Origin: Escherichia coli | GTDB lineage: Bacteria; Pseudomonadota; Gammaproteobacteria; Enterobacterales; Enterobacteriaceae | Length of the DNA: 64,000 nt | NCBI RefSeq assembly: GCF_050920415.1 | Contig: NZ_CP169309.1 | Direction: 5' to 3' (one strand) | Shown: piece after piece, positions 1 through 64,000 of the stretch | Layout of the letters: the number at the start of each line of letters is the position of its first letter | How positions within the stretch are numbered: position 1 is the first letter of the stretch | Notes under the pieces: model-generated | Databases searched by the model: none | What the model was told of the DNA's origin: nothing | The model's input: only the letters and a program-made list of their open reading frames with translations | Made by a program: the position numbers and the translations under genes

Positions 1-1184
1 AACGGGGCCATCAACTTGATACGTTTACTGAATAGATCGCGAATCTCTTCGGGCGCACTGGCAATCATTTCTGCCTGTGCACCGCCGTGCATTCGCATCA
101 GACTTACCCAGCGATCGAGGCGAGAAGCAAGACGACGCTGTAATTTCTCATCATCCCAGAAGTTACCTTCTGGCACTGACCACTGCATTTCTTCCGTCAG
201 CCATTGCCGCCAGCCCTTCGCCTGCGCTTTCTTTTCGCTGCATTGCTTACGCCACTCAGCAATAAAGAGTTCATGACGGGCAGCGGTATCATTTTCTAGT
301 TTGCTGACTGTCGGCACTTTTTTGCTGCCCTGCTGAATAATATGCAGCGCCAGCGCATGAAACGTGCGCGCGGTAATGTCTTCGGTATGTAGCCGTTCGC
401 GAATACGCTCATCCATCTCTTCAGCAGCTTTGCGACCAAAAGCCAGCAATAAAATTTGTTCAGGAGCGGCGTCACCTCGCGCCAGCAACCAGCCTGCACG
501 GGCCACCAGCACCGACGTTTTTCCGCTTCCTGCACCGGCCAGCACTAACAGAGAATGCTCGCCGTTAACGACTGCCCGGGCCTGCGCCGGATTCAGCGGT
601 GAAGACTCAACCTGACGGAAAAAATCCGCATACTCGGTAAGCATAGCTTCGGTATACGCCTGATTATGCTGCAACCGAGCGCCTTCAATATCTTTTAACC
701 AGGCCTGACATTTACGCCACGCCTCACGGCAGTTATCGAATTCTTCCAGTCGGTTGACCGGCAACGGCAACGCCAACAAAGCCTGGCGGATTTGTTGCTG
801 CACGCCAGAAGTTTGCTCACGCGTCAGCCATTTATTTTCTCCGGTGCGCGTGGCAATCAAATCCAGTTGCTGCTGTAAAACACCTGCCGCAATTTCGCTC
901 ATCTCCGCACTCCACCGCCGCCAGTGAGCATCAAGATGATGGTAAAAACGCTGCGTCTCGCCCCATTCGGTGCCGTGCAGACGCACCACTTTTTCGTCCG
1001 GCAGTACAAATTCCAGCTCGCCCCATACCAGACCGCGCTTACAGTGAATTGCCAGTAATTGATTGAAAGGAATAAGGTATTCGTGGCGATCGCCGGAGAC
1101 TTTAATCCCGGCATTGAGGATCACCGCCCGATCGTAAGGGTGCTGTGCCAGACGTTTTCCAAGCGTTGTCGCTTTCAGTTCCAT
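1..1184 (-). CDS. helD: DNA helicase IV, N-terminal part (3' end beyond window start)
   Basis: ATG at complement 1182-1184 opens a frame that runs off the window edge; translation begins MELKATTLGKRLAQHPYDRAV..., recognised as HelD; position next to yccF fits K-12 synteny. Confidence 0.8.
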   Translation of the reverse strand, partial: MELKATTLGKRLAQHPYDRAVILNAGIKVSGDRHEYLIPFNQLLAIHCKRGLVWGELEFVLPDEKVVRLHGTEWGETQRFYHHLDAHWRRWSAEMSEIAAGVLQQQLDLIATRTGENKWLTREQTSGVQQQIRQALLALPLPVNRLEEFDNCREAWRKCQAWLKDIEGARLQHNQAYTEAMLTEYADFFRQVESSPLNPAQARAVVNGEHSLLVLAGAGSGKTSVLVARAGWLLARGDAAPEQILLLAFGRKAAEEMDERIRERLHTEDITARTFHALALHIIQQGSKKVPTVSKLENDTAARHELFIAEWRKQCSEKKAQAKGWRQWLTEEMQWSVPEGNFWDDEKLQRRLASRLDRWVSLMRMHGGAQAEMIASAPEEIRDLFSKRIKLMAP

Positions 1185-1306
1185 GACTCTGTAGATCCAC
1201 ACGAAATGATTTCTTATCAGTGTAACCGTCAGAGAAAACGTGCTCCAGCCCAAAAAAACGTTACAATTGCCGCCCATTACTGAAAACCACAGTAAAGCGA
1301 GGTTTT

Positions 1307-1753
1307 ATGCGTACCGTTTTGAACATTCTGAACTTTGTGCTTGGCGGATTTGCCACCACTCTGGGCTGGCTGTTGGCGACTCTGGTCAGTATTGTGCTAA
1401 TTTTTACCTTACCGCTGACACGATCCTGCTGGGAGATCACTAAACTGTCTCTGGTGCCTTATGGCAATGAAGCTATTCATGTCGATGAACTGAACCCGGC
1501 TGGCAAAAATGTGCTGCTGAATACTGGCGGTACGGTATTGAATATTTTCTGGCTGATTTTCTTTGGCTGGTGGTTATGCCTGATGCACATTGCAACGGGC
1601 ATCGCACAATGTATTTCCATCATTGGCATTCCTGTCGGCATTGCGAACTTTAAAATTGCCGCTATTGCACTATGGCCGGTCGGTCGTCGCGTGGTATCGG
1701 TAGAAACAGCGCAAGCTGCGCGTGAAGCCAATGCACGTCGTCGTTTTGAATAA
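1307..1753 (+). CDS. yccF: inner membrane protein YccF (DUF307)
   Basis: 148-aa ORF, ATG at 1307, hydrophobic throughout; recognised as YccF. Confidence 0.9.
   Translation: MRTVLNILNFVLGGFATTLGWLLATLVSIVLIFTLPLTRSCWEITKLSLVPYGNEAIHVDELNPAGKNVLLNTGGTVLNIFWLIFFGWWLCLMHIATGIAQCISIIGIPVGIANFKIAAIALWPVGRRVVSVETAQAAREANARRRFE
1566..1573 (+). other. Chi octamer GCTGGTGG (RecBCD hotspot motif)
   Basis: exact 8-mer read in sequence inside yccF; activity depends on orientation relative to RecBCD entry. Confidence 0.5.
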
Positions 1754-1771
1754 TCCACTAATATGGCCTTT

Positions 1772-3925
1772 ATGCTAAGTCCTTTGCTCAAACGCTATAC
1801 CTGGAACAGCGCCTGGCTGTATTACGCGCGTATTTTTATTGCGCTTTGTGGAACCACAGCGTTTCCGTGGTGGCTGGGTGATGTAAAACTGACGATTCCG
1901 CTGACGCTGGGGATGGTGGCAGCGGCGCTGACAGATCTCGATGACCGGCTGGCGGGACGTTTGCGTAACCTCATCATTACGCTGTTCTGCTTTTTTATCG
2001 CCTCGGCCTCAGTAGAATTGCTGTTTCCCTGGCCCTGGCTATTTGCAATTGGTTTAACGCTCTCTACCAGCGGCTTCATTTTGCTCGGCGGTCTGGGTCA
2101 ACGCTATGCAACAATTGCCTTCGGTGCGTTACTGATCGCCATTTACACTATGTTGGGGACGTCACTGTATGAGCACTGGTATCAGCAGCCGATGTATCTG
2201 CTGGCCGGTGCCGTCTGGTACAACGTCCTGACACTTATTGGTCATCTACTGTTCCCGGTCCGCCCGCTGCAGGACAACCTGGCGCGTTGCTATGAACAAC
2301 TGGCGCGTTACCTTGAGCTCAAGTCACGCATGTTTGATCCTGATATTGAAGATGAAAGCCAGGCACCGCTGTACGATTTGGCTCTCGCCAACGGTCAGCT
2401 GATGGCGACATTGAATCAGACGAAACTCTCGCTGCTGACCCGCTTACGTGGCGATCGTGGTCAACGGGGAACGCGTCGCACGCTGCATTATTACTTTGTC
2501 GCGCAGGATATTCACGAGCGTGCCAGCTCTTCTCATATTCAGTATCAAACATTGCGTGAACATTTTCGCCACAGCGACGTGCTGTTCCGTTTTCAGCGAC
2601 TGATGTCGATGCAGGGCCAGGCGTGCCAGCAACTGTCACGCTGTATTTTGCTGCGTCAGCCTTATCAACATGATCCGCATTTTGAGCGCGCTTTTACGCA
2701 TATTGATGCTGCGCTAGAGCGGATGCGCGATAACGGCGCGCCTGCCGATTTACTCAAAACACTGGGATTTTTGCTGAACAATTTACGCGCTATTGATGCC
2801 CAACTGGCAACAATTGAATCAGAACAGGCCCAGGCACTGCCCCATAATAATGACGAAAATGAGCTCGCTGATGACAGCCCGCACGGATTGAGTGATATCT
2901 GGCTGCGTCTTAGCCGTCACTTCACACCGGAATCCGCCCTCTTCCGTCATGCGGTAAGAATGTCGCTGGTGTTGTGCTTCGGCTACGCCATCATTCAGAT
3001 AACCGGAATGCATCACGGGTATTGGATCTTGCTGACAAGTTTGTTTGTCTGCCAGCCAAACTATAACGCCACGCGCCACCGCCTGAAGTTAAGGATTATT
3101 GGTACGCTGGTAGGTATCGCCATTGGCATTCCTGTGCTGTGGTTTGTGCCGTCACTGGAAGGGCAGCTGGTGCTGCTGGTTATTACCGGCGTGCTCTTTT
3201 TTGCCTTCCGTAACGTGCAATATGCCCATGCAACGATGTTCATCACACTTTTGGTGCTACTTTGTTTTAACTTGCTGGGTGAAGGTTTCGAAGTGGCGTT
3301 ACCTCGCGTAATCGATACGCTGATTGGTTGTGCCATTGCGTGGGCGGCGGTGAGCTACATCTGGCCTGACTGGAAGTTTCGCAATCTGCCGCGCATGCTC
3401 GAACGTGCCACCGAGGCCAACTGTCGCTATCTCGATGCCATACTGGAGCAATACCATCAGGGGCGTGATAACCGTCTGGCGTATCGTATTGCCCGCCGCG
3501 ATGCACACAACCGTGATGCTGAACTGGCGTCGGTGGTATCAAATATGTCCAGCGAGCCGAACGTTACCCCGCAAATTCGCGAGGCCGCGTTTCGGTTGCT
3601 GTGCCTTAACCATACGTTTACCAGCTATATCTCAGCCCTCGGTGCTCACCGGGAGCAGTTAACTAATCCTGAAATTCTGGCGTTTCTTGATGACGCAGTT
3701 TGCTATGTTGATGACGCGCTACATCATCAACCTGCTGATGAAGAACGCGTCAATCAGGCATTAGCTGACCTGAAACAGCGGATGCAGCAACTTGAACCAC
3801 GGGCAGACAGCAAAGAACCTCTGGTCGTACAACAAGTCGGGTTATTGATTGCATTACTGCCAGAGATTGGTCGTCTGCAACGCCAGATTACTCAAGTTCC
3901 GCAGGAAACTCCTGTTTCGGCGTAA
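1772..3925 (+). CDS. yccS: putative transporter YccS (FUSC-like inner membrane protein)
   Basis: 720-aa ORF from 1763; second ATG at 1772 gives the 717-aa form I recall (MLSPLLKRYTW...); 18 bp downstream of yccF. Confidence 0.85.
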   Translation: MLSPLLKRYTWNSAWLYYARIFIALCGTTAFPWWLGDVKLTIPLTLGMVAAALTDLDDRLAGRLRNLIITLFCFFIASASVELLFPWPWLFAIGLTLSTSGFILLGGLGQRYATIAFGALLIAIYTMLGTSLYEHWYQQPMYLLAGAVWYNVLTLIGHLLFPVRPLQDNLARCYEQLARYLELKSRMFDPDIEDESQAPLYDLALANGQLMATLNQTKLSLLTRLRGDRGQRGTRRTLHYYFVAQDIHERASSSHIQYQTLREHFRHSDVLFRFQRLMSMQGQACQQLSRCILLRQPYQHDPHFERAFTHIDAALERMRDNGAPADLLKTLGFLLNNLRAIDAQLATIESEQAQALPHNNDENELADDSPHGLSDIWLRLSRHFTPESALFRHAVRMSLVLCFGYAIIQITGMHHGYWILLTSLFVCQPNYNATRHRLKLRIIGTLVGIAIGIPVLWFVPSLEGQLVLLVITGVLFFAFRNVQYAHATMFITLLVLLCFNLLGEGFEVALPRVIDTLIGCAIAWAAVSYIWPDWKFRNLPRMLERATEANCRYLDAILEQYHQGRDNRLAYRIARRDAHNRDAELASVVSNMSSEPNVTPQIREAAFRLLCLNHTFTSYISALGAHREQLTNPEILAFLDDAVCYVDDALHHQPADEERVNQALADLKQRMQQLEPRADSKEPLVVQQVGLLIALLPEIGRLQRQITQVPQETPVSA

Positions 3926-4517
3926 GAGAGTCAGCCCATTCTGCAAGCTCCTGGCGGCGTGCCACCGGGAGCGCAGCTTCATGAATGCCGATAATGGCCC
4001 CTTCAAGCATAAACAGAATCTTTTCTGTCACCAGACTGTTTTGCTGCCGCAGTCGCAACCAACACATTTTTGCCCCAAGTATACGTAACGCCCGTACATC
4101 CTTAATCCCCACCTCCCCGAGTATCGCTTCCAGATGAAAAGACATATTGGGCAAATCTTTCAGTCTTTCCCGGGTATTGCGCGTGCTTTTCTCTTTCAGC
4201 GCTGCATCGAGAGAATATTTCGACAGACGCACCAGCTTCAGTTGATTTCGCCATAGACTTTCATCAACCCGATAGTAATTGAGGGTAACGGATCGGCCAC
4301 ACTTTTTATATGTCAGCCAGACAGGCGGATGTTTTACACAGTACTGTGCACTTTGCTCACAAGCCCGAAGATACAACTCACCATCAGAAACCATCGCAAA
4401 CACCGTGTCGTCAACGGTCAGGCTGTAACTACCAAACAATGATCGGTATTCAATTGTGCCCAACGTTGCCAGGTATTCTTGTGATTTATAGATCCGCTTA
4501 TAGGAGAGGCTTTTCAT
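3888..4517 (-). CDS. sxy: competence regulator Sxy/TfoX
   Basis: 209-aa ORF (MKSLSYKRIYKSQEYLATLGTIEYRSLFG...) recognised as Sxy; 3' end overlaps 3' end of yccS. Confidence 0.9.
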   Translation of the reverse strand: MKSLSYKRIYKSQEYLATLGTIEYRSLFGSYSLTVDDTVFAMVSDGELYLRACEQSAQYCVKHPPVWLTYKKCGRSVTLNYYRVDESLWRNQLKLVRLSKYSLDAALKEKSTRNTRERLKDLPNMSFHLEAILGEVGIKDVRALRILGAKMCWLRLRQQNSLVTEKILFMLEGAIIGIHEAALPVARRQELAEWADSLTPKQEFPAELE

Positions 4518-4693
4518 AAAATTCCTTTTAAAATCATAACATAAAAGAATGATTCACATTAACGGATCCGTTAACTACGAAAATAGGCAACTTATTCTTA
4601 AGGGGCAAGATTAATTTATGTTTTCCCGTCACTAACGACAAAATTTGCGAGGCTCTTTCCGAAAATAGGGTTGATCTTTGTCGTCACTGGATG

Positions 4694-4713
4694 TACTGTA
4701 CATCCATACAGTA
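4694..4713 (+). promoter_or_regulatory. LexA operator (SOS box) of sulA
   Basis: tactgtacatccatacagta: CTGT-N8-ACAG palindrome 23 bp upstream of the sulA ATG. Confidence 0.85.
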
Positions 4714-4735
4714 ACTCACAGGGGCTGGATTGATT

Positions 4736-5245
4736 ATGTACACTTCAGGCTATGCACATCGTTCTTCGTCGTTCTCATCCGCAGCAAGTAAAATTGCGCG
4801 TGTCTCTACGGAAAACACTACAGCCGGGCTTATCAGTGAAGTTGTCTATCGCGAAGATCAGCCCATGATGACGCAACTTCTACTGTTGCCATTGTTACAG
4901 CAACTCGGTCAGCAATCGCGCTGGCAACTCTGGTTAACACCGCAACAAAAACTGAGTCGGGAATGGGTACAGGCATCTGGGCTACCCTTAACGAAAGTGA
5001 TGCAGATTAGCCAGCTCTCCCCTTGCCACACTGTGGAGTCAATGGTTCGCGCTTTACGCACGGGCAATTACAGTGTGGTGATCGGTTGGTTGGCAGATGA
5101 TTTGACTGAAGAAGAGCATGCTGAACTTGTTGATGCGGCAAATGAAGGTAACGCTATGGGGTTTATTATGCGTCCGGTAAGCGCATCCTCTCACGCAACG
5201 AGACAACTTTCCGGGCTAAAAATTCACTCTAATTTGTATCATTAA
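4736..5245 (+). CDS. sulA: SOS cell-division inhibitor SulA
   Basis: ORF track starts at a TTG (4730); ATG at 4736 gives 169-aa [13 protein letters not shown]..., recognised as SulA. Confidence 0.9.
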
Positions 5246-5433
5246 GTAAATTTAGGAGTAATCCTGGAACTTTTTTTGTCGCCCAGCCAATGCTTTCAGT
5301 CGTGACTAATATTCCTTGCGAAGTCTTGTCTGAAGCGGTTTCCGCGATTTTCCTCTGTAAATTGCCGCTGACAAAAAAGATTAAACATACCTTATACAAG
5401 ACTTTTTTTTCATATGCCTGACGGAGTTCACAC

Positions 5434-5601
5434 TTGTAAGTTTTCAACTACGTTGTAGACTTTACATCGCCAGGGGTGCTCGGCATAAGCCGAAGATATC
5501 GGTAGAGTTAATATTGAGCAGATCCCCCGGTGAAGGATTTAACCGTGTTATCTCGTTGGAGATATTCATGGCGTATTTTGGATGATAACGAGGCGCAAAA
5601 A
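5434..5601 (+). promoter_or_regulatory. ompA promoter and 133-nt 5' UTR (Hfq/sRNA and RNase E target region)
   Basis: candidate -35 ttgtaa (5434-5439) and -10 tagact (5456-5461); leader beginning gccaggggtgctcggcataagccg at 5469 matches the ompA leader as I recall it. Confidence 0.65.
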
Positions 5602-6654
5602 ATGAAAAAGACAGCTATCGCGATTGCAGTGGCACTGGCTGGTTTCGCTACCGTAGCGCAGGCCGCTCCGAAAGATAACACCTGGTACACTGGTGCTAAA
5701 CTGGGCTGGTCCCAGTACCATGACACTGGTTTCATCAACAACAATGGTCCGACCCACGAAAACCAACTGGGTGCAGGTGCTTTTGGTGGTTACCAGGTTA
5801 ACCCGTATGTTGGCTTTGAAATGGGTTACGACTGGTTAGGTCGTATGCCGTACAAAGGCGACAACATCAATGGCGCATATAAAGCTCAGGGCGTTCAACT
5901 GACCGCCAAACTGGGTTACCCAATCACTGACGATCTGGACATCTACACTCGTCTGGGTGGTATGGTATGGCGTGCAGACACCAAGGCTAACGTACCTGGT
6001 GGCGCATCCTTTAAAGACCACGATACCGGTGTTTCTCCGGTCTTCGCTGGCGGTGTTGAGTACGCGATCACTCCTGAAATCGCTACCCGTCTGGAATACC
6101 AGTGGACCAACAACATCGGTGACGCACACACCATCGGTACTCGTCCGGACAACGGCCTGCTGAGCCTGGGTGTTTCCTACCGTTTCGGTCAGGGCGAAGC
6201 AGCTCCAGTAGTTGCTCCGGCACCAGCTCCGGCACCGGAAGTACAGACCAAGCACTTCACTCTGAAGTCTGACGTTCTGTTCAACTTCAACAAAGCAACC
6301 CTGAAACCGGAAGGTCAGGCTGCTCTGGATCAGCTGTACAGCCAGCTGAGCAACCTGGATCCGAAAGATGGTTCCGTAGTTGTTCTGGGTTACACTGACC
6401 GCATCGGTTCTGACGCTTACAACCAGGGTCTGTCCGAGCGTCGTGCTCAGTCCGTTGTTGATTACCTGATCTCCAAAGGTATCCCGGCAGACAAAATCTC
6501 TGCACGTGGTATGGGTGAATCCAACCCGGTTACTGGCAACACCTGTGACAACGTGAAACAGCGTGCTGCGCTGATCGACTGCCTGGCTCCGGATCGTCGC
6601 GTAGAGATCGAAGTTAAAGGCATCAAAGACGTTGTAACTCAGCCGCAGGCTTAA
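5602..6654 (+). CDS. ompA: outer membrane protein A
   Basis: [21 protein letters not shown] signal peptide, beta-barrel region, APAPAPAP hinge, C-terminal OmpA-like domain; ORF-track start at 5530 is an in-frame extension into the 5' UTR. Confidence 0.95.
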
Positions 6655-6670
6655 GTTATCGTCTGATAGA

Positions 6671-6698
6671 AAAACCCCGCAGCTGCGGGGTTTTTTTT
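6671..6698. terminator. bidirectional rho-independent terminator between convergent ompA and matP
   Basis: A-run, GC stem ccccgcagctgcgggg (6675-6690), then T8 (6691-6698). Confidence 0.8.
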
Positions 6699-6730
6699 CG
6701 CCTTGCGTAAATTGAACTGACTTTCGACAG

Positions 6731-7183
6731 TTATTCCTTACCCAGCAATGCCTGCAGATCCTGCTTTAGAGAAGACATTTTATTCGCGTATTTCTCTTTG
6801 TTTTCCGCATCTTCAATCAGCTGAACAATCGTTTCAGAAAGCGTTTTACCGCGACGCTGCGCAAGACCAGCCAGACGTTGCCAGACAATAAATTCCAGAT
6901 CGATCGATTTTTTGCGCGTATGCTGGTGTTCCGCATTAAAATGGCGCTTCCGTCTGGCCCGAATGGTTTGCTTCATGCGATTGACCAGTTCCGGATTCAT
7001 ATGCTTGTCAATCCAGCCATTTACCAGCACGGGTTCATTTTCCAGCGAGAGCAACACATCGACGGCTTCCTGGGCGGCACTGGCTTCTATGTAACGGGTG
7101 ATTAACTCCCCTTCGCGGTGCTTCTTCACCAGATACTTCCATTTCCAACCGCTTTCAAGATTTTCAAGTTGTTGATATTTCAT
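6731..7183 (-). CDS. matP: macrodomain Ter organiser MatP
   Basis: 150-aa [29 protein letters not shown]... recognised as MatP (YcbG). Confidence 0.9.
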
Positions 7184-7368
7184 AGCGATCTCAATGTTAC
7201 CGTGTAACTCTTTACAGAATATCAGCTTTTTAGGCCAGTGAAGAAAAGAATCTCCATCCTGTGAGCTTTAACGCCCATGCCAGGAGTATTGTCGGTGCTT
7301 TCTACGTGTGCTGCAGTGCCGGTTACGGTATAATCGCGGCTTTGACAACAGACTAAAAAACATCAACT

Positions 7369-9129
7369 TTGACCATTACGAAACTTGCATGGCGTGACCT
7401 GGTTCCTGATACCGATAGCTATCAGGAAATATATGCTCAGCCACATTTGATTGACGAAAACGATCCTATATTCAGTGATACTCAACCGCGACTGCAATTT
7501 GCGCTGGAGCAGTTGCTGCATACGCGAGCATCCTCCTCTTTTATGCTGGCGAAGGCCCCGGAAGAGTCTGAGTATCTGAATCTTATTGCCGATGCCGCGC
7601 GTGCGCTACAAAGCGATGCAGGCCAACTGGTGGGCGGTCACTATGAGGTTTCCGGCCACACCATCCGCTTACGTAACGCAGTGAGTGCAGATGATAATTT
7701 TGCGACTTTAACGCAAGTTGTCACTGCCGACTGGGTAGAAGCGGAACAACTCTTTGGCTGCCTGCGCCAGTTTAATGGTGACATTACCCTGCAGCCAGGT
7801 CTGGTGCATCAGGCAAATGGCGGTATTCTCATCATCTCTTTGCGTACACTGCTGGCGCAACCTCTGCTGTGGATGCGGCTGAAAAATATCGTTAACCGCG
7901 AGCGTTTTGACTGGGTTGCGTTTGACGAGTCGCGCCCTCTCCCCGTCTCTGTGCCTTCGATGCCATTGAAGCTGAAAGTCATTCTGGTAGGCGAACGCGA
8001 ATCATTAGCTGATTTCCAGGAGATGGAGCCAGAGCTTGCTGAGCAGGCTATTTATAGCGAATTTGAAGATACTCTGCAGATTGTCGATGCGGAGTCAGTA
8101 AACCAGTGGTGTCGTTGGGTGACATTTACCGCCAGACATAACCACTTACCTGCACCGGGAGCGGATGCCTGGCCGGTACTTATTCGCGAAGCCGCACGCT
8201 ACACCGGTGAACAAGAAACACTGCCGCTTAGCCCGCAGTGGATCCTCCGCCAGTGTAAAGAGGTCGCCTCACTGTGTGATGGCGACACCTTCTCCGGCGA
8301 GCAGCTAAACTTAATGTTACAGCAGCGTGAATGGCGCGAAGGTTTCCTCGCTGAACGCATGCAGGATGAGATCCTTCAGGAGCAAATCCTGATTGAAACC
8401 GAAGGCGAACGCATCGGGCAAATTAACGCCCTTTCGGTCATTGAATTTCCGGGTCATCCGCGCGCTTTTGGCGAACCTTCTCGCATTAGCTGCGTTGTAC
8501 ATATTGGCGATGGTGAATTCACTGACATCGAACGCAAAGCGGAGCTTGGCGGCAATATCCATGCGAAAGGGATGATGATCATGCAGGCGTTCCTGATGTC
8601 GGAACTTCAGCTTGAGCAACAGATCCCCTTCTCAGCATCGCTGACATTTGAGCAGTCATATAGCGAAGTGGATGGCGATAGTGCCTCAATGGCTGAACTC
8701 TGCGCCCTGATAAGCGCCCTCGCCGATGTGCCGGTGAATCAGAGTATTGCTATCACAGGTTCAGTCGATCAATTCGGTCGCGCCCAGCCAGTCGGTGGTT
8801 TAAATGAGAAAATCGAAGGCTTCTTTGCTATTTGCCAGCAACGTGAGTTAACGGGGAAACAAGGTGTCATTATCCCCACTGCTAACGTTCGCCATTTAAG
8901 TCTTCACAGTGAACTGGTGAAAGCAGTAGAGGAAGGCAAATTCACCATCTGGGCAGTAGACGATGTGACTGAAGCACTGCCGTTATTATTAAATCTGGTG
9001 TGGGATGGCGAAGGCCAAACGACGCTGATGCAAACCATCCAGGAACGTATCGCGCAAGCATCGCAACAGGAAGGACGTCACCGTTTTCCATGGCCATTAC
9101 GTTGGCTGAACTGGTTTATTCCGAACTGA
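7369..9129 (+). CDS. ycbZ: Lon-like protease homolog YcbZ
   Basis: 586-aa ORF with TTG start; C-terminal DGDSAS (Ser codon 8680-8682) resembles the Lon catalytic-Ser motif; no GxxxxGK[ST] P-loop seen by eye. Confidence 0.8.
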
Positions 9130-9140
9130 TCGGACTTGTT
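9124..9140 (+). promoter_or_regulatory. FadR operator of the fabA promoter
   Basis: aactgatcggacttgtt fits the FadR consensus ANCTGGTCNGACNTGTT; overlaps the ycbZ stop codon. Confidence 0.7.
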
Positions 9141-9141
9141 C

Positions 9142-9159
9142 AGCGTACACGTGTTAGCT
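9142..9159 (+). promoter_or_regulatory. probable FabR operator of fabA
   Basis: agcgtacacgtgttagct, palindromic around cacgtg, immediately after the FadR site as I recall for fabA. Confidence 0.5.
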
Positions 9160-9197
9160 ATCCTGCGTGCTTCAATAGAATAAGGCTTACAGAGAAC

Positions 9198-9716
9198 ATG
9201 GTAGATAAACGCGAATCCTATACAAAAGAAGACCTTCTTGCCTCTGGTCGCGGTGAACTGTTTGGCGCTAAAGGCCCGCAATTGCCAGCACCGAACATGC
9301 TGATGATGGACCGTGTCGTCAAAATGACCGAAACGGGGGGGAACTTCGACAAAGGGTATGTTGAAGCAGAACTGGATATCAATCCGGATCTGTGGTTCTT
9401 CGGATGCCACTTCATTGGCGATCCGGTTATGCCGGGATGCCTGGGTCTGGACGCAATGTGGCAGCTGGTAGGGTTCTACCTCGGCTGGCTGGGCGGCGAA
9501 GGTAAAGGCCGCGCACTGGGTGTTGGCGAAGTGAAATTCACTGGTCAGGTTCTGCCGACAGCAAAAAAAGTGACCTACCGTATTCACTTTAAACGCATTG
9601 TTAATCGTCGTCTGATTATGGGTCTGGCAGATGGCGAAGTGCTGGTTGATGGTCGTCTGATTTACACCGCCAGCGACCTGAAAGTCGGTCTGTTCCAGGA
9701 TACGTCTGCCTTCTGA
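9198..9716 (+). CDS. fabA: 3-hydroxydecanoyl-ACP dehydratase/isomerase
   Basis: 172-aa [40 protein letters not shown]...; ORF-track 9000 start is an upstream extension. Confidence 0.95.
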
Positions 9717-9743
9717 TTGAAATCAGACAGAGTATAAAAAGGC

Positions 9744-9773
9744 GAAACCTCCGCATTGCGGAGGTTTCTTTTT
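9744..9773. terminator. rho-independent terminator between convergent fabA and rmf
   Basis: stem gaaacctccgcattgcggaggtttc followed by a T-run. Confidence 0.75.
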
Positions 9774-9785
9774 AAAGAGACAGAA

Positions 9786-9953
9786 TCAGGCCATTACTAC
9801 CCTGTCCGCCATGGCTTCTCGCCAGCCTCCCAGCCATTGTGACCTTTGATTCAGCGTCTGATAGGGACACATTTCTTTTGAGCGTCCGGCGATGCCGGCC
9901 TGATAACCACGTTGATGTGCCCGTTCCAGGCGATCTCGTTTTTGTCTCTTCAT
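9786..9953 (-). CDS. rmf: ribosome modulation factor
   Basis: 55-aa MKRQKRDRLERAHQRGYQAGIAGRSKEMCPYQ... found by hand translation on the minus strand; absent from the ORF track because it is short (the 65-aa ORF 9772-9969 is a different frame). Confidence 0.85.
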   Translation of the reverse strand: MKRQKRDRLERAHQRGYQAGIAGRSKEMCPYQTLNQRSQWLGGWREAMADRVVMA

Positions 9954-10152
9954 GCCTCGTTTCCCTCATACTGGTTTCTGGTGGAAAAGAAAACAGTGAT
10001 TACTAAATGTGCAATCACAGTTAAGCAATACCGCGAATCATAACTGCCGTCAATGCGCAAAATTCACGCCACTGTCATATTTGTGAGCTACACGGGCATG
10101 TCGGTTGTACAAAAAATGTGAAGAGGAACAACTTTTTCCGCATGTTAGAAAC

Positions 10153-10186
10153 AAAAAAACCGCCTCAGGCTACATACCGGAGACGG
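10153..10186 (-). terminator. probable terminator downstream of pqiC
   Basis: minus-strand hairpin ccgtctc...gaggcgg (one G-U pair) followed by U7. Confidence 0.45.
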
Positions 10187-10208
10187 TCATATTTACAAAT
10201 CTTTATAA

Positions 10209-10772
10209 TTAAGGTAGACGCTTTATCTCTTGCGCAATAGAAGCGGCTTCCTGACTCCAGATACTGGCCAGCACCTTAACCATCTCATCGTAACCATCCT
10301 GAGTTTGCACTCCTTCCAGACGGAACGGACGTTTGATCAGTTGTCCCTGGTGGTTCAACAGCCACTCACCACTGACAATGACCTTGCCATCATAGCGCCC
10401 GTTAAACTCCGTTACGGTAACATTGAGCGTATCCTGGGCGCTTCCCAGAGGCTGGGAGGCAACCACCCAGCCAGGCAGTTGCGTGCTCAGGTTGGCAACC
10501 AGAGTGTTGCGCAACTGTTGATCCAACGGGCTGGCCCACAAGTTGTTGTTGGCAATCACATACTTCACATCACTGGTTTGATAAACCACACCATTCCCCG
10601 CCAAATAGTCAGGAACAGCGACCTGCTCTACCCATAACAGGTGATTACCCTGGCTGGCGGTACTTTGTGTACCGCTCTGCACCACAGGTAGCTGGTAATA
10701 GTTTTTATTGATCTCGCCGGAGCTGCATCCGGCCAGCCACAGTGCCGCAATCGTTACTAGCCACTTTTTCAT
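10209..10772 (-). CDS. pqiC: lipoprotein PqiC (YmbA) of the Pqi intermembrane transport system
   Basis: 187 aa with lipobox LAGC; 4-bp overlap with pqiB. Confidence 0.9.
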   Translation of the reverse strand: MKKWLVTIAALWLAGCSSGEINKNYYQLPVVQSGTQSTASQGNHLLWVEQVAVPDYLAGNGVVYQTSDVKYVIANNNLWASPLDQQLRNTLVANLSTQLPGWVVASQPLGSAQDTLNVTVTEFNGRYDGKVIVSGEWLLNHQGQLIKRPFRLEGVQTQDGYDEMVKVLASIWSQEAASIAQEIKRLP

Positions 10773-12409
10773 TGTTTCGCCCTCTTCGGCTCTGGATCTT
10801 TTTTGTCCTTCGCTTCAAATACCAGCGCGTTACTCTTCTCGTTGAGCGTTTTCAGCACCGGCTGCAGTTCACGCAACACCTGATCAAGGCGCTGCATATC
10901 CGCCACCATCTTGTTGTAGGCTGCGGAGCCAGGCTGGAAGCCCTGCATACTGCGATTCAACTCACGTAATGTAGACTGCATATCGGTCGGCAACTGCTGC
11001 ATCGACTGGCTGGCGAGGATCTTGTTCATGCTATCCAGCGTCGTTTGCAGGTTTTTCATGGTGCGCTGACTTTCAGAAAGCGTACTGGTCGCCTGCTCAA
11101 TCATCGGATTCAATGGCAGTTTGTTGATCTTATCCAACGCTTCCATCAGACGCTGCTGGATTTGCGCCAGGCCACCGCTAACGGTCGGGATAATCTGATA
11201 ACCATTAAACTCACGAATACCGGTAATAGCAGGGCTATTTGGATAGAAATCGAGATCAACATACAGTGCGCCAGTGACCAGATTTCCGGTCTTCAGCGAT
11301 CCGCGTAAACCACGTTTCAACAATTCGCCAAGGTGCTCAACAACATCCGCATTTTCACCAAGCTGCATTTTCAGCCGCTCTGGTTCGATACGAATCAGTA
11401 CCGGAATACGGTAATCATCGTTAAATGTCTGACGCATATTCGGCGCAAAGAATGGCACTTTGCTTACGGTACCCAGGCGAATACCCCGGAATTCTACCGG
11501 AGCTCCCGGTTGCAGACCGCGTACCGAATCTTTAAAGAACATCAGATAATCAATGTGATCGGTGTACAACGAATCCTGAATGCTCTTCTGATCATCATAC
11601 AAAACGAAAGCTGTTTTCGGTGCCACTGGCTGCCCTAAATCCAGACCTTCCGGCACATCAAAGCTGACACCGCCACTAAGCAGCGTTGTCAATGAGCCCA
11701 TCTCCACACGCATTCCCGCTGACGTCAAATCAACCGCAATGCCACTATCTTTCCAGAAGCGAACATTGCTGGTCACCAGTCGGTCATAAGGTGCATTGAT
11801 GAACAGTTGATAGCTGATATTGCGTTTTTGCGTATCGAAGGTGCTGGTTTCAACCGAACCTACCCGATAGCCACGGAACAGCACGGGATCTCCTGGCGAG
11901 AGCTGCCCGGCTTTTTTGCTATCGAGAATCACACGGATACCTTTCGCATCAGGCGGGGCCAACGGTGGCGAGTCCAGCAAATCGTATTTATCCATTTTGC
12001 TGCCTTTCGCGCCTGGCTGCAGTTCGATATAAACCCCAGACAGCAGCGTTCCCAGGCCGCTAATCCCTTCTCGACCAATCTGCGGTTTCACCACCCAAAA
12101 GACGGTATCTTTATGCAGCAATTTTTCCATACCGGAATTCAGCCGCGCTTTGATTTCAACGTGCGTCAAATCATCAGCCAGTGTGGCGCTTTCAACCACG
12201 CCGACGTCAACGCTACGGCTTTTAATGGTGGTTTTACCACCTTCTATTCCTTCCGCATTCGCGGTGATCAGGGTCACTTCCGGCCCCTGATGGCTGTAAT
12301 GATAAAAAAGAACCCAGGCCCCAATGAGCGCCGTGACGATAGGAAATATCCACACGGGAGACCAGTTCTTCACTTTCTGGATTTTGGCTTCCCCATTATT
12401 AGATTCCAT
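10769..12409 (-). CDS. pqiB: MCE-domain protein PqiB
   Basis: 546 aa from MESNNGEAKIQKV...; ORF-track start at 12469 is an upstream extension overlapping pqiA. Confidence 0.9.
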   Translation of the reverse strand: MESNNGEAKIQKVKNWSPVWIFPIVTALIGAWVLFYHYSHQGPEVTLITANAEGIEGGKTTIKSRSVDVGVVESATLADDLTHVEIKARLNSGMEKLLHKDTVFWVVKPQIGREGISGLGTLLSGVYIELQPGAKGSKMDKYDLLDSPPLAPPDAKGIRVILDSKKAGQLSPGDPVLFRGYRVGSVETSTFDTQKRNISYQLFINAPYDRLVTSNVRFWKDSGIAVDLTSAGMRVEMGSLTTLLSGGVSFDVPEGLDLGQPVAPKTAFVLYDDQKSIQDSLYTDHIDYLMFFKDSVRGLQPGAPVEFRGIRLGTVSKVPFFAPNMRQTFNDDYRIPVLIRIEPERLKMQLGENADVVEHLGELLKRGLRGSLKTGNLVTGALYVDLDFYPNSPAITGIREFNGYQIIPTVSGGLAQIQQRLMEALDKINKLPLNPMIEQATSTLSESQRTMKNLQTTLDSMNKILASQSMQQLPTDMQSTLRELNRSMQGFQPGSAAYNKMVADMQRLDQVLRELQPVLKTLNEKSNALVFEAKDKKDPEPKRAKQ

Positions 12410-12413
12410 ACTG

Positions 12414-13667
12414 TCAGGACTCCTCATGCTCTGATTCAGGTTGACGATCCCACGACAAACGCGGGTCAAACGTCATCGCAGAAAACATTGTCATTATGAC
12501 GACTAAAGCAAACATTAATGCACCCATTGCTGGATAAATACTCATTAAACCTCCCATACGCACCAGCGCCGAGAGCACCGCGATGACGAAAACGTCAATC
12601 ATTGACCAGCGGCCTACAAACTCTACAACTTCGTAAATCAAATGCATTCTTTCACTGTCGCGCTTGCCATGCCCTTTGGCATCCCAGCACAGCCAGCCAA
12701 TCGCAATCATCTTTAACGTTGGCACCATAATACTGGCCAGGAAGATAACCGCAGCGACGGGATAAGAGCCTTCACTCCATAATAAGATGACACCAGCAAG
12801 AATCGTCGACGGCATTTTCGAGCCTAATAAATCCGTCACCATGATGGGCAAAATATTCGCCGGGAGATACAGCATGATGGACGTAACAAGCAGTGCGAGT
12901 GTCCATTGCAGGCTGTTTCTACGTCGAACGTATCCTTTCGTGCCACAGCGTGGGCACACTGGATCACCAGCTGGAAGAATTGCCGTGCAACAGGAGCACG
13001 AACGCAGCCCCTGACGTATCCCCGTGACGCCCGGTTTTAGCGGCTGACGCAATTCTGGCATTGGGGCGATATCGTCCCATAACCAGCGACGATCAACGCA
13101 CTGAAAGGCGCGCAGTTGCAGGACACAAAATAAACACCATGGGAGAAAGCTGCTGCCTACACCAATGCTGCCGTAGGCCATCAGTTTAACGAAACTCACC
13201 AGCACACCGGCGAGGAAAATCTCCGCCATTCCCCATGTTTTGAGTTGAAAAAGCACCCGTGCCAGTTGCTCTTTTAAACGGACCGGTAATTGTGCGCGAT
13301 TAACCAGTAACAGAATAGTTATCAGGCAAAAAGCGGGAACCAGTTGCACAAACAACAGGAAAAAGGTGCCGAGGCTGGCGTAGTCCTCAGAAAAAAGCAC
13401 GCTGGGAATTTCCAGTAATGTAATTTCACTGGTGACTCCTGCAACGTTCATTTTCACAAAAGGAAACAAGTTGGACAGCAACAGCATGAACAGTGCAGCC
13501 AACGCATAGGCGGTGGGACGCTGCCGAGGGGCATCCCACGCCACGGTTAACGTTGTGCCACACCGGGGACATGCCGCTTTCTGACCATGCTCAAGGCGCG
13601 GTAACGCCACCAGCATGTCACACTGCGAGCACAGGATGTGCTTCGCGGCATGATGATGTTCGCACAT
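12414..13667 (-). CDS. pqiA: paraquat-inducible inner membrane protein PqiA
   Basis: 417 aa with paired CxxC zinc-ribbon-like motifs and hydrophobic segments. Confidence 0.9.
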   Translation of the reverse strand: MCEHHHAAKHILCSQCDMLVALPRLEHGQKAACPRCGTTLTVAWDAPRQRPTAYALAALFMLLLSNLFPFVKMNVAGVTSEITLLEIPSVLFSEDYASLGTFFLLFVQLVPAFCLITILLLVNRAQLPVRLKEQLARVLFQLKTWGMAEIFLAGVLVSFVKLMAYGSIGVGSSFLPWCLFCVLQLRAFQCVDRRWLWDDIAPMPELRQPLKPGVTGIRQGLRSCSCCTAILPAGDPVCPRCGTKGYVRRRNSLQWTLALLVTSIMLYLPANILPIMVTDLLGSKMPSTILAGVILLWSEGSYPVAAVIFLASIMVPTLKMIAIGWLCWDAKGHGKRDSERMHLIYEVVEFVGRWSMIDVFVIAVLSALVRMGGLMSIYPAMGALMFALVVIMTMFSAMTFDPRLSWDRQPESEHEES

Positions 13668-13796
13668 TGGTACTCCTTAATGATGCGCTATTATACAGAT
13701 TGCTAACAAAGCGCTGGTTTTCGTGCCAGATAAACGTTACACATCTGGCAATTTTACCGTTGTCAGCAGCCTCTGTTTAAATCGACTATTTTGCGA

Positions 13797-15704
13797 TCAG
13801 CCACCATTTTTTAACGCTTCAAGATACTCCCAGCGTTCAAAGGCTTGCTCCAGCTCCTGCTCCGCAGCAGCCATATCAGCGAGCACTTTTTGCGTCTGCT
13901 CATGCGGCTGACTAAAGAAGGCAGCATCCGCCACCTGCGTCTGTAGGGCTTCCAGCTTCGCCTCCAGCTCTTCGAGCAATTGCGGCAGTTGCTCCAATTC
14001 GCGCTGCAATTTATAGCTTAGTTTGCTACTGCTGCGTTTTACAGTTTCTGCTTTTGGCGCGGCGGCTTCTTCGGTTTTTTTCACCGCAGGCTGTTTAAGC
14101 GCCACATACTGTTCTTGCTGACCACGGGCATCATGATAACCGCCGACATAACGACCAATTTTACCGCCGCCTTCGAAGATCCAGCATTCTGTAACCGTGT
14201 TATCGACAAACTGACGATCGTGGCTCACCAGCAATACCGTGCCCTGGTAGCTGTCGATCAGTTCTTCCAGCAATTCCAGCGTTTCGACATCAAGGTCGTT
14301 GGTCGGTTCGTCAAGAATCAATAAGTTGCTTGGTTTGAGGAACAAACGCGCCAACAACAAGCGGTTACGCTCACCGCCAGATAGCGCACGTACCGGCGTC
14401 ATCGCCCGTTTCGGATGGAACAGGAAGTCCTGCAAATAACCCAGTACATGGCGTGGTTTGCCATTTACCATCACCTCTTGTTTGCCTTCGGCCAGGTTAT
14501 CCATCACCGTTTTATCGGGATCCAGTTCCGCGCGGTGCTGATCGAAATAAGCCACTTCCAGTTTGGTACCGACGTGAATACGTCCGCTATCTGGTTGAAG
14601 TTGATCTAGCATCAGTTTCAGCAGCGTGGTTTTGCCGCAGCCGTTCGGACCAATCAAGGCAATTTTGTCGCCACGTTGAACCTGGGCAGAAAAATCTTTC
14701 ACCAGTTGCTTACCGTCAACCTGGTAGCAAACGTCTTCCATTTCGAAAACGATCTTACCGGAGCGGCTGGCCTCTTCCACCTGCATCTTCGCCGTCCCCA
14801 TGACCTCACGGCGCTGGCTACGTTCACGGCGCATTGCTTTCAGGGCGCGTACGCGGCCTTCATTACGGGTACGGCGCGCTTTGATCCCCTGGCGGATCCA
14901 CACCTCTTCCTGCGCCAGTTTGCGATCGAACTCGGCATTTTGTAGTTCTTCCACGCGCAGGGCTTCTTCTTTTTCCAGCAGGTACTGGTCGTAATTGCCA
15001 GGATAGGTCACCAGCTTGCCGCGATCGAGATCGACAATGCGCGTCGCCATATTGCGGATAAACGAACGGTCGTGGGAGATGAAAATAATCGTCCCATTGA
15101 AGGTTTTGAGGAACCCTTCCAGCCAGTCGATGGTTTCGATATCCAGGTGGTTGGTGGGTTCATCAAGCAACAGCACGCGCGGATTACTCACCAGCGCACG
15201 TCCCAACGCCGCTTTACGCAGCCAGCCGCCGGAAAGCGATGACAGCGCAACGTTAGGATCTAACCCCAGCTGTGCCAGCACTTCGTTAATGCGGTTTTCC
15301 AGCTGCCACAGGTTGTGGTGATCCAACTGTTCCTGAACCTTCGCCAGTTCGTTGAGATTTTTCTCGCTCGGGTCGTTCATCACCAGGCGCGAAATATCGT
15401 GATAGCGTTTCAGGTATTCCGCTTGTTCTTCAATGCCTTCGGCAACGAAATCATAAACGCTACCCTCAACGTTACGCGGCGGATCCTGTTGCAGACGAGC
15501 GACAATCAAATCTTGCTCGTAAATAATGCGACCGTCATCCAGCCCTTGTTCACGGTTGAGGATTTTCATTAACGTCGATTTGCCTGCGCCGTTACGGCCT
15601 ACCAGACAAACACGTTCGTTATCTTCGATATGCAGTTCTGCGTTATCGAGAAGCGGCGCGTCGCTGAACGACAGCCATGCGCCATGCATACTGATTAATG
15701 ACAT
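13797..15704 (-). CDS. uup: ABC-F family ATPase Uup
   Basis: 635 aa with two Walker A motifs (GRNGAGKST, GPNGCGKTT) and two LSGG signatures, no transmembrane segments. Confidence 0.95.
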   Translation of the reverse strand: MSLISMHGAWLSFSDAPLLDNAELHIEDNERVCLVGRNGAGKSTLMKILNREQGLDDGRIIYEQDLIVARLQQDPPRNVEGSVYDFVAEGIEEQAEYLKRYHDISRLVMNDPSEKNLNELAKVQEQLDHHNLWQLENRINEVLAQLGLDPNVALSSLSGGWLRKAALGRALVSNPRVLLLDEPTNHLDIETIDWLEGFLKTFNGTIIFISHDRSFIRNMATRIVDLDRGKLVTYPGNYDQYLLEKEEALRVEELQNAEFDRKLAQEEVWIRQGIKARRTRNEGRVRALKAMRRERSQRREVMGTAKMQVEEASRSGKIVFEMEDVCYQVDGKQLVKDFSAQVQRGDKIALIGPNGCGKTTLLKLMLDQLQPDSGRIHVGTKLEVAYFDQHRAELDPDKTVMDNLAEGKQEVMVNGKPRHVLGYLQDFLFHPKRAMTPVRALSGGERNRLLLARLFLKPSNLLILDEPTNDLDVETLELLEELIDSYQGTVLLVSHDRQFVDNTVTECWIFEGGGKIGRYVGGYHDARGQQEQYVALKQPAVKKTEEAAAPKAETVKRSSSKLSYKLQRELEQLPQLLEELEAKLEALQTQVADAAFFSQPHEQTQKVLADMAAAEQELEQAFERWEYLEALKNGG

Positions 15705-15715
15705 TACTATTCCTT

Positions 15716-17824
15716 TCAGGCTGCGGTAATCAGCCAGCAGTTGTGGATCTGGCGGTTACGGGCGAAATCCTGGGAGAGCGTTTTTTGCGTAATTTCTTGT
15801 GCTTTCAGCCCCAGTTTTGCCAGTCCGTCAAGATCCATTCGGAAGCCACGTTTGTTGTTCGAGAACATGATCGTCCCACCAGCACGCAGCAGACGTTTCA
15901 AATCTTTCATCAGCGCCAGATGATCGCGCTGAACATCAAACGCATCTTCCATTCGTTTTGAGTTAGAGAAGGTTGGCGGATCGATAAAGATCAGATCGAA
16001 CTGTTCATTTGCCTCACGCAGCCACGCCAGGCAATCGGCCTGAATCAGGCGATGCGCACGCCCGGTTAGGCCATTCAGACGCAGGTTGCGTTCTGCCCAC
16101 TCCAGATAAGTACGCGACATATCCACGGTGGTAGTGCTGCGTGCACCGCCTAATCCCGCGTGCACGGTGGCGCTCCCGGTATAAGAGAACAGGTTGAGGA
16201 AATCTTTGCCTTTGCTCATCTGACCGAGCATACGACGGGCGATACGGTGATCGAGGAACAGACCGGTATCGAGGTAATCCGTCAGGTTCACCCACAAGTG
16301 AGCGTTATATTCGGTGACTTCGAGAAACTCGCCCTTCTCGCCCAGTTTCTGGTACTGATTTTTGCCCTTCTGGCGTTCACGGGTTTTCAGCACCAGTTTG
16401 TTTGGCGCAATCCCCAGTACAGAAATGGTTGCAGCGATAATATCGAACAGACGCTGACGCGCTTTGTGCGCATCAATCGTTTTTGGCGGTGCATACTCCT
16501 GCACCACCACCCAGTCGGCATAACGGTCAACGGCAACGTTATACTCCGGCAGATCGGCATCATACAGGCGATAACATTCAATCCCTTCCTGACGTGCCCA
16601 CTTCTCGAATTTTTTGAGGTTCTTACGCAGGCGGTTGGCGTAGTCTTCCGCTACCATTGCCGGTTTGCTGTCTGGTGTGCTTTCGGCAACGTGATAATTT
16701 TTCTGTACGCAGTCCAGCGGGCCGTTTTTCGCCTTGTACTGTTTGTCTGCACGCAGCTGCAGGCAGCTTAGCAGATCCGGCGAGGCACTAAACAAAGAGA
16801 GATTCCAGCCACCGAACTGGTTTTTCATGATTCGGCCCAGCAGGCTATGCAGTGCAATCAGCGCCGGTTCGCTGTCCAGACGTTCACCGTATGGCGGGTT
16901 GCTCAACACTGTACCGTACGGCCCTTTCGGCAGCGGATTGGTCAGTTGCGCAACATCTTTCACCTCAAAGGTAATCAGTTCACCAATCCCCGCAAGACGT
17001 GCGTTAGTGCGCGCACGTTGAATCACCCGGGCGTCGCTGTCCGAACCGTAAAAATGAGAGCTATACTCTGCCAGTCCTTTACGGGCGCGAGCTTGCGCTT
17101 CCGCTTTCACTTCCTGCCAGATAGCTTCATCATGCTGCGCCCAGCCGCTAAAGCCCCAACGCCCACGGTGCAAGCCTGGTGCGCGATCGGTCGCCAGCAT
17201 CGCCGCTTCAATCAGCAACGTACCAGAACCACACATTGGATCGAGCAGCGGTGTTCCCGGCTGCCAGCCGGATCGCATCACAATCGCGGCTGCCAGTGTT
17301 TCTTTGATCGGCGCAATACCAGCACGATCGCGATAGCCACGCAGATGTAAACCATCACCACTGAGATCAAGGGCGATACTGGCAGTTTCTTTATGCAGCC
17401 AGACGTTAACGCGGATATCCGGCGCATCGCGATCAACATTTGGACGCGGCAAATTTTTCCGCGTGAAAGCATCGACGATCGCGTCTTTCACTTTCATCGC
17501 GCCGTACTGGCTGTTGCGAATGGTGTCATTTAAACCACTGAAATGGACAGCGAAGGTCGCGCCAGGATTAAACATCTCTGTCCAGTTGATCGCCTGAACG
17601 CCGAGATAGAGGTCTAAATCACTGTAAACCTTACACTCGCCCAGCGGCAACATAATACGCGAGGCCAGGCGGCTCCACATCAGGCTCTGGTAAACAAGCC
17701 GTGTGTCGCCCTTAAAATGGACCCCACCCTGAACCACCTGGCATTCAACGGCCCCCAGGTTTTCCAGTTCAGTTTTTAACAGCTCTTCCAGCCCACGGGC
17801 CGTACTGGCAAACAGAGAATTCAT
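15716..17824 (-). CDS. rlmL: bifunctional 23S rRNA methyltransferase RlmKL (m2G2445/m7G2069)
   Basis: 702-aa ORF recognised as RlmL (YcbY); stop lies 11 bp upstream of the uup start. Confidence 0.9.
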
Positions 17825-17921
17825 ATCGTCACTTTTACTCTAAGAAAATTGTTGCGCATTATAGCTAATAAGCGCGTCATGTCATAAAGTTGAGGGCTTA
17901 TTTTCATTTGAGGACCGCACC

Positions 17922-19031
17922 GTGGCGACATTAACCCGGCTTTTTATTCATCCTGTTAAATCGATGCGCGGCATTGGTCTTACACATGCTCTGGCAGATG
18001 TCAGTGGTCTGGCCTTCGATCGCATCTTTATGATCACGGAACTTGACGGTACGTTTATTACCGCTCGCCAGTTTCCCCAGATGGTACGGTTTACTCCTTC
18101 ACCTGTGCATGATGGCTTGCATCTCACCGCACCAGATGGCAGTAGCGCATATGTTCGTTTTGCTGATTTCGCCACACAAGACGCACCAACCGAAGTTTGG
18201 GGCACACATTTTACCGCGCGAATTGCGCCAGACTCGATCAACAAATGGTTAAGTGGATTTTTCTCCCGCGAAGTGCAATTGCGCTGGGTGGGGCCACAAA
18301 TGACCCGGCGCGTGAAACGCCACAACACTGTACCTCTGTCATTTGCTGATGGCTATCCTTACCTTCTTGCTAACGAAGCCTCGTTACGTGATCTCCAACA
18401 ACGTTGTCCGGCCAGTGTAAAAATGGAGCAATTCCGCCCCAATCTGGTGGTTTCCGGCGCGTCAGCCTGGGAAGAAGATAGCTGGAAAGTGATTCGTATT
18501 GGTGATGTGGTGTTTGATGTGGTTAAACCTTGTAGCCGCTGTATTTTCACCACCGTCAGTCCAGAAAAAGGGCAAAAACATCCGGCAGGCGAACCATTAA
18601 AAACATTGCAATCTTTCCGTACTGCCCAGGATAACGGCGATGTCGATTTTGGTCAGAATTTAATTGCCCGTAATAGCGGCGTGATTCGCGTTGGCGATGA
18701 GGTGGAAATTCTGGCAACGGCTCCGGCTAAAATTTACGGCGCAGCTGCCGCTGATGATACCGTCAACATCACGCAACAACCGGACGCAAATGTAGATATT
18801 GACTGGCAGGGACTGGCATTTCGTGGAAATAACCAACAGGTGCTGCTGGAGCAATTAGAAAATCAGGGAATTCGTATCCCTTATTCTTGCCGCGCGGGCA
18901 TTTGTGGAAGCTGCCGTGTTCAGCTTTTAGAAGGCGAAGTCACACCGCTCAAAAAATCAGCAATCAGCAATGATGGCACCATTCTTTGCTGTAGTTGTGT
19001 GCCGAAGACTGCGCTTAAACTAGCGCGTTAA
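17922..19031 (+). CDS. ycbX: MOSC-domain 2Fe-2S protein YcbX
   Basis: 369 aa with GTG start; C-terminal CRAGICGSC...C ferredoxin-like cysteine motif. Confidence 0.9.
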
Positions 19032-19570
19032 ACTGCCTGTTCGAGGCTGAAACTGTCAACATTAACCTGCGGTTTCAGCCTGTCATTCATGATTTTGATG
19101 GCGTCCCCCAACTGCATCGCGCGACCCGCAATAACAACGCAGGGTTGCGCCAACAGGCACAGTGCAGCATTTTCGCCAGATTCAACGACCAGCAAATTGA
19201 CTTGCTCGTGAGTGTCGCTCAACCAAACGCAGGCCGCATCGCCCGGCATGGGCACCCACATTTCACCATGGGAAACAAAATGCCAGCTTTTCGGCATTTG
19301 CGGTTTGAGATAACGAATTGCTACCAGCGCATTAAGCACCAGTTCGGCTTTTTGTTCTTTAGATAAATTAAAATCGCGGCATTTTTCTTCAAATGAGAAA
19401 TAGAGCGCGGCGTCGTCAACGCAAAAGCCTGCGGGAGAAAAGGCATCTGGAGTCAACATTTTGCGCGCAAAACGTGAGCGAAATAGCATACCATTGGCTA
19501 AATCGAGCATCATTCGATCGTGCTCTTCATCGTAATACCAACGCCAGTTATCGTCTGGTTTAATTCGCAT
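19028..19570 (-). CDS. zapC: Z-ring associated protein ZapC
   Basis: 180 aa from [24 protein letters not shown]...; ORF-track start at 19606 is an extension. Confidence 0.9.
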
Positions 19571-19743
19571 TTGCCTCTCCCCTACCCTATAAAACCGCAG
19601 CAACACAATCCATTGTCGCTTCGCTTAATAACCTCAACAATAAAAGTACAAAATGTCTAAATAAGCAACAGCGATGAATATAAAACAACCAGGGCTTAAA
19701 ATAAAGCCCTGATTATCTTATAAAGAGAAATTCAAAGAAATAA

Positions 19744-20754
19744 TTAGATATGGTTAACGATTTCTTTAATCAGCGGCGGTCCTTTAAAAATAAAACCAGA
19801 ATAAATTTGCACCAGTGAGGCCCCCGCAGCAATCTTTTCACGCGCAGCGATAACCGAGTCAATGCCGCCAACACCGATGATCGGTAAGCGACCGTTTAAT
19901 TCCTGAGACAAACGGCGAATAATTTCGGTGCTTTTTAACTGTAGCGGACGACCACTTAAGCCCCCAGTTTGATCGCAATTTTTCATACCCTGTACCAAAG
20001 AACGATCGAGCGTGGTATTGGTTGCAATAACGCCATCAATATTATGGCGAACTAAACTATCGGCAACCTGGATCAATTCTTCTTCAGAAAGATCCGGCGC
20101 GATCTTCACTGCGATCGGCACATATTTATGGTGCATCGCTTGCAAATCATTTTGCTTATTTTTAATCGCGGTTAAGAGATCATCCAGCGCTTCGCCATAT
20201 TGCAGTGTGCGTAGTCCTGGGGTATTCGGCGATGAAATATTGATGGCGATATATCCCGCATAAGCATAGATTTTTTCCATACAAATCAGATAGTCATCTT
20301 TACCCTGCTCCACCGGCGTATCTTTATTTTTGCCGATGTTAATACCCAGGACGCCATCATAATGGGCTTTTTTTACGTTCTCTACGAGGTTATCAACGCC
20401 AAGATTATTAAAGCCCATACGGTTGATCAAACCTTCGGCATCTACCAGACGAAAGAGACGCGGCTTGTCATTACCTGGCTGTGGACGTGGCGTGACGGTA
20501 CCGATCTCGATAGATCCAAACCCCATCGCGCCTAACGCGTCAATGCACTCCCCGTCTTTATCAAGACCGGCTGCCAGACCAAGCGGATTTTTAAACGTCA
20601 GGCCCATGCAGTTAACAGGTTTCGCAGGCACTTTCTGCCGCACCAGTGCTTCAAACGGCGTTCCTGTAATACGGCGTAATTGCTGAAAAGTAAACTCATG
20701 AGCGCGCTCTGGATCGAGCTGGAAAAGGGCTTTACGAACGAAGGGGTAGTACAT
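19744..20754 (-). CDS. pyrD: dihydroorotate dehydrogenase (quinone)
   Basis: 336 aa from [21 protein letters not shown]... Confidence 0.95.
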
Positions 20755-20839
20755 GAACTCTCCTGGATTCCCGGTGTGCAAACCGGGGGCGTATTATGTG
20801 CGAGTTCGGACCAAAAGGGAATTGACCTGCGGCAAAAAA

Positions 20840-20855
20840 AACGCAAACGTTTTCA
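20840..20855 (-). promoter_or_regulatory. PurR box upstream of pyrD
   Basis: aacgcaaacgttttca matches the PurR operator core ACGCAAACGTTTTC; lies about 90 bp upstream of the pyrD ATG. Confidence 0.6.
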
Positions 20856-20864
20856 GAACCTGTT

Positions 20865-21575
20865 TCAGGGCAGATCTTGCTCCTTCTTTGCACTCAAACC
20901 GCCGTAATCATTTATCGCCCGCCAGGCGACATGACACGGTGCTATTGCCTGACACCAGCTTGTCTGACGCTGGCTTTTAGGCGGTACAACTCCCGCATTA
21001 CTTAACGCTTTACCATTTACGCTCACCTGAATCAGGTTAATATAGTACGGCGTTGGGTTAGTGAGTTGCAAACCCTGCGAATTCCGTGACCAGCGTAATT
21101 GTTGATAAGCTTCCAGCGGGTCGCCCGGCAAACCTTCGGGTCGCCAGAACAGTTTAAATACCGAGCGCATCGCTACTTTTACGTTCTGATTTTCTACTTT
21201 GCCGGATGGCACGCTGGCAATGTTTAGTTCAAATAGCGTTTCGCGATCCACAGGCAACATGTCACTTTCCGTTCTCAGTAAGCGCAATGTGCCTGTAGTA
21301 CTTGGCTTCAGAAAAACAAGCGGCGGAGCGGCCAGTAATGGTACTGGCACTGTCGACGCTTCACCCCCGGCCCAACGAGTTGAGCGATTGATTTTACTGT
21401 TAATAAGCCAGGATTCCTGACTGGTATTAGTCAGTGAGATAGATATCGATTCTCTGTGTGCCGGGAAGATAAATCGCGTTCCTCCAACCACCACGCCAGC
21501 CTGCAGTTCACCCGCCACCAGCAGCGATAAAACGGCAAAAATAGAGAGCGTCAATCTGTTCCACGGATTAGTCAT
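20865..21575 (-). CDS. ycbF: putative periplasmic pilus chaperone YcbF
   Basis: PapD-like chaperone sequence; start uncertain (ATG at 21575 gives 236 aa, alternative ATG at 21602). Confidence 0.8.
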   Translation of the reverse strand: MTNPWNRLTLSIFAVLSLLVAGELQAGVVVGGTRFIFPAHRESISISLTNTSQESWLINSKINRSTRWAGGEASTVPVPLLAAPPLVFLKPSTTGTLRLLRTESDMLPVDRETLFELNIASVPSGKVENQNVKVAMRSVFKLFWRPEGLPGDPLEAYQQLRWSRNSQGLQLTNPTPYYINLIQVSVNGKALSNAGVVPPKSQRQTSWCQAIAPCHVAWRAINDYGGLSAKKEQDLP

Positions 21576-22086
21576 AATGAAGTACAAATGTCGCGCTGGC
21601 ATTTACTTTACCCGACTGCACATCGCTATTGACAGGTCGCAATTGCGCATAAAAAGTTAATGGCACCTTACCACTGTGTAAGATGTAGTCTTTACTCGCC
21701 TGGTTAAGCGGAATCAATATCTTCGCATCATCCAGAATCGCAATCGCTAACCCACTGGCGGTATCCGTACCACTTTCAATGGACAACATTTCGCTCTTCA
21801 TTCCGTCGGGTGTTCCTGAAAAAGTGACGTCAACGGTGCTGACATCTGTTCCGCAATCCTGCAAATTAATGATGAAAGATTTCTCCGGGCCATAATTCCC
21901 ATGAGAAAAACGTGTCAGTGAGACATCGCCTAACTGCACATTGCTTTGCTTGCTATCCTGTGCAAGCACGCATGTATTACGGCGAAACGATCCGCTGATG
22001 TTAACCGTGCCATCATGGGCAAACACCTCACAGCTCCCCATCCATCCCACCAGGCACAGAATCCAGATTATTCGTTTCAACGTCAC
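21568..22086 (-). CDS. ycbV: fimbrial-like protein YcbV
   Basis: about 172 aa with GTG start and signal peptide; fimbrial subunit-like. Confidence 0.8.
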   Translation of the reverse strand: MTLKRIIWILCLVGWMGSCEVFAHDGTVNISGSFRRNTCVLAQDSKQSNVQLGDVSLTRFSHGNYGPEKSFIINLQDCGTDVSTVDVTFSGTPDGMKSEMLSIESGTDTASGLAIAILDDAKILIPLNQASKDYILHSGKVPLTFYAQLRPVNSDVQSGKVNASATFVLHYD

Positions 22087-22089
22087 TCC

Positions 22090-22632
22090 TTACTGATAAA
22101 CCAGATCAAAATAGAGAACCGCCGTCGCATTACCGCCCGTTGCTCCCGCCTTAGTGGACTTATAACGAAGTTGATATTTGAGTGTGTTATCCCCCGCTTT
22201 TAAAGGTGTAAGAGGTTGGACCTGATTGAGCGGGATTTCTTGTTGACTTTGCGCATCAAGAATTTGCACAGCAATCCCCGTTGCCATACCACCACTTCCG
22301 TCTGTGTCAGTTAGTTTGAGTAGTGTCGGCGCAAGGGGGTCAGCCTCGCCGCTAAAAAGGACGTCCGCGCCAGCAATACCAGCGGCACAACCGGTGATAT
22401 CGATACTCAAATCAGCAGCAGTGCTTACGGTATTCGCGGTCTGAAAATCACTGATATTAAAATCACCAATATGAATATTTTGTAATGCGCTTTTGGTGGC
22501 GACATCACAGCCCTGATCGACCACATTACCATAAATATGCATACTGACTTGTTCAGGCCCAGCCATCCCTACATGGGTGTTAAGAAGGCTAAAGAACAAG
22601 ATAACGCACTGAGATATAGTTTTTTTCTTCAT
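22090..22632 (-). CDS. ycbU: fimbrial-like protein YcbU
   Basis: 180 aa with signal peptide; fimbrial subunit-like. Confidence 0.85.
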   Translation of the reverse strand: MKKKTISQCVILFFSLLNTHVGMAGPEQVSMHIYGNVVDQGCDVATKSALQNIHIGDFNISDFQTANTVSTAADLSIDITGCAAGIAGADVLFSGEADPLAPTLLKLTDTDGSGGMATGIAVQILDAQSQQEIPLNQVQPLTPLKAGDNTLKYQLRYKSTKAGATGGNATAVLYFDLVYQ

Positions 22633-22643
22633 ACGTTCACGCG

Positions 22644-26305
<3,662 letters not shown>

Positions 26306-26329
26306 CTCGCTCTCTTAACTGAAGACGGC

Positions 26330-27031
26330 TTACGATTTACAGTTGAGTTGCGGCGTTTCCGCCCCGTAGTCATTGATGGTTCGGTACGTTACGCGACTGT
26401 TTTGAGCACCCTTTGGCAGAGGGAATTGGTATTTATCAAATGGGGAGATCATTTGATTTTTAACTACTTTTCCACCTATTTTCAGGTCTGTCAGGGTAAT
26501 GAAATAAGGTGTTGGGTTACTGACCGTAACTATGTCAGCTGACGAAGTGCAACGCAGTTTCGCCGGAGCCTCGGCTAAGGGATACGCTAAACCTTTTGGT
26601 CGCCAGAAAAGTTTGATGACGCTTTGTGTGGCAATCTTCAGGGTATTGCCTTCTTCCCGCTTCGTTGTTGAAGGGACTGCCCGTACGCTGGTGAAGAAAA
26701 GAGTTTCTCTGTCTTTCGCCAATGGCGCACCAATGTACATAATGCGTAACAGATTCTCATTTGCCGGATTCAAGACAAATAGCGGTGGTGTTATAATAAA
26801 ATCCGCTGATTTTTTATTAACTGGTGTCATCACCCAAGACTGAATAAGATAAGAAACATCCGGACTGGTGTTACGTACACCAAGTGAAATTTGCTCTTCA
26901 CCTTCTGAATAAACAAGACGTGTTGCTGCAAGTCCAATCCCGCCTTTACCTGCCGCCCATGCGGATGAACAGCTAAGTAATATTGCTGTTAAACTTACGG
27001 TCACAATTCCCTTTGTTATGCAAGTTTTCAT
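26330..27031 (-). CDS. elfD: periplasmic fimbrial chaperone ElfD
   Basis: 233-aa PapD-like chaperone. Confidence 0.9.
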   Translation of the reverse strand: MKTCITKGIVTVSLTAILLSCSSAWAAGKGGIGLAATRLVYSEGEEQISLGVRNTSPDVSYLIQSWVMTPVNKKSADFIITPPLFVLNPANENLLRIMYIGAPLAKDRETLFFTSVRAVPSTTKREEGNTLKIATQSVIKLFWRPKGLAYPLAEAPAKLRCTSSADIVTVSNPTPYFITLTDLKIGGKVVKNQMISPFDKYQFPLPKGAQNSRVTYRTINDYGAETPQLNCKS

Positions 27032-27113
27032 ATATAGTCACTCTTAAAAAATATGAATGTCCCCTCCAGAACACTGGAGGGGGACTAATTAATAAAACAA
27101 TTAATGTTTTATA

Positions 27114-27653
27114 TTAATAATAGTTAATATGGAAGTTTGTTACCGCATTAACATTACCTGAAGTGGCTTTACCCGTAGCGATATAATCAACTTTAAAGGT
27201 CAACGTCTGATCTCCATTCTGCAACAAAATGTTCCCGGTTTCTGTGTCTGGCTTGATGGTCGTTGTGCCATCATTCATGTACATTTGCAGGGCCACGTTT
27301 GTAGCAGCATCAGAAGAGGCCTGATTAGCAAACGCTGTAATCTGCGTAGTATCCGCAGTGCCATTAAAGGTGAACGTTGCATTTTTTGTTACGGTAATAT
27401 CACAATCTGTTAATTCGATTGGCACATCAGTTTGTACCCCAGATACCTGGCCATTGCTTTGCAACTTCGTAGCACTAACATCTGGCAAAGTCACCACGGA
27501 ATCTTTCATCGCAGCTACCAGCGTACACGCTGGGGCAATGACTTTACCATTAAATGTTACTGAGCCATCCGTGATAGCATTATCATCAGCAGCCATAACA
27601 CTGGACGTTGCACATACCACAGTTATAAACGCCGTCAATACACTTTTTTTCAT
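27114..27653 (-). CDS. elfA: major fimbrial subunit ElfA
   Basis: 179 aa from MKKSVLTAFITVVCATSSVMA...; ends in a Tyr-rich C-terminus (HINYY). Confidence 0.85.
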   Translation of the reverse strand: MKKSVLTAFITVVCATSSVMAADDNAITDGSVTFNGKVIAPACTLVAAMKDSVVTLPDVSATKLQSNGQVSGVQTDVPIELTDCDITVTKNATFTFNGTADTTQITAFANQASSDAATNVALQMYMNDGTTTIKPDTETGNILLQNGDQTLTFKVDYIATGKATSGNVNAVTNFHINYY

Positions 27654-28008
27654 CGTTATCATCCTGATCTTTTCGTAAATATGATAATGCCTTTAAATGA
27701 CATTAGACTTAATAATAACAATAACTGTCCGCCATTTAAATCAAGCATACTTAATCCAATAAGTGACAAATCGTTAATTTATAGATTTCATGAATATATT
27801 CTTATTGCCTGAACGAGTAATTCATTGATTCAACATCGAATGAACATCCAATAAATAAATACACGTGATATATATCCCTCAATCCTTAGTTTATTTTTAG
27901 AAAAAGATACACAAATTTTATATTTGGCATTTTCTTGTCTTTCCGACAAACTGACAGAATTGTTATCAAAGTAAAGAATAAAAGAACAGTTGGTTATAAG
28001 GAGGGAGT
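27654..28008. promoter_or_regulatory. AT-rich divergent control region between elfA and ssuE
   Basis: about 355 bp that is visibly AT-rich with A/T tracts. Confidence 0.5.
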
Positions 28009-28584
28009 ATGCGTGTCATCACCCTGGCGGGGAGTCCTCGTTTTCCTTCTCGCTCCAGTTCTTTGCTGGAATATGCGCGGGAAAAACTGAATAACCTGGA
28101 TGTCGAGGTTTATCACTGGAATCTGCAAAACTTCGCCCCGGAGGATCTGCTCTATGCCCGTTTCGATAGTCCGGCCCTGAAAACTTTTACCGAACAGCTG
28201 CAACAGGCCGATGGGTTAATTGTCGCCACACCTGTGTATAAGGCCGCCTATTCCGGAGCGCTGAAAACCCTGCTCGATCTGCTGCCAGAACGTGCGTTGC
28301 AAGACAAAGTGGTACTGCCGCTGGCAACGGGCGGTACAGTGGCTCACCTTCTGGCGGTCGATTACGCGCTTAAACCGGTATTAAGCGCGCTGAAAGCCCA
28401 GGAGATCCTGCACGGCGTGTATGCCGATGACTCACAGGTGATTGATTACCAACATAAACCACAGTTCACGCCGAATCTACAAACCCGACTTGATGCCGCG
28501 CTCGACACCTTCTGGCAGGCGCTGCACCGCCGCGATGTCCAGGTTCCTGACCTTCTGTCTCTGCGAGGTAACGCCCATGCGTAA
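28009..28584 (+). CDS. ssuE: NAD(P)H-dependent FMN reductase SsuE
   Basis: 191 aa MRVITLAGSPRFPSRSSSLLEYAR...; SD aaggaggga upstream. Confidence 0.95.
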   Translation: MRVITLAGSPRFPSRSSSLLEYAREKLNNLDVEVYHWNLQNFAPEDLLYARFDSPALKTFTEQLQQADGLIVATPVYKAAYSGALKTLLDLLPERALQDKVVLPLATGGTVAHLLAVDYALKPVLSALKAQEILHGVYADDSQVIDYQHKPQFTPNLQTRLDAALDTFWQALHRRDVQVPDLLSLRGNAHA

Positions 28585-29536
28585 GATCATTAAACTGGCG
28601 CTGGCGGGATTGCTTAGCGTCTCTACACTCGCGATTGCCGCAGAGTCGTCTCCAGATGCGTTACGTATTGGCTATCAGAAAGGCAGTATTGGTATGGTGC
28701 TGGCAAAAAGCCACCAATTATTGGAAAAACGCTATCCGAAAACCCAAATCTCGTGGGTGGAGTTCCCCGCTGGGCCGCAAATGTTGGAAGCGTTAAACGT
28801 TGGCAGTATTGATCTCGGCAGTACGGGGGATATTCCGCCAATCTTTGCTCAGGCTGCCGGAGCTGATTTGCTGTACGTGGGCGTCGAACCGCCGAAGCCA
28901 AAAGCCGAAGTGATTCTGGTGGCAGAAAACAGTCCGATCAAAACCGTAGCCGATCTTAAAGGTCACAAAGTTGCCTTTCAGAAAGGTTCCAGCTCGCACA
29001 ATCTTTTACTACGCGCACTACGCCAGGCCGGGCTTAATTTCACGGATATCCAGCCCACTTACCTGACGCCTGCCGATGCCCGCGCCGCGTTCCAGCAAGG
29101 TAACGTCGACGCATGGGCTATCTGGGATCCCTACTACTCCGCTGCGTTATTACAGGGCGGCGTGCGGGTGCTGAAAGACGGCACCGATCTCAATCAAACT
29201 GGCTCGTTTTATCTGGCTGCCCATCCGTATGCAGAAAAAAACGGCGCATTTATTCAGGGTGTACTGGCAACCTTTAGTGAGGCCGATGCGTTAACCCGCA
29301 GCCAGCGCGAGCAAAGCATCGCTTTACTGGCAAAAACGATGGGCTTACCAACGCCGGTGATTGCCTCTTATTTAGATCATCGCCCCCCTACCACCATCAA
29401 ACCGGTTAACGCCGAGGTTGCCGCCTTACAGCAGCAAACGGCAGATCTGTTTTATGAAAACCGTCTGGTGCCGGAAAAAGTCGATATTCGCCAACGTATC
29501 TGGCAGCCCACTCAACTGGAAGGAAAACAATTATGA
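28577..29536 (+). CDS. ssuA: aliphatic sulfonate periplasmic binding protein SsuA
   Basis: 319 aa from [21 protein letters not shown]; ORF-track start at 28442 is an extension inside ssuE. Confidence 0.9.
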
Positions 29537-30678
29537 GTCTGAATATGTTCTGGTTTTTACCGACCCACGGTGACGGGCATTATCTGGGAACGGAAGAAGG
29601 TTCACGCCCGGTTGATCACGGTTATCTGCAACAAATTGCACAAGCAGCGGATCGTCTGGGCTATACCGGTGTGCTGATCCCAACGGGGCGCTCCTGCGAA
29701 GATGCGTGGCTGGTTGCCGCGTCGATGATCCCGGTGACGCAACGGCTGAAGTTTCTTGTCGCCCTGCGTCCCAGCGTAAACTCTCCTACCGTTGCCGCCC
29801 GCCAGGCCGCCACGCTGGATCGTCTCTCTAACGGACGCGCGTTGTTTAATCTGGTCACAGGCAGCGATCCGCAAGAGCTGGCAGGCGACGGCGTATTCCT
29901 CGATCATTGCGAGCGTTACGAAGCCTCGTCTGAATTTACACAGGTCTGGCGGCGCTTATTGCAGGGCGAAACCGTCGATTTTAACGGTAAACATATTCAT
30001 GTACGCGGAGCAAAACTGCTCTTCCCGCCGATTCAACAGCCCTATCCTCCGCTTTACTTTGGCGGCTCGTCAGACGTCGCCCAGGATCTGGCCGCTGAAC
30101 AGGTTGATCTCTACCTCACCTGGGGCGAACCACCGGCGCTGGTAAAAGAGAAGATCGCGCAAGTGCGGGCGAAAGCTGCCGCACATGGACGCAAAATTCG
30201 TTTCGGTATTCGCCTGCACGTGATTGTCCGCGAAACTAACGACGAAGCGTGGCAGGCCGCTAAGCGCTTAATCTCCCATCTTGATGATGAGACCATCGCT
30301 AAAGCACAAGCCGCGTTTGCCCGCACCGATTCCGTGGGGCAACAGCGAATGGCGGCGCTACATAACGGCAAGCGCGACAATCTGGAGATCAGCCCCAATT
30401 TATGGGCAGGCGTTGGCTTAGTGCGCGGCGGTGCCGGGACGGCGTTGGTGGGCGATGGTCCGACGGTCGCCGCGCGAATCAACGAATACGCTGCGCTTGG
30501 CATCGACAGCTTTCTGCTTTCTGGTTATCCGCATCTGGAAGAAGCGTATCGGGTCGGCGAGTTGTTGTTCCCACATCTGGATATTGCCATTCCGGAAATT
30601 CCCCAGCCACAACCGCTGAATCCGCAAGGCGAAGCGGTGGCGAATGATTTTATCCCCCGTAAAGTCGCGCAAAGCTAA
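29533..30678 (+). CDS. ssuD: FMNH2-dependent alkanesulfonate monooxygenase SsuD
   Basis: 381 aa; 4-bp overlap with ssuA. Confidence 0.95.
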
Positions 30679-30689
30679 GGAACAAAATG

Positions 30690-31481
30690 ATGGCAACGCC
30701 AGTGAAAAAGTGGTTATTGCGCGTTGCCCCCTGGTTTTTACCGGTGGGCATCGTGGCGGTGTGGCAACTGGCCTCCTCAGTTGGCTGGCTGTCGACGCGT
30801 ATTTTGCCCTCTCCGGAAGGAGTGATGACGGCGTTCTGGACGCTCTCCGCCAGTGGCGAATTGTGGCAACATCTGGCGATCAGCTCCTGGCGGGCGTTGA
30901 TTGGATTTTCAATTGGCGGATCGCTGGGGTTGATTCTGGGACTGATAAGCGGACTGTCGCGCTGGGGAGAAAGGCTGCTGGATACCTCAATTCAGATGTT
31001 GCGCAACGTGCCGCATCTGGCGCTGATCCCGCTGGTGATTTTGTGGTTTGGCATTGATGAATCCGCAAAAATCTTTCTGGTGGCGCTCGGCACGCTATTC
31101 CCCATTTATATCAACACCTGGCACGGCATCCGTAATATCGATCGCGGTCTGGTGGAAATGGCGCGTAGCTATGGATTATCCGGCATACCGCTGTTTATCC
31201 ATGTGATCCTGCCTGGTGCCCTGCCCTCAATTATGGTCGGCGTACGTTTTGCGTTGGGCCTGATGTGGCTGACGCTGATTGTTGCCGAAACTATTTCTGC
31301 CAATTCCGGCATTGGTTATCTGGCGATGAATGCGCGGGAGTTTTTGCAAACGGATGTGGTGGTAGTCGCCATTATTCTCTACGCCCTGCTCGGCAAACTT
31401 GCTGACGTCAGCGCGCAGCTGTTAGAGCGCCTCTGGCTGCGCTGGAACCCGGCTTATCATTTGAAGGAGGCCACGGTATGA
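30690..31481 (+). CDS. ssuC: aliphatic sulfonate ABC permease SsuC
   Basis: 263 aa from [10 protein letters not shown]...; multiple transmembrane segments. Confidence 0.9.
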
Positions 31482-32245
31482 ATACTGCTCGTCTGAACCA
31501 GGGCACACCCTTGTTACTCAATGCAGTAAGCAAACATTACGCGGAAAATATCGTCCTGAATCAACTGGATTTACATATTCCGGCAGGTCAGTTTGTGGCG
31601 GTGGTTGGCCGCAGCGGTGGTGGCAAAAGTACCCTGCTGCGCCTGCTGGCAGGTCTGGAAACGCCAACCGCAGGCGATGTGTTAGCGGGTACCACACCGC
31701 TGGCTGAGATTCAGGAAGACACGCGAATGATGTTTCAGGATGCGCGTCTGCTACCGTGGAAATCGGTGATTGATAACGTTGGGTTAGGCCTTAAAGGCCA
31801 GTGGCGCGATGCGGCGCGTCGGGTGCTGGCTGCAGTAGGGCTGGAGAATCGCGCGGAGGAATGGCCTGCCGCACTTTCTGGCGGGCAGAAACAGCGTGTG
31901 GCGCTGGCAAGAGCGTTGATTCATCGACCGGGTTTATTATTGCTTGATGAACCGCTCGGGGCGCTGGACGCCCTGACTCGGCTCGAGATGCAGGATTTGA
32001 TTGTGTCACTTTGGCAGGAGCACGGCTTTACCGTACTGTTGGTGACGCATGATGTGAGCGAAGCGGTAGCAATGGCGGACCGGGTGTTGTTAATTGAAGA
32101 GGGAAAAATTGGTCTGGATTTGACGGTGGATATCCCCCGTCCGCGCCGATTAGGGTCGGTGCGATTAGCGGAGCTGGAAGCGGAAGTGTTGCAGCGGGTA
32201 ATGCAGCGTGGGCATTCTGAACAACCGATTCGACGTCATGGTTAA
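31478..32245 (+). CDS. ssuB: aliphatic sulfonate ABC ATP-binding protein SsuB
   Basis: 255 aa with Walker [10 protein letters not shown] and LSGGQKQR signature; 4-bp overlap with ssuC. Confidence 0.95.
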
Positions 32246-32248
32246 TAT

Positions 32249-32445
32249 GCCGGATGTGGCGCACAAAACCAGCGGTTTCAACGGATTGTAGGCCTGATAA
32301 GACGCGTCAAGCGTCGCATCAGGCATTTGGGCACGGCTGCCGGATGCGGCGTGAACGCCTTATCCAGCCTACAAAACCAGCATTTTCAACGGACTTGTAG
32401 GCCTGATAAGACGCGTCAAGCGTCGCATCCGGCATTTGGGCTCAA
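32249..32445. repeat. REP/BIME cluster between convergent ssuB and pepN
   Basis: two near-identical ~68-bp units (32265-32332 and 32372-32441) separated by the REP-type sequence gccggatgcggcgtgaacgccttatccagcctac. Confidence 0.85.
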
Positions 32446-32450
32446 AAGTA

Positions 32451-35063
32451 TCAAGCCAGTGCTTTAGTTATCTTCTCGTACAGATCTCCAGAGAGATTTT
32501 CCAGCCCTTTCAACTGCTCCAGCGCCGCGCGCATTTTCTCCTGACGTTTGGCATCGTAACGCTTCAGGCGAATCAGCGGTTCAATCAGACGTGAAGCCAC
32601 CTGCGGGTTACGGCTGTTGAGGTCGGTAAGCATTTCCACCAGGAACTGGTAACCGCTGCCATCTTCGGCATGGAACGCTGCCGGGTTGCTGCCCGCAAAT
32701 GCCCCAATCAACGAACGAATGCGGTTCGGGTTGCTCATGGTAAATGAGCGATGCTGCAACAGACCACGCACCGTCTCCAGCACATTTGCCGCCGGACTCG
32801 TGGCTTGCAGGATAAACCATTTATCCATCACCAGACCGTCCTGATGCCACTTGTCGTCGTACTCCTGCATCAGCGCGTCACGGCATGGCAGCTGTGCGGC
32901 AACCGCCGCAGAAAGCGCCGCCAGCGCATCGGTCATATTGTTTGCTTCATGGTACTGCTTGCTTACCAGCACGTCAGCCAGATGCGTTTCACCAAAAGCG
33001 AGGAAGCGCAGGCAGGCATTACGCAGAGTGCGTTTTGCAATATCTTCATGCTCAACGCGGTACTCGCTCTGATAATTTGCGTTATAAATAGCCAGCAGCT
33101 CATCCGCCAGTTCAGTCGCCAGAGTACGGGTAAGTGCTTCGCGTACTTCGGCAATAGCAATCGGGTCGATGATATCGAACAGTTCCGCCATTTCATTGAC
33201 GGATGGCAGCGTCAGAATTTCTGCCGCCAGTGCCGGGTCAATCTTCTCATCCAGCAGCACCGCGCGGAAAGCATCGGCAACGTGTGCGGGTAAAGACAAT
33301 GGTTGACCTTGCTGATGACGGGCGACGTTCAGTTTGATGTAGGTTGCCAGCAGGCTTTGTGCCGCATCCCAGCGGGAGAAATCATTACGCGCATGACGCA
33401 TCAGGAAGGTCAGTTGCTGATCGCTCCACTTATATTCCAGTTTCACTGGCGCAGAGAATTCACACAGCAGTGCGGGCACCGGCTGGAAGTAGACATTATC
33501 AAAGACAAAGGTCTGTTCCGCCTGGGTGACGTTCAGTACCGAATTCACCGGGTGACCGCCTTTCTGCAACGGGATCACTTTGCCTTCGTTGTCATACAGT
33601 TCAATGGCAAACGGAATATGCAGCGGCTGTTTTTCTGCCTGATCCGGCGTAGCAGGCGTGCGCTGGCTGATGGTCAGGGTGTACTGCTCGGTTTCCGGAT
33701 TATAGTCGTCTTTGACGGTCACAACCGGCGTACCGGACTGGCTGTACCAACGGCGGAAATGGGAGAGATCGACATTTGACGCATCTTCCATCGCCTGAAC
33801 AAAGTCGTCGCAGGTTGCCGCACTGCCATCATGGCGCTCGAAATAGAGCTGCATCCCTTTCTGGAAGTTTTCTTCGCCCAGCAGAGTGTGGATCATGCGA
33901 ATCACTTCCGCGCCCTTCTCATAAACGGTCAGGGTGTAGAAGTTGTTCATTTCAATAACCATATCCGGGCGGATCGGGTGCGCCATCGGGCTGGCGTCTT
34001 CCGCAAACTGCAATCCGCGCATGGTGCGCACGTTGTTGATACGGTTTACTGCGCGGGAACCAAGATCAGAGCTGAATTCCTGATCGCGGAAGACGGTTAA
34101 GCCTTCTTTCAGGCTGAGCTGGAACCAGTCGCGGCAGGTCACACGGTTACCGGTCCAGTTATGGAAATATTCATGACCAATAACGCGCTCAATATCGAGA
34201 TAATCTTTATCGGTCGCGGTATCGATGCGCGCCAGTACATACTTAGAGTTAAAGATGTTAAGACCTTTATTCTCCATTGCGCCCATATTGAAGAAATCCA
34301 CCGCGACTATCATATAGATGTCGAGGTCATACTCCAGACCGAAGCGTTCTTCATCCCACTTCATGGAATTTTTCAGCGAGGTCATCGCCCACGGTGCACG
34401 GTCGAGATTACCACGATCAACATACAGCTCTAGCGCCACTTCGCGACCAGAACGCGTGGTGAAGGTGTCGCGCAGTACATCAAAGTCACCTGCCACCAGC
34501 GCAAACAGGTAGCACGGTTTCGGGAACGGGTCCTGCCATTGTACCCAGTGGCGTCCGTTTTCCAGTTCGCCTTGCGCAACGCGGTTACCGTTGGAAAGCA
34601 GGAACGGGTATTTGGTTTTATCGGCAATAATTTTGGTGGTAAAACGCGCCAGCACGTCCGGGCGGTCGAGATAATACGTAATATGGCGGAAACCTTCGGC
34701 TTCACACTGGGTGCAAAGCGCATCGCCTGACTGATAAAGCCCTTCCAGCGCAGTATTCGCCGCTGGGCTAATTTCATTAACGATCTTGAGCGTAAAACGC
34801 TCCGGCAAATTACTGATGACCAGTGCGCCCTCTTCTTCTTTCCAGGCGGTCCACGGCTCATCATTAATATGAACAGAAACCAGTTTAAGATCTTCGCCAT
34901 CAAGACGAAGCGGAGCATCTGATGCACCATGACGGACAGCCTGGCTGACCGCGGTAACGACCGTCTTTTGCGCGTCCAGGTCAAAGGTCAAGTCAATATC
35001 AGTAATCTGGTAATCCGGCGCACGATAATCGTGACGGTATTTGGCTTGTGGCTGTTGAGTCAT
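32451..35063 (-). CDS. pepN: aminopeptidase N
   Basis: 870 aa with GAMEN and HEYFH zinc-binding motifs. Confidence 0.95.
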   Translation of the reverse strand: MTQQPQAKYRHDYRAPDYQITDIDLTFDLDAQKTVVTAVSQAVRHGASDAPLRLDGEDLKLVSVHINDEPWTAWKEEEGALVISNLPERFTLKIVNEISPAANTALEGLYQSGDALCTQCEAEGFRHITYYLDRPDVLARFTTKIIADKTKYPFLLSNGNRVAQGELENGRHWVQWQDPFPKPCYLFALVAGDFDVLRDTFTTRSGREVALELYVDRGNLDRAPWAMTSLKNSMKWDEERFGLEYDLDIYMIVAVDFFNMGAMENKGLNIFNSKYVLARIDTATDKDYLDIERVIGHEYFHNWTGNRVTCRDWFQLSLKEGLTVFRDQEFSSDLGSRAVNRINNVRTMRGLQFAEDASPMAHPIRPDMVIEMNNFYTLTVYEKGAEVIRMIHTLLGEENFQKGMQLYFERHDGSAATCDDFVQAMEDASNVDLSHFRRWYSQSGTPVVTVKDDYNPETEQYTLTISQRTPATPDQAEKQPLHIPFAIELYDNEGKVIPLQKGGHPVNSVLNVTQAEQTFVFDNVYFQPVPALLCEFSAPVKLEYKWSDQQLTFLMRHARNDFSRWDAAQSLLATYIKLNVARHQQGQPLSLPAHVADAFRAVLLDEKIDPALAAEILTLPSVNEMAELFDIIDPIAIAEVREALTRTLATELADELLAIYNANYQSEYRVEHEDIAKRTLRNACLRFLAFGETHLADVLVSKQYHEANNMTDALAALSAAVAAQLPCRDALMQEYDDKWHQDGLVMDKWFILQATSPAANVLETVRGLLQHRSFTMSNPNRIRSLIGAFAGSNPAAFHAEDGSGYQFLVEMLTDLNSRNPQVASRLIEPLIRLKRYDAKRQEKMRAALEQLKGLENLSGDLYEKITKALA

Positions 35064-35282
35064 AAATAACCTTTAGCATCTTTTATAGAGTCTGGTGTTC
35101 AGTCTATTCCTGTTGCGTAAATCGCGCTATGCAGAATCTTCATCTTTTCAGGTACAAACGCCTTTATTGCTACATTTTTATAACATACGCAGCGCAATAC
35201 CATCGACCAGAAAGGTGACATATGGTGTGATCGGGGTTCAATAAATTACGAAACAAGGTATACTCCAGCAGTTCCTGAAGAT

Positions 35283-35299
35283 GTTTATTGTACTAAACG
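35283..35299 (+). promoter_or_regulatory. NadR operator upstream of pncB
   Basis: tgtttattgtactaaac: TGTTTA-N6-TAAAC palindrome 30 bp upstream of the pncB ATG. Confidence 0.6.
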
Positions 35300-35328
35300 C
35301 TCCTGTACGAGGACGCTACTGCGCACCT

Positions 35329-36531
35329 ATGACACAATTCGCTTCTCCTGTTCTGCACTCGTTGCTGGATACAGATGCTTATAAGTTGCATATGCAGCAA
35401 GCCGTGTTTCATCACTATTACGATGTGCATGTCGCGGCGGAGTTTCGTTGCCGAGGTGACGATCTGCTGGGTATTTATGCCGATGCTATTCGTGAACAGG
35501 TTCAGGCGATGCAGCATCTGCGCCTGCAGGATGATGAATATCAATGGCTCTCAGCCCTGCCTTTCTTTAAAGCCGACTATCTTAACTGGCTACGCGAGTT
35601 CCGCTTTAACCCGGAACAAGTCACCGTGTCCAACGATAATGGCAAGCTGGATATTCGTTTAAGCGGCCCGTGGCGTGAAGTCATCCTCTGGGAAGTTCCT
35701 TTGCTGGCGGTTATCAGTGAAATGGTACATCGCTATCGCTCACCGCAGGCCGACGTTGCGCAAGCCCTCGACACGCTGGAAAGCAAATTAGTCGACTTCT
35801 CGGCATTAACCGCCGATCTTGATATGTCGCGCTTCCATCTGATGGATTTTGGCACCCGCCGCCGTTTTTCTCGCGAAGTACAAGAAACCATCGTTAAGCG
35901 TCTACAACAAGAATCCTGGTTCGTAGGCACCAGTAATTACGATCTGGCGCGTCGGCTTTCCCTCACGCCAATGGGAACACAAGCACACGAATGGTTCCAG
36001 GCACATCAGCAAATCAGCCCGGACCTTGCCAACAGCCAGCGAGCTGCACTTGCTGCCTGGCTGGAAGAATATCCTGACCAACTTGGCATTGCGTTAACCG
36101 ACTGTATTACCATGGATGCGTTCCTGCGAGATTTCGGCGTAGAATTTGCCAGCCGCTATCAGGGCCTGCGTCATGACTCTGGCGACCCGGTTGAATGGGG
36201 CGAAAAAGCCATTGCACATTATGAGAAGCTGGGAATTGATCCGCAGAGTAAAACGCTGGTTTTCTCTGACAATCTGGATTTACGCAAAGCGGTTGAGCTA
36301 TACCGGCACTTCTCCTCCCGTGTGCAATTAAGTTTTGGTATTGGGACTCGCCTGACCTGCGATATCCCCCAGGTAAAACCCCTGAATATTGTCATTAAGC
36401 TGGTGGAGTGTAACGGTAAACCGGTGGCGAAACTTTCTGACAGCCCTGGCAAAACTATCTGCCACGATAAAGCGTTTGTTCGGGCGCTGCGCAAAGCGTT
36501 CGACCTTCCGCATATTAAAAAAGCCAGTTAA
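35329..36531 (+). CDS. pncB: nicotinate phosphoribosyltransferase
   Basis: 400 aa from [24 protein letters not shown]...; ORF-track start at 35281 is an extension. Confidence 0.95.
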
Positions 36532-36699
36532 TATCATCAGGGAGCTAATCGGCTCCCTTTTTTTACCTTTAATTCCGAAATCTTTCGCTGCATTTGCGAA
36601 TTCTGCTTGTCTGATTGCAGATGCCAGGTAACATAGGTATCCCCCCATTTACGGGTGGACAAGTGTTTATTTTTTCCGACTATTAACAGAGAGAATATT

Positions 36700-38100
36700 A
36701 TGAGCGTTGTGCCTGTAGCCGACGTACTCCAGGGCCGCGTAGCCGTTGACAGCGAAGTCACCGTGCGCGGATGGGTACGTACCCGCCGAGATTCAAAAGC
36801 TGGCATCTCCTTCCTCGCCGTTTATGACGGTTCCTGCTTTGATCCTGTACAGGCTGTCATCAATAATTCTCTGCCCAATTACAATGAAGACGTTCTGCGT
36901 CTGACCACCGGTTGCTCGGTCATTGTGACGGGTAAAGTCGTGGCATCGCCAGGCCAGGGGCAACAATTTGAAATTCAGGCCAGCAAGGTTGAAGTTGCTG
37001 GTTGGGTTGAAGATCCAGACACTTACCCGATGGCGGCAAAACGCCACAGCATTGAGTATCTGCGTGAAGTCGCTCACCTGCGTCCGCGCACAAACCTGAT
37101 TGGTGCCGTCGCGCGCGTTCGCCATACGCTGGCGCAGGCGCTGCATCGCTTCTTTAACGAGCAGGGATTCTTCTGGGTTTCAACGCCACTGATTACTGCG
37201 TCTGATACCGAAGGGGCTGGCGAAATGTTCCGCGTTTCTACGCTGGATCTGGAAAACCTGCCGCGTAACGATCAGGGCAAAGTGGATTTCGACAAAGACT
37301 TCTTTGGTAAAGAGTCTTTCCTGACCGTATCTGGCCAGTTGAACGGTGAAACCTACGCTTGCGCATTGTCCAAAATTTATACCTTCGGCCCGACTTTCCG
37401 TGCTGAAAACTCCAACACCAGCCGTCACCTGGCGGAATTCTGGATGCTGGAGCCGGAAGTGGCGTTTGCTAACCTGAACGATATCGCGGGTCTGGCTGAA
37501 GCCATGCTGAAATATGTCTTCAAAGCGGTTCTCGAAGAACGCGCTGACGACATGAAATTCTTCGCTGAACGCGTAGATAAAGATGCCGTTTCACGTCTGG
37601 AACGCTTTATTGAGGCCGATTTCGCGCAGGTGGATTACACCGACGCAGTGACCATTCTCGAAAACTGCGGCAGGAAGTTTGAAAACCCGGTTTACTGGGG
37701 CGTCGATCTCTCTTCTGAGCATGAGCGTTATCTGGCAGAAGAACACTTTAAAGCACCGGTAGTGGTTAAAAACTATCCGAAAGATATTAAAGCGTTCTAT
37801 ATGCGCCTTAACGAAGACGGTAAAACCGTTGCGGCTATGGATGTTCTGGCTCCGGGCATCGGTGAAATCATTGGTGGTTCTCAGCGTGAAGAGCGTCTGG
37901 ACGTGCTGGACGAGCGTATGCTGGAAATGGGCCTGAATAAAGAAGATTACTGGTGGTATCGCGATCTGCGTCGCTACGGTACTGTTCCGCATTCCGGTTT
38001 CGGTCTTGGTTTTGAACGCCTGATTGCTTACGTAACTGGCGTGCAAAACGTGCGTGATGTGATTCCGTTCCCACGTACTCCGCGTAACGCCAGCTTCTAA
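36700..38100 (+). CDS. asnS: asparagine--tRNA ligase
   Basis: 466 aa from [14 protein letters not shown]...; class II aaRS features (FRAE, GGSQRE). Confidence 0.95.
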
Positions 38101-38113
38101 TTTAGCGTCTTCA

Positions 38114-38142
38114 AGAGCCAGCACCCGCTGGCTCTTTTTTTA
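38114..38142 (+). terminator. rho-independent terminator of asnS
   Basis: stem agagccagcacccgctggctct followed by T7. Confidence 0.8.
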
Positions 38143-38479
38143 TCCTTTCTGTCAAGTTATCTGTTTGTTAAGTCAAGCAATCTATTTGCAACCCCGCCAT
38201 AACGATCATCCTGTTACGGAATATTACACTGCAACATTTGCGCACAAAAACTAATCCGCATTCTTATTGCGGATTAGTTTTTTCTTAGCTGATAGCACAA
38301 TTTTCATACTATTTTTTGGCGTTCTGGATGTCTGAACGAGGATTTAGTGTCAGGTCGATAAAGTTTCTATCAGAAACAAAATTTCCTTTTAGTTAATTTA
38401 AATATAAGGAAATCATATAAATAGATAAAAATTGCTGTAAATATCATCTCGCTTCTAAGGAAATATGACGGTGTTCACA

Positions 38480-38701
38480 AAGTTCCTTAAATTTTACTTT
38501 TAGTTACATATTTTTTCTTTTTGAAACCAAATCTTTATCTTTGTAGCACTTTCACGGTAGCGAAACGTTAGTTTGAATGGAAAGATGCCTGCAGACACAT
38601 AAAGACACCAAACTCTCATCAATAGTTCCGTAAATTTTTATTGACAGAACTTATTGACGGCAGTGGCAGGTGTCATAAAAAAACCATGAGGGTAATAAAT
38701 A
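38480..38701 (+). promoter_or_regulatory. ompF promoter with OmpR-binding region and about 110-nt 5' UTR (micF target)
   Basis: AT-rich tttacttttagttacatattttttctttttgaaaccaaatctttatctttgtagcactttcacgg resembles the OmpR F1-F3 boxes as I recall them; exact boundaries not verified. Confidence 0.55.
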
Positions 38702-39790
38702 ATGATGAAGCGCAATATTCTGGCAGTGATCGTCCCTGCTCTGTTAGTAGCAGGTACTGCAAACGCTGCAGAAATTTATAACAAAGATGGCAACAAAGTA
38801 GATCTGTACGGTAAAGCTGTCGGTCTGCATTATTTCTCCAAGGGTAACGGTGAAAACAGTTACGGTGGCAATGGCGACATGACCTATGCCCGTCTTGGTT
38901 TTAAAGGGGAAACTCAAATCAATTCCGATCTGACCGGTTATGGTCAGTGGGAATATAACTTCCAGGGTAACAACTCTGAAGGCGCTGACGCTCAAACTGG
39001 TAACAAAACGCGTCTGGCATTCGCGGGTCTTAAATACGCTGACGTTGGTTCTTTCGATTACGGCCGTAACTACGGTGTGGTTTATGATGCACTGGGTTAC
39101 ACCGATATGCTGCCAGAATTTGGTGGTGATACTGCATACAGCGATGACTTCTTCGTTGGTCGTGTTGGCGGCGTTGCTACCTATCGTAACTCCAACTTCT
39201 TTGGTCTGGTTGATGGCCTGAACTTCGCTGTTCAGTACCTGGGTAAAAACGAGCGTGACACTGCACGCCGCTCTAACGGCGACGGTGTTGGCGGTTCTAT
39301 CAGCTACGAATACGAAGGCTTTGGTATCGTTGGTGCTTATGGCGCCGCTGACCGTACCAACCTGCAAGAAGCTCAACCTCTTGGCAACGGTAAAAAAGCT
39401 GAACAGTGGGCTACTGGTCTGAAGTATGACGCGAACAACATCTACCTGGCAGCGAACTACGGTGAAACCCGTAACGCTACGCCGATCACTAATAAATTTA
39501 CAAACATCAGCGGCTTCGCCAACAAAACGCAAGATGTTCTGTTAGTTGCGCAATACCAGTTCGATTTCGGTCTGCGTCCGTCCATCGCTTACACCAAATC
39601 TAAAGCGAAAGACGTAGAAGATATCGGTGATGTTGATCTGGTGAACTACTTTGAAGTGGGCGCAACCTACTACTTCAACAAAAACATGTCCACCTATGTT
39701 GACTACATCATCAACCAGATCGATTCTGACAACAAACTGGGCGTAGGTTCAGACGACACCGTTGCTGTGGGTATCGTTTACCAGTTCTAA
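38702..39790 (+). CDS. ompF: outer membrane porin F
   Basis: 362 aa [22 protein letters not shown]...; C-terminal Phe. Confidence 0.95.
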
Positions 39791-39815
39791 TAGCACACCT
39801 CTTTGTTAAATGCCG

Positions 39816-39846
39816 AAAAAACAGGACTTTGGTCCTGTTTTTTTTA
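39816..39846 (+). terminator. rho-independent terminator of ompF
   Basis: stem acaggactttggtcctgt followed by T-run. Confidence 0.8.
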
Positions 39847-39974
39847 TGCCTTCCAGAGCAATCTCACGTCTTGCAAAAACAGCCTGCGTTTTCATCAGTA
39901 ATAGTTGGAATTTTGTAAATCTCCCGTTACCCTGATAGCGGACTTCCCTTCTGTAACCATAATGGAACCTCGTC

Positions 39975-41165
39975 ATGTTTGAGAACATTACCGCCGCTCC
40001 TGCCGACCCGATTCTGGGCCTGGCCGATCTGTTTCGTGCCGATGAACGTCCCGGCAAAATTAACCTCGGGATTGGTGTCTATAAAGATGAGACGGGCAAA
40101 ACCCCGGTACTGACCAGCGTGAAAAAGGCTGAACAGTATCTGCTCGAAAATGAAACCACCAAAAATTACCTCGGCATTGACGGCATCCCTGAATTTGGTC
40201 GCTGCACTCAGGAACTGCTGTTTGGTAAAGGTAGCGCCCTGATCAATGACAAACGTGCTCGCACGGCACAGACTCCGGGTGGCACTGGCGCACTACGCGT
40301 GGCTGCCGATTTCCTGGCAAAAAATACCAGCGTTAAGCGTGTGTGGGTGAGCAACCCAAGCTGGCCGAACCATAAGAGCGTCTTTAACTCTGCAGGTCTG
40401 GAAGTTCGTGAATACGCTTATTATGATGCGGAAAATCACACCCTTGACTTCGATGCACTGATTAACAGCCTGAACGAAGCTCAGGCTGGCGACGTAGTGC
40501 TGTTCCATGGCTGCTGCCATAACCCAACCGGTATCGACCCTACGCTGGAACAATGGCAGACACTGGCACAACTTTCCGTTGAGAAAGGCTGGTTACCGCT
40601 GTTTGACTTCGCTTACCAGGGGTTTGCCCGTGGTCTGGAAGAAGATGCTGAAGGACTGCGCGCTTTCGCGGCTATGCATAAAGAGCTGATTGTTGCCAGT
40701 TCCTACTCTAAAAACTTTGGCCTGTACAACGAGCGTGTTGGCGCTTGTACTCTGGTTGCTGCTGACAGTGAGACCGTTGATCGCGCATTCAGCCAAATGA
40801 AAGCGGCGATTCGCGCTAACTACTCTAACCCTCCAGCACACGGCGCTTCTGTTGTTGCCACCATCCTGAGCAACGATGCGTTACGTGCGATTTGGGAACA
40901 AGAGCTGACTGATATGCGCCAGCGTATTCAGCGTATGCGTCAGTTGTTCGTCAATACGCTGCAGGAAAAAGGCGCAAACCGCGACTTCAGCTTTATCATC
41001 AAACAGAACGGCATGTTCTCCTTCAGTGGCCTGACAAAAGAACAAGTGCTGCGTCTGCGCGAAGAGTTTGGCGTGTATGCTGTTGCTTCTGGTCGCGTAA
41101 ACGTGGCCGGGATGACACCAGATAATATGGCTCCGCTGTGCGAAGCGATTGTGGCAGTGCTGTAA
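39975..41165 (+). CDS. aspC: aspartate aminotransferase
   Basis: 396 aa [36 protein letters not shown]... Confidence 0.95.
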
Positions 41166-41182
41166 GCGTTAAAAACAATGAA

Positions 41183-41207
41183 GCCCGCTGAAAAGCGGGC
41201 TTTTTTA
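41183..41207. terminator. bidirectional terminator between convergent aspC and gloC
   Basis: stem gcccgctgaaaagcgggc flanked by an A-run and T6. Confidence 0.8.
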
Positions 41208-41214
41208 TGCGCCT

Positions 41215-41862
41215 TTACCAGACGGGCATTTCGTCTTGCAGGAAGGGATTATGCAGGCGCTCATAACCAAGTGTGGATAATGGTCCGTGACCCGGAATAA
41301 ATGTCACATCATCCCCCAGTGGCAGCAATTTATCTTTGATTGAAGAAATCAGTTGATTATGATCGCCACGCGGGAAGTCACTGCGCCCTACTCCACCTTT
41401 GAAAATAACGTCGCCAGAAATCAGCAGCCTTGCCCGCTCATCAAAAAACACGACATGACCCGGCGTATGCCCAGGGCAATGTAACACCTGTAAAGTCACA
41501 TTCCCTATGCTGATGGTATCGCCTTCGTTCAGCCAACGATCTGGCGTCAGCGGCTGGCACTCTTCCAGACCAAACATACGACTTTGCGCAGGCAAGCCTT
41601 GCAGCCAGAACTCATCTTCTTTTTCCGGGCCAAAAACCGGCACGCCGTAATGTTGCACCAGTTCCGCCGCTGCGCCAACGTGGTCCAGATGACCATGAGT
41701 CAGCAGGATCTGCATCAGTGTCAGGCCGCTGGCATCAACTTCCTGTTTGATTTTTTCCGCATCGCCGCCAGGATCGACCAGTGCGGCCAGACGGGTTTGT
41801 TCACACCAGATCAATGAACAGTTCTGGGAGAATGCGGTGACCGGAATAATACGATAGTTCAT
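41215..41862 (-). CDS. gloC: hydroxyacylglutathione hydrolase GloC (metallo-beta-lactamase fold)
   Basis: 215 aa with THGHLDH motif. Confidence 0.9.
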
Positions 41863-41888
41863 ACTGCCCCTGTTTCGTTAAGCGATTA

Positions 41889-42437
41889 CTACCAGTGCCG
41901 TGCTGGCCCGGTATCAATATGCACAAAGTTACTACGTGGGTAATATCCTACACCACCTGCGCGCATAGATAACGCGGCTTTGCGAATATTGCTTAACGCG
42001 ATACCTTCAATGTGGAAATCCATCGCCTGGCCTTTAGTGTGATAGCTTTTCTTCGCTACTCCACGGCTGCGGGCGCGTAGTTCATTGTTGGTATCAATGG
42101 AACGATAACCGGAAATGAGTTGCACCGGTTTGCGGGTGCCTAACAACCCTTGCAGGCGATACAACTGGTCGAATAATCCTGGGTCGATGGACTTTATTTT
42201 GTTCGCGCGGTAATCGCGGAAAAAATGGTTAAGTTTTGCCAATTCTTCCTGAATATAGCCTCTGCCATCGAAAAACTCCGCTTTGATTGACTCTCCGGTA
42301 TGAAGATTATTGAGTGTCAAAATGCGCGGGCGTGGGGTCGAGAGTGTTGCAAACGCCGGGGTCGGCAGGATGGCGGCACCGAGTGCAACGCCACCAAGCG
42401 CCAGCAGTTTGCGGCGATTAGCGTCGAATTTGTCCAT
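41889..42437 (-). CDS. mepK: peptidoglycan L,D-endopeptidase MepK (YcbK)
   Basis: 182 aa from MDKFDANRRKLLALGGVALGAAILPTPAFA (twin-arginine-like signal); ORF-track TTG start at 42446 is an extension. Confidence 0.85.
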   Translation of the reverse strand: MDKFDANRRKLLALGGVALGAAILPTPAFATLSTPRPRILTLNNLHTGESIKAEFFDGRGYIQEELAKLNHFFRDYRANKIKSIDPGLFDQLYRLQGLLGTRKPVQLISGYRSIDTNNELRARSRGVAKKSYHTKGQAMDFHIEGIALSNIRKAALSMRAGGVGYYPRSNFVHIDTGPARHW

Positions 42438-42617
42438 GATAATCAAGTCTACAGGTCAATGTTATCGTTTATATGCACTTCTGGCGCACAAGAGGCACCT
42501 TAACCGCCCGTAAAGCAGACGTCAAGATGACTCAACCCCAGCAGTGACGGGGGCTGCAGAGAAGCGCCCCCGATCATGCTAATTATTACGACAACTGATT
42601 TCCCCGAACTGCTTCAT

Positions 42618-44465
42618 TTACCTGATTAATTGTTCCGCTTTCGATACGATTTGCGAGCTGGATCGCGCAGGCAGATCATAATTGTAAATATCTGTACGAT
42701 ACTGGGTACGACCATCTGCACCAACAAAGGCCGTCAGATAGAAGAGATTCACCGGAATCGACTGCCGAATATTGACGTAACGCGTATCGCCCTGCTTCAG
42801 CGCATCAGAAATACGTTTGTCATTCCAGCCTGCATCCTGCAACAGCATATTCGCCAGATCGGAAGCTTTATTCACTCGTACACAGCCTGAGCTCAATGCG
42901 CGTGTATCACGCTTGAACAGATTGTGGTTCGGCGTGTCATGCAAATAAATGGCCTCTGAACTCGGCATATTGAATTTATAGCGCCCCAGCGAGTTCCGTG
43001 GGCCTGGAGCCTGCTGGAAGCGGAACGGTAAATTCGAGGCCGTGATTGTAGACCAGTCAACCTGCCACGGATCAATCGCCTCCCTGCTGTTCCAACCGCG
43101 CATCACCGTATAGCCATGGCTTTCGAGATATCCCGGATCGTTGCGCACTTTCGGCAGAATATCTTTGCGTGCCAGAGTTGGTGGTACATTCCACGGCGGG
43201 TTTACCACCACGTTGTTAAGGGCACTGCTCATCATTGGCGTTTTGCGATCGGGGCGACCGACAATGACTCGCGAATCCAGCACCTGATTGCCGTTCTGAT
43301 AGTAGACCAGCGAATAGGCCGGAATGTTAACCATGATCCCGGTAGAAAGCTCTGTTGGCAGCAAGCGCAATCGCTGGATGTTGAGTGCCAACACGCCAGC
43401 ACGCTGGGCGGGCGTTACGTTTAACCAGTCACGCGTTGCCGGGCCAATAGCACCATCTGCCCCCAATCCTTGCCATGCCTGAAAACGTTTAACGGCTTCC
43501 ACCAGTTCATTATCGTAGGCGGCACGAACGACAGGCGCAGGTTTACTACGAGACGTAGTTTGCTTGTCCATCGGCTTAGTTTCTGCTGTTTCAACAGTAA
43601 CAGCGGATGGGCTGACTACCGCGTCAGTTGGCGTGTCATCGCCAGGTAGCGTAATTTTCGGCCCCCCGTCCAGCATGCCTGTACGCTGCAATATTTCGCG
43701 CAACGCCGGTACGTCGTTACTCCACTGCCCTGGGCGCAACGTTGCTTTGCCGGTCAGTTGGGGCCACGGTTTGGTGTCACTGAGTAAGGCCAGTAAAGAT
43801 TCATGCATCGCCGCATATTGCGGATGCTGCGGTGCCAGTCCTGCAACAAACGTCGGCAATTGACCTTTATCCAGCGCCAGCTGCCATTGGTTAATCACCG
43901 AGAGCGGCGGCGTGGAAAGCGCATAAGGTTTACTGCTGTATAACCAGCGAGTGCCTTTGACTGGAATATTTGCGATGAAATGGAGATAGCCCATCATCGC
44001 ATCAGAGAGCACCACATCGCGTGCCATCCCGTTAATACCAGGATCGGTCAGCAACTCTACCCATTTATTAAACTGCGGCTGGAAACCGGCAATCGCCACT
44101 TCTGCCAGCTGTTGCTGGAAGGCTTTAACAGCATCACGGTTTTCCCACATGGGTTGCATATCGCGTGCGGCATACAACAGTTGAAGCTGGTTAAGATAAA
44201 CCGGCTTATAGCCTGCAGGTAATTGAGATTCGATTTGCGTGCGGGCTTTTTCTGCCGCACCTTCAGGCAATGGCTGGATCCCCGCCATTATTGCCGTGGC
44301 CTGCGCCTGCGGCAGTGCCTCGCCCTGTTCGCTGACAGCCACCGGGCTGTCGCCAGGGATTACTTCAGGCTCATCGGCCTGAGCATTGAACAGTGGAGCG
44401 AATGTTACGGCCACGCACAAACTGATTGCCGACAGCCGACGACCACACATCATATTAAGCAACAT
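42618..44465 (-). CDS. ldtD: L,D-transpeptidase LdtD (YcbB)
   Basis: 615 aa with signal peptide; C-terminal YkuD-like region with catalytic-type Cys in SSGCVRV. Confidence 0.9.
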
Positions 44466-44687
44466 CCCTTGCCCCCTGTTTTTATCATACTCTGAATAGC
44501 CAGGCTGTTATTTTACGACTTGCCTGTACAACGCCAATACTCACGAAAGTATGACGAGCAAGCCTGTTACTCATCAGGCTTATCTTCAGTATATAAACGC
44601 CGATACGTTTTTACATAACCTAATGTAAAGAAGTTTAAAGAAAAGCGCGCCAGAATGTGGCACTTTTTTAGTGCAGAAACGGAGTTT

Positions 44688-44720
44688 TCAGAAACAGGAA
44701 AGGCGGCATCGCTGCCGCCT
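44688..44720 (-). terminator. probable terminator downstream of mukB
   Basis: hairpin aggcggcatcgctgccgcct immediately after the mukB stop, then a U-rich tract on the minus strand. Confidence 0.45.
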
Positions 44721-44725
44721 CAATC

Positions 44726-47700
44726 TTAACTCGCCTGGGAAGGCGCTTCGTCAGTTCCTGGAAGCGTTTCAGGGAGTTGCGGTGCAAAACCACGCAGACC
44801 GACTACGTGAACGTGTTCGGTATTCTGGAAGACTTTACGCACCAGTTTATAGGTGGTGCCTTTTTCCGGGCTGATATTTTCCGGCGCTGCGATGATGAGC
44901 TGCATTTGCAAACGCTCACACAATTCAAACAGCGTGGCGATGGAACGGGCATCCAGTCGCGCTGCTTCATCAAGGAACAGCAGACGGCAAGGAGAGATAT
45001 CTTTACCGCGCAAGCGGCGAGATTCATCTTCCCAACTCTGTACCACCATCACCAGAATCGACATACCGGTACCAATAGCCTCACCGGTCGACAATGCACC
45101 AGACTCCGCGCGCAACCAGCCATCGGAACCACGGTTAACCTCAACTTCCATTTCAAGATAGTTACGGTAATCCAGCAGTTCTTCACCGATGGTCTGCGGC
45201 GTGCGCTGCCCCATATCAATCTGCGGATTAAGGCGCTGATACAGTTTCGCCAGCGCTTCCGAGAAGGTCAGACGGTTGCTGTTAAACAGATCCTGATGTT
45301 GTTCGTGCTGTTCAGAGAGCACATCCAGCAGCATGGCGTGCGTTTCACGCACGTTCACGTTGAGGCGCACGCTGTTCACCTGACCGAACGATACGTTCTG
45401 CAAGCCCTGGTTGAGCATACGGATACGGTTCTGCTCGCGCTGAATAGTTTTACGGATGATGTTCGCCACGCTGCGGGAACTGATCGCCAGTTTCTGTTCG
45501 CGGGACGTTAACTCTTCAGTCAGACGGCTAAGTTCGATCTCCATCTGCTCGATAGCTTCAACCGGATCATCGGTACGAATAATATCCTGACGAATACGCT
45601 CGCGCAGATGCTGATAAACCGCCACGAAGAACTGAATTTTACGTTCCGGACGTTTTGGATCTTCCGACATACGCAGCACGTCGCGCAGATGTTCGTTATC
45701 CGCTACCGCGAGACGCAACGCACCCAACGCCTTATCCGACATGGAACGCAAATCATCAGCGGAGAGATAAGCCAGCTCACGACGGTGTAAGCGGCGCTCA
45801 ACACCGTTATCTTTCACCATGCGCATCACTGCACACCAGCCCGCTTTCGCGGTCACTACCTGCTCGCGCATCTCAAAGTAATCACGCTCCAGCTTGCGCA
45901 GTTTGCGGGTCAGGTTGTCCATCTCCGCTTCGCAGAAGGTAAGCGCTTTTTCCAGTTGGTTGCGACGTGAACGGTTATTGCTCAGCTGCGCATGTAACTC
46001 ATCACGGCGAATACGCGCCCGCTCTTCTGCCCCGCTATCAGCACGCACGCCGATATCCTGCAATTCACGTTGCAGATCGTTGAGTAGCTCTTTTTTGGTG
46101 TCATACGAACTTTTCAGCGAAGCCAGTACCTGATTGTACTGACTTAACTGCGCGGCGTGTCCGCGCAACGCTTCACGAGCGCGGGTACGCTCCGCTTCCG
46201 CCTGTTCCAGACGTTCACGCAGTTTTTCGTTGAGATCGCTGTTACCGCTAAGCATTTCTGCCGAGTCAGAGTAGCTAAAGTGCGCACGACGCTGCACCAC
46301 TTCCGTCAGGGCAAACGCCTGCTGACGGGCATCGCGCTGCATCTGCTGAGAGTACGCGTAATCTTCTTTTAACTGTTCGAACTGTTCCGGGTCACTCTGC
46401 AATACCGAAACGATCGGTTCCAGTTTCGCCAGTTGATTACCGAACTGCTGAACAAAACGCGCGGCTTCCTGGGCTTCATCCAGACGTTCGCGGATTTCAT
46501 CGACGCGATCCGCCAGGCTGTCATCAGCCAACAGGTTGAGACGCGGCAGAATGCGGTTCAGCGCCGTAACGCCTTCTTTCGCCTGCTCAAACTGAATACG
46601 CTGCTGCTGGTTATCATTTTCATGATTACTCAACGCCCGCTCCAGTTCGACGCGACGGCTGTTCAGTTGACGGATTTCGGCTTCCGGATCAGACTCAAAC
46701 GCCACCGCCAGATGGCTGCCGATAAAGCGGCTGAACGCCTGATGCAGACGCTGGGTTTTCTGTACATCAAAGGAGAGCGTGGCGAAGCGTTCGGAAAGCA
46801 CTTCACGCTCGGCATGGAGGCTTTCGATGCGGCTTTCGCGCGCCGCGCGTCCAAACAGCGGCACTTCCGGGAAACGTGAATAACGCCACTGACGATCGGC
46901 GATTTTCACCACTACCGCTTTTTCCAGCTCATCAACGCTGAACACGCTGTCATCGAATGACTGCGGATCCCCTTCGATCAGATAGAGATCTTCCGGGCAA
47001 TCGGTCAAGCCTTCCAGGTGTTCGGTTACCTGTGACAGATCTGGCACCACGATGGCGTGGCGTGACGGGCCATACAGCGCCGAGAAGTACGGCGCATCTT
47101 CCAGGCTAACATCGTCATAAATTTCTGACAGCAACACGCCGCCAAAACGCTCCGCCAGCGCATTCAGACGCTGGTCTTCAGAACCACCTGGCTGGCTTAA
47201 ACGTTCGATCTCTTCATCGACGGCGTTTTTGCGCGCGCCTACTTCATCGCGTTCAACAATCGCCTCGCGCTCACGCTCCAGCAACTGTTGCAGAAATTCG
47301 GTGACATCCTGGCTTGAGGAGAATTCTTCGCCGCACTGTTCGCTCAACTGGTTGAGACTGTTTTGCGCTGCCAGCCAAACCGGCGCACGCTGCATCAAAC
47401 TCTGAATGCGAGACTGCAGCTGTTCCTGCTCCTGGCGCAGTGCCATACGCTCTTCGCGGGCGTTAGACACGCTATTGGAAAGAGAGGCAATGCGCGCTTC
47501 CAGCTCCTGATGCAGAGCTTCCAGTTCATCAATATCAAAATTCTTGCCCTGACGTTTGCAGAAATCTGCCAGCAGACGCTCAGCTTCTTGCTGTTCGCGC
47601 AGACGCTGTTCCAGTTCGCTTAAGCGCATTCGCAACGGCTGAACCTGCTCTGCCAGGTGACGCTGATCGACCCCTTCGCGCAGCAGTTCGCGAGCGACAT

Positions 47701-49186
47701 CCCACGCCTCGTTACGCGCCAGCGGGCCGTTGATTGCCACCACCAGCTGATAAGCCTGCTCAAACTGGCTGTGCGCGGTTTGCGCCATGCTCATTTTCTG
47801 CTCAAGAGAGAGCATTTTTTCAGTCGCTTCCAGCTCTTTCGCCTGGAAGGTTTCCAGCCATTCGGCGGCGCTGTCGGCGGTTAAGTCCGGCAGATGGCAC
47901 AGTTCTTTGGCACGATTAAGCGCAGCAATCGCCTGGTTATACTGGATCGCGCGCGTTTGCTGGACGTCCAGCGCCTGCTGGTAGTCAGCAAGCTGGCTTT
48001 TCAGCTCGTCCACTTCCAGTTCGGCAGCTTCCGCACGAGCCTCATTCTCTTCCTGGCGTTCGATGGCTTCTGCCACCACTTCGTTTTGCTCTTCCAGACG
48101 GATCTGCAGCTCATCGAGATCCGCTTCGTAGCGTTCGATCTTCTCCTGCTGACGCAGTGCGGTTTGCACCAGGTTCAGGTGATCGCTGGCCGCCTGATAA
48201 TCCGCTTCCAGATCGCCTTCGGCACCGTTGTGCTCTGCCAGTTCACGCGCCATATCGACGTGTTTGTACTGCTCAGCCGCCAGTTGCTGACGCGAAGTGT
48301 GAAGCTCACGACGAAACTCCAGCGCTTTATCCAGGTGAACACGGCGCTCGTTGGCGTGGCGCATGTAGTCCGCCGCCACGTAGTTAGTCGCTTCGCTGAT
48401 CAGATGCTTGAACAAGTCACGGTCAGACTGGGTAACACGAATCGCTTCCAGCGTCATACGGTTTTCACGCAGCGCCGCTTCCATGTCCTGAAACGCTTTG
48501 CGCACGCCGCTATTTTCTGGCAACAGGTAGTCGCGCAGAGAACGGGTGATGGCGCTGGAAATCCCGCCGTACAGCGAAGCTTCAATCAGACGATAGAATT
48601 TACTACGATCAGACGCTGAGCGCAGACGACGTGCGATGATGCCCAGATCGAACATCAGCGAGTGGTAATCGGTAATGGAGTTGAACTGCTTAAACTGCAC
48701 GCCTTCCATCGCTTCGAGCTTGTCTTTCAGCTCGTTAAGCGGGAGCACGCGCGCCTGACGTTCATTCAGAGTTTCGGTCACCAGTTGTGTCGGCTGCACC
48801 GACATCGGCAAGCCCTGAATGGCAAATGGTTTGATATCAACTTTACGATCGCGCCCGGCAACCTGTTGCAGACGCACGCCGACCACCACGCGCTGATGGC
48901 GCGAGTTAATGGTGTCGAGCATCGAATAGCAGACACCCGCTTTCAGCTTACCGTGCAGACCTTTATCGCGCGAACCGCTGGTGGCCCCGGCTTCCGTGGT
49001 GTTACGGAAATGCAGCAGGGTCAGGTCGGGGATCAGCGCCGTAACGAACGCCGCCATGGTAGTAGATTTACCCGCACCGTTACCACCGGAGAGCGTCGTA
49101 ACCAGCTCATCGAGGTCAAAAGTTCGGGCAAAAAAGCCGTTCCAGTTAATCAGCGTCAGTGAGCGAAATTTACCGCGTTCAATCAT
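44726..49186 (-). CDS. mukB: chromosome partition protein MukB (SMC-like condensin)
   Basis: 1486 aa with N-terminal Walker [10 protein letters not shown] and long coiled-coil-type sequence. Confidence 0.95.
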
Positions 49187-49890
49187 TATTCTTCCTCTCC
49201 GCTATCTGGCTGATTCTCTTCGGTTTCATCGTTGAGTTGCAGATGATTTTCAATCGGCATTGCTTCGCCATCACGAATCAGGCGACGCTGTGCTTCACGG
49301 GGATCGTCGCCAGCACGCACATCGGCTCCGAAGCGGAACACCGATTCGGTAATGCGGAACTTGCTGCTGTCGTGGCCCATAAACCACACCATGCCTAAAC
49401 GACGCAGACGGTTGAGCGAAGAACGTACTTTCTCCTGCAACTTCTGCCGGTCAACGTCTGAACCGGTTGAACGGTTGTTCACCAGTTTCAGCAGTTTCGC
49501 TTCATCGGCCAGGGTGAGCAGTTCATCGTACAGTTCCTGCTGGGTGAAAATCCCCTCATTCGCCAGCCGTTCCGGGCTGAGATAAAGATAACAGAGGATT
49601 TTCCCGACCATCATATCCAGTTCCGACAAGACGGAACGAGGGATAATAGTGGTGGAACGTGGGCGTAAATAGAAGAACCCCTCCGGTGCGCGAATAAGCT
49701 CAACGTTATAACGCGCGTAAAATTCTTCCAGATATTCCTGAAAATCCATCAGGAATGCATGATTATCCAGTTCGTCAAGGCCAATATGGCGGCCTGAACG
49801 TAAGGCGCTATCCAGCGCCGGAAATAACGGATTCGCCAGCGCCTGCGCCAGCTTAACCGGCATCACTTGTTCAATATTTGTCGATGACAT
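49186..49890 (-). CDS. mukE: chromosome partition protein MukE
   Basis: 234 aa from [16 protein letters not shown]...; 1-bp overlap with mukB (TAATG) and 20-bp overlap with mukF; start choice moderately certain. Confidence 0.85.
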
Positions 49891-51193
49891 GCGCCTGTAC
49901 CTTGGCTCCGTAATCATTAATCGGCTGCCATTTCGCTGGCAGTCCGGTGAAATCTGCTTGCGCTACGCCAAGACGTACCGCCTGATCAATAACAATGCGC
50001 GCAACGTCAAAGTGACGTGCACGCGGATACTGTGACAGATATTCGCGTACCACCAGACCAAGATCCAACGGCACTTGTCTGGTTTTGTACACGGCAAGTT
50101 GTTCTTCGATGATCGCCGCCAGCTGTTCGCGGATCTCGTTAAACTCTTCGTACTCCAGATCCTCAGGAAGTTCCCCAGTCACCTCTTCATCGCGCAGTGC
50201 CATCTCTTCGTCACGCATATCCAGCAGACGATCGGCATTGGCATAAGTTAGCGCCCACGGTTCATCAAAATAGGTTTGTACCGACTGACGTAACCGCTGA
50301 GCAAAGACGCGGTTTTTATCCATATCGATAGCGGTACGAATAAATTTGTGTACGTGGCGGTCGTAGCCAATCCATAAGTCGATGGATTGCTGGCCCCAGC
50401 TGATAATACGGTCAAGTTTGCTTTGCAGATCGAACACCAGACGATCGACGAAATGCAGATCATCATGAGTCATCGTCGCATCCTGAATGCGTAACAGATT
50501 AGCCTGCAATTTATCACCTGCCGCTTCCAGCGTATCCTGCAATTCACGCAGCGTTCCGGAAGTTTCCGAAAGCAACAATTCGCAGCTGGAAATCGCCGCC
50601 CGCCAGTCTTTGTTCAGCAACTGGGCGATATCATCTTTCACCTGCTGCTGCTGTTCGTCCATCAGACGTTGCGTCAGGTCGATGCTGTCGAAAATTTCTG
50701 CTACCGAATATTTCAGTGGCGCATAGACATTACGGTGCCAGTGAAACTCATCACCGCCCTCTTCGGCGGCATCTGCCGCGCGTTTCAGTTCGCCCGCCAC
50801 AATCGACAACTGCATAGAAAGGCGCAGCGTCGAAAACTCGCGCTGACGGATGTAGTAATCGGTAATACCGATGCCAAGCGGCGTCAGACGGTAAATTGCG
50901 TTCCCTTCAGCCTGCTCGCTGGTAAAGCGGTTCAGCAGACGTTGACGCACCATGTCGTTGATCGCGTTGTTGGCGCGCACGCCGATGGTTTCGCTGGTTT
51001 GCTCAAACGCATCACTCACATGGCGGAATGCATCCACCAGCTCGCCTTCACTCATCTCACCATCCAGACGCTCGCCGTTCAGCGTGGCAACTGCCAGCAG
51101 AAAAGAGAGTCGGTCTACCGGCAGCGAGATGGAGAAGTCATTTTTTCTGGCCCAGGCAACCAGTTCGGGGACTGTCTGGGAAAATTCACTCAT
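49871..51193 (-). CDS. mukF: chromosome partition protein MukF (kleisin)
   Basis: 440 aa [22 protein letters not shown]... Confidence 0.95.
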
Positions 51194-51975
51194 ACTTTAT
51201 CCTTGCTCTGCGGTTTGCGCGCGGTGACATGAATATAACGCCCCAGGGTAATATACGGTTCCTGACGGCAATAACGCGTTTCTAATTCAAGTAATGCTTC
51301 ATAGCAGTCGCGCTGCTGGTGCTTCTCGCGCAGGTAATCATGAAACACGCGAACGCCGGTCTTACCCATAATTTGCCAACCAGCTTCTTCCAGCCACAGA
51401 TAAACCTGCGCCGGGTCGCGTGGATAATCTGGCGAAAGCGTCCGTTTTTTCTTTTTCGGCATTCCCGCCTGCACGTAATCAAAATTCCCGGCGACCATGT
51501 TATGCATCAGCAAGCCGTGCGCATTGTAGAACATTAACGACAACACACCGCCTGGACGTAACACTGACCACAGGGTCTGCAATACGCTGCGGGGATCGGC
51601 CACCCACTCGAGCACCGCATGGAACAATATCAGATCAACGGGCGTTTCCAAATGCGAAGCAACATCCTGAGCGGCGCAATGTATAAATTGCATGTTGTCG
51701 CTCACACCTTTTGCTTCTGCCGCCTGTTTTGCGCGGTCGATCATCTGCGCTGAAAGATCGCATAAAATGACCTGATGCCCACGCTCGGCCATTTTGATTG
51801 CGGTCTGCCCTTCTCCACCGCCAGCATCCAGCACACGCAGTTTTTGCGAGCCCATTTCCGCCAGCACGCGATCGAGATCCTGCCACAGAATAGCCTGTCG
51901 AAGCTGCCCTTTGGTGGTGCCGTAAATGTTACGGGAAAACTTTTCCGCAATATCATCAAAATTGCGATCCTGCAT
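51190..51975 (-). CDS. cmoM: SAM-dependent tRNA methyltransferase CmoM (SmtA)
   Basis: 261 aa from [13 protein letters not shown]...; LDAGGGEG methyltransferase motif; 4-bp overlap with mukF. Confidence 0.9.
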
Positions 51976-52110
51976 TGCTTTCTCCACCGGTTGGCTAAGA
52001 CGTTTTCTGATAAAGACGCTATTTTGTCACAGCCACGGCGAGAATGAACCCGTCTGGTGTAATATCGCTGGCGATCCCTTGCTATATGGTCAAAAAAGGA
52101 ACCAGAAAGG

Positions 52111-52890
52111 ATGCTTTTTACACTGAAAAAAGTGATTGGCAATATGTTGCTGCCACTTCCGCTGATGTTGCTGATTATTGGCGCTGGCCTGGCGCTGCTG
52201 TGGTTTAGCCGTTTTCAAAAAACCGGGAAGATTTTTATTAGCATTGGGTGGCTGGCGCTCTTGTTATTGAGTTTGCAACCGATAGCCGACCGCCTGCTGC
52301 GTCCCATCGAAAGCACCTATCCGACATGGAATAATTCGCAAAAAGTGGACTATATCGTGGTGCTCGGAGGTGGTTATACCTGGAACCCGCAGTGGGCACC
52401 GAGCTCTAATTTAATCAATAACAGTCTGCCACGCCTGAATGAAGGTATCCGCTTATGGCGCGAAAATCCGGGATCAAAACTGATCTTCACGGGAGGCGTA
52501 GCAAAAACCAATACGGTGAGTACAGCCGAAGTAGGTGCCCGAGTTGCGCAATCGCTGGGCGTGCCGCGCGAGCAAATTATCACTCTGGATTTGCCAAAAG
52601 ATACCGAAGAAGAAGCTGCGGCAGTGAAACAGGCAATTGGTGACGCACCTTTCCTGCTGGTGACCTCCGCATCACATCTGCCGCGGGCGATGATCTTTTT
52701 TCAGCAGGAAGGGTTAAATCCGCTACCAGCCCCGGCGAATCAGTTGGCCATCGACTCGCCGCTTAATCCGTGGGAACGAGCTATCCCTTCTCCAGTCTGG
52801 TTAATGCATAGCGATCGTGTTGGATATGAAACGCTTGGCCGCATCTGGCAGTGGCTGAAAGGTTCGTCAGGCGAGCCACGGCAAGAGTGA
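52111..52890 (+). CDS. elyC: envelope biogenesis factor ElyC (DUF218)
   Basis: 259-aa ORF with N-terminal transmembrane segments. Confidence 0.9.
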   Translation: MLFTLKKVIGNMLLPLPLMLLIIGAGLALLWFSRFQKTGKIFISIGWLALLLLSLQPIADRLLRPIESTYPTWNNSQKVDYIVVLGGGYTWNPQWAPSSNLINNSLPRLNEGIRLWRENPGSKLIFTGGVAKTNTVSTAEVGARVAQSLGVPREQIITLDLPKDTEEEAAAVKQAIGDAPFLLVTSASHLPRAMIFFQQEGLNPLPAPANQLAIDSPLNPWERAIPSPVWLMHSDRVGYETLGRIWQWLKGSSGEPRQE

Positions 52891-53760
52891 TTTTGATGCC
52901 AGATCGAAGTTGCGCCGACTAAATCGTCCGGTATTAACCAGTTGCGCAACTTCATCCCATAACACATACAACCAACGCCGCCAGATGAACGACTCCGCCA
53001 CTGGCGCGCGTTGCAGATAACTCCAGAGCAAATCTTCCGCCAGAGAATTATCCATTAGTCGGAACAGTTCGTATTCTCGCGGTGCCCAAAGCATTAGTCC
53101 CGGTCCGACCATCGCCAGTAACTGATCGCTGCGCGAATCTTTCAGCATGCTGCCTAAACAGAAGTTACCGTGAATCAGCACACAATTGTCGTTAAAGCCT
53201 TCAAATAATGCCGGGAGACATTCACGGGTGCGAAACAGGATCCGCTTATCTTGCATCGTTAGACCGGTGTTATTGAACTGATTGAGCGTAGTCCATAGCA
53301 CTTCAACATGTTGCCGGTACCATGAGGGCCAGAAATTTTCCTGAGTATTGTCGACCGCGCCGACGCAACCACGACTGTCCTGACGGTGCCAGGCCAGTAA
53401 GGCTTCAACGATTTGGTCTTTGAGTTGTTCCCAGCGTTCTGGTGTTCGGGCTGGTGCCTCCACCGAAACACCACGCATTCGCTCCAGTAGCAGGACATCG
53501 GGGCCGGGGTGTTCTTCATGCGTCATCACACCATAAATAGTCGGCATACGGACAGTCCCACTTCTTGCCAGCATGGTGGTTTTCCATGCCAGTTGTCGGG
53601 CTCTTCCGGGCGCACTAAAGCTTCTTGCCATTAACGGCATTGGGTTTCCCTGGCTGTCATACAAAGCCCACAACGCCGTATCCGCTTTTTCATTGACGCA
53701 CTCAATACGACTGAGTTTTTCGCCCAGTAAATGGCTTAATTCGGCACGCAGCTGTTCCAT
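52867..53760 (-). CDS. ycbJ: uncharacterised kinase-like protein YcbJ (aminoglycoside phosphotransferase-like fold, tentative)
   Basis: 297-aa ORF MEQLRAELSHLLGEKLSRIE...; family assignment from memory. Confidence 0.8.
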   Translation of the reverse strand: MEQLRAELSHLLGEKLSRIECVNEKADTALWALYDSQGNPMPLMARSFSAPGRARQLAWKTTMLARSGTVRMPTIYGVMTHEEHPGPDVLLLERMRGVSVEAPARTPERWEQLKDQIVEALLAWHRQDSRGCVGAVDNTQENFWPSWYRQHVEVLWTTLNQFNNTGLTMQDKRILFRTRECLPALFEGFNDNCVLIHGNFCLGSMLKDSRSDQLLAMVGPGLMLWAPREYELFRLMDNSLAEDLLWSYLQRAPVAESFIWRRWLYVLWDEVAQLVNTGRFSRRNFDLASKSLLPWLA

Positions 53761-53913
53761 TCAGATTACCCTCATAAAAGCTACTGCTTTCATAATGAGC
53801 GCCAATATAAAAGATGTCACCTGAATGAGATCAATTGTTGAAAAGAAAAATTGAGGAAAATCGTAACGGTACGACACTCCTCCCAAAATTGGCTGGAGTG
53901 TCGTGAAGTGAAA

Positions 53914-54839
<926 letters not shown>

Positions 54840-54890
54840 AGTTCCTCCAGATGGATCGGGTTATGAATGCATAAATCTTATCATAATCAT

Positions 54891-56123
54891 TTATGCGACG
54901 GGGTCTATTTCCCAGCCGGCGCGGCAATCAGTAAAGAGGCCTTGCGGGCAGCGTCCTAATGTCACCCGCGTTGCCTGCTGCCAGTTAGCGAAATCAGTAA
55001 TCGCCTGACGTAACCCTTTTTGCAGCGTTGTCGTTGGTTTAATGCCTTCCTGTAACCACAGAGAGATAACTTCAAGGATGCCTGTCTGGCGATGCATTTT
55101 GGCATCCATTCGCCCAACTAATTGCCCACGATGTAATAACGGCAGAACAAAATAGCCATACTGGCGTTTCGGCGCTGGGGTATAGCACTCCAGCCGGTAG
55201 CTAAAATCAAAAAGCTGCTCCGCGCGTTTGCGATCCCAGACAACAGGATCAAAAGGCGAAAGTACCGCGCTGTGCGTTGCAGTGAGCTTTCCGGCGAGCG
55301 CGCGTTCGAGTAGCGGCAGCAAATCAGCATGCAGCCAAAGATTGCCCAATTTTTCAACATGCACAGCAATGATTTGCTGCTGTTCAGCCCTCGCTTCGCG
55401 CCAAGCCGCCAGTGCCGGACGTTTCAGCCGATAGTAATCTGCCAGCCACTGTTCGCGGAATATGCCCAGGCTACGCGCACTGTTATCCAGCATGATGATT
55501 TCTGCTTCTGTTTGCGAAACGAGATCGCGCTCATCATCCCAGTCAGGCATGACACGGTGGGTTAAATCATAAACGCGCTGGAAGTTGCGCCGTTCAATCA
55601 CCATCACCTTTCCGGCAGTAAATAAACCTTCCAGATGCCGTTTATGCGGCTTCCATTCCCACCAACCGCTTGCACCTTTACGAGAATGCTCGAAATCGGC
55701 TGAACGTACCGGCCCCTTATCATGAATATGTTGAATTAACTGTGCAATTTCTGCCGCATGTTCCTGCATCCAGGCGTCTTTGTATTTCCAGCCCATTTTT
55801 TCAGGTGCCAGCATGCGGTGGCGAATAAGACGAAAATCGCTACGTGGCATAAAGCAGGCTTCATGCGCCCAGTATTCCATTAATTCGCCACGCGCCAGAG
55901 ACTCATCCAACCACTGCGCAGGATAATTTCCCAGACGACTGAAAAGCACCAGATATGGACTACGGGCAACAATATTGATGGTATCGATTCGCAGCAAGGA
56001 CATGCGGGAGATCGTTGCCGGAATATCCTCCAACGACGCTCGACGGCGGGGTTTGTTTAACAGGCCTTGCGCGGCAAGGTGAAGATTACGCGCATCAGCA
56101 AGGGAGAGGTGCGGCAGCGACAT
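54891..56123 (-). CDS. ycaQ: winged-helix DNA glycosylase YcaQ
   Basis: 410-aa ORF recognised as YcaQ. Confidence 0.85.
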   Translation of the reverse strand: MSLPHLSLADARNLHLAAQGLLNKPRRRASLEDIPATISRMSLLRIDTINIVARSPYLVLFSRLGNYPAQWLDESLARGELMEYWAHEACFMPRSDFRLIRHRMLAPEKMGWKYKDAWMQEHAAEIAQLIQHIHDKGPVRSADFEHSRKGASGWWEWKPHKRHLEGLFTAGKVMVIERRNFQRVYDLTHRVMPDWDDERDLVSQTEAEIIMLDNSARSLGIFREQWLADYYRLKRPALAAWREARAEQQQIIAVHVEKLGNLWLHADLLPLLERALAGKLTATHSAVLSPFDPVVWDRKRAEQLFDFSYRLECYTPAPKRQYGYFVLPLLHRGQLVGRMDAKMHRQTGILEVISLWLQEGIKPTTTLQKGLRQAITDFANWQQATRVTLGRCPQGLFTDCRAGWEIDPVA

Positions 56124-56159
56124 TCATGACTCCGTCAATCGAACGCTGCCGCGGCGTAA

Positions 56160-57146
56160 CTAGTTGCCAGAAGCCAGCGAGGTTAGTTGCGCAAGCAGTT
56201 TCGCTGGTTCATCGCCTGAAAGCTGTGCGTCAACAGGCAAATACCACCAATTATCATCTGCAAAGGCCCGGCATTTCACCGCATCTTTTTCAGTCATAAC
56301 TAGCGTTTGCCCGTCGCTTACCAACGCGCTGACATCCGTATAATTCAAAGACTGATGATCGGCCAGTGGTACACATTTTTCCGGTTGTACGCCGCACATC
56401 TTCAGCGTGGCAAAAAAGCGCGGCGGATGCCCAATCCCCGCCATCGCCACCACATGTTCAAGTTGAGCAACGTCACAACGCGTACCGGTACGTAAATTCA
56501 CCGCCTGCCCCGGCAGCAGATGCATGGGGATTTCACCGCTGCGGGGGACACCGCCGTTGACGATTACCGCATCAACCGACTTTAAGCGCCCCGCTCGCTC
56601 ACGCATTGGCCCCGCCGGCAACCACCAGCCATTGCCAAAGCGACGCACGCCATCAATAACGACGATTTCAACATCACGCGCCAGACGATAATGCTGTAAA
56701 CCGTCGTCGGTTACGATGATCTGCACATCAGGGTGTTGCGCCAGAATGGCTTTTACCGCATCAGAACGCACGGGAGAAACCGCAACAGGCGCGCCAGTGC
56801 GTTGATAAATCAACACAGGTTCATCACCCGCCTGTGCTGTGGTGGTATCTACCGACAATAACAGCGGATACGATTCAGCCTTACCGCCATATCCCCGGGA
56901 CACGACTCCCACGCGAATACCGCGCTGTTGCAACTGTTCCACCAGCCAGACAACGACCGGAGTTTTTCCGTTGCCGCCAGCGGTGAGATTACCAACCACG
57001 ACAACCGGTACGGGGGCACGCCAGGCGCGCTTCAGTTTTAGTTTATAGCAAAGACGGATCGCGCCACTCACCAGACCATACAACCAGGAGAGTGGCAGCA
57101 ATAGCCGCCACAAAGGGGATTCACCAGACCAGATTTTTTCGATCAT
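56160..57146 (-). CDS. lpxK: tetraacyldisaccharide 4'-kinase
   Basis: 328 aa with P-loop-like [11 protein letters not shown]; 4-bp overlap with msbA. Confidence 0.95.
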
Positions 57147-58891
57147 TGGCCAAACTGCATTTTGTGAAGTTGCGCGTAAACGCCACGGTGCTCAAGCAAA
57201 TCGTTATGCGTACCGCGTTCCACAATGACACCATCCTCGACGACCACGATTTCGTCTGCCTTTTCAATGGTAGACAAGCGGTGGGCAATCACCAGAGAGG
57301 TACGGTTTTTCTGCAACTCATCCAGTGCCGCCTGAATCGCACGTTCAGATTCGGTATCCAGCGCCGAGGTAGCTTCGTCCAGAATCAGAATCGGGCTATC
57401 ACGCAACAAGGCTCGAGCGATGGCAATACGCTGACGCTGACCGCCAGAGAGCAGCACGCCGTTTTCACCAATCACTGTATCGAGACCGTTATCCATCTTA
57501 TTGATGAAGTCCATGGCGTAGGCCATACGCGCCGCTTCTTCAATTTGCTCACGGCTGTACTGTTCTGTCCGTGCGTAAGCAATGTTGTTGGCAACCGTAT
57601 CGTTAAACAGATGGACATTCTGCGACACCAGAGCAACCTGGTTACGTAAAGACGCCAGGGTATACTCGCGCAGATCGTGACCATCCATCAGGATTTCGCC
57701 TTCATCAATATCGTAAAAACGTGTGATTAGGCTGGCGATGGTTGATTTACCTGAACCAGAGCGTCCAACCAGAGCAACCGTCTTCCCTGCCGGAATTTTC
57801 AGGTTGATGTTACGCAATGCGGGTACATCACGTCCCGGATAAGTAAAGGTGACATTGCGGAATTCTACGTCGCCAGTCGCACGCTCGATCACGCGCTTAC
57901 CTTCGTCTTTCTCCTGCTCACTGTCCAGAATGGTAAACAGCGTCTGACAAGCCGCCATACCGCGCTGGAACTGGGCGTTAACGTTGGTCAGCGATTTCAG
58001 CGGACGCATCAGTGCAATCATTGAAGAGAAAACAACGGTAATCGTACCGGCAGTCAGGCTATCCATGACGCTAGGGAAGCTCGCCGCATACAGAACAAAC
58101 GCCAGCGCTAAAGAGGCGATCAACTGAATGATCGGATCAGAGATGGAAGAGGCTGAAACCATTTTCATCCCCTGAAGACGCATTCGGTTACTGACTTTAT
58201 CGAAGCGTTTCGTTTCCACCTCCTGACCACCAAAAATCAATACTTCTTTGTGGCCCTTCAGCATTTGTTCTGCGCTGGTGGTCACCTGCCCCATGGTGTT
58301 CTGCATGTTTTTACTGATGTTGCGAAAACGCTTCGATACAACGCGAATCGCAATCGAAACAATCGGTGCCAGCACAATCAAAATGATCGACAGTTGCCAA
58401 CTGTAATAGAACATCATGATGAACAGGCCGATGATCGACGCACCTTCACGCACAACAGTAATCAGTGCGCCGGAAGAAGAAGAAGCAACCTGTTCGGAAT
58501 CGTAGGTGATACGTGACAACAGCGTACCCGTTGACTGTTTGTCAAAGAATGAAACTGGCATTCCCATCATGTGACCAAACAGGCGGCGACGCATGGTCAT
58601 TACCACCTTTCCTGATACCCAGGAGATACAGTAGCTGGAGACATAGCTGGTGATACCACGTAAAATCATCAGCCCGATCACCACCAGCGGCATCCACACC
58701 AGCACGGAGCGATCTGTTTTACCAAAGCCATCATCAAGAAGTGGCTTAAGGAGCGATAACATGAAGGTATCGCTGGCTGCGTTGAGGATTAACGCTACGC
58801 CCGCCACGATCAGACCCGCTTTAAAAGGCGCAATGGTTGGCCACAGTCGGCGGAACGTCTGCCACGTAGAGAGATCTTTGTCGTTATGCAT
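57143..58891 (-). CDS. msbA: lipid A / lipopolysaccharide flippase MsbA (ABC exporter)
   Basis: 582 aa with N-terminal transmembrane domain, Walker [10 protein letters not shown] and LSGGQRQR signature. Confidence 0.95.
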
Positions 58892-58927
58892 TCAAAAAAC
58901 CAGCATTTGTTGAAATAGCCGCATATT

Positions 58928-61192
58928 CTACCCGTTATCCACTGGCACGCCAAACCACTGATGATACCAACGAGGTAAAATTTGCTCCCTGAGGCTGCTA
59001 ATCCGCCAGCCTTGCGCTGAAAAATCGACCGTTACTTGCCCCTGATGAGGAGTATCAAGCCACGTATAACCCTGTTGTTGATAGCGATGCTTAACTTTGT
59101 TAGAGGGCAGTCGCCATGCGTTATAGCGCGATGCCGATGCGAGTGCCACTTTTCCATTCACTCGCTGAATTAATGGCAACGATGATGAGGTATTACTGCC
59201 ATGGTGAGGTACCTGAAGTAATGTTGCCTGCATTTGCTGCCAGTAACGGCTTAGCATCTTTTGTTCAGCGGGGGCTTCAATATCACCGGTTAGAAGAATG
59301 CTATTCGTCCCGTCATCAATCTTAACCACACAGGAATGGTTATTTCCTTTATCGTTGCTACCTTGTAAAGGCCAGTGCGCGCTGAAACGCAATCCTTGCC
59401 ATTGCCACGCTTCGCCACGCACACAGGGCTGATGATGTTCCCAGCTTAAAGGGCTTCTGACCCATAACGTCGGCCAGGCTCGTAATATCGAGTCCAGCCC
59501 TCCCCGATGATCCAGATGTTCATGACTCAAAATGACGCCTTCTGGTTCAAGATTATGCCAGCGTAGCCAGGGGATAATCAGTTGTTGCCCACTATCCCCC
59601 TCCGGCCAGGCCAGTCCGGTGTCATAGAGAATCGCTTTACCGTTTCGCGCAATGACCATTGCCAGCCCTTGCCCGACATCAAGCATGTACACCTGCCACG
59701 CGTCAGGCCGAGGTTTTTGCCACAGCGGCCAGCACATCAGCAAGCCTCCAGCCACACACATTGCCGGCAACGCTCGCCAGGCGTTTAATCGCCATACCAC
59801 CAGTAAGAACCATGGGGAAAATGTTAGCCATTGCCAACGTTCAGCAATGTTGATCCACCCTTCCGGCAAACTCTTTAACCCCCAGAAAAGTAAAGCCAAA
59901 GACCGGTCGGCAAGAAACCATACTCCTTGTTCTACGATTAACGGCCCGCTTAAATGCATAACCATCGCTGCGAGGATCAACGGAACCGTGATAAATGTCA
60001 CCAGGGGAATTGCAAATAGGTTTGCAATAAACGAGGTCAGACTAATGCCATGAAATATGACGATTTGCACGGGCATAAGCAGGAGGGTGATTCCCAGTTG
60101 CAGATGGATGAGGGAAACAACCGCGCGCAATACCGGCGGCAGCTGCCACTCCGGACAGGGAAACCACTGATACCAAAAAATCAGTGCCGCGACCGCAGCG
60201 GCAGAGAGCCATAAACTTTGCGAGAGAATGGCAACAGGATCCATCAGCAAAATTGCCGCCAGACAACATATCCATACATCCCAGCCACTCCATTGTCGTC
60301 CACTTAACTTAAGCATTCCCCAAATGGCAAGCGCCACCACGGTACGCAATGCAGGAGGTTGCATTCCCGTTAGCCAGGCGTAAAAAGCAGCACAGCAGAT
60401 TCCACCAATTAATGGCATTTGCCAGTGGATCCAGCACCCAGGCAGAAAAACTTGCCCACCGCGAATGAGTCCTGCAGCCAGCAACGCCGCAAAAGCGATG
60501 TGCAATCCTGATATCGCCATTAAATGCGCCGTTCCAGTATCACGCATGATATTTTTGATTTCTTTGGGGACGGATAACCGTTCCCCCATACCTAATCCAA
60601 GAATAACCGCGTTCCACATATAGGGTTGCAGCGTTGTTTGTAGTGACGCCAGATACTGTGCACGCAGGCTACAATTCGGTTCAATGACACTTGCCTGCAG
60701 AAAACGCCCGGTGAGCGGTTGATGCTGGGCAATGGCATAACGCTGGCTATCAAAGCCGCCATCATTAAGTTGGCCATGAACTGCACGAACTTTGAGTTTC
60801 ATTGACCATACTTGTCCGGCACAAACCGCTTGCGGAAGATATTCGCCATACAGTACGAGGCCTGGCGCAGGGAATATACGTCGACCTTGTAGATGAGTAA
60901 TTTGACCGTAATGAGTGGTCATGCCGTCAGTAGCAATGATCTCAACAATTGCATCCTGCGTCGAGCCAGTTAAGGTTTCTCCTGCCCACAAAATTTGCTT
61001 TGCCGCTGATATGCCCCAAAGAAAAAACAGCAACGTCAGCGCGATATAACGGACGGCTTTAACACGAATAAATGCCAGTACGCAGGCGAAGATAGTCAGA
61101 AGCACAAGGGTTACTGTCCCTGGCAATTGGGGCAAAATCAGCAACGGAAAAATTCCGCAAATTATGCATACTCCGACTGTCGTTATTTTCAT
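58928..61192 (-). CDS. ycaI: ComEC/Rec2-like inner membrane protein YcaI
   Basis: 754 aa from MKITTVGVCIICGIF...; polytopic N-terminal region and C-terminal metallo-beta-lactamase motif SHEHLDHRGG. Confidence 0.9.
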   Translation of the reverse strand: MKITTVGVCIICGIFPLLILPQLPGTVTLVLLTIFACVLAFIRVKAVRYIALTLLFFLWGISAAKQILWAGETLTGSTQDAIVEIIATDGMTTHYGQITHLQGRRIFPAPGLVLYGEYLPQAVCAGQVWSMKLKVRAVHGQLNDGGFDSQRYAIAQHQPLTGRFLQASVIEPNCSLRAQYLASLQTTLQPYMWNAVILGLGMGERLSVPKEIKNIMRDTGTAHLMAISGLHIAFAALLAAGLIRGGQVFLPGCWIHWQMPLIGGICCAAFYAWLTGMQPPALRTVVALAIWGMLKLSGRQWSGWDVWICCLAAILLMDPVAILSQSLWLSAAAVAALIFWYQWFPCPEWQLPPVLRAVVSLIHLQLGITLLLMPVQIVIFHGISLTSFIANLFAIPLVTFITVPLILAAMVMHLSGPLIVEQGVWFLADRSLALLFWGLKSLPEGWINIAERWQWLTFSPWFLLVVWRLNAWRALPAMCVAGGLLMCWPLWQKPRPDAWQVYMLDVGQGLAMVIARNGKAILYDTGLAWPEGDSGQQLIIPWLRWHNLEPEGVILSHEHLDHRGGLDSILRAWPTLWVRSPLSWEHHQPCVRGEAWQWQGLRFSAHWPLQGSNDKGNNHSCVVKIDDGTNSILLTGDIEAPAEQKMLSRYWQQMQATLLQVPHHGSNTSSSLPLIQRVNGKVALASASRYNAWRLPSNKVKHRYQQQGYTWLDTPHQGQVTVDFSAQGWRISSLREQILPRWYHQWFGVPVDNG

Positions 61193-61345
61193 GCACCCTC
61201 CCTGTTTATAGAAAGTGTGCAACTTTGTTGAATGGTTGTCTGGTGGAAGTTTTGCGTTCCCCGAGGCACGTTCAGAAGAATTTAACGACAGGGTGAAAAC
61301 TGCTCAAAACTCTGCGAGGCAGCTTCCAGTTCCAGATTAGAGAAA

Positions 61346-61370
61346 TGAAAAAAGCACCCGACAGGTGCTT
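61346..61370 (-). terminator. rho-independent terminator of ihfB
   Basis: stem agcacccgacaggtgct with a U-run on the minus strand (A7 at 61346-61352 on plus). Confidence 0.75.
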
Positions 61371-61397
61371 TTCTCGCGTTCAAGTTTGAGTAAAAAC

Positions 61398-61682
61398 TTA
61401 ACCGTAAATATTGGCGCGATCGCGCAGTTCTTTACCTGGTTTAAAGTGAGGAACGTATTTTCCTTCCAGTTCTACTTTATCGCCAGTCTTCGGATTACGT
61501 CCGGTACGTGGTGCGCGGTAGTGCAAAGAGAAACTGCCGAAACCGCGGATTTCAATACGCTCGCCCTGCGCAAGAGTCGAGGCCATATGCTCCAGCATCT
61601 CTTTTACTGCATCTTCAACCGTCTTGGCGGGAATGTGCGATTGCTGGGTGGCAAGTCTTTCTATCAATTCTGACTTGGTCAT
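61398..61682 (-). CDS. ihfB: integration host factor beta subunit
   Basis: 94 aa [35 protein letters not shown]... Confidence 0.95.
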
Positions 61683-61736
61683 GATTCCTCCGGTTCCTTA
61701 AAGGCAAATTTAGCGGCTGCTGTTGCTGCATTGATT

Positions 61737-61758
61737 AAGGGCGGCCGTAGCCGCCCTT
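61737..61758 (-). terminator. hairpin between rpsA and ihfB (partial terminator or attenuator)
   Basis: GC-rich inverted repeat aagggcggccgtagccgccctt 84 bp after the rpsA stop; weak U-tract. Confidence 0.45.
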
Positions 61759-61841
61759 AGTGCTTGATTACAGGACGAAACCTGCAATCTGTCAAGTAAA
61801 CTCAACAAACTTCGGAATAAAAATCCCGAAGAGTCAGAGAA

Positions 61842-63515
61842 TTACTCGCCTTTAGCTGCTTTGAAAGCTTCAGCCATTGCGTTGTTGGAGAAGTTTGCAT
61901 CTTCCTGTTTGTTAACAGTTGCGATTGCATCTTTCTCGTCAGCTTCGTCTTTCGCACGAACAGACAGGCTGATTGCGCGGTTTTTACGATCAACGCCGGT
62001 GAATTTAGCTTCAACTTCGTCGCCAACGCTCAGAACCAGGGTAGCGTCTTCAACGCGGTCACGGGATGCTTCAGAAGCACGCAGGTAACCTTCTACGCCG
62101 TCAGCCAGTTCTACGGTTGCGCCTTTAGCGTCAACTGCAGTTACTTTACCGGTTACGATAGCGCCTTTCTTGTTCAGAGCAACCCAGTTGTTGAACGGAT
62201 CTTCTGCGAGCTGTTTAACGCCCAGGGAGATACGTTCACGTTCTGCGTCAACCTGCAGAACAACTGCAGCGATTTCGTCGCCTTTTTTGTATTCACGAAC
62301 TGCTTCTTCGCCTGCAACGTTCCAGGAGATGTCAGACAGGTGAACCAGGCCGTCGATGCCGCCGTCCAGGCCGATGAAGATACCGAAGTCAGTGATAGAC
62401 TTGATTTTACCTTCAACACGGTCACCCTTGTTGTGGGTTTCCGCGAACTGCTGCCACGGGTTAGCTTTGCACTGTTTCAGACCCAGGGAGATACGACGAC
62501 GTTCTTCGTCGATATCCAGAACCATAACTTCCACTACATCGCCAACGTTAACAACTTTGGACGGGTGGATGTTTTTGTTGGTCCAATCCATTTCGGAAAC
62601 GTGTACCAGGCCTTCAACGCCTTCTTCGATTTCAACGAAGCAGCCGTAGTCGGTCAGGTTGGTCACGCGACCAGTCAGTTTGGTACCTTCCGGATAACGT
62701 TTAGCGATAGCTACCCACGGATCTTCGCCCAGCTGTTTCAGGCCCAGGGATACACGGGTACGTTCGCGGTCGAACTTCAGCACTTTAACAGTGATTTCGT
62801 CGCCCACGTTGACGATTTCGCTCGGATGCTTAACACGTTTCCAGGCCATATCAGTGATGTGCAGCAGGCCGTCAACGCCGCCCAGATCAACGAATGCACC
62901 GTAGTCAGTGAGGTTCTTAACGATACCTTTAACTTCCATGCCTTCCTGCAGGTTTTCCAGCAGCTGATCGCGCTCTGCGCTGTTTTCGGATTCGATAACG
63001 GCACGACGAGAAACAACAACGTTGTTGCGCTTCTGATCCAGCTTGATTACTTTGAATTCAAGCTCTTTGCCTTCCAGGTGCAGAGTGTCACGCACCGGAC
63101 GAACGTCTACCAGAGAACCTGGCAGGAACGCACGAATACCGTTCAGCTCAACAGTGAAGCCGCCCTTAACTTTGCCGTTGATAACACCGGTAACAGTTTC
63201 AGCATCTTCGTAAGCTTTTTCCAGCGTGATCCAGGCTTCGTGACGTTTAGCTTTCTCACGGGACAGCAGAGTTTCACCGAAGCCGTCTTCTACTGCGTCC
63301 AGAGCAACGTCAACTTCGTCACCTACCTGGATTTCCAGCTCGCCCTGGGCGTTTTTGAACTGCTCAGCCGGGATGGCGGACTCAGATTTCAGACCAGCGT
63401 CAACCAGTACTACGTCTTTGTCGATAGCAACAACAACGCCACGAACGATAGAACCCGGGCGGGTTTCGATTTCTTTTAAGGACTCTTCAAAGAGTTGAGC
63501 AAAAGATTCAGTCAT
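61842..63515 (-). CDS. rpsA: 30S ribosomal protein S1
   Basis: 557 aa [34 protein letters not shown]...; repeated S1 domains. Confidence 0.95.
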
Positions 63516-63625
63516 GTTTAATCTTCAGGTTTATATTTAACGTCCACCTGGCTCCATGCCGGATGGGGTTGTTTAACATACCCGCTGTCATTCCATTGCA
63601 ACGGGGGTACTGCAAATTCGGTCGC

Positions 63626-64000
63626 TTATGCGAGAGCCAATTTCTGGCGCGCGTATTGTAGCGCTTTTTCAATCACTTGCTCAATGCTTAAGGTGGTGGA
63701 ATCCAACACTAAAGCATCGGCTGCCGGAACCAGTGGCGCTACCGCTCGGTTACGATCGCGGTCGTCGCGTTCTTTGATCTCGGCCAAAAGGCGCTCAAAG
63801 TTAACACTAAAGCCCTTCTCCTGCAACTGTAGCATGCGGCGATGCGCACGTTCTTCCGAGGAGGCGTCAAGGAAAATTTTCACTGGCGCATCAGGGAATA
63901 CCACCGTTCCCATATCGCGGCCATCGGCAATCAAGCCTGGTAATTCGCGAAACGCGCGTTGGCGACGCAATAATGCTTCACGAACGCGTGGGAATGCCGC
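63626..64000 (-). CDS. cmk: cytidylate kinase, C-terminal part (5' end beyond window end)
   Basis: frame ends ...[19 protein letters not shown] at 63626 and is open to the window edge. Confidence 0.8.

Follow-up and report, generated by a model that had tools for sequence, protein, structure and literature searches.

FUSC/ArAE-type transporters form the group TC 2.A.85, and the characterized E. coli FUSC paralogs, for example AaeB, are pump subunits that function with a membrane-fusion protein and are not channels. In the aaeXAB and ydhIJK operons, a gene for a small membrane protein comes first and is accompanied by genes for a membrane-fusion protein and for an internally duplicated FUSC-family protein; the small proteins, AaeX and YdhI, are DUF1656 proteins of 67–78 aa. 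YhfK (b3358; TIGR01667 subfamily), the E. coli paralog of YccS, has a two-unit layout, shares 24% identity with YccS over 611 aligned positions, and is encoded between crp and argD with no adjoining gene for a small membrane protein.

The plant ALMT anion channels (AtALMT1, AtALMT9, and GmALMT12) are homodimers of one unit, which comprises six transmembrane (TM) helices, with a PF13515 pore core, and a cytosolic helical domain. According to a preprint (bioRxiv 10.64898/2026.03.10.710584), two conserved ALMT arginines, one in TM3 and one in TM6, coordinate malate, and an M. tuberculosis FUSC protein that keeps the TM6 arginine, Rv2571c, mediates alpha-ketoglutarate efflux. As described there, Rv2571c carries a FUSC domain, has a fold predicted to resemble that of ALMTs, and requires its TM6 arginine; it stands alone without pump partners, exports a central-metabolism carboxylate, and is a single unit (mutational scan of 355 sites) predicted to form a homodimer. 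The parallel between Rv2571c and YccS is drawn from that description, and the passages covered mention no YccF-like gene.

Our analysis of yccF and yccS, in a 64,000-nt stretch of E. coli chromosomal DNA (the window), reveals a locus that resembles aaeXAB and ydhIJK in placing a small membrane protein ahead of an internally duplicated FUSC-family protein in one operon, but that encodes no membrane-fusion protein and whose small protein, YccF, is a 148-aa PF03733 protein unrelated to AaeX (hhalign probability 0.3%). The features of the locus are:

Positions 1242–1248, + strand: conserved GCTCCAG, 5′ of the candidate −10 element
Positions 1262–1267, + strand: TACAAT, candidate −10 element of the yccFS promoter in the divergent helD–yccF intergenic region, a role suggested by conservation
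Positions 1296–1299, + strand: Shine-Dalgarno-like GAGG, 7 nt before the yccF ATG
Positions 1307–1753, + strand: yccF coding sequence, 148 aa, from the ORF list and Pfam/NCBIfam
Positions 1566–1573, + strand: Chi octamer GCTGGTGG, exact match inside yccF, at codons G87-W88-W89
Positions 1754–1771, + strand: yccF–yccS spacer, 18 nt, with an alternative ATG at 1763 and no clear Shine-Dalgarno sequence
Positions 1772–3925, + strand: yccS coding sequence, 717 aa, a FUSC-type inner-membrane protein of the YccS/YhfK family (TIGR01666)
Positions 1808–2830, + strand: N-terminal unit of YccS, six predicted membrane helices and a cytosolic helical domain; the diverged PF12805 half
Positions 2936–3895, + strand: C-terminal unit of YccS, six predicted membrane helices (PF13515) and a cytosolic helical domain, with R441 and R512
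Positions 3888–3925, convergent (yccS +, sxy −): 3′ coding overlap of yccS and sxy, 38 nt

The RefSeq gene order around the pair is helD (−), yccF (+), yccS (+), sxy (−), sulA, ompA, and matP. Positions 1000–4600 are 100% identical to E. coli NZ_CP169399.1 / strain MFDS1022581, and the yccF–yccS region is present, at a coverage of at least 80%, in 5425 of 5426 complete E. coli genomes. The K-12 counterparts (yccF, b0961; yccS, b0960) are 99–100% identical and match in gene order, in the 18-nt gap, and in the sxy overlap; nothing substantive differs. The first-pass annotation had called the two genes yccF and yccS, encoding a DUF307 and a FUSC-like membrane protein, and these identities, positions, and domains are borne out by the ORFs, by PF03733 and PF12805, and by K-12 annotation. 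Its placement of the genes on the same strand, 18 bp apart, also holds, given a yccS start at ATG 1772. Specifically, PGAP starts yccS here 9 nt earlier than the K-12 curation does, at ATG 1763 (720 aa; 9-nt gap) instead of ATG 1772 (717 aa; 18-nt gap), and of the two only ATG 1772 recurs in Salmonella, Klebsiella, Kosakonia, and others. Searches with defense-system and phage family libraries gave zero matches, and all matches in an Rfam scan of positions 800–4800 were within noise.

yccF and yccS belong to the E. coli core genome and form a genuine two-gene operon, as had been proposed from the spacing: strand-specific RNA-seq of K-12 reports a "yccFS operon" convergent with sxy (PMC4161252), and the yccF–yccS gap is 1–42 nt (median 18) in 78 of 80 Enterobacterales species. 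The genes, their domains, and the operon were thus already known from K-12 annotation and published transcriptomics. Besides the operon map, the published mentions of yccF and yccS that we found are of the list type and establish no function: they come from a screen of dye uptake, a set of genes that machine learning associated with meropenem, a silver screen, a butanol-evolved line with a promoter mutation, and a listing of excludons in which yccS–sxy appears as a convergent excludon (PMC12288877). In 50 of 80 Enterobacterales species, yccS and sxy overlap at their coding ends.

Sequence upstream of yccF contains conserved candidate expression signals. In particular, 14 of 18 aligned Enterobacterales have TACAAT, TAGAAT, or TAATAT at the candidate −10 element, and GAGG or GGAG occupies the place of the Shine-Dalgarno-like element in most aligned Enterobacteriaceae. 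Judged by this conservation, the GCTCCAG and TACAAT elements together are likely the yccFS promoter; a consensus promoter scan returned zero sites, calling neither the TACAAT candidate nor an internal promoter. Terminator-like hairpins are about as frequent here as chance predicts (6, versus 4.6 expected). The spacer, with its lack of a clear Shine-Dalgarno sequence, would fit low or coupled translation of yccS. Transcription of yccFS would proceed from the helD–yccF intergenic region and end convergent with sxy.

YccS matches TIGR01666 (1258.7 bits; cutoff 470.75) and TIGR01667 (YccS-YhfK; 1162.5 bits; cutoff 467.8), covering aa 8–706. It also matches PF12805 (FUSC-like; aa 66–345; E 2.4e-115), PF13515 (FUSC_2; aa 405–525; 100.7 bits; cutoff 25.6), and PF04632 (FUSC; 38.1 bits; cutoff 30.9), and has a weak match to MdtO. 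An AF2 model of YccS with 44 family members as input (pLDDT 81.6; pTM 0.73) has six membrane helices (aa 13–160) followed by seven cytosolic helices (aa 165–353), a disordered linker (aa 355–371), and then six further membrane helices (aa 389–529) followed by six cytosolic helices (aa 539–708). The helix pattern is repeated within the modeled chain (aa 13–353 and aa 389–708), and YccS is, as modeled, internally duplicated, with two six-TM units that each carry a hydrophilic helical domain. Sequence support for the duplication is weak, with an hhalign comparison of the N-terminal and C-terminal halves yielding a collinear alignment of 163 columns at E 0.03. TM helices were taken from AF2 models, the TM count of a crude hydropathy scan being unreliable; the models give 6 + 6 membrane helices for YccS and a four-helix membrane protein for YccF, in agreement with the initial description of both as inner-membrane proteins.

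The only full-unit structural matches to the YccS model are plant ALMT anion channels, which are both the best and the sole multi-domain matches. Over aa 413–564, the YccS family profile has a remote match to GmALMT12 (E 2e-4) and another to AtALMT9 (E 0.04). R441 (nt 3092–3094) and R512 (nt 3305–3307) are invariant across YccS and YhfK sequences and align with GmALMT12 arginines in the TM3 and TM6 regions; their putative identity with the ALMT malate-binding residues is taken from the description in the preprint and not from a structure overlay. YccS, as modeled, and the ALMTs share the unit of six TM helices and a cytosolic helical domain and the PF13515 pore core, and R441 and R512 may correspond to the TM3 and TM6 arginines of ALMTs. 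Whereas ALMTs are homodimers of one unit, in YccS two diverged units are joined in a single chain, and the N-terminal unit of YccS, unlike an ALMT unit, has no TM6 arginine; the position equivalent to R512 is Met, so any YccS pore would be asymmetric. Identity between YccS and ALMTs is 12–16%, and the ALMT family is absent among Pfam matches of YccS at E 0.01 or better. For the N-terminal half, sequence similarity to ALMTs is not detectable, and its profile gave coiled-coil noise and no true match among PDB sequences. We know of no Al3+, GABA, or malate biology for YccS, unlike the ALMTs.

We favor, with moderate confidence, a reading in which YccS is a single-chain, pseudo-dimeric organic-anion efflux channel of the ALMT/FUSC type and YccF is co-expressed and non-obligatory. 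Specifically, YccS would build from two tandem units of one polypeptide the architecture that an ALMT, or a single-unit FUSC protein such as Rv2571c, builds from two chains. It most likely forms a single central arginine-lined pore, which we infer rather than read from model coordinates. YccS would let an organic anion, probably a carboxylate metabolite, leave the cytoplasm down the anion's electrochemical gradient, and would work without a membrane-fusion or outer-membrane partner. In Enterobacterales and some Pasteurellaceae, YccF is co-expressed with YccS, but YccS-family function generally would not require it. Two uncharacterized genes thereby gain a testable proposal: YccS as a fused double ALMT/FUSC unit with conserved candidate pore arginines.

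YccF contains two stretches of PF03733 (DUF307; 97.2 bits; cutoff 27), a 51-residue "inner membrane component" domain, at about aa 4–54 and aa 77–127, and matches the NCBIfam equivalog NF008739 over its full length (298.3 bits; cutoff 213). Its AF2 model (pLDDT 92.5) has helices at residues 2–30, 32–49, 69–102, 108–122, and 132–147 and strands at residues 54–58 and 127–131; invariant residues are N6, G14, P36, P51, and G53 in the first half and W82, G87, P109, P124, and G126 in the second. As modeled, YccF is a pseudo-two-fold four-helix membrane protein, and no informative structural relative of the model was found. YccF is the best-conserved protein of the block, with a median identity in distant Enterobacterales of 83%, versus 70% for YccS. 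Its relatives fall into 2259 clusters at 50% identity, and some homologs carry fusions to zinc ribbons, DUF2510, or a Rap1a domain. The top conservation of YccF and its adjacency to yccS in this clade leave room for a real functional link.

The two genes are adjacent in all 80 Enterobacterales species sampled by a genome-collection scan with a three-sequence YccF alignment, which returned Enterobacterales only. The order mgsA-helD-yccF-yccS-sxy-sulA-ompA is collinear in 80 of 80 species wherever the contig reaches, and csgI lies upstream of the block in 54 of 78 intact loci. Because the csgI-to-ompA block is wholly syntenic in Enterobacterales, yccF–yccS adjacency there is inseparable from general synteny. 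In Aggregatibacter (Pasteurellaceae), the order is DUF2057-mgsA-yccF-yccS, with helD absent and other genes downstream; here the pair has outlasted rearrangement. Outgroups were a small opportunistic sample, consisting of PLSDB records that are really whole chromosomes, and a homology search seeded with Aggregatibacter YccS returned Pasteurellaceae only.

The comparison beyond these lineages reveals several arrangements in which the pair is broken. The Proteus mirabilis chromosome has mgsA-helD-yccS-sxy-sulA-ompA with about 120 bp between helD and yccS (a 139-bp tblastn gap minus the unaligned YccS N-terminus), and no YccF match was present anywhere in that chromosome record. In the yccS neighborhood of H. 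influenzae, a DUF2057 gene lies immediately 5′ of yccS, with no yccF between. Two Vibrio replicons have helD divergent from yccS, with their YccF homolog (35–38% identity) encoded at a distance of 130 kb or 1.4 Mb; in Aeromonas, about 0.8 Mb separates the two genes; and YccS is encoded on the chromosomes of Acinetobacter baumannii (50% identity) and Neisseria gonorrhoeae (36% identity), which gave zero YccF matches. Conversely, YccF relatives in Photobacterium, in the alphaproteobacterial genomes Phreatobacter and Oleisolibacter, and in one metagenome contig have no FUSC-family neighbor, and YccF homologs also occur in Enterococcus, Bacteroidales, and actinobacterial records; contigs of distant YccF cluster representatives were mostly too short to show neighbors. 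The co-occurrence that the first-pass annotation had proposed to check therefore stands in Enterobacterales, Proteus excepted, and in part of the Pasteurellaceae, and fails elsewhere, where yccS lacks yccF or is unlinked to it. The two genes are not linked wherever either occurs, as those of an obligate two-gene system would be. Since yccS elsewhere occurs without yccF or unlinked to it, the operon is real yet does not imply an obligate two-protein system, and the comparative data caution against assuming an obligate YccF–YccS complex.

These data bear on whether YccF is instead a dedicated accessory, gating, or assembly subunit in one complex with the YccS channel, a lineage-specific counterpart of AaeX and YdhI. 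The small-membrane-protein-first order parallels aaeX-aaeA-aaeB and ydhI-ydhJ-ydhK, the pair has stayed together in Aggregatibacter despite the differences at helD and in the downstream genes, the short spacer without a Shine-Dalgarno sequence fits translational coupling, and YccF is under strong purifying selection. However, such a subunit role sits less well with YccS lacking YccF in Proteus, Acinetobacter, and Neisseria, with unlinked genes in Vibrio and Aeromonas, with YccF relatives that lack a FUSC neighbor or occur in Enterococcus and Bacteroidales, and with the absence of such a neighbor from the YccS paralog YhfK; moreover, YccF is no relative of AaeX, and the divergence rates are very different (E. 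coli–Pasteurellaceae identity 59% for YccF versus 36–37% for YccS). We regard a dedicated subunit role as rather doubtful. The more specific version, in which YccF is a lineage-specific gating or assembly subunit on an asymmetric ALMT-like YccS and the two form an overflow valve for a carboxylate (alpha-ketoglutarate, malate, or D-lactate), appears improbable; if true, YccFS would be the first ALMT-type channel with two components, and the widespread DUF307 family would have a function for the first time. YccS might alternatively be the inner-membrane part of a tripartite pump of the AaeAB/MdtNOP/FuaABC kind, passing aromatic or xenobiotic acids out via a membrane-fusion protein and TolC encoded elsewhere. 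YccS is in the same Pfam clan, as its PF04632 and MdtO matches indicate, and shares the TM3 "RIIGT" motif with AaeB (BLASTP E 0.002), but this similarity is marginal, a motif-level match only. No membrane-fusion or outer-membrane factor gene was found beside yccS in eight lineages, those named being E. coli, Aggregatibacter, Haemophilus, Vibrio, Acinetobacter, Aeromonas, and Neisseria, and because no examined lineage has a membrane-fusion gene there, a tripartite-pump role is quite improbable.

Two further readings draw on genes or regulators near the locus, and we consider both less credible than the single-chain YccS channel with a non-obligatory YccF. The operon could be tied to methylglyoxal overflow, with YccS exporting a product of that pathway, for example D-lactate: mgsA belongs to the block in every Enterobacterales species sampled, lies 8 nt 5′ of yccF on the same strand in Aggregatibacter, and is three genes from yccS in one Vibrio. 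However, mgsA is missing near yccS in H. influenzae, Vibrio THAF191c, Aeromonas, Acinetobacter, Neisseria, and Variovorax, and in E. coli it belongs to a separate transcription unit, yccT-mgsA (PMC4161252); a methylglyoxal function is very unlikely, and we rejected the mgsA link, inherited gene order accounting for the pattern. Membership of yccF–yccS in the SOS (LexA) or FNR regulon, with a function in DNA damage or anaerobiosis, is extremely unlikely, although yccF is present in a published SOS gene table, yccS has been reported to be RecA-dependently activated and to have a LexA box, and a published FNR ChIP peak lies at yccF/helD. Specifically, the only good LexA box within positions 1000–4700 is the sulA operator (4694–4713), the yccF transcript is not induced in a published SOS time course, fnr deletion barely alters yccF promoter activity (published), and the proposed FNR site at 1054–1077 falls inside helD. 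The LexA/SOS link was rejected: yccFS has no good LexA box, and the lone CTG-N10-CAG match near yccS falls within coding sequence and is chance-like, with 26 such matches in the 64 kb.

The Chi octamer that had been noted inside yccF is present there as an exact match and has no evident significance. The window contains 16 Chi sites, versus 2.06 expected from shuffles, and Chi is therefore enriched generally in the window. Of these sites, 4 lie on the + strand and 12 on the − strand, and + strand GC skew stays negative over the whole window, which puts the yccF site in the minority orientation. Within the three codons that it spans, G87 alone is invariant in the YccF family.

The coding sequences of yccS and sxy converge and overlap at their 3′ ends:

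3888-3925, yccS (+ strand) and sxy (- strand), overlap of the coding 3′ ends, 38 nt

The arrangement recurs among Enterobacterales: of 80 species sampled, 50 have overlapping coding ends, and the 30 species with non-overlapping ends have a gap of at most 72 nt (29 species) or of 180 nt (one species). Because the ends overlap or, in nearly all other cases, lie close together, the running of yccS and sxy transcription into each other looks conserved among Enterobacterales. The yccS/sxy pair is included in the excludon list of PMC12288877.

Upstream of yccFS and of sulA, the sequence contains two elements with the appearance of regulatory sites:

1242-1267, helD-yccF divergent intergenic region, conserved GCTCCAG followed by TACAAT
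4694-4713, upstream of sulA, near-consensus LexA box, TACTGTACATCCATACAGTA

The first element, which is kept in 14 of 18 aligned Enterobacterales sequences and at which a consensus promoter scan made no call, is probably the yccFS promoter core. Positions 1000-4700 have no near-consensus LexA box other than the second element, so the sequence does not support published lists that count yccF and yccS among the genes with a LexA box. The FNR ChIP peak at yccF/helD (Grainger et al. 2007) has a proposed FNR site, to which an exact match is located at 1054-1077, within the helD coding sequence, ~230 bp upstream of yccF.

Two start codons are available for yccS: the ATG at 1763 assigned by PGAP (720 aa) versus the ATG at 1772 corresponding to the K-12 start (717 aa). 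Across Enterobacteriaceae, only the ATG at 1772 is conserved; in Salmonella and Klebsiella, position 1763 has ATA in place of ATG.

The GC skew of the + strand of the window is negative, indicating that the - strand is the leading strand and that yccF-yccS transcription is head-on to replication. Chi sites are strongly enriched across the whole window (16 observed vs 2.06 expected), with 12 of the 16 located on the - strand.

The outgroups include PLSDB records NZ_OL790811.1, NZ_CP077849.1, NZ_AP026896.1, and NZ_CP119140.1, "plasmid" records of 2.2-4.9 Mb each that evidently are whole chromosomes mislabelled in PLSDB. In the first of these, from Proteus mirabilis, the mgsA-helD-yccS-sxy-sulA-ompA block is intact except for yccF, which is cleanly absent. 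In H. influenzae, neither mgsA nor yccF is present between the DUF2057 gene and yccS. In Aggregatibacter segnis (Pasteurellaceae; locus L088, 6534-7456), yccF starts 8 nt after the end of mgsA on the same strand, a spacing that suggests an mgsA-yccF-yccS transcription unit. In Vibrio sp. HDW18, a YccF homologue unlinked to yccS adjoins genes for an M23 peptidase and a bactofilin-like protein, and two genes upstream of it lies a gene of the DUF2057 (csgI-like) type. These surroundings may be a leftover of the enterobacterial csgI...yccF neighbourhood.

Among YccF-domain proteins P0346, P0375, P0380, P0352, P0294, and P0308, fusion partners include zinc ribbons or a double zinc ribbon, DUF2510, and a Rap1a immunity domain, and one 834-aa protein lacks any further recognised domain. 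Such architectures might offer a clue to the role of the DUF307 module. YccF homologues are also encoded in eight unannotated "phage" records of a phage collection (H69-H76), including a 2.3-kb "Escherichia phage" fragment with 92% identity to YccF. Several of the records are short enough for bacterial contamination to seem likely.

Follow-up and report, generated by a model that had tools for sequence, protein, structure and literature searches.

Overlap of the convergent genes yccS and sxy in Escherichia coli as a probable by-product of a compact junction, with candidate yccFS 3'-end signals inside sxy

The convergent genes yccS and sxy of Escherichia coli overlap by 38 bp at their 3' ends. 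On balance we consider it probable that this overlap arose as a structural by-product of how tightly the two genes are packed, and not as a dedicated control element, and that the 3' signals of the yccF-yccS (yccFS) operon lie inside sxy. The overlap itself is already known, and as a finding it goes no further than the K-12 annotation and existing maps of overlapping transcription. A stem-loop embedded in the sxy coding sequence, 21 nt past the yccS stop codon, appears to be new, and we propose it, from sequence comparison, as a candidate for the stem-loop that protects the 3' end of yccFS mRNA.

Organization of the yccFS-sxy locus

All positions given below refer to the window, a 64,000-nucleotide stretch of E. 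coli DNA. The first gene of the operon, whose promoter is placed at about 1186-1306, is yccF (1307..1753, plus strand); it is seen in both the open reading frame (ORF) list and the annotation, and is followed by yccS (1763..3925, plus strand), which encodes a FUSC-family putative transporter of 720 amino acids (Pfam FUSC families are found on its orthologues). Co-transcription of the two genes, assumed when the locus was read from sequence alone, is stated in the literature, where the locus is drawn as converging operons (Conway 2014, PMC4161252, Fig. 2). On the minus strand, sxy (tfoX; 3888..4517) encodes the 209-amino-acid co-activator of the CRP-S regulon, homologues of which carry PF04993/PF04994. 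In the raw sequence, as in the ORF list, the yccS stop codon TAA occupies 3923-3925 (plus strand) and the sxy stop codon TAA is the complement of 3888-3890. The overlap (3888..3925, both strands) encodes YccS residues 709-720 plus the stop codon on the plus strand and Sxy residues 198-209 plus the stop codon on the minus strand.

The same genes with the same 38-bp overlap had been named in the sequence-only reading, and the ORF list, the sequence, RefSeq, and MG1655 all agree with it. Identical gene ends are annotated by RefSeq in a strain showing 100% identity over a 1201-bp query (window 3500-4700), and the MG1655 annotation (sxy, 1021138..1021767, plus strand; yccS, 1021730..1023883, minus strand) gives the same overlap. 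Complete E. coli genomes have the region in 5425 of 5426 cases, and only the start of yccS varies among annotations (720 amino acids here vs. 717 in K-12). Both genes are protein-coding, being annotated and, in over 80 species, kept with their Pfam domains. An annotation artefact was rejected because stop codons allow no doubt about 3' ends and the annotations, two of them independent, are concordant.

With both stop codons located within the opposite CDS, yccS and sxy form a convergent overlapping gene pair, of which E. coli has 75 by one census (PMC4161906). Bacterial tail-to-tail pairs likewise lie on opposite strands, with 3' ends that overlap via stop-codon movement (PMC2716372), and yccS-sxy shows no essential difference from such pairs in general, although its 38 bp exceeds the minimal 4-bp TTAA-type overlaps of some relatives.

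Conservation of the junction and origin of the overlap

The overlap is present in 76 of 80 Enterobacteriaceae species, with a length of 4-80 bp. The distance from the Sxy W194 codon to the YccS E701 codon is 60-71 nt in 78 of the 80 species; this spacing is kept constant throughout Enterobacteriaceae, with the stop codons shifting in 3-nt steps by point mutation. Judging from these alignments, the conserved feature is the absence of intergenic DNA, not the sequence of the overlap. Both genes are intact in two species despite the insertion of 249 bp or 2.3 kb between them, the 2.3-kb insertion being that of Superficieibacter electus. At two loci, yccS is interrupted by in-frame stops, owing either to pseudogenization or to errors of assembly; for these, the terminal stop was used in scoring. 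A protein search seeded with the Buttiauxella Sxy found nothing beyond Enterobacteriaceae; more distant Enterobacterales, which were reached by a representative-library search and contig look-ups, have short gaps between the genes, with hairpins.

The 38-bp overlap is the least conserved segment of the junction and has the fewest invariant sites, at 8% compared with 17-50% in the flanking 60-nt bins (29 sequences of Escherichia, Salmonella, and Citrobacter). The last ~12 residues of each protein, which are encoded by the overlap, are unconserved. Sxy terminates 6-26 residues past W194 and YccS 9-22 residues past E701, and both the sequence and the length of the tails differ between genera. Only ~37 nt lie between the conserved core of YccS, which runs to about Q708, and that of Sxy, which runs to about L198. 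Both frames continue across this spacer up to the first stop codon, which gives each protein its unconserved tail of ~12 residues. When the 37-nt spacer (3887-3923) was randomized in 20,000 trials, with both conserved protein cores kept, the ORFs overlapped in 90% of cases and by 38 bp or more in 78%, the median overlap being 146 bp. Given that DNA between the cores is nearly absent, an overlap of 38 bp is not beyond chance expectation. The strong retention of the arrangement (76 of 80 species, with ORFs never reaching deep into the neighboring core) would also fit selection that couples the two genes.

A stem-loop inside sxy and the 3' end of yccFS

With no intergenic DNA available, the 3'-end signals of yccF-yccS would have to sit inside sxy. 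A GC-rich, conserved stem-loop is predicted by folding at 3947..3972 (plus strand), where 3947-3956 pairs with 3963-3972 inside sxy codons 182-191, with a predicted energy of -18.6 kcal/mol. Across 77 loci, 95.7% of the pair cells are paired, and none of 500 shuffles reached the observed values, a figure which, like those from the Wilcoxon test, overstates the significance because of the phylogenetic relatedness of the 69 distinct sequences. Four stem pairs show changes on both sides (13 double-change cells), and this covariation evidence is modest since most stem pairs are nearly invariant.

The structure is better kept on the yccS-sense strand: pairing falls from 95.7% to 87.0% on the sxy-sense strand, the yccS-sense stem is the more stable in 60 of the 69 distinct sequences, and 68 G-U pairs of that stem correspond to A-C mismatches on the opposite strand. 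A hairpin lies within the short gap in the outgroups Chimaeribacter and Yersinia ruckeri, and in these outgroups and Cedecea it comes after the yccS stop codon at whatever position that codon occupies, which ties the structure to yccS.

Synonymous codon choice is constrained at the stem (P184 is CCG in 79/80, L183 is CTC in 74/80, R188 is CGC in 73/81, and E190 is GAG in 71/78), and these codons belong to the strongest such cluster in sxy (permutation P = 0.0046). The invariant residues L183, P184, R188, and E190 themselves dictate part of the stem. The embedded stem-loop would explain why the strongest patch of synonymous constraint in sxy lies here.

No U tract follows the stem (mean of 1.75 T in the next 9 nt, 69 distinct sequences), so that the gene is closely followed by a stable stem-loop without U-rich sequence, as at Rho-dependent 3' ends. 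Directly after the stem-loop comes a C-rich, G-poor tract (3990..4140, plus strand, yccS-sense), a second feature of such ends, which we regard as a candidate rut region. The GC skew in E. coli is -0.35 to -0.42 over 4000-4149. Counting from the sxy stop, the bins at 100-250 nt are richer in C than in G in 99-100% of 81 loci, comprising MG1655 and 80 species representatives. In the model of Rho-dependent 3' ends of Dar and Sorek (2018, PMC6061677), a protective stem is combined with a rut site just downstream. The stem-loop and the C-rich tract match this described anatomy, from which we infer Rho dependence. The yccFS end resembles these Rho-dependent ends in having a stem-loop that lacks a U tract shortly past the stop codon and a C-rich region next to it on the downstream side, and differs from them in that both elements are located within the conserved CDS of an opposing gene. 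This location implies that the signals would be maintained through synonymous codon choice.

Other kinds of 3' element were searched for at the junction. An intrinsic terminator scan gave nothing near 3800-4100 on either strand, and the sequences beside the stem are not rich in T; an intrinsic or bidirectional terminator was thus rejected. The E. coli hairpin shares with bidirectional intrinsic terminators the presence of a single hairpin between or within convergent 3' ends, but it has no flanking A and U tracts and lies wholly inside one CDS. Rfam 15 gave no match at the gathering threshold in the region, and at E ≤ 1 over 3400-4800 the sole match was a chance snoRNA elsewhere in that stretch, so a known sRNA or cis-regulatory RNA family at the junction was also rejected. 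Among the entries listed in the supplementary tables of Adams 2021 and SMRT-Cappable-seq, none is for sxy, yccS, or the coordinates of this junction, which in the case of Adams 2021 may reflect no more than low expression.

The sxy side looks different. The region that sxy read-through transcripts would traverse, antisense to yccS (3340..3887, minus strand), has no conserved structure, and in the skew profile the sxy-sense strand carries more G than C over about the initial 500 nt. In yccS codons 600-706, synonymous constraint forms no cluster comparable to that of the sxy stem, and on this ground we rejected conserved structure in the part of the sxy 3' UTR that lies antisense to these codons. 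A dsRNA duplex captured with p19 maps to the far end of this region, at window 3339-3362 (PMC7373196, Table S3, coordinates converted).

In the arrangement that we propose, the stem-loop, kept through the constrained synonymous codons of sxy, and the C-rich tract after it would act as the 3' signals of yccFS. A stem with a rut-like region downstream implies that RNA polymerase coming from yccFS runs antisense into sxy, perhaps for about 100-300 nt or more, while the stable end of the mRNA is probably set at the stem. Since sxy has no conserved terminator, its transcription probably continues several hundred nucleotides antisense into yccS.

Overlap of the transcripts

Because each stop codon is located within the other CDS, complementarity of the two mRNAs is unavoidable and extends over at least 38 nt; from the features described above, it probably covers at least 85 nt to several hundred. 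The antisense overlap was called obligatory in the sequence-only reading, and this holds, since it is forced by the stops and has been reported at the transcript level (PMC4161252, PMC12288877). The refutation proposed there, namely that transcripts on both strands end before the overlap, cannot happen as long as each mRNA includes its own stop codon.

In published total RNA-seq, antisense reads are present over both genes, with 9.7 RPM antisense over sxy (630 nt) vs. 63 RPM sense over yccS (2154 nt), and each gene is more than 100-fold below ompA (PMC7373196, Table S1c). Per nucleotide, the antisense level over sxy is about half of the yccS sense level. Double-stranded RNA was captured from both sxy (9.5-54 RPM) and yccS (79-124 RPM; PMC7373196). 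Among the matches listed, the perfect-duplex hot spots under the name yccS fall at window 3339-3362 and 2447-2470, with none in the 38 bp, and none of the listed entries stands under yccR, the name used for sxy (PMC7373196, Table S3). Any effect of the overlap on Sxy output under laboratory conditions is judged to be small, because both genes are weakly expressed.

Jaskolska and Gerdes reportedly described in 2015 that E. coli sxy is under CRP-dependent positive autoregulation and proteolysis. For E. coli, the statement that Sxy is known to be tightly limited after transcription is thus accurate only in part. The control by 5' mRNA structure, which acts on translation, belongs to sxy of Haemophilus influenzae (PMC2248739, PMC3739930).

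Alternative explanations

The sequence-only reading took the overlap as a potential extra layer of control, in which transcription of yccFS, or its stable 3' tail, would repress sxy by head-on collisions and/or cleavage of the duplex by RNase III, adding a damper to the positive-feedback loop of Sxy. We regard such excludon-type control as unlikely. The pair is among the 165 convergent excludons of MG1655 and was seen in at least 50% of 58 RNA-seq samples (ExcludonFinder 2025, Table 1, PMC12288877); however, the criterion of that method is met almost automatically where CDSs overlap, as they do here. The substantial antisense coverage of sxy relative to yccS sense RNA and the dsRNA captured from both genes speak for this control, as does the spacer-less arrangement kept in 76 of 80 species, and even a small damping effect could matter for a positively autoregulated gene. 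Nevertheless, the level of sxy sense RNA was not raised in the RNase III mutants rnc-14 and rnc-38 (21.6 and 16.0 RPM vs. 32.7 RPM in the wild type, one dataset with one sample per strain tabulated; PMC7373196, Table S1c), the listed perfect duplexes fall outside the overlap, collisions should be rare with two weak promoters, and two species have separated the genes with both intact. The locus is alike to convergent excludons and overlapping convergent operons (Conway 2014; ExcludonFinder 2025) in the 3'-overlapping transcripts of convergent neighbors. The defining function of an excludon is mutually exclusive expression via interference or RNase III, and the likeness of yccS-sxy to it lies in transcript overlap alone; the available rnc-mutant data show no excludon-type effect.

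The stem-loop might instead act on the sxy mRNA, within the last 90 nt of its coding region, as a pause/attenuation or stability element, with the overlap with yccS being incidental. The sxy-sense stem does fold, with an energy of -18.1 kcal/mol for E. coli and 87% of the cells forming pairs, and H. influenzae sxy offers a precedent for control by mRNA structure (PMC2248739). This seems improbable, however, given the poorer sxy-sense pairing and the hairpin that tracks the yccS stop codon in the outgroups and Cedecea; moreover, the H. influenzae element lies in the 5' UTR, and termination at a stem upstream of the sxy stop would yield a non-stop mRNA. Even less credible, in our judgment, is that the overlap has been kept because one or both C-terminal tails are functional, as dual coding under selection. 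That overlaps never exceed 80 bp, though the random spacers gave a far longer median, suggests that stop positions are maintained; however, tails that vary in sequence and length between genera, encoded by the segment with the fewest invariant sites, speak against this.

Wider meaning

In a more far-reaching reading, yccFS and sxy may be a conserved, functionally coupled pair in which the yccFS 3' module (stem-loop and rut region), embedded in sxy from codon 182 on, sets the threshold of the Sxy feedback loop via antisense transcription and a stable complementary tail. We hold this as a rather remote speculation. If it were true, induction of competence genes would require low yccFS transcription, and one sequence would serve as a conserved protein motif on one strand and as an RNA processing signal on the other, regulating a master regulator. 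No known laboratory condition induces E. coli sxy (PMC3330819); a hypothetical damping of sxy by yccFS antisense transcription would help to explain this.

Under our preferred reading of the overlap as a by-product of compactness, the modest added value lies in the embedded stem-loop, by which the 3' signals of one gene would be kept inside the conserved CDS of its convergent neighbor. It predicts that the stable yccFS mRNA ends probably near 3973-3978 (MG1655 minus strand, about 1,021,677-1,021,682).

The yccS-sxy overlap

In this E. coli chromosome the genes lie in the order helD-yccF-yccS-sxy-sulA-ompA-matP, and the ORFs of yccS (1763..3925, + strand) and sxy (3888..4517, - strand) have 38 bp in common at 3888-3925, as the sequence-only reading had proposed. 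The overlap is real and already annotated: RefSeq places the gene ends identically in a strain with 100% identity across a 1201-bp query (window 3500-4700), and those of MG1655 agree (sxy 1021138..1021767; yccS 1021730..1023883). Of 5426 complete E. coli genomes, 5425 carry the yccS-sxy region. In E. coli, the overlap supplies the codons for YccS residues 709-720 and Sxy residues 198-209, exactly the two unconserved protein tails.

The overlap is not new, and published work already covers the pair. In Conway et al. (2014; PMC4161252), exactly this region was drawn in Fig. 2 as converging operons, and RNA-level overlap was found in 276 of 370 convergent operon pairs (mean 286 nt); 75 convergent overlapping gene pairs were counted in E. 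coli by Huvet and Stumpf (2014; PMC4161906). ExcludonFinder lists sxy-yccS as one of 165 convergent excludons, each called in half or more of the 58 MG1655 RNA-seq samples (PMC12288877). This listing adds little, because its criterion (coverage >50% of the gene mean past the CDS) is near-automatic once the CDSs themselves overlap.

Evolution of the junction

Fourteen aligned enterobacterial Sxy proteins are conserved to about W194-L198, beyond which sequence and length vary. Among 80 species-representative loci gathered with a Sxy profile, the convergent neighbor of sxy was always yccS (80/80). The two genes overlap by 4, 7, 11, 14, 16, 20, 23, 32, 35, 38, 41, 44, 47, or 80 bp in 76 species; the stop codons abut (0 bp) in one, and one each has an 11-bp gap, a 249-bp insertion, and a 2.3-kb insertion, with sxy and yccS both intact beside either insertion. 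The Sxy W194 and YccS E701 codons are 60-71 nt apart in 78 of the 80 species (precisely 70 nt in 48 of them), indicating that the length of the junction has been kept and that the stop codons alone have shifted. Invariant sites made up 8% of the overlap versus 17-50% of the flanking 60-nt bins (29 Escherichia, Salmonella, and Citrobacter sequences). Randomizing the 37-nt spacer with both conserved cores fixed produced overlapping ORFs in 90% of trials, so overlap is expected, given the spacer. It is the missing intergenic DNA, rather than the overlap, that needs explanation; the overlap is accounted for by a junction that is frozen and lacks a spacer.

Synteny of sxy and yccS is retained in more distant Enterobacterales, with overlaps in Cedecea (16 bp), Enterobacteriaceae bacterium ESL0689 (4 bp), Tatumella (26 bp), and Rosenbergiella/Tatumella (26 bp), and gaps in Edwardsiella tarda (25 bp), Yersinia ruckeri (36 bp), Chimaeribacter (44 bp), and Providencia (95 bp).

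Some individual loci deserve mention. Insertions separate the genes only in Superficieibacter electus (locus L051, 4616-6901; 2.3 kb with ORFs of 200 aa and 425 aa, the latter for a membrane protein) and Enterobacteriaceae UBA5654 (locus L049, 4625-4873; 249 bp with two strong hairpins) among the 80 species. The yccS genes of E. cloacae DSM 26481 (L042) and C. amalonaticus AUH_CA_2023_1 (L013) have an in-frame stop or split alignments, reflecting either a pseudogene or an assembly error. Sxy of E. albertii (P0002) is 90% identical to that of E. coli and Sxy of E. fergusonii (P0031) 69%; the latter is unusually divergent within the genus, which could reflect replacement or fast evolution.

A putative yccFS 3′ stem-loop within sxy

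A GC-rich stem-loop, GCUCCUGGCG...CACCGGGAGC (3947-3956/3963-3972, + strand), is predicted 21 nt 3′ of the yccS stop, within sxy codons 182-191 (ALPVARRQEL). Almost every one of 77 Enterobacteriaceae loci has the stem at the same position, with variation in the loops. In the yccS sense 95.7% of stem cells are paired (68 pairs being G-U) versus 87.0% on the sxy-sense strand, and stability is greater for the yccS-sense stem in 60 of 69 distinct sequences. Two-sided changes occur in 4 of the 10 pairs (13 cells); in the alignment, Superficieibacter combines E190Q (GAG to CAG) with L183 CTC to CTG, preserving the pair. Slid registers were all ≤54% paired, and 0 of 500 shuffles reached the observed pairing values, a figure that overstates significance since the loci are phylogenetically related.

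The stem is also the strongest synonymous-constraint cluster of sxy (lowest window mean, P = 0.0046, permutation test), and the top three constrained multi-fold-degenerate codons all lie inside it. P184 is CCG in 79/80, L183 CTC in 74/80, R188 CGC in 73/81, and E190 GAG in 71/78, while other conserved Leu columns of sxy use five to six different codons each. Pairing and codon usage together argue for a selected structure.

A terminator scan found no intrinsic-terminator-like site near the junction on either strand, Rfam gave no match there, and neither flank of the stem carries a U tract. The stem is followed by a C-rich tract (GC skew -0.35 to -0.42 across 4000-4149 in E. coli), and C exceeds G on the yccS-sense strand in 99-100% of loci 100-250 nt past the sxy stop. 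This anatomy matches that of the Rho-dependent transcripts described by Dar and Sorek (2018; PMC6061677), whose precise 3′ ends lie just past stable stem-loops without U tracts, with rut sites directly downstream. A hairpin also follows the yccS stop in Cedecea (within the Sxy tail) and in the gapped outgroups (within the gap), which indicates that the structure belongs with yccS and not sxy. A yccFS 3′ stem-loop and rut-like tract coded within sxy would apparently be the only unreported detail of this locus; the published supplementary tables examined contain no mapped 3′ end for it. On the other strand, yccS codons 600-706 have no synonymous-constraint cluster and the sxy-sense RNA is G-rich over roughly its first 500 nt within yccS, suggesting that sxy probably has no defined terminator.

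Just past the yccS stop of Cedecea neteri (locus L083, ~4085-4115), codons of the Sxy C-terminal tail contain a very strong hairpin, CUGGUGGCGCUGCUCAUAGCAGCGCCACCAG, with a U-rich run after it; this resembles an intrinsic terminator of yccS placed within sxy. T620 and S621 of yccS (window 3620-3625; across 79 species, ACC at 95% and AGC at 78%, respectively) form an isolated constrained pair in an otherwise unconstrained stretch.

Antisense RNA and the control of Sxy

The obligatory antisense complementarity that had been predicted is borne out, at least 38 nt being unavoidable at the RNA level; its probable extent is 85 nt or more, perhaps up to several hundred. In the total RNA-seq reads tabulated by Huang et al. 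(2020; PMC7373196), sense and antisense values in the wild type were 32.7 and 9.7 RPM for sxy (yccR), 63.0 and 20.9 RPM for yccS, and 7807 and 30.2 RPM for ompA; sxy and yccS are thus each expressed >100-fold below ompA. Normalized to length, antisense reads over sxy reach about half the level of sense reads over yccS, consistent with substantial yccFS read-through into sxy. Loss of RNase III brought no rise in sxy RNA (sense 21.6 and antisense 5.0 RPM in rnc-14; 16.0 and 3.6 RPM in rnc-38). The p19-captured dsRNA was moderate (sxy 9.5-54 RPM; yccS 79-124 RPM), and, among the matches listed, the two perfect RNase III duplexes given for yccS lie at window 3339-3362 and 2447-2470 and not within the 38-bp overlap (PMC7373196).

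Sxy had also been described as tightly limited after transcription. For E. coli this holds only in part: the controls documented there are proteolysis and CRP-dependent positive autoregulation (Jaskolska and Gerdes, 2015). In H. influenzae, a 5′ mRNA structure was shown to control translation (PMC2248739, PMC3739930). The overlap as an added layer of control on Sxy is a hypothesis; the indirect evidence on it is weak and leans mildly against it.

Other features of the region

The 5′ end of sxy (window 4476-4502, codons 6, 10, and 14) is under strong synonymous constraint (E14 GAA 73/73, Y10 TAT 72/73, Y6 TAT 70/79), which may reflect translation initiation or a 5′ mRNA structure of the H. influenzae sxy type. 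Antisense to sulA (window 4737-5400, - strand), a transcript spanning the whole gene is on in stationary phase (Conway et al., 2014), and p19-dsRNA counts for sulA are high (110-894 RPM; PMC7373196). Lying upstream of sxy and codirectional with it, this transcript could extend into the sxy promoter region; the - strand has promoter-like sites at 5374->5347 and 5194->5165. The palindrome TACTGTACATCCATACAGTA (window 4694-4713), upstream of sulA in the divergent sxy-sulA intergenic region, is the LexA (SOS) box of sulA. Elsewhere in the window, Rfam matches at the gathering threshold are ordinary known elements, a PyrD leader (20749-20822, - strand; 97.9 bits) and naRNA4/CssrE (32291-32369, - strand; 82.2 bits).

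Follow-up and report, generated by a model that had tools for sequence, protein, structure and literature searches.

The closest precedents for this locus come from the SOS response and from the control of competence regulators. Self-cleavage of LexA after DNA damage derepresses sulA, as is well established for the SOS response, and at uvrA-ssb a single LexA box has been proposed to repress both of two divergent genes. Links between DNA damage and competence have been reported in some other bacteria. The E. coli sxy promoter is said to have been described, with a CRP-S site, by Jaskolska and Gerdes in 2015. In Haemophilus influenzae and Vibrio, sxy/tfoX belongs to the same regulator family and its transcription is likewise CRP-dependent, but these genes have canonical CRP sites, and their translation is restricted by structure in the 5'UTR, whereas E. 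coli sxy has a CRP-S site and a 55-nt leader without significant structure.

In the stretch of E. coli DNA analysed here (64,000 nucleotides, hereafter the window), sxy and sulA are divergent neighbours, and the region between them had been predicted to form one regulatory island shared by both genes. Our analysis suggests a different organization: the spacer very probably consists of two independent sigma-70 promoters placed back to back, each with an operator of its own, a CRP-S site for sxy and a LexA box for sulA. In this work, we located the elements, established that the box is unique in the window and determined how the elements are conserved and spaced; the transcription start sites, the LexA dependence of sulA and the dependence of the sxy promoter on Sxy and CRP were taken from the literature. 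The operators, promoters and regulatory circuits are already known for E. coli K-12, and the window carries the same sequence. This work therefore corrects the one-island picture to one of two modules and adds a CRP-S site that had been overlooked.

The sxy-sulA spacer and its two promoters

The gene order at the locus is yccS (+), sxy (-), sulA (+), ompA (+), matP (-) and ycbZ (+). The sxy (tfoX) gene, which encodes the 209-aa co-activator of the CRP-S regulon, occupies 3888-4517 on the minus strand with its ATG at 4517, and the sulA gene, which encodes the 169-aa SOS cell-division inhibitor, occupies 4736-5245 on the plus strand with its ATG at 4736. Both coding regions were taken from the list of open reading frames and from the RefSeq annotation of the identical E. 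coli locus, and the Pfam domains TfoX_N/TfoX_C and SulA were found in the sxy homologues and in the orthologous loci, respectively. The spacer thus spans 4518-4735 (218 bp), exactly as originally predicted. A 451-bp query across it was 100% identical to many E. coli chromosomes, where the flanking genes are annotated as sxy and sulA, and was found in all but one of the complete E. coli genomes (5425 of 5426); the window belongs to the core chromosome of this species. Only two of the 218 bases differ from MG1655 (4633 and 4682), both of them outside the operators, and the spacer is AT-rich, with a G+C content of 36% compared with 51% for the window. From sxy to sulA, its elements are the sxy leader, the core of the sxy promoter (Psxy), the CRP-S site, the -35 element of the sulA promoter (PsulA), the LexA box together with the sulA -10 element and +1, and the sulA leader. 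A scan of 3800-5600 with Rfam gave only matches at chance level. Other proteins have been reported to bind in this region: clones obtained by genomic SELEX with RcdA (YbjK) mapped to the sulA-sxy spacer, RcdA left a footprint within the sulA reading frame in vitro, and the sulA mRNA was unchanged in an rcdA mutant; H-NS is flagged for the spacer in the table of the RpoD SELEX study (Shimada 2014).

PsulA is composed of TTGATC at 4671-4676 on the plus strand (-35 to -30), a 17-bp spacer, TACTGT at 4694-4699 and a start site at 4706, from which a 30-nt leader (4706-4735) extends to the sulA ATG. The start site, converted to window positions via MG1655 like that of sxy, is coordinate 1020172 with a 30-nt leader in one study (Kim 2012) and 1020173, 1 nt away, by differential RNA-seq in another (Romero 2014), and the -35 element was assigned from the sequence upstream of this start site and from its conservation. 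The LexA operator (SOS box), TACTGTACATCCATACAGTA, is located at 4694-4713 and covers the sulA -10 element and +1, extending from -12 to +8 of sulA. Of its 20 positions, 17 agree with the idealised palindrome TACTGTATATATATACAGTA, and it has the invariant CTG-N10-CAG of the 20-bp LexA-box pattern TACTG(TA)5CAGTA. This is the sole LexA-like match in the 64 kb, and no such match arose in any of 100 dinucleotide-preserving shuffles. The stricter core CTGT-N8-ACAG was also found only at 4694-4713 within the window; taken alone, such a core is not improbable, with 0.69 matches expected by chance and at least one match in 54 of 100 shuffles. The original prediction was therefore accurate about the operator on the sulA side and its position. 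Its description of the box as near-perfect is slightly generous, since the box has a heterology index of 5.4 and approximately ten classical boxes score better in a 2024 compilation, which places it about eleventh among them (PMC11228462).

The overlap of the box with the core promoter and +1 is the arrangement expected of a LexA-repressed promoter, and for sulA a 20-fold induction by AZT has been reported, which depended 15-fold on LexA cleavage, being lower by this factor in lexA3 (PMC11228462). From this geometry we infer that a LexA dimer bound at 4694-4713 would repress PsulA by excluding RNA polymerase from the region between -12 and +8. DNA damage stimulates LexA self-cleavage through RecA, which results in derepression and synthesis of SulA. 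The LexA box is also overlapped in its left half by a 19-bp perfect palindrome, TGGATGTAC-T-GTACATCCA, at 4688-4706; E. coli alone has this palindrome intact, its symmetry being broken in Citrobacter and in other Escherichia.

On the opposite strand, Psxy is composed of TTGCCC (4608 to 4603, -36 to -31), which lies inside the invariant block GGGGCAAGAT, a 17-bp spacer, TATTTT (4585 to 4580, -13 to -8) and a start site at the A at 4572, followed by a 55-nt leader (4518-4572). The start site was mapped at coordinate 1020306 of U00096.2 with a 55-nt leader (Kim 2012), and at the same position by differential RNA-seq (Romero 2014); the start-site lists from Cappable-seq and from Shigella contain no entry here. 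Binding of RpoD holoenzyme within the spacer was detected by SELEX, and the sxy promoter predicted from it was TTGCCC-17-TATTTT (Shimada 2014), so that the -10 element is supported by the sequence anchored at the start site, by this prediction and by conservation. Conservation alone had already led us to this sxy promoter before the start-site data were found, and both approaches agreed. A simple sigma-70 scan of 4400-4850 called no promoter, because PsulA and Psxy each score 7-8 out of 12 and the cut-off was 9. The start sites at 4572 (-) and 4706 (+) agree with the expectation that transcription leaves the spacer leftward into sxy and rightward into sulA, and they are 134 bp apart.

A conflicting 5' end of the sxy transcript has been reported at a G located 115 bp upstream of the ATG, which corresponds to position 4632 of the window (Sinha & Redfield 2012). 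This position falls in the least conserved segment of the spacer, where hexamers are not recognisable, and it is regarded here as a minor or processed end. With 4632 as the main start, the CRP-S centre would move to -21.5 and the LexA box to -62 to -81; the conflict between the 55-nt and the 115-nt leader thus bears on the presumed mode of action of the CRP-S site. A structured leader like that of H. influenzae was not detected, as the fold of the 85-nt 5' region of sxy (z = -1.45) was not significant.

Several further sequence features surround the sxy promoter. A 16-bp perfect palindrome, TTAACGGATCCGTTAA, is located at 4559-4574 (-2 to +14 of sxy), and its core, GGATCCGTTA, with a GATC Dam site in it, has been conserved throughout Enterobacteriaceae; this conservation suggests a candidate operator or a signal in the initial transcribed region. 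The direct repeat CGAAAATAGG occurs at 4578-4587, over the sxy -10 element, and at 4660-4669, over the distal half of the CRP-S site, and AGGGGCAAGATTAATT at 4601-4616, at the sxy -35 element, resembles AGGGGCTGGATTGATT at 4720-4735, in the ribosome-binding region of sulA. The members of both pairs lie in conserved blocks, and both similarities are possibly due to chance. An open reading frame of five codons following AGGGGCAAGATTAATTTATG (4618) was dropped, as it is not conserved in the alignment.

The CRP-S site that was missing from the original prediction is the published control element of sxy. It is 22 bp long (4643-4664), separates the two core promoters and ends 6 bp short of the sulA -35 element, with its centre at -81.5 relative to the sxy start and at -52.5 relative to that of sulA. 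Its core, TGCGA-N6-TTCCG (TGCGAGGCTCTTTCCG at 4646-4661), consists of the half-sites that were described for the sxy promoter, with the TGCGA half proximal to the promoter (Sondberg et al. 2019, PMC6728893). It shows the features of a CRP-S site, namely a CRP-type site in which one half is TGCGA (C at position 6) and the other is degenerate, placed upstream of a sigma-70 core. Reporter variants have shown that both halves are needed for Sxy-dependent activation, that Psxy reporters require Sxy, crp and cyaA, that half-site swaps behave as expected and that a reversed site still functions at Psxy (Sondberg et al. 2019, PMC6728893). According to these reports, Psxy is a weak sigma-70 promoter that cAMP-CRP and Sxy activate at the CRP-S site, resulting in positive autoregulation of sxy.

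The helical face on which the CRP-S site lies is called activating here on the model of class I CRP promoters. Its centre is one base off the canonical class I position of -82.5, and the position at -81.5, together with the invariant spacing described below, suggests class-I-type activation of Psxy. A canonical CRP site in the spacer was ruled out, as at least three mismatches to TGTGA-N6-TCACA are present everywhere. A second exact TGCGA-N6-TTCCG was found at 51845-51860 on the minus strand, inside a long open reading frame, and was rejected as a real CRP-S site, since it is at chance level (0.23 expected per window).

Conservation and spacing among Enterobacterales

The locus was compared among 28 Enterobacterales genomes or metagenome-assembled genomes, which included Escherichia, Salmonella, Citrobacter, Intestinirhabdus, Enterobacter, Lelliottia, Tatumella, Rosenbergiella, Chimaeribacter, Yersinia ruckeri, a metagenome genome and Enterobacteriaceae bacterium ESL0689. 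The footprinting alignment contained 21 sequences, that is, the window and 20 loci. In this alignment, discrete and nearly invariant blocks coincide with the promoter and operator elements, and varying segments lie between them. Salmonella and E. fergusonii stood outside the definition of the blocks, and in these two the columns of the elements were 89-92% identical to the window, compared with 56-58% for the other columns of the spacer and 45-47% for the four-fold sites of sulA.

TATTTT or TATGTT is found at the place of the sxy -10 element in 26 of the 28 loci, and TGCGA is kept in 27; the distance between them is exactly 66 bp in 26 of these 27, so that the spacing between sxy and CRP-S is held from Escherichia to Yersinia. 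On the other side, TTGATCTTT is invariant across the 21 sequences, and all 27 sulA-bearing loci have TTGATC, CTG-N10-CAG and a distance of 23 bp from TTGATC to the LexA box. The sole variable distance is the junction between the modules, from TGCGA to TTGATC, which ranges from 24 to 28 bp. Since the distance from the CRP-S site to the sulA -35 element varies by 4 bp and that to the sxy -10 element is fixed, the CRP-S site is phased to sxy. Each operator is thus phased to one promoter, and neither operator lies on both core promoters.

The two modules have also been lost separately. Enterobacteriaceae bacterium ESL0689 has neither sulA nor the LexA box, and a search with tblastn for SulA gave no match even at E <= 1; the gap between ompA and sxy in this genome is 792 bp (1208-2001), and TATTTT and the TGCGA-N6 site remain 66 bp apart. 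Conversely, Rosenbergiella (spacer 1794-2000) has retained TTGATC and the LexA box, and no recognisable CRP-S site was found at the expected place; the single candidate there, TGAGA with one mismatch, is on the other strand and displaced by 8 bp. The independence of the modules is therefore supported by both the comparative spacing and natural deletions. The constant length of the spacer (216-218 bp in 20 loci) was considered as evidence of coupling and rejected, because the spacer between sulA and ompA is equally constant (354-357 bp).

Some additional observations were made on the sequences that were compared. The nucleotide identity to Salmonella is 0.69 for the sxy coding region and 0.78 for the promoter region, which indicates that the coding part evolves faster, and Sxy is as low as 38-47% identical in amino acids within Enterobacterales in loci that have retained the promoter architecture. 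The E. fergusonii locus shows nucleotide identities to the window of 0.69 for sxy, 0.77 for yccS and 0.82 for sulA, a divergence like that of Salmonella or C. koseri, whereas E. albertii is much closer to the window (0.86, 0.85 and 0.91, respectively); the yccS-sxy-sulA stretch of the E. fergusonii assembly is possibly a recombinational replacement. Furthermore, an assembly labelled as the non-enterobacterial Alkalicoccobacillus porphyridii contains a 276-bp contig, covered only about once, that encodes a fragment with 99% protein identity to E. coli Sxy; this is almost certainly contamination.

Possible links between SOS and sxy

It is also conceivable, albeit unlikely, that SOS and sxy are coupled indirectly, either by changes in local negative supercoiling at Psxy when sulA fires strongly after cleavage of LexA or by LexA or sulA transcription blocking leftward antisense transcripts. 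PsulA and Psxy are back to back at a short range of 134 bp, and transcription running leftward, antisense to sulA, has been reported: a start site antisense to sulA lies at window position 5354, in the sulA-ompA spacer (Romero 2014), three minus-strand start sites within the 3' portion of sulA (5192, 5178 and 5157) have been attributed to "sxy" transcription units (Cho 2014), and an antisense transcript that fully covers sulA is on in stationary phase (Conway 2014). This stationary-phase antisense RNA is the isfA of Cole & Honore 1989. No terminator-like site was found by a scan of 4400-4850, the 5' end at 4632 could be the processed end of such a transcript, and any leftward antisense transcript that reaches sxy must cross the LexA box. 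The specific form in which LexA occupancy and/or sulA firing would gate the antisense transcripts from 5354 and from approximately 5157-5192, which would give rise to a long-leader sxy mRNA, with a possible contribution of supercoiling, is quite unlikely. Two data sets place the main 5' end of sxy at the promoter-proximal position 4572, the antisense unit and sxy were handled as separate units (Conway 2014), and the two modules separate freely in evolution. Such antisense transcription may be the sole visible route by which SOS could influence sxy, and, if real, indirect coupling would tie the competence regulon, dormant in E. coli, to the SOS response, a link between DNA damage and competence like those in some other bacteria.

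Control in the reverse direction, in which CRP and Sxy bound at 4643-4664 would also modulate PsulA and thereby link competence to division control, is highly improbable. The site spans -63 to -42 of sulA and directly adjoins TTGATC wherever both are present, prolonged expression of sxy from a high-copy plasmid has been reported to be toxic, and the site still works at Psxy when it is reversed (PMC6728893). However, the variable distance to the sulA -35 element, set against the fixed distance to the sxy -10 element, argues against it, and no report of an effect of Sxy on sulA was found in the literature searched. Productive CRP sites are generally centred at -41.5 and -61.5, and the centre of this site at -52.5 of sulA falls between these positions.

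Least tenable of all is the direct repression of both genes by the single LexA box, which would place sxy in the LexA regulon: no other strong operator is found in the spacer, sxy and sulA lie side by side and diverge in 27 of 28 loci, and sxy is listed as up-regulated in several classes of stress, but the box lies at -122 to -141 of the mapped sxy start, past the activator site, and would not overlap the sxy core promoter even if transcription began at 4632, its distance from the sxy module varies, and that module is intact in ESL0689, where the box is deleted. Looping by means of a second LexA box was ruled out, as no further CTG-N10-CAG with up to one mismatch was found in 4518-4693. In addition, a search of the text and tables of the 2024 lexA3 RNA-seq study (PMC11228462) found no mention of sxy, either as a classical or as a "no-box" LexA-dependent gene. 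Direct action of LexA on sxy is therefore very unlikely, because the box is more than 120 bp upstream, has no partner and belongs to a module that evolves independently of that of sxy. For the shared regulatory island of the original prediction, this means that a divergent control region with a LexA box on the sulA side does exist, whereas functional sharing is made unlikely by the distance between the start sites, by the location of the box relative to the sxy start, by the independent phasing of the modules and by their separate losses; a sxy promoter mapping far from the LexA site is the first of two parts of the observation that had been named in advance as speaking against sharing, the second being a lack of SOS dependence.

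In a meta-analysis of microarrays, sxy was up-regulated in at least three of five stress classes and sulA in all five; this is a possible sign of co-induction, albeit a weak and unspecific one. Both Sxy and SulA have been reported to be substrates of Lon, and what the two share is therefore post-translational control and not an operator.

Compared with the described systems, the sulA half of the locus is the K-12 sulA (sfiA) promoter with its LexA operator. The operator, the hexamers and the start site are identical here, LexA-dependent induction is documented, and nothing of substance differs, as this is the same locus in another strain of E. coli. The sxy half corresponds to the E. coli sxy promoter with CRP-S, whose half-sites and orientation match exactly (Sondberg et al. 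2019); to that description, our analysis adds that the CRP-S centre is at -81.5 of the start site mapped genome-wide, that the spacing is fixed and that the 115-nt leader does not fit this arrangement. As at uvrA-ssb, a LexA box is found between divergent genes, and both uvrA and ssb have a heterology index of 6.2, with ssb induced only 1.5-fold (PMC11228462). Unlike at uvrA-ssb, the box at this locus lies directly over the sulA promoter, and the sxy promoter is more than 120 bp away on the far side of an activator site; sharing of the box by the two genes is therefore not expected.

Follow-up and report, generated by a model that had tools for sequence, protein, structure and literature searches.

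The 133-nt leader of Escherichia coli ompA: a conserved promoter, two hairpins and a MicA pairing site in front of the ATG start codon

Does the region in front of ompA in a 64,000-nt stretch of Escherichia coli DNA (the window) represent the long structured leader known for this mRNA, and where does the coding sequence begin? An initial annotation had taken positions 5469-5601 for the ompA 5' UTR with stabilising hairpins and an sRNA pairing site near the ribosome-binding site, and had regarded the ORF start called at position 5530 as a false upstream extension. The segment extends over 133 nt from G5469 to A5601 and leads directly into the ATG (5602-5604) of the 350-aa OmpA ORF. The gene order yccS-sxy-sulA-ompA-matP-ycbZ is that of K-12, with the orientation inverted relative to K-12, and the ORFs as well as the K-12 and O157 annotations place the segment directly 5' of ompA in the sulA-ompA-matP context. 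When positions 5381-5640 were compared with K-12 MG1655, identity was 100% at every aligned base upstream of and into ompA, and the characterised K-12 leader was matched over all of its 133 nt. Of 5426 complete E. coli genomes, 5425 contained the region 5400-5640, and 5423 had it with at least 99% identity.

A "133 nt ompA 5'-untranslated leader" was described by Urban & Vogel in 2007, whose fusion cloned from a 5'-RACE product is the -133 full-length construct (PMC1807950). The 100% identity to K-12 together with this published length confirms that the leader is the ompA 5' UTR, and the coordinates and length given for it in the initial annotation were exact. Comparison with the published leader showed agreement both in the length of 133 nt and in the presence of two stem-loops within the first 115 nt (PMC1807950). 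Positions 5469-5601 are thus almost certainly the 5' UTR of the E. coli ompA mRNA, i.e. the published leader with its known promoter-hairpin-MicA organisation, which is already part of textbook biology. The features of the locus are compiled in the table.

Table. Elements of the ompA promoter, leader and translation start in the window. Identity and invariance refer to 75 distinct upstream regions of Enterobacteriaceae.
Feature	Position	Strand	Remarks
-35 hexamer TTGTAA, ompA promoter	5434-5439	+	invariant (75/75)
-10 hexamer TAGACT	5456-5461	+	invariant (75/75); ends 7 nt before G5469
Transcription start, +1 G	5469	+	placed by distance to conserved -10, published 133-nt leader and 5'-RACE clone (PMC1807950)
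hp1, branched 5'-terminal stem-loop	5469-5531	+	leader nt 1-63; nt 1-3 and 5-8 pair with nt 56-63
hp1, apical part	5483-5514	+	74% identical
GTG of mechanical ORF call	5530-5532	+	false start, in 3' strand of hp1
ss1, single-stranded linker GAAGGAUUUAA	5532-5542	+	part of AAGGAUUUAACC, which runs on into the hp2 base
hp2, second hairpin	5543-5571	+	leader nt 75-103; conserved base CCGUG/CAUGG, variable upper stem
hp2, upper stem	5548-5566	+	51% identical, yet still paired
ss2, unstructured 3' tail	5572-5601	+	U-run 5576-5579, SD GAGG 5590-5593, A-run 5597-5601
SD/MicA block	5580-5596	+	99% identical, 16/17 columns invariant
MicA sRNA pairing site	5581-5596	+	overlaps SD; duplex with K-12 MicA nt 8-24
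ompA coding sequence	5602-6654	+	350 aa plus stop; true start ATG 5602, RefSeq CDS from equivalent base
ompA, first six codons	5602-5619	+	invariant

A search against Rfam 15 returned no family for 5469-5601, neither locally at E-values up to 10 nor at gathering thresholds in a scan of the whole window; the sole overlap with the leader was a chance-level match to plastid psbJ (20 bits vs a gathering score of 65.6). Rfam 15 appears to be without a model for the ompA leader. The only matches at gathering level anywhere in the window were the PyrD leader (20749-20822, - strand; 97.9 bits) and naRNA4/CssrE (32291-32369, - strand; 82.2 bits).

The two promoter hexamers are separated by 16 nt. A consensus promoter scan found no promoter on the + strand because each hexamer matches the consensus at only 4/6 positions, which is below the threshold; conservation was therefore used in its place. 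The assignment of the transcription start to G5469 rests on the literature and on the invariant -35 and -10 hexamers at the right distance, from which a σ70 promoter would direct transcription from this base. The text covered from the supplementary TSS tables of two genome-wide studies contained no ompA entry.

Two further observations concern the DNA just 5' of the -35 hexamer. The sequence CCTGACGGAGTTCACA at 5417-5432 shows good conservation between genera and looks like a pair of CRP half-sites (TGTGA-N6-TCACA), the right one of which is perfect. Stimulation of ompA transcription by cAMP has been reported. In E. coli IAL7255 (NZ_CM130730.1) the match to the ompA upstream region begins at query base 30, equivalent to window position 5429, and an 'integrase core domain-containing protein' is among the features given for the match, which points to the insertion of a mobile element approximately 5 nt upstream of the ompA -35 hexamer in that strain.

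Both hairpins were predicted in the MFE and in the centroid fold of the leader, hp1 as a stem-loop formed from the extreme 5' end and hp2 as a second stem-loop within the first 115 nt. Folded alone, hp1 had an MFE of -21.7 kcal/mol (z -2.37; 3 of 200 shuffles folded as well) and hp2 one of -12.1 kcal/mol (z -4.61; 0 of 200 shuffles). The ss1 linker was unpaired in both types of fold, and the tail together with the first codons (5572-5619) was open in the centroid and formed no stable fold (z +0.57). Folding of 5469-5620, proposed as a check in the initial annotation, thus recovered the two hairpins but not a significant total energy (z -0.88); the same held for the energy of 5469-5601 (z -1.86).

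Comparative support for the hairpins was sought in 80 ompA loci of Enterobacteriaceae, one genome per species, with OmpA proteins 81-99% identical. Cutting at the base aligned with G5469 gave 75 distinct upstream regions, in which the leader measured 117-145 nt. Covariation was counted over 71 distinct leaders from other Enterobacteriaceae and the 29 proposed pairs of the E. coli structure. In a sequence-only MAFFT alignment, 84.6% of the pair cells were paired, as compared with 34-47% when the 3' partners were slid by 1-3 columns; compensatory changes were present in 14 of the 29 pairs, and none of 500 shuffles reached the observed values. After realignment with Infernal the corresponding figures were 86.3% (slid controls 34-48%), 15 of 29 pairs and 0 of 500 shuffles. 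The Infernal covariance model was built from the MAFFT alignment; as the realignment leans to the structure, the MAFFT figures are the more conservative ones. RNAalifold applied to the raw MAFFT alignment produced a poor consensus of 12 pairs with a spurious long-range closure, because the sequence-only alignment misaligns the interiors of hp1 and hp2; the stated structure with its controls and the Infernal realignment were used instead.

The support was not uniform along the structure. Each of the 60 distinct hp1 variants had the terminal stem (nt 1-3 and 5-8) paired in its MFE fold; this helix was 99% paired across the relatives, and its G8-C56 pair was replaced by U-A in 17 distinct sequences (one compensatory pair). 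In the apical helix of hp1 compensatory changes affected four out of five pairs. The middle helix was just 79% paired, and the interior of hp1 is therefore not fixed. For hp2, a hairpin on the conserved base stem was found in nearly all of 53 distinct variants, with quite different upper stems and compensatory changes in 7 of 11 pairs; in a few variants (e.g. L033 and L051) the base stem alone folds. The hairpins claimed by the initial annotation are hence present, with hp1 more stable than nearly all and hp2 more stable than all of their shuffles and a covariation signal that exceeds 500 of 500 shuffles and all slid controls: the structure of hp1 and hp2 is beyond chance. As judged from the alignment, the conservation pattern is the one that a promoter, two hairpins constrained in structure and a pairing and ribosome site constrained in sequence are expected to leave.

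The ompA leader was reportedly recognised as a target of MicA and Hfq by Udekwu et al. and by Rasmussen et al. in 2005. To locate the site, the micA sequence was taken from the K-12 record and MicA nt 1-26 were paired against 24-nt windows. Complementarity to the 5' region of MicA over approximately 16 nt was found across the SD, in the form of a duplex with 16 bp, one bulged A and an energy of -23.4 kcal/mol, and the sRNA pairing site expected near the ribosome-binding site was thereby located. Among 63,976 24-nt windows from both strands of the 64 kb this duplex marks the fourth-best distinct site, its energy being about 5 sd lower than their mean. The sole variable column in the MicA site is C5589, a T in some genera, which would change a G-C pair with E. 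coli MicA to G-U. Three further sites, at 31727-31750 (+), 38997-39019 (+) and 16455-16476 (-), equal or exceed the ompA site in their pairing energy with the MicA 5' region (-26.5 to -23.3 kcal/mol). They are probably due to chance, and complementarity alone is therefore no proof of MicA targeting. RNAduplex runs with full-length MicA and the whole leader gave huge interior loops, with 43 of 1000 shuffles as good, and were uninformative. The published MicA-ompA duplex was proven with compensatory (M6) mutants (PMC1807950), and RNase E-CLASH captured hybrids of MicA and ompA in vivo (PMC5286369).

Between the hairpins, AAGGAUUUAACC (5533-5544) is near-invariant in the 75 leaders; its identity of 99% equals that of the SD/MicA site, while both flanking hairpins vary. 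Within the ss1 linker, mean identity was 99% and 7 of 11 columns were invariant. The motif contains an SD-like AAGGA located 7 nt upstream of an in-frame GUG (5545) in the hp2 stem. No function is assigned to it in the ompA-leader literature examined, which consists of papers citing the primary work. Conceivably, AAGGAUUUAACC is a dedicated, uncharacterised site, such as (i) a 30S 'standby' or protective SD-like element; (ii) a docking site for another sRNA or a protein; (iii) a required RNase E entry site that sets growth-rate-dependent decay; we consider this doubtful. The motif may just as well coincide with the Hfq/RNase E site that Moll et al. mapped in 2003. The Hfq site is missing from a construct that begins at -30 (PMC1807950) and therefore lies upstream of nt 104.

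A further conserved single-stranded element is the U-run behind hp2, which is invariant or nearly so in the 75 leaders. With a hairpin followed after 4 nt by UUUU, and with the run so well conserved, 5543-5579 might be taken for an attenuator or pause site at which some transcripts terminate early. This is very improbable, given that the hp2 stem is weak at -12.1 kcal/mol and AU-rich in its upper part, that the U-run is short and set apart from the stem, that the terminator scan gave no call, and that attenuation is not mentioned in the ompA-leader literature examined. Moreover, Hfq classically binds hairpins that are followed by a U-run, and this accounts for the conservation with no need of termination; the ompA transcript is known as a full-length mRNA of great stability and high expression (PMC2777011, PMC7509114).

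The ORF listing gives 5530..6654, beginning with the GTG 24 codons upstream of and in frame with the ATG. If used, this codon would add 24 residues to the N-terminus of OmpA, and the in-frame GUG at 5545 would add 19. The frame from GTG 5530 to ATG 5602 is indeed open in the window, and the SD-like AAGGA at 5533-5537 is located 7 nt upstream of GUG 5545. Nevertheless, such an extension is hardly credible. Among the leader lengths of the 75 relatives the three frames are represented evenly (27/26/22). The most distant start codon in frame with the ATG may be as far as 111 nt upstream or may be lacking altogether, and in eight relatives a stop codon closes the frame 15 nt ahead of the ATG, with no start upstream. 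The upstream extension is not conserved and therefore not coding. In addition, both GUGs are located inside stems (the hp1 3' strand and the hp2 base), and a canonical GAGG is positioned 8 nt upstream of ATG 5602. OmpA of the window is 97% identical to K-12 OmpA with the same signal peptide start, and the signal peptide and the RefSeq CDS both begin at the ATG. With the RefSeq start at the ATG in K-12 and O157:H7 and an upstream frame that is not conserved, the initial annotation was right to dismiss the 5530 start; judged by this comparison, the extension from GTG 5530 is a mechanical artefact and non-coding.

That the leader is long, structured, strongly conserved and without an Rfam family could also bring to mind an uncatalogued riboswitch or RNA thermometer, an idea with next to no probability: the SD/start region is unstructured in every fold and there is therefore no sequestering helix to open, the conserved single-stranded parts are short linear motifs, the hairpin interiors are free in sequence and length (leaders of 117-145 nt), unlike a ligand pocket, and known protein and sRNA mechanisms explain the conserved parts.

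Additional sites were observed in and around the ompA coding region. At 5626-5633 (ompA codons 9-11), GCAGUGGC is a perfect complement to the 5' end of K-12 RybB (GCCACUGC); the RybB/ompA duplex has -17.5 kcal/mol, which places it among the best 0.08% of the 20-nt windows from the 64 kb. By its complementarity, this site fits the idea that ompA is also a target of RybB, a second σE-dependent sRNA, at a point shortly behind the start codon. Targeting of ompA by RybB has been reported for Salmonella. The OmpA allele of the window comprises 350 aa as compared with 346 in K-12; its loop 2 has DNI where K-12 has SVE, and its loop 3 is longer by 4 residues. Positions 5850-6050, which encode loops 2 and 3, were at least 99% identical in just 13 of 5426 E. 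coli genomes and covered to at least 80% in just 2975, so that a highly polymorphic loop region stands next to a frozen leader 250 nt upstream (at least 99% in 5423 of 5426). The polymorphism of loops 2 and 3 is probably selected by phages and the immune system. Finally, the segment 6670-6698 between the convergent genes ompA (+) and matP (-) reads AAAAA-CCCCGCAGCUGCGGGG-UUUUUUUU and forms a perfect palindromic hairpin with A- and U-runs at its flanks. It is probably a bidirectional intrinsic terminator; the terminator scan did not call it, and it explains all sub-threshold Rfam matches at 6587-6739.

For the 5' UTR as identified here, the arrangement of its elements is compatible with the following course of events. 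A stem that begins with the very first nucleotide (hp1), followed after an 11-nt linker by hp2, would make the ompA mRNA unusually long-lived, as the two hairpins would leave no unpaired 5' end accessible to RNase E or to 5'-end-dependent decay. Emory et al. (1992) are said to have shown that hp1 acts by shielding the 5' end against this type of decay. The last 30 nt, unstructured and containing the SD GAGG next to the start codon, would be occupied in fast growth by ribosomes that protect the mRNA. In stationary phase or under envelope stress, σE-dependent MicA together with Hfq would pair with 5581-5596, block the 30S subunit and expose the mRNA to RNase E.

The first 115 nt of the leader, with two stem-loops, act as an mRNA stabilizer in vivo (PMC1807950). 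In a plasmid-borne gfp fusion whose stem-loop I was destroyed (ompA-95), the levels of fusion mRNA and protein were unchanged (PMC1807950), and the stabilising role of hp1 is therefore context-dependent. In the accepted mechanism, elements of the 5' UTR and ribosomes bound at the SD keep ompA mRNA stable, whereas in stationary phase MicA and Hfq block the 30S subunit, whereupon RNase E degrades the mRNA (PMC2777011, PMC7509114). Hfq binding, RNase E cleavage and the longer half-life of ompA mRNA are likewise taken from the literature (PMC2777011, PMC1807950, PMC7509114, PMC5286369).

The ompA leader is one of the model systems on which the study of mRNA stability and sRNA control in bacteria was founded, and its presence in the window carries little weight as a discovery. 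The value lies in annotation: 5469-5601 can be labelled as ompA 5' UTR with a MicA site, and the ORF start should be moved from 5530 to 5602. As a by-product, a structural alignment of 80 sequences with covariation was easily built, though the leader is absent from Rfam 15.

Among known systems, the Gram-positive ermC, aprE and gsiB leaders (stabilizers of the 5'-terminal stem-loop and 'STAB-SD' types) resemble that of ompA in that a 5'-proximal structure or an SD-bound ribosome protects the mRNA irrespective of productive translation (PMC7509114). They belong to other organisms with other nucleases (RNase J/Y rather than RNase E) and have no sequence relationship to the ompA leader. Further parallels are ompC/MicC and ompF/MicF, where, as with ompA, the mRNA of an abundant outer-membrane protein is paired in or close to its RBS by an Hfq-dependent antisense sRNA; their duplexes are described as extended and imperfect, and their leaders are shorter, with 81 and 50 nt in the constructs used (PMC1807950). 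Among these constructs, a long stabilising 5'-terminal stem-loop was described only for ompA (PMC1807950). The direct counterpart is the K-12 ompA 5' UTR, the 'ompA mRNA stabilizer' of Belasco and co-workers, which has the same sequence, 133-nt length, promoter, hp1, hp2, SD and MicA site; the leaders do not differ, and only the downstream OmpA coding sequence does, in surface loops 2 and 3.

What the first reader, a model, noticed from the sequence alone, without database searches (positions are those of the whole stretch)
7369..9129. ycbZ: Lon-type protease domain without a recognisable P-loop
The C-terminal part of this 586-aa protein carries DGDSAS, resembling the Lon catalytic-serine motif, but I could not find a GxxxxGK[ST] Walker A motif anywhere in the protein. 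That suggests an ATPase-independent Lon-like peptidase whose substrates are unknown. The gene sits between matP (chromosome organisation) and fabA (lipid synthesis).
Basis: partly seen in the sequence, partly recalled or inferred. Interest (0 to 1): 0.45.

Follow-up and report, generated by a model that had tools for sequence, protein, structure and literature searches.

The report
YcbZ: ATPase-dead LonC-type protease
This is the known but uncharacterised E. coli gene ycbZ, a Lon-family serine protease whose motor domain keeps its fold but has lost every ATP-binding residue; Lon-like proteases of this kind were described years ago, so the finding is correct but ordinary.

Summary
Window 7369-9129 (+) is E. 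coli ycbZ: 586 aa, TTG start, present in 5425 of 5426 complete genomes. DGDSAS is at aa 435-440, and no Walker A or Walker B motif occurs anywhere in the protein.

Ser438 and Lys481 align with the catalytic Ser582 and Lys625 of Meiothermus LonC, the ATP-independent Lon-like protease (E 6e-57). Both residues are invariant in 143 relatives. An AlphaFold model (pLDDT 95) superposes over its whole chain on LonC (TM 0.84).

The AAA-like fold is therefore retained, but it is degenerate:
- The P-loop (GxxGxGK in long LonC relatives) is replaced by KAPEESEY.
- The Walker-B Asp is replaced by Ser.
- LonC's ~200-aa helical hairpin is deleted.

Lon-like proteases without AAA+ motifs were described before the LonC subfamily was named in 2012. 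Substrates are still unknown. Published genetics link YcbZ to translation fidelity and to macrolide resistance.

In many genera the ycbZ stop codon lies inside the fabA FadR-type operator. No long LonC locus is linked to fabA (0 of 41).

The parts
7369..9129 (+). ycbZ coding sequence (586 aa, TTG start, TGA stop)
   Evidence: RefSeq annotates the CDS identically (WP_000156536.1). It is present in 5425 of 5426 complete E. coli genomes.
7369..7785 (+). N-terminal part of the degenerate AAA-like alpha/beta subdomain (aa 1-139). It corresponds to the LonC N-terminus with the helical-hairpin extension deleted.
   Evidence: Alignment with long relatives. No Pfam hit when searched alone. Weak profile-profile match in the same register (E 0.02). 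Whole-chain TM 0.84 to MtaLonC requires part of this region to superpose. pLDDT is 89-98.
7552..7575 (+). Former P-loop position (aa 62-69, KAPEESEY), between strand 58-62 and helix 67-80
   Evidence: It aligns to GxxGxG[KR] of long LonC relatives.
7786..8043 (+). Pfam AAA_32 (LonB-like AAA) partial match, aa 140-225. It contains the Walker-B-like GGILIISL (aa 151-158, nt 7819-7842), with Ser157 in place of Asp.
8044..8388 (+). Helical (lid-like) subdomain, aa 226-340. It is not detectable by the LonB_AAA-LID profile.
   Evidence: Helices in the AF2 model. Aligned to MtaLonC 380-487. The LID profile matches only long and intermediate relatives.
8389..9003 (+). Lon S16 protease domain, aa 341-545
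   Evidence: Pfam Lon_C. PDB alignment. 53-73% identity to relatives, the most conserved part of the protein.
8671..8688 (+). DGDSAS. The catalytic Ser438 codon is AGT at 8680-8682.
   Evidence: G436, D437 and S438 are invariant.
8809..8811 (+). Catalytic Lys481 codon (AAA)
   Evidence: It aligns to MtaLonC Lys625 (PMC3391209). Invariant.
9061..9126 (+). C-terminal aromatic/basic tail, aa 565-586 (..[15 protein letters not shown]). It contains the published ribosome-stall site Pro585/Asn586 (9121-9126).
   Evidence: PMC8848927. An RNase E two-hybrid fragment covers aa 565-586 (PMC13232886). The tail is conserved only in the fabA-linked clade.
9124..9159 (.). fabA regulatory boxes abutting ycbZ. 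A FadR-type operator (AACTGATCGGACTTGTT, 9124-9140) overlaps the Asn586 codon and the stop codon. A FabR-type palindrome (AGCGTACACGTGTTAGCT) lies at 9142-9159.
   Evidence: Sequence. Conservation across lineages. The identification of these boxes as FadR and FabR sites rests on my own knowledge of the fabA promoter literature and was not tested here.
9198..9716 (+). fabA, co-oriented, 68 nt downstream. Reported as co-transcribed in a ycbZ-fabA operon.
   Evidence: PMC4161252. No terminator-like site lies between the two genes.

Best explanation
ycbZ encodes a soluble Lon-family (MEROPS S16) serine protease derived from the LonC lineage. Shown: it has a complete LonB/LonC-type protease domain with an invariant Ser438-Lys481 dyad. 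This domain is fused to an AAA-like alpha/beta plus helical module that keeps the fold but has lost the P-loop (KAPEESEY in place of GxxGxGK), the Walker-B acidic residue (Ser157) and the LonC helical-hairpin insertion. Inferred: the protein therefore cannot bind or hydrolyse ATP. By analogy with MtaLonC and TTC1975 it assembles into a ring-shaped chambered protease, in which the dead AAA-like ring acts as a passive gate and scaffold. It would then cleave only polypeptides that are already unfolded or unstructured, without energy-dependent unfolding. Published genetics suggest that its physiological clients are linked to translation. Loss of ycbZ raises stop-codon read-through. Loss of ycbZ is also repeatedly selected under erythromycin and gives cross-resistance to other ribosome-targeting drugs. 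The substrates themselves remain unidentified.
For: Sequence and family:
- Pfam finds AAA_32 plus Lon_C.
- The best solved relative is MtaLonC/TTC1975, E 6e-57 over aa 140-547, with Ser438 aligned to Ser582 and Lys481 to Lys625.
- The LonC-type CX3GLXG insertion is aligned without a gap (CQQRELTG against CKALGLSG, PMC3391209).
- S438 and K481 are invariant in 143 sequences and in both clades.

Structure:
- The AF2 model has pLDDT 95.3 and pTM 0.91.
- Foldseek TM is 0.84/0.84 to MtaLonC, 0.71 to LonB and 0.3-0.4 to LonA.

Loss of ATPase residues:
- No Walker A or Walker B motif is present.
- Clade-wide replacement: the P-loop K/R column is Tyr in 32 of 38, and the Walker-B Asp column is Ser or Pro in 30 of 38.
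- The hairpin is deleted.
- No transmembrane-grade hydrophobic window exists.

Biochemistry of the homologues: MtaLonC and TTC1975 lack ATPase activity and degrade unfolded substrates without ATP (PMC3391209).

Selection on the gene: it is core to E. coli and kept in 0.6-1.15 Mb insect endosymbionts.

Published phenotypes.
Against: - No biochemical data exist for YcbZ itself. Oligomeric state, proteolytic activity and nucleotide independence are all inferred.
- YcbZ lacks the hairpin that MtaLonC uses for substrate recognition and chaperone activity (PMC13069640), so substrate selection must work differently.
- MtaLonC still binds ATPgammaS, so some nucleotide role exists in the wider family.
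- The N-terminal 85 residues are only marginally similar in sequence to long LonC proteins (hhalign E 0.02).
- Databases still call the protein 'AAA family ATPase' or 'putative ATP-dependent protease'.
Confidence: 0.8

Rival explanations
1. YcbZ is a dedicated regulatory protease of the translation apparatus rather than a general scavenger of unfolded protein. It would recognise one or a few ribosome-associated or RNA-degradosome-associated clients, possibly through its conserved C-terminal aromatic tail or through a partner adaptor or unfoldase supplied in trans. This refines the best explanation rather than contradicting it.
For: - Delta-ycbZ increases stop-codon read-through, and a plasmid rescues it (reported in PMC9508795 citing Gagarinova 2016).
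- Loss-of-function mutations are repeatedly selected under erythromycin. They give cross-resistance to chloramphenicol, tetracycline, puromycin and blasticidin S.
- YcbZ and its fragment aa 565-586 score positive with RNase E in two-hybrid assays.
- The tail is conserved at the protein level only in this clade.
- The hairpin used by LonC for generic substrate capture is absent.
Against: - No substrate has been identified.
- The drug phenotypes are pleiotropic (EDTA, 5-FOA, norvaline) and could be indirect, for example through efflux regulation as suggested in PMC4079197.
- The two-hybrid signal was not validated by pull-down.
Confidence: 0.35
2. YcbZ is a genuine ATP-dependent AAA+ protease, as its database names say, using a non-canonical nucleotide-binding site.
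For: - RefSeq calls it 'AAA family ATPase' and the literature calls it 'putative ATP-dependent protease'.
- The AAA-like fold is retained.
- There is a Pfam AAA_32 match.
Against: - No Walker A or Walker B motif is present.
- P-loop glycines and lysine are replaced by acidic or aromatic residues across the whole clade, and the Walker-B Asp is replaced by Ser or Pro.
- NCBIfam scores are far below every Lon equivalog cut-off (87 against 517 bits for LonB).
- Even the closest characterised homologues, which still have a P-loop-like motif, have no ATPase activity.
Confidence: 0.03
3. YcbZ is no longer a protease. It would be a chaperone or scaffold (pseudo-enzyme), or a gene maintained mainly because its 3' end and transcripts carry fabA regulatory signals.
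For: - MtaLonC has a chaperone mode.
- The ycbZ-fabA adjacency is strictly conserved, and fabA operator boxes overlap the ycbZ stop codon.
- ycbZ and fabA are co-transcribed.
Against: - The catalytic Ser, the catalytic Lys and the surrounding EQxY..GDSA and NEKIEG motifs are invariant.
- The protease domain is the most conserved part, at 53-73% identity.
- LonC chaperone activity maps to the hairpin, which YcbZ lacks.
- Knock-outs have trans phenotypes that a plasmid rescues.
Confidence: 0.06

Closest known systems
LonC subfamily: Meiothermus taiwanensis MtaLonC and Thermus thermophilus TTC1975 (PDB 4fwd, 4fw9, 8k8v; MEROPS S16.007)
   Same: - It is the best sequence match (E 6e-57) and the best fold match (TM 0.84).
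- It has the LonB/C-type D-G-D-S-A active site with a Ser-Lys dyad.
- It has the LonC-type CX3GLXG insertion after the catalytic-Lys helix.
- It is soluble.
- Its AAA-like module lacks functional Walker motifs.
   Different: - YcbZ lacks the ~200-aa helical-hairpin extension that typifies LonC and mediates substrate capture and chaperoning.
- It lacks even the vestigial P-loop (GPPSLGKHE) and the Walker-B-like Asp.
- It carries a clade-specific aromatic C-terminal tail.
- It is genomically locked to fabA.
Archaeal LonB (Thermococcus onnurineus, PDB 3k1j)
   Same: It has the same AAA-protease architecture without a LonA N-domain and the same active-site consensus. TM is 0.71, phmmer E is 4.5e-16, and the best NCBIfam hit is the LonB model.
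   Different: LonB has intact Walker A and B motifs and a membrane anchor inserted in the AAA domain. YcbZ has neither, and its score is far below the LonB equivalog cut-off (87 against 517 bits).
LonA (E. coli Lon / endopeptidase La)
   Same: It shares the S16 protease domain with a Ser-Lys dyad (E about 1e-4).
   Different: LonA has a large N-domain, a functional AAA+ motor and a Pro-Ser active-site motif. Whole-chain TM is only 0.3-0.4.
Long LonC-type paralogues of Proteobacteria (790-930 aa; for example the second copy in Vibrio spp.). Pseudomonas AsrA/PA0779 may belong here, but that is recalled from memory and was not tested.
   Same: These share the same protease domain (about 53% identity) and the AAA_32 core.
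   Different: They retain LonC_helical, the LID profile and a GxxGxG[KR][HT] motif. They are never next to fabA (0 of 41 loci).

Membership tests
Lon family (MEROPS S16) | Lon_C protease domain with a catalytic Ser-Lys dyad | tested here: met
   Pfam Lon_C E 1.8e-10. Ser438 and Lys481 align to MtaLonC Ser582 and Lys625. Both are invariant in 143 sequences.
LonC subfamily | LonB/C-type active-site consensus (Asp, not Pro, before the catalytic Ser) | tested here: met
   D-G-D-S438-A. The criterion comes from PMC9569914.
LonC subfamily | LonC-specific insertions in the protease domain (CX3GLX(G/E) after the Lys helix, and an insertion in helix alpha5) | tested here: met
   CQQRELTG aligns without a gap to CKALGLSG, and SELVKAV aligns to AEVLEAV. 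C489 is at least 90% conserved. The criterion comes from PMC3391209. Gly is replaced by Glu at one consensus position.
LonC subfamily | AAA-like module present but without canonical Walker A/B, sensor or Arg-finger residues | tested here: met
   The fold is retained (TM 0.84). No Walker motifs are present. Sensor and Arg-finger positions were not examined individually.
LonC subfamily | Type-specific helical-hairpin extension (HHE; Pfam LonC_helical) inserted in the alpha/beta subdomain | tested here: not met
   YcbZ has no LonC_helical match, while long relatives score 52-63 bits. The alignment shows a ~200-residue deletion. YcbZ is therefore a LonC-derived variant, not a canonical LonC.
LonC subfamily | Vestigial Walker-A-like motif (GPPSLGKHE type) | tested here: not met
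   YcbZ has KAPEESEY at that position. The K/R column is Tyr in 32 of 38 YcbZ-type proteins, against K/R in 36 of 39 long forms.
LonC subfamily | No ATPase activity, ATP-independent degradation of unfolded substrates, and ring oligomers | not testable with these tools
   This needs purified protein. It has been shown only for MtaLonC and TTC1975.
LonB subfamily | Intact Walker A/B motifs and a transmembrane anchor inserted in the AAA domain | tested here: not met
   No motifs are present. The maximum 19-residue Kyte-Doolittle mean is 1.54, and that window lies in the protease core. TIGR00764 scores 87 bits against a cut-off of 517.
LonA subfamily | LonA N-terminal domain, functional AAA+ module and a Pro-Ser active site | tested here: not met
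   TIGR00763 scores 31 bits against a cut-off of 608. TM is 0.3-0.4. Asp precedes the catalytic Ser.
AAA+ ATPases (the RefSeq product name) | Walker A GxxxxGK[ST] and Walker B hhhhDE | tested here: not met
   Regex searches find none. The replacement is clade-wide.
BrxL / defence-associated Lon-like proteins | A match to the BrxL model or to PADLOC defence models | tested here: not met
   TIGR02653 scores 9.8 bits against a cut-off of 628. The only PADLOC hit is a weak CARF_LON match, E 0.0036, over the protease motif.

The most novel reading that the evidence does not exclude
The YcbZ clade may be more than a decayed LonC. It is a vertically inherited 'mini-LonC' that has stayed immediately upstream of fabA since before the Enterobacterales, Vibrionales, Pasteurellales, Aeromonadales and Idiomarinaceae diverged. 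Its stop codon sits in or next to the fabA FadR/FabR operator region. Its last codons encode a clade-specific aromatic tail that stalls ribosomes (shown in E. coli). The most novel reading not excluded is that this arrangement is functional. Ribosome pausing at the end of ycbZ on the ycbZ-fabA transcript, or the YcbZ tail itself, would couple translation status to unsaturated-fatty-acid synthesis or to mRNA decay through RNase E. YcbZ would then be a translation-linked regulatory protease.
Probability: 0.08. Interest if true: 0.6.

Novelty: already known. Interest (0 to 1): 0.22.

Why it matters
YcbZ is one of the few E. coli proteases that has never been characterised biochemically. Losing it repeatedly yields macrolide and multidrug resistance in evolution experiments, and it affects stop-codon read-through. 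The work here has three practical consequences:
- Knowing that the protein is a LonC-type chamber with a completely erased nucleotide site tells experimenters not to look for ATP dependence, and corrects the misleading database name 'AAA family ATPase'.
- It points to S438A and K481A substrate traps as the way to find clients.
- The strict linkage to fabA and the coexistence of short and long paralogues in Vibrio offer a clean comparative system.

None of this changes the picture of Lon-family biology. The class has been known since 2004-2012.

Tried and rejected
- Sequence-only detection of the N-terminus failed. Pfam on aa 1-140 and aa 225-344 alone gave nothing. Profile-profile comparison of the N-terminal 85 residues with long LonC N-termini gave only E 0.02, although in the same register as the MAFFT alignment. 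Homology of that part therefore rests mainly on the whole-chain fold match.
- A defence-system role (BrxL-like or CARF-Lon) is rejected.
- An RNA element or attenuator at the ycbZ-fabA junction is rejected. There is no Rfam hit, folding is no better than shuffles (z -0.34), and there is no terminator between the genes.
- The promoter consensus scan found nothing convincing upstream of ycbZ on the + strand.
- I could not obtain Gagarinova et al. 2016 or Table S1 of Liao et al. 2012. The read-through phenotype is therefore cited second-hand. [quoted passage not shown]
- Two Haemophilus loci seemed to lack GDSA. They carry GDSS with the serine intact, so there is no pseudo-protease lineage.
- A link to Pseudomonas AsrA/PA0779 is recalled from memory and was not tested.

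Full report
**1. The observation**

Window 7369-9129 (+) holds a 586-aa ORF that starts with TTG, with an in-frame stop 15 nt upstream. The DNA is 100% identical to E. coli strain MFDS1022581. There RefSeq annotates exactly this CDS as ycbZ, 'AAA family ATPase', flanked by matP (divergent) and by fabA 68 nt downstream. The segment is found in 5425 of 5426 complete E. coli genomes.

DGDSAS is at aa 435-440. Regular-expression searches find no strict Walker A, no relaxed Walker A, no GK[ST] and no hhhhD[DE].

**2. What the protein is**

Sequence searches:
- Pfam detects a partial AAA_32 'LonB-like AAA' match (aa 140-225, profile positions 35-124 of 133, E 6e-14) and Lon_C (aa 435-540, E 1.8e-10).
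- NCBIfam scores fall far below every Lon equivalog cut-off: LonB 87 against 517 bits, LonA 31 against 608, BrxL 10 against 628.
- Against solved structures, the best match by a wide margin is the Meiothermus taiwanensis / Thermus TTC1975 Lon-like protease LonC (E 6e-57, aa 140-547 aligned to 296-691). Next come archaeal LonB (4.5e-16) and then LonA proteins (about 1e-4).

In the LonC alignment, Ser438 pairs with Ser582 and Lys481 pairs with Lys625, the catalytic dyad of MtaLonC (PMC3391209). The LonC-specific CX3GLXG insertion is present without a gap (CQQRELTG).

In an alignment of 143 relatives drawn from a search that scored all 1.84 billion cluster representatives (3115 hits at E<=1e-3), G436, D437, S438 and K481 are invariant.

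**3. The AAA-like module: fold kept, chemistry erased**

An AlphaFold2 model built on that alignment is very confident (mean pLDDT 95.3, pTM 0.91). Foldseek superposes the whole chain on the MtaLonC crystal structures with TM 0.84/0.84. LonB gives 0.71 and LonA 0.3-0.4. The first 139 residues make up 24% of the chain, so a TM of 0.84 requires part of them to superpose as well.

Alignment with long relatives (790-930 aa) shows three differences:
- The strand-loop-helix that carries GxxGxG[KR][HT] in long forms reads [12 protein letters not shown] in YcbZ. In long forms G is present in 38/39, 38/39 and 35/39 at the three glycine columns, and K/R in 36/39. At the Lys column, 32 of 38 YcbZ-type proteins have Tyr.
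- The Walker-B-like Asp (D/E in 39 of 39 long forms) is Ser or Pro in 30 of 38 (GGILIISL in E. coli).
- The ~200-residue helical-hairpin extension that typifies LonC is deleted. Pfam LonC_helical and LonB_AAA-LID match long forms strongly, Aeromonas and Idiomarina forms weakly, and YcbZ not at all.

No window reaches transmembrane-grade hydrophobicity. The protease domain is the best conserved part (53-73% identity to relatives), while the N-terminal 139 residues show 12-36%. At the sequence level the N-terminus is only marginally related to long LonC proteins (hhalign E 0.02), and Pfam sees nothing there.

**4. How it most likely works**

*Shown:* an intact LonB/C-type Ser-Lys protease domain fused to a degenerate AAA-like scaffold with no nucleotide-binding residues.

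*Inferred from MtaLonC and TTC1975:* these proteins have no ATPase activity, form rings, and degrade only unfolded substrates without ATP (PMC3391209; PMC13069640). By analogy, YcbZ forms a chambered ring and cleaves unstructured polypeptides without energy input. The acidic former P-loop (E65, E66, E68) argues against even the residual nucleotide or phosphate binding that MtaLonC shows.

YcbZ lacks the hairpin that MtaLonC uses for substrate capture and chaperoning, so it must select substrates differently.

Published genetics point to translation:
- Delta-ycbZ raises stop-codon read-through, and a plasmid rescues it (as cited in PMC9508795 and PMC8848927).
- Loss-of-function alleles arise repeatedly under erythromycin. 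They give cross-resistance to chloramphenicol, tetracycline, puromycin, blasticidin S and some unrelated compounds.
- YcbZ and its last 22 residues score positive with RNase E in two-hybrid assays.

No substrate is known.

**5. Context and distribution**

A scan of one genome per species, plus three metagenomic contigs, gave 83 loci. I called the ORFs and searched for fabA, matP and rmf.

- *Short and intermediate P-loop-less forms (545-676 aa):* 41 of 42 loci have fabA 65-211 nt downstream on the same strand. These loci come from Enterobacterales, Vibrionaceae, Pasteurellaceae, Orbaceae, Aeromonas, Oceanisphaera and Pseudidiomarina. The single exception is Aliidiomarina.
- *Long LonC-type loci:* 0 of 41 have fabA within the ~4 kb of downstream sequence held for each locus.
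- Six Vibrio species carry both a short fabA-linked copy and a long copy. The two are therefore paralogues with separate roles.
- matP is divergent upstream in Enterobacterales, Vibrionaceae and Pasteurellaceae, and rmf is often convergent downstream.
- ycbZ is retained in insect endosymbionts with genomes of 0.59-1.15 Mb.

In E. coli the two genes are reported as a ycbZ-fabA operon with additional internal and fabA-proximal promoters (PMC4161252). No terminator-like site separates them.

**6. The junction with fabA**

The sequence AACTGATCGGACTTGTT (9124-9140) overlaps the Asn586 codon and the TGA stop. The palindrome AGCGTACACGTGTTAGCT lies at 9142-9159. I recognise these as the FadR and FabR boxes of the fabA promoter from my own knowledge; this was not tested here.

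Both boxes are conserved next to, or overlapping, the ycbZ stop codon in six Enterobacteriaceae genera, Yersinia, Rahnella, Budvicia, Salinivibrio, Aliivibrio, Vibrio, Aeromonas, Pseudidiomarina and Pasteurellaceae.

Ribosomes stall strongly at Pro585/Asn586 of ycbZ, and this depends on P585, N586 and on W579/L580 mutated together (PMC8848927). These codons occupy the same DNA as the activator site.

An aromatic/basic C-terminal tail is conserved at the protein level throughout the fabA-linked clade and is absent from long forms. I found no RNA family and no unusual RNA structure at the junction. Whether this overlap has any functional meaning is unknown.

**7. Comparison with what is known, and novelty**

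Liao et al. [quoted passage not shown] They name the group LonC and note that E. coli has more than one Lon subfamily. MEROPS lists LonC as S16.007. The finding is therefore correct but already known.

In the strict sense YcbZ fails two LonC criteria, the hairpin and the vestigial P-loop. It is best described as a LonC-derived, further-reduced variant rather than a canonical LonC.

- the complete, clade-wide erasure of nucleotide-binding residues;
- the apparent stepwise series from long forms, through Aeromonas/Idiomarina intermediates, to short forms;
- the strict fabA linkage, with the stop codon inside the operator region.

**8. Verdict**

Novelty is 'already known'. Interest is low to moderate (0.22). 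It rests mainly on YcbZ still having no known substrate, and on the unexplained, deeply conserved coupling to fabA.

Noticed in passing
window 9121-9159: The published ribosome-stall codons of ycbZ (Pro585/Asn586, 9121-9126) and its stop codon overlap a FadR-type operator (AACTGATCGGACTTGTT, 9124-9140). A FabR-type palindrome follows at 9142-9159. Both boxes are conserved at or over the ycbZ stop in Enterobacterales, Vibrionaceae, Pasteurellaceae, Aeromonas and Pseudidiomarina. The identity of the boxes is from memory. No paper I read connects the stall site with the operator.
   Followed up: partly
loci L002-L041 and L052 versus L042-L084: fabA lies 65-211 nt downstream of 41 of 42 short P-loop-less ycbZ-type genes and of 0 of 41 long LonC-type genes. 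The upstream neighbours vary (matP, sulfatase, folB, tauE), so the conserved unit is ycbZ-fabA, often with rmf convergent downstream.
   Followed up: yes
L027/L043, L024/L048, L028/L058, L023/L053, L040/L057, L032/L062: Six Vibrio species carry both a short fabA-linked YcbZ (545-556 aa) and a long LonC-type paralogue (786-805 aa) with LonC_helical and LID domains.
   Followed up: partly
L035 (Aeromonas caviae), L039 (Pseudidiomarina marina), L004: These fabA-linked forms of 650-676 aa have no P-loop but keep weak LonC_helical and LID matches. They look like evolutionary intermediates between long LonC and YcbZ.
   Followed up: partly
window 9061-9126 (aa 565-586): The C-terminal tail [15 protein letters not shown] is aromatic and basic. 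It is conserved at the protein level, with synonymous DNA changes, across the fabA-linked clade (variants ..RIKNWF..FWDFF..WWRRWFN) and is absent from long forms. The AF2 model gives it low confidence (pLDDT 62-67). The same 22 residues were the RNase E two-hybrid prey.
   Followed up: partly
P0123, P0124: YcbZ orthologues are retained in reduced insect-symbiont genomes (Candidatus Dasytiphilus stammeri, ~0.59 Mb; Candidatus Pantoea carbekii, ~1.15 Mb). This suggests a housekeeping role.
   Followed up: no
window 7369 and upstream 7340-7368: ycbZ starts with TTG and has no obvious Shine-Dalgarno sequence (..AAAAAACATCAACT TTG). The N-terminal residues are conserved in distant homologues, which supports this start.
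   Followed up: partly
window 9744-9768: A perfect 11-bp-stem hairpin with T-runs on both strands lies between the convergent genes fabA and rmf. It is a likely bidirectional terminator.
   Followed up: no
window 7369-9129 annotation: The RefSeq product name 'AAA family ATPase' and the literature label 'putative ATP-dependent protease' are functionally misleading, because every ATP-binding motif is absent.
   Followed up: yes

Follow-up and report, generated by a model that had tools for sequence, protein, structure and literature searches.

A probable FadR- and FabR-controlled fabA promoter on the last codon and stop codon of ycbZ in Escherichia coli

The ycbZ-fabA locus

The window, i.e. the whole stretch of 64,000 nucleotides of Escherichia coli DNA analysed here (contig NZ_CP169309.1), carries the genes ompA, matP (- strand), ycbZ (+ strand), fabA (+ strand), rmf (- strand) and pqiC/pqiB (- strand), in this order according to the list of its open reading frames. 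The order ompA-matP-ycbZ-fabA-rmf-pqiC is the same in strain K-12, and the homologous positions of a K-12-like RefSeq genome are annotated as ycbZ and fabA. The YcbZ protein is 95.6% identical to that of another E. coli locus in our set (L001; tblastn), and the fabA product is 100% identical to E. coli FabA. The genes and the terminator that delimit the locus are as follows.

7369..9129, + strand: ycbZ, Lon-like 'AAA family ATPase', 586 aa, stop codon TGA at 9127-9129 (list of open reading frames; RefSeq annotation of the K-12-like locus)
9198..9716, + strand: fabA, 3-hydroxydecanoyl-ACP dehydratase/isomerase, 172 aa (list of open reading frames; RefSeq annotation of the K-12-like locus)
9744..9768, both strands: bidirectional intrinsic terminator common to fabA and the convergent rmf (terminator scan; positive control for the scan of 79 loci)

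The stop codon of ycbZ is followed after 68 nt by the ATG of fabA (9198), both genes being on the + strand. On the other side of fabA, rmf lies in convergent orientation at 9786-9953 (- strand). The whole window was scanned against Rfam and for tRNAs; nothing was found at the ycbZ-fabA locus, and an RNA element there was rejected. Above the gathering score, Rfam returned a PyrD leader at 20749-20822 (- strand, 97.9 bits) and naRNA4/CssrE at 32291-32369 (- strand, 82.2 bits).

The FadR and FabR sites and the fabA promoter

A sequence-only reading of this DNA had proposed that a FadR-like site spans the ycbZ stop codon and that a palindromic FabR-like site follows it directly. Both proposals held up: a 17-mer at 9124-9140 contains the TGA at 9127-9129, and, after a single C, an 18-bp palindrome occupies 9142-9159. 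The regulatory elements of fabA considered here are listed below.

8926..8940, + strand: CpxR box of fabA, within ycbZ, GTAGAGGAAGGCAAA (PMC7083825, mapped onto the window)
9124..9140, + strand: predicted FadR activator site AACTGATCGGACTTGTT (sequence match; inside a published EMSA probe)
9136..9164, + strand: candidate core promoter of the FadR-dependent start, -35 TTGTTC (9136-9141), 17-nt spacer, -10 TATCCT (9159-9164), start at about 9171 (from the sequence and a reported footprint)
9142..9159, + strand: predicted FabR repressor palindrome AGCGTACACGTGTTAGCT (sequence match; takes up the spacer between the candidate -35 and -10)

The FadR consensus is a 17-bp imperfect palindrome, aaCTGGTCnGACC(T/A)Gtt (PMC9329746), from which AACTGATCGGACTTGTT differs at two positions. 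The last sense codon of ycbZ, AAC (9124-9126), and its stop codon make up positions 1-6 of the 17-mer. The FabR motif has been quoted as AGCGTACACGTGTTCGCT (PMC4273635) and its core as ACAnnTGTnnnnT (PMC4804515). Judged against the palindrome AGCGTACACGTGTT(A/C)GCT, the segment 9142-9159 fits the quoted motif at 17 of 18 positions and contains the core; it is self-complementary at 14 of 18 positions, and its centre, ACACGTGT, is perfect.

These assignments are supported by published binding experiments. Positions 9115-9170 of the window are base for base the E. coli fabA gel-shift probe fabA_ec-BD-F, on which its authors mark a putative FadR site and a predicted FabR palindrome, and which was shifted by FadR of E. 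coli, of V. cholerae and of Shewanella (PMC4537474). In Salmonella, FabR was located on the fabA promoter in vivo by ChIP-qPCR (PMC4804515), and FabR binding to fabA has been published for E. coli (cited in PMC4804515 and PMC4273635). Activation of fabA by FadR, release of FadR by long-chain acyl-CoA, and repression of fabA by FabR, which is stronger with unsaturated acyl thioesters, have been published as well. These results on binding and transcription were obtained in K-12 or Salmonella, and the 56-bp element is identical in the window strain.

That strain is not a typical one. Over ycbZ-fabA (7369-9716), the window and the K-12-like genome differ at 60 of 2348 nt; none of the differences falls between 8974 and 9177. 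From the ycbZ stop codon to the fabA ATG, the only difference from K-12 is at 9178 (G here, A there), which lies in the fabA 5' UTR, at -20 from the ATG and outside both operators. The 44-mer 9157-9200 occurs exactly in five of 5426 complete E. coli genomes, and at least 99% identity over 8950-9350 is found in four of 5425; the window represents a minority E. coli lineage. This background and the rare 5'-UTR allele might favour the view that the two matches are chance resemblances, or sites that have decayed and lost their function in this strain. However, the probability of this is practically negligible. The 56 bp recur without any change in 5384 of 5425 complete E. coli genomes, and because they hold both sites in a form identical to an experimentally bound probe, the match goes far beyond what chance or decay would leave. 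In addition, the FadR core CTGRTCNGACNTGTT with up to one mismatch matches once in the 64-kb window against 0.13 expected, and the FabR 18-mer with up to three mismatches once against 0.02 expected.

No sigma-70-like promoter was called by a consensus scan of 8600-9900, since the hexamers that we infer here agree with the consensus at only 7 of 12 positions. The missing call is consistent with a weak, activator-dependent promoter and is not counter-evidence to one. The regulation of the fabA promoter in E. coli K-12 is said to have been described by Henry and Cronan in 1991 and 1992, by Zhang, Marrakchi and Rock in 2002, and by Feng and Cronan in 2009 and 2011; the FadR footprint given by Henry and Cronan in 1992 reportedly extends from -47 to -31. 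The FadR 17-mer ends within the best -35 candidate, TTGTTC (9136-9141), and the putative hexamers and the probable start near 9171 agree with this footprint. The general positioning of FadR as an activator has been described (PMC9329746).

More than one start site serves fabA. A FadR-activated start, S1, and a FabR-repressed start, S2, were known from earlier work and were detected again by RACE by Xu et al. 2020 (PMC7083825). The same study reported a CpxR footprint at -287 to -255, with a CpxR box at -272 to -258, and an acid-induced start, S3, at -203 (Nat Commun 11:1496, PMC7083825). On the window, S3 falls at about 8995, within the coding sequence of ycbZ, and the CpxR box, GTAGAagaagGCAAA in K-12, differs by one spacer base (a to g at 8931). 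Like the FadR site, the CpxR-dependent S3 promoter is fabA regulatory DNA embedded in ycbZ, but it lies outside 9124-9159. No detectable drop in synonymous variation marks the CpxR-box region at the family level.

Read-through from ycbZ into fabA

The same reading had seen no terminator between ycbZ and fabA and had predicted that transcription of ycbZ enters the fabA promoter. A scan of the + strand from 8600 to the fabA stop codon likewise finds no terminator, and the first terminator-like site on that strand 3' of ycbZ is the one at 9744-9768. Folding of the RNA from 9080-9200 shows no significant structure (z = -1.29), and on this ground a hidden terminator or attenuator in that segment was rejected. 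Since ycbZ is followed by no intrinsic terminator, read-through into fabA would be expected; the layout of two genes on one strand, with a short gap and no terminator, is that of a co-transcribed pair and is likewise found in the other Enterobacterales loci.

The predicted read-through had in fact been published. Strand-specific RNA-seq of K-12 placed ycbZ and fabA in one operon, which has its primary promoter ahead of ycbZ, an internal promoter, and a secondary one in front of fabA (Conway et al. 2014, mBio 5:e01442-14, PMC4161252). This is exactly the transcription that was predicted, but the overlap of operator and stop codon is absent from the discussion in that paper. According to the same data, the rmf transcript can extend beyond the fabA/rmf terminator and stop inside the ycbZ-fabA operon, where it is antisense to the fabA promoter (PMC4161252).

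A strong terminator-like hairpin after ycbZ was found at only two of 79 loci compared, both from Pasteurellaceae with spacers of 180-231 nt (L079 at about 2320-2343, L058 at about 2277-2309). The restriction of such hairpins to these two loci makes the compact junction without a terminator the rule in Enterobacterales. The hairpin of Haemophilus seminalis, AAAAGCGAACATTTGTTCGCTTTT, is also a FabR-like palindrome. Hairpins noticed by eye in the spacers of Haemophilus and Budvicia were unconfirmed by the terminator scan.

Taken with the binding data, these observations leave little doubt that 9124-9164 is a canonical FadR-activated and FabR-repressed fabA promoter-operator, set on the last codon and stop codon of ycbZ and reached by read-through from that gene; nothing contradicting this was found. 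A FadR dimer on the 17-bp site at 9124-9140, adjoining and overlapping the weak -35, would activate transcription, and long-chain acyl-CoA would free FadR so that fabA expression drops. FabR on the palindrome at 9142-9159, between -35 and -10, would repress, its binding being tightened by unsaturated acyl thioesters. Meanwhile, RNA polymerase from the ycbZ promoters would run on into fabA, and the FadR/FabR promoter would act as the secondary, fabA-proximal promoter of the operon.

The ycbZ stop codon and the FadR site across families

Eighty loci, one genome per species, were retrieved by FabA, and 79 of them, including the window, contain the end of ycbZ; genera were assigned to families from general taxonomic knowledge. 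Sites were compared by direct alignments; anchoring on the FabR palindrome fails in a few loci with a second FabR-like 18-mer. Two Providencia loci (L037 and L051) carry such an 18-mer, AACGTACACTTGTTAGCT (16 of 18 positions), inside ycbZ about 110 nt before the stop codon, and it may be there by chance. ycbZ and fabA remain neighbours throughout Enterobacterales, and they are adjacent in Pasteurellaceae and Vibrio too. The position of the ycbZ stop codon relative to the FadR site differs between groups in the following way.

46 of 79 loci (27/27 Enterobacteriaceae including the window, 10/10 Yersiniaceae, 3/3 Hafniaceae, 2/2 Budviciaceae, 2 Erwiniaceae, 1 unplaced Enterobacterales MAG, Vibrio penaeicida): positions 4-6 of the FadR site are the TGA stop, and the site is well conserved (core at least 14/15)
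2 Haemophilus: TGA at the same position, weaker FadR site
9/9 Morganellaceae: ycbZ stop 11-23 nt upstream; FadR site intact (13-15/15), lying wholly between the genes and still with TGATC
8 Erwiniaceae (Erwinia, Pantoea, Tatumella, Rosenbergiella): stop is TAA at practically the same place, left FadR half-site lost
5 Pectobacteriaceae: ycbZ stop 20 nt upstream, FadR site degenerate
2 Vibrio: TAG directly adjoins the site, FadR site present

A stop codon within the operator is thus seen in no fewer than five families of Enterobacterales, in one Vibrio and in two Haemophilus. Among the 27 Enterobacteriaceae, the FadR 17-mer is identical at 17/17 positions in 25 and at 16/17 in the other two. In the Morganellaceae (L037, L051, L052, L059, L062, L066, L067, L068, L070), ycbZ stops earlier and is 4-5 codons shorter, and all nine retain a FadR site of the form TGATCGGA(C/G)TTGT. 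In the Erwiniaceae with TAA (L032, L038, L040, L050, L053, L055, L057, L065; around 2425-2450 of each locus), the left FadR half-site has been lost as a unit, seven of the eight have a T at the end of the last codon, and the FabR palindrome is mostly kept, least in L032 and L050. This pattern suggests that FadR control of fabA may have been lost in Erwiniaceae. In the fabA probe of Shewanella oneidensis (...AAT TAG CTGATCGGAGTTGTT...; PMC4537474), a TAG directly adjoins the FadR site, a layout resembling that of the two Vibrio loci.

It had further been claimed that regulatory function constrains the 3' end of ycbZ. The claim stands for the last codon and the stop codon, about 6 nt, and fails for the 3' end in general. 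The comparison that had been suggested, of the last ycbZ codons with the FadR site across Enterobacteriaceae, bears out the first part: AAC is invariant in all 27, with zero entropy at its three positions, and codons -4 to -2 are highly variable, reaching 1.9 bits (entropies are uncorrected for phylogenetic relatedness, here and below). It is exactly at position 1 of the FadR site, rather than at the stop codon, that conservation sets in. In the last 400 codons of ycbZ, only 4 of 334 usable columns lack synonymous third-position variation, and the final codon is one of them. On the other hand, the mean third-position entropy of the last 29 codons is 0.98 bit, compared with 0.87-1.33 in other stretches of the gene; a windowed analysis of synonymous-site entropy led us to reject any broader synonymous constraint at the family level, save for the last codon. 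Because the last 29 codons stay within the normal range of the gene, the constraint amounts to about 6 nt, i.e. one wobble base and the choice of TGA. The coding constraint is therefore real but tiny, being confined to one codon and the choice of stop.

The invariant codon could in principle reflect selection on the protein for a terminal Asn of YcbZ and owe nothing to the FadR operator. The C-terminal motif of YcbZ is conserved as protein across Enterobacterales, so that the tail matters to some degree, and Asn is the final residue in all 27 Enterobacteriaceae. However, residues -2 to -4 vary freely, and other families have Gly, Ser or His at the end of the protein, although C is kept as the wobble base in all 46 embedded loci and in the two Haemophilus loci with the weaker site. 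The last sense codon of the 46 is AAC in 30, GGC in 12 and AGC in 4, and its final C is always position 3 of the FadR site. Selection on the protein is unable to fix AAC over AAT, and a complete lack of synonymous variation is, as seen above, rare in ycbZ. Furthermore, YcbZ of Morganellaceae lacks the last 4-5 residues, yet the DNA site is kept. Taken together, these points make selection on the protein very improbable as the cause of the invariance, in comparison with the operator.

The promoter of E. coli fabB offers a further comparison. It is built as the same tandem, with a FabR palindrome directly after a FadR site (CTGATCGGACTTGTTC-GGCGTACAAGTGTACGCT), and its probe reads CTGATCGGACTTGTTC...GCGTACA.GTGT..GCT, as at fabA. 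Judging from the probe sequence, however, the FadR site of fabB lies outside any upstream stop codon, unlike that of fabA. Since the fabB module serves no stop codon, the TGA in CTGATC is indicated to be a feature of the operator and not a coding requirement. The module without a stop codon at fabB and the noncoding TGATC kept by Morganellaceae together argue that the operator dictates the sequence and that ycbZ borrows its TGA. The loss of the left half-site as a unit in the eight Erwiniaceae with TAA points the same way. The operator is then the primary constraint, and ycbZ uses the TGA within CTGATC as its stop.

The position of two DNA-binding proteins' sites directly at the last codon and stop codon of ycbZ, in a gene that lacks its own intrinsic terminator and with a junction geometry conserved across several families, also invites the idea that bound FadR and/or FabR acts as a roadblock. 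Such a roadblock would set the 3' end of the ycbZ mRNA, and read-through would track the levels of acyl-CoA or unsaturated acyl-ACP, as a second regulatory layer atop promoter control. We regard this as unlikely. Polymerase does get through, as RNA-seq calls a ycbZ-fabA operon (PMC4161252); the decayed sites of Erwiniaceae and Pectobacteriaceae come without a replacement terminator; and a roadblock adds nothing that the data require beyond the canonical promoter-operator. It is likewise unlikely that the stop codon in the operator is an ancient, selectively maintained junction at which FadR and FabR gate both polymerase coming from ycbZ and initiation at fabA. If true, such gating would tie the Lon-like YcbZ to unsaturated fatty-acid synthesis as a single lipid-responsive unit, and it would explain why the adjacency of ycbZ and fabA has survived from Vibrionaceae to Escherichia.

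Much of what is described here is already published, namely the sites and the proteins that bind them, the several starts of fabA, the regulatory DNA in ycbZ and the ycbZ-fabA operon. No paper naming ycbZ and FadR together was found in the searchable open-access literature; therefore, the remark that the stop codon lies in the operator, and its phylogenetic pattern, may be unwritten. The overlap and its pattern are a small corollary and not a discovery, and the comparative pattern of the ycbZ stop codon against the FadR site is the addition of the present analysis. The promoter itself is a textbook case of dual control, with a ligand-released activator and an adjacent repressor, and the value of the result lies mainly in annotation. 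There is also a practical side: the FadR site begins with the final codon of ycbZ, and the CpxR box and S3 are located 200-290 nt within that gene, so that any deletion or tag at its C-terminus will harm the promoter of fabA, an essential gene. The last codon of ycbZ and its choice of stop provide a clean, small case in which a synonymous position is held fixed by a regulatory site, and the sequence of states across families, with the site kept, the stop moved or the site lost, is a compact record of the turnover of the FadR regulon in Enterobacterales.

Follow-up and report, generated by a model that had tools for sequence, protein, structure and literature searches.

The window analysed here, a 64,000-nt stretch of Escherichia coli DNA, belongs to the E. 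coli core chromosome and is matched in 5,425 of 5,426 complete E. coli genomes; the annotations beneath the matched chromosomes name pqiA, pqiB, pqiC, rmf, fabA, and uup. On the minus strand the genes of interest run in the order pqiA (12414-13667), pqiB (10769-12409), pqiC (10209-10772), and rmf (9786-9953). A gap of 4 bp (12410-12413) separates pqiA from pqiB, an ATGA at 10769-10772 forms a 4-bp overlap between pqiB and pqiC, and 255 bp lie between the pqiC stop and the rmf start, both on the minus strand. The tight three-gene packing described in a sequence-only reading of this DNA is borne out by the coordinates, and in all 78 Enterobacteriaceae loci that were compared pqiA, pqiB, and pqiC are contiguous in this order on one strand with a pqiB/pqiC overlap of -4 or -1. 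PqiA, PqiB, PqiC, and RMF have Pfam and NCBIfam matches with E-values from 1e-22 to 1e-259, and each of the four also matches a curated equivalog model and a solved structure. The observation holds but is unremarkable: pqiABC and rmf are already known E. coli loci of textbook standing, their structures solved and their regulation mapped, and they carry little weight as a discovery.

The pqiA product is an inner-membrane subunit of 417 aa (TGA stop at 12414-12416). It has two PqiA/LetA modules, and a CxxC...CxxC zinc ribbon stands ahead of each; the first ribbon motif lies at residues 13-36 and the second within an SCSCC...CPRC segment. It matches PF04403 in two stretches (E = 6.5e-93) and the NCBIfam equivalog NF011683 with 839 bits (cut-off 562), and its nearest solved homologue is LetA/YebS (9N8W, E = 1.4e-42). 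The MCE-domain protein PqiB has 546 aa when counted from the annotated ATG; in the mechanical ORF list the frame extends to an upstream TTG at 12469. Three stretches of PqiB match the Pfam MlaD model, the equivalog NF008070 is matched with 863 bits (cut-off 525) and PDB 5UVN with E = 9.8e-263, and the N-terminal hydrophobic segment is WSPVWIFPIVTALIGAWVLFY. The outer-membrane lipoprotein PqiC (187 aa; gene formerly ymbA) begins with MKKWLVTIAALWLAGCSSGE, carries the lipobox L-A-G-C16, and matches PF03886 (ABC_trans_aux, DUF330; E = 1.4e-40), NF033620 (285 bits, cut-off 200), and PDB 8Q2C (E = 4e-121). Antisense ORFs of 230, 135, 101, and 95 aa within the operon gave no matches in a Pfam search and were treated as shadow ORFs.

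The PqiABC architecture (PMC10897342) and the LetA-like family (PMC13017536) have been described, and a phospholipid transport and membrane-integrity phenotype is established for K-12 PqiABC (PMC10897342, PMC13017536). PqiA, which belongs to the LetA-like family, sits in the inner membrane and has two modules that each combine a zinc ribbon with a transmembrane part. PqiB forms a hexameric syringe of three MCE rings and a coiled-coil needle about 230 Å long, and PqiC forms an octameric lipoprotein ring at the outer membrane. Together the three build an envelope-spanning conduit that is thought to carry phospholipids between both membranes. One mRNA would serve for translation of all three genes; the 4-bp gap and the ATGA overlap agree with translational coupling within pqiABC. 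Protein identity of 97-99% to K-12 suggests that PqiABC of the present strain also transports phospholipids. The E. coli paralogue LetAB (YebST; PDB 9N8W, 6V0C) likewise combines a LetA-like inner-membrane protein, again with two modules of zinc ribbon and transmembrane part, and a periplasm-spanning protein that carries several MCE domains. LetB, however, is built of seven MCE rings and lacks a counterpart of PqiC, whereas PqiB has three MCE domains plus the needle and requires the separate lipoprotein PqiC (PMC10897342, PMC13017536). The Mla system (MlaFEDB-MlaC-MlaA) also uses MCE domains for lipid trafficking in the Gram-negative envelope, and it is the MlaD model that the MCE domains of PqiB match; Mla relies on an ABC ATPase/permease and a soluble periplasmic shuttle, unlike PqiABC, which forms a continuous bridge and has no ATPase of its own (PMC10897342).

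Compared with K-12 pqiABC (b0950-b0952; PqiB 5UVN, PqiC 8Q2C), the present locus has the same genes, order, and protein lengths (417/546/187 aa), the same 4-bp gap and 4-bp overlap, the same terminator position, and the same flanking genes. It is an allelic variant only, with 7 substitutions in PqiA, 2 in PqiB, and 4 in PqiC. Nucleotide identity to K-12 is 95.2% in pqiA and 87.6% in the uup-pqiA spacer. The rmf coding sequence and the proximal 178 bp upstream of it are 100% identical to K-12 (b0953), and the pqiC-rmf spacer differs at 5 positions, all within the 77 nt nearest pqiC, in or beside the terminator; two of them lie in the hairpin or the loop, yet strong folding of the hairpin is retained.

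The likely terminator noted earlier downstream of pqiC is borne out at the sequence level as an intrinsic terminator at 10153-10188 (minus strand), with a stem at 10188/10186-10160 followed by U7 at 10159-10153. The hairpin has a minimum free energy of -17.8 kcal/mol (z = -4.9), and none of 200 shuffled sequences folds as well. A simple consensus scan misses this element because of an interior mismatch and the scan's definition of a loop. An equivalent GC-rich hairpin with a U-tract was found 3' of pqiC in 78/78 Enterobacteriaceae species vs 3 of 390 coding controls; in every species the U-tract begins 47-61 nt past the pqiC stop. Serratia, Pantoea, Edwardsiella, and Moellerella, which represent four further Enterobacterales families, have such an element too. 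The stem varies in sequence from genus to genus, and 44 distinct stem starts occur among the 78 species. Since hairpin and U-tract are kept despite complete turnover of the stem sequence, the terminator between pqiC and rmf appears to be under clear purifying selection for its function and not for its sequence. Transcription of pqiABC would end at a strong intrinsic terminator 20-55 nt past the pqiC stop.

The gene rmf (9786-9953, minus strand) encodes ribosome modulation factor, a small basic protein of 55 aa, and its placement downstream on the same strand in the sequence-only reading was right. The protein matches PF04957 (E = 1.7e-22) and the equivalog NF011162 (E = 1.4e-26), as well as chains in the hibernating-ribosome structures 6H4N (identical) and 4V8G. 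Across the Enterobacteriaceae the pqiC-rmf spacer is confined to 243-269 bp, and a block of about 180 bp upstream of rmf (about 10130-9954) is almost invariant in a conservation profile. This block contains the promoter-like element TTGACG-17-TATTGC (10025-10053, minus strand). At or near the 5' end of the leader lies a conserved hairpin of 8 bp (9996-10018, minus strand) followed by an invariant U-rich tract (9995-9983). In the comparison 94% of cells are paired, compensatory changes occur in 4 of the 8 pairs, and 24 cells are altered on both sides vs at most 4 in slid controls; covariation supports the hairpin. The Pseudomonas rmf motif is an Rfam entry; an Rfam scan of 9000-14500 at E <= 1 gave no match to it and no known RNA family, and yielded just sub-threshold leader-like matches on the rmf/fabA terminator. 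According to PMC6134199, rmf forms a transcription unit by itself, driven by one RpoD (sigma-70) promoter at -58 from the rmf ATG; the 256-bp pqiC-rmf spacer served there as promoter probe, and ppGpp and cAMP-CRP regulate the gene. In the present strain the distal, conserved portion of the 255-bp spacer would supply rmf with a sigma-70 promoter of its own, controlled by ppGpp, cAMP-CRP, and several stress regulators. In stationary phase RMF dimerises 70S ribosomes, and the resulting 100S particles are inactive.

The sequence-only reading had left a regulatory link between pqiABC and rmf unexplored. Such a link might arise by leaky termination, part of the pqiABC transcripts passing 10153-10188 into rmf, so that oxidative-stress or stationary-phase induction of pqiABC adds RMF and the four genes act as a functional super-operon. 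Intrinsic terminators are seldom 100% efficient, which counts for some read-through from pqiC to rmf, and the genes share a strand with 255 bp between them, an adjacency kept in 78/78 Enterobacteriaceae species and in the four other Enterobacterales families. Among the Term-seq entries listed (Adams et al., 2021, PMC7815308) no 3' end occurs at the pqiC terminator (near K-12 10154xx-10156xx), which also fits leaky termination; low pqiABC expression could explain it. Against this stand the strong hairpin and U-tract retained after pqiC in every species examined with the stem sequence fully turned over, the autonomous and highly conserved promoter and leader of rmf as a single-gene unit (PMC6134199), the presence of a terminator ahead of rmf even where it follows uup or a DUF3466 gene, and a second hairpin with U-rich tract in the rmf leader itself. 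We therefore consider the super-operon very unlikely. A single pqiABC-rmf operon would have neither terminator nor promoter between pqiC and rmf, and here a conserved terminator and a promoter block lie between them. The comparative data argue against a selected transcriptional link, because the terminator is found in 78/78 species and the region of rmf's own promoter is conserved. Termination after pqiC with rmf transcribed from its own promoter, the outcome named earlier as speaking against a link, is the better-supported state because of the conserved terminator, the conserved promoter region, and the single-gene status of rmf (PMC6134199). In all likelihood the canonical pqiABC operon of E. 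coli is followed here by rmf as an independent gene.

The pqiC terminator is presumably efficient and meaningful read-through from pqiC into rmf probably absent; anyone seeking a pqi-rmf regulatory link should expect small read-through. Koh and Roe (1995/1996) reportedly found pqi to be controlled by RpoS and SoxS. Both pqiABC and rmf reportedly react to stationary phase or stress, and correlated expression via separate promoters is possible. A literature search pairing rmf with pqiC, ymbA, or pqiB returned no paper that addresses pqiC-to-rmf read-through; PMC6134199 uses the spacer as a promoter probe, and the SMRT-Cappable-seq supplements mention rmf just as a qPCR control.

The gene order around the locus rests on an older backbone, rlmKL-uup-[slot]-rmf-fabA, in which the contents of the slot vary. 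In five Enterobacterales families (Enterobacteriaceae and those of Serratia, Pantoea, Edwardsiella, and Moellerella) it is occupied by pqiABC; it is empty in Plesiomonas, and in Idiomarinaceae it contains a DUF3466 gene. pqiABC is one among several occupants between uup and rmf, and rmf appears to be insulated from whatever lies upstream in every lineage examined. The pqiABC-rmf adjacency looks like old inherited synteny and not like a co-regulated unit. The backbone genes rlmKL and uup encode a 23S rRNA methyltransferase and a ribosome-associated ABC-F ATPase, respectively, and rmf acts in ribosome hibernation. It could be argued that rlmKL-uup-pqiABC-rmf is a functional module and not frozen synteny, linking envelope lipid transport with ribosome hibernation on entry into stress or stationary phase, either by low-level conditional read-through from pqiC into rmf or by uup-pqiABC co-transcription; we regard this as very improbable.

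The uup-pqiA junction, contiguous outside Escherichia, may be the more interesting boundary, since we know of no energy source for the PqiABC system. In the window the uup-pqiA spacer is 129 bp long (13668-13796, minus strand) and contains a sigma-70-like match TAAACA-17-TAAAAT (13779-13751), a degenerate REP-like hairpin GCCAGATGTGTAACGTTTATCTGGC (13725-13749), an extended -10 TGTATAAT (13697-13690), and the pqiA Shine-Dalgarno AAGGAG (13678-13673), all on the minus strand. E. coli-type loci have a spacer of 128-129 nt; in E. albertii and Escherichia sp. E1V33 it is longer, at 200-205 nt. The E. albertii form of the spacer hairpin occurs in at least 40 places per E. coli genome. The Escherichia spacer (128-205 bp) is an Escherichia-specific REP/BIME-type insertion. 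A longer unit in which uup, perhaps with rlmKL, is co-transcribed with pqiABC, the pqiA-proximal promoter being an Escherichia-specific addition, is conceivable but somewhat doubtful. The distance from the uup stop to the pqiA ATG is 11-18 nt in 73 sampled non-Escherichia Enterobacteriaceae (one exception at 30 nt), with room just for a Shine-Dalgarno, and it is similarly short in Moellerella (7 nt) and Pantoea (14 nt). REP/BIME-type elements are often located inside operons, and a consensus scan detected no canonical terminator between uup and pqiA; these points favour co-transcription. However, gaps of 74-86 bp occur in Serratia and Edwardsiella, the spacer in the window carries the promoter-like match and the extended -10, and K-12 pqiA is said to have its own promoters, mapped by Koh and Roe (1995/1996). 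As a separate observation, the uup/pqiA allele of the present strain is rare and divergent. The pqiA-plus-spacer allele is found at 100% identity in its own genome only and at 90-95% in 5,410 genomes, and a search for a donor of the divergent uup/pqiA patches found none of six other Escherichia loci closer than K-12.

The remaining sequence scans concerned promoters, regulator sites, and repeats. A consensus promoter scan gave fewer promoter-like matches than shuffled sequences and is uninformative for promoters. The SoxS/MarA/Rob marbox pattern (at most 2 mismatches) occurs 16 times in the window vs 17 expected, with none near pqiA, which neither supports nor refutes such control. Besides the known terminators, no short inverted repeats were found inside the pqiABC operon. 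On the other side of rmf, a perfect 12+12 palindrome between an A-run and a T-run (9744-9768) forms a bidirectional terminator for rmf (minus strand) and fabA (plus strand), and Term-seq places 3' ends on both strands at its K-12 equivalent, 1015926/7(+) and 1015897(-).

On its minus strand the window encodes pqiA (12414-13667, 417 aa), pqiB (10769-12409, 546 aa counted from the annotated ATG), pqiC (10209-10772, 187 aa) and, after pqiC, rmf (9786-9953, 55 aa). Four bases separate the pqiA stop codon TGA from the pqiB ATG, and ATGA is common to the pqiB stop and the pqiC start; both the 4-bp gap and the 4-bp overlap of the sequence-only reading were thus confirmed. Among the 5,426 complete E. 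coli genomes, 5,425 contain a 5-kb query taken around pqiABC-rmf, with strain MFDS1022581 matching it at 100%, and the annotation under the match lists uup, pqiA, pqiB, pqiC, rmf and fabA. For PqiA there are two PF04403 matches and a match to the NCBIfam PqiA equivalog; PqiB has three matches to the MlaD/MCE model in addition to the PqiB equivalog; PqiC matches ABC_trans_aux and the pqiC model, and the 55-aa ORF the RMF family model. Structural matches were 5UVN for PqiB, 8Q2C/8Q2D/6OSX for PqiC, 6H4N/4V8G for RMF and, for PqiA, the paralogue LetA in 9N8W. Two CxxC...CxxC zinc-ribbon motifs in PqiA, a hydrophobic N-terminal helix in PqiB and a LAGC lipobox in PqiC are in keeping with the families, and all this agrees with the inner-membrane, MCE and lipoprotein roles first proposed. 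Compared to K-12, PqiA differs at 7 residues, PqiB at 2, PqiC at 4 and RMF at none. We identified the four genes as pqiA, pqiB, pqiC and rmf; the pqiABC-rmf arrangement as described is correct and already known.

PqiB is a hexamer forming a three-ring barrel with a needle, ~230 A long, whose C-terminus is received by the octameric lipoprotein toroid of PqiC; PqiA resides in the inner membrane, its sole homologue is LetA, and its energy source has not been identified (PMC10897342). pqiABC would be expressed as one translationally coupled mRNA for this envelope-spanning lipid conduit, the transcript would stop at the 10153-10188 terminator, and the rmf transcript would be made separately.

A genome scan with PqiA gave 80 loci, each from a different Enterobacteriaceae species, 78 of them long enough to judge. 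All 78 have uup-pqiA-pqiB-pqiC-rmf on the same strand, and fabA is convergent in 73. The pqiC-rmf spacer is kept at 243-269 bp and always opens with a GC-rich hairpin and U-tract. In the window, the fold of 10153-10190 is a 9+3-bp hairpin (-17.8 kcal/mol) with seven U after it, and none of 200 shuffles folded as well, so the likely terminator proposed downstream of pqiC holds as a sequence feature; the consensus scan was blind to it only because of an interior mismatch. Under one fixed threshold, which asked for a hairpin at least as stable as -10 kcal/mol directly adjoining 8 nt with 6 or more T, 78/78 spacers passed vs 3/390 coding controls. The spacer hairpins have a median dG of -20.9 and 44 different stem starts; therefore the function is kept while the stem sequence turns over. 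In the Term-seq tables (PMC7815308) the bidirectional rmf/fabA terminator has strong 3' ends and the pqiC terminator has none, which is consistent with low pqiABC expression.

The remainder of the spacer (~10130-9954) is almost invariant and contains TTGACG-17-TATTnn and the rmf leader. The 256-bp spacer is exactly what PMC6134199 takes as the rmf promoter; in that work rmf is a single-gene transcription unit under ppGpp and cAMP-CRP regulation, its only promoter being an RpoD promoter at -58. The literature searched for rmf with pqi genes yielded no test of pqiC to rmf read-through. Together, the comparative data and the literature strongly support insulation of rmf from pqiABC transcription, and we consider residual read-through from pqiC of a level that matters to rmf very improbable.

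We also inspected the contigs of RMF homologues from Serratia, Pantoea, Edwardsiella, Moellerella, Plesiomonas, Pseudoalteromonas, Thalassotalea and one Idiomarinaceae genome (loci L084-L091). The first four have rlmL-uup-pqiABC-rmf-(fabA)-lon-like; Plesiomonas has rlmL-glrx-uup-rmf without pqiABC, and the Idiomarinaceae genome rlmL-glrx-uup-DUF3466-rmf-fabA-lon-like. Pseudoalteromonas retains rmf-fabA only, and Thalassotalea neither the backbone nor the rmf-fabA pairing. In each surveyed case outside Enterobacteriaceae a hairpin and U-tract precede the rmf promoter region. The simplest reading is that rlmL-uup-[slot]-rmf-fabA is an old backbone with pqiABC as the Enterobacterales occupant of the slot between uup and rmf, and that rmf is insulated from any upstream neighbour, whatever the gene. 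This backbone, in full rlmL-(glrx-like)-uup-[slot]-rmf-fabA-lon-like (ycbZ), is also seen outside Enterobacterales; five Enterobacterales families have pqiABC in the slot, which is empty in Plesiomonas and has a DUF3466 gene in Idiomarinaceae. pqiABC is flanked by the ribosome-related genes rlmKL, uup and rmf. In Serratia (L084, 6369-8747), genes for an IS200/IS605-type Y1 transposase, a ketoacyl synthase and an HxlR regulator lie between rmf and fabA, and therefore this junction is also an insertion site.

Within the rmf leader there is a conserved 8-bp hairpin (10018-9996, minus; GUGAUUGC...GUAAUCAC), followed by an invariant U-rich tract, the element spanning 9983-10018 (minus); the MFE fold pairs this tract with the invariant Shine-Dalgarno region. 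In alignment A1 of 44 Enterobacterales leader sequences, the predicted hairpin is 94% paired with compensatory changes at 4/8 pairs, and 24 doubly changed cells compared to at most 4 in slid controls; covariation thus supports it. A start at the published -58 (~10011) would truncate the hairpin, with the 5' arm 10018-10011 missing. Either rmf starts farther upstream, at ~10018, 7 nt past the conserved TATTGC, or the hairpin acts on other transcripts.

Beyond rmf, at 9744-9768, there is a perfect 12+12 palindrome with an A-run on one side and a T-run on the other, which serves as a bidirectional terminator common to the convergent rmf and fabA; Term-seq 3' ends lie at its K-12 equivalent, 1015926/7 (+) and 1015897 (-) (PMC7815308). 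The supplement of Adams et al. 2021 (PMC7815308) also lists K-12 1015276(-), a region antisense to ymbA/pqiC (window ~10392, plus), in a table that we read as Rho-termination regions. This entry implies antisense transcription into the pqiC 3' end from the rmf/fabA side.

Upstream, uup and pqiA are 11-18 nt apart in most of 73 non-Escherichia Enterobacteriaceae species (30 nt in one), and these 11-18-nt spacers hold just a Shine-Dalgarno. E. coli-type loci have a uup-pqiA spacer of 128-129 nt (window 13668-13796, minus); in E. albertii and Escherichia sp. E1V33 it reaches 200-205 nt and includes two inverted REPs. Judging from these spacers, the extra DNA is an Escherichia-specific, REP/BIME-like insertion. 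The E. albertii hairpin sequence has at least 40 sites per E. coli genome, and the window retains one degenerate REP hairpin (13725-13749), in which a compensatory A/T swap compared with K-12 preserves the stem. At 13690-13697 (minus), 22 nt before the pqiA ATG, there is a perfect extended -10, TGTATAAT (TGTAAAAT in K-12), which could increase the basal transcription of pqiABC in this strain. The strain's allele over ~12414-15300 (pqiA, spacer and uup) is rare and diverges patchily. Its pqiA and spacer portion is 100% identical in its own genome only; 14 genomes match it at 95-99% and 5,410 at 90-95%. Among six other Escherichia lineages no donor closer than K-12 was found. Per 200 bp, K-12 identity is as low as 89-92% near 12868 and 14668-14868, with flanks at 98-99%, and the reading frames of the divergent uup and pqiA are intact.
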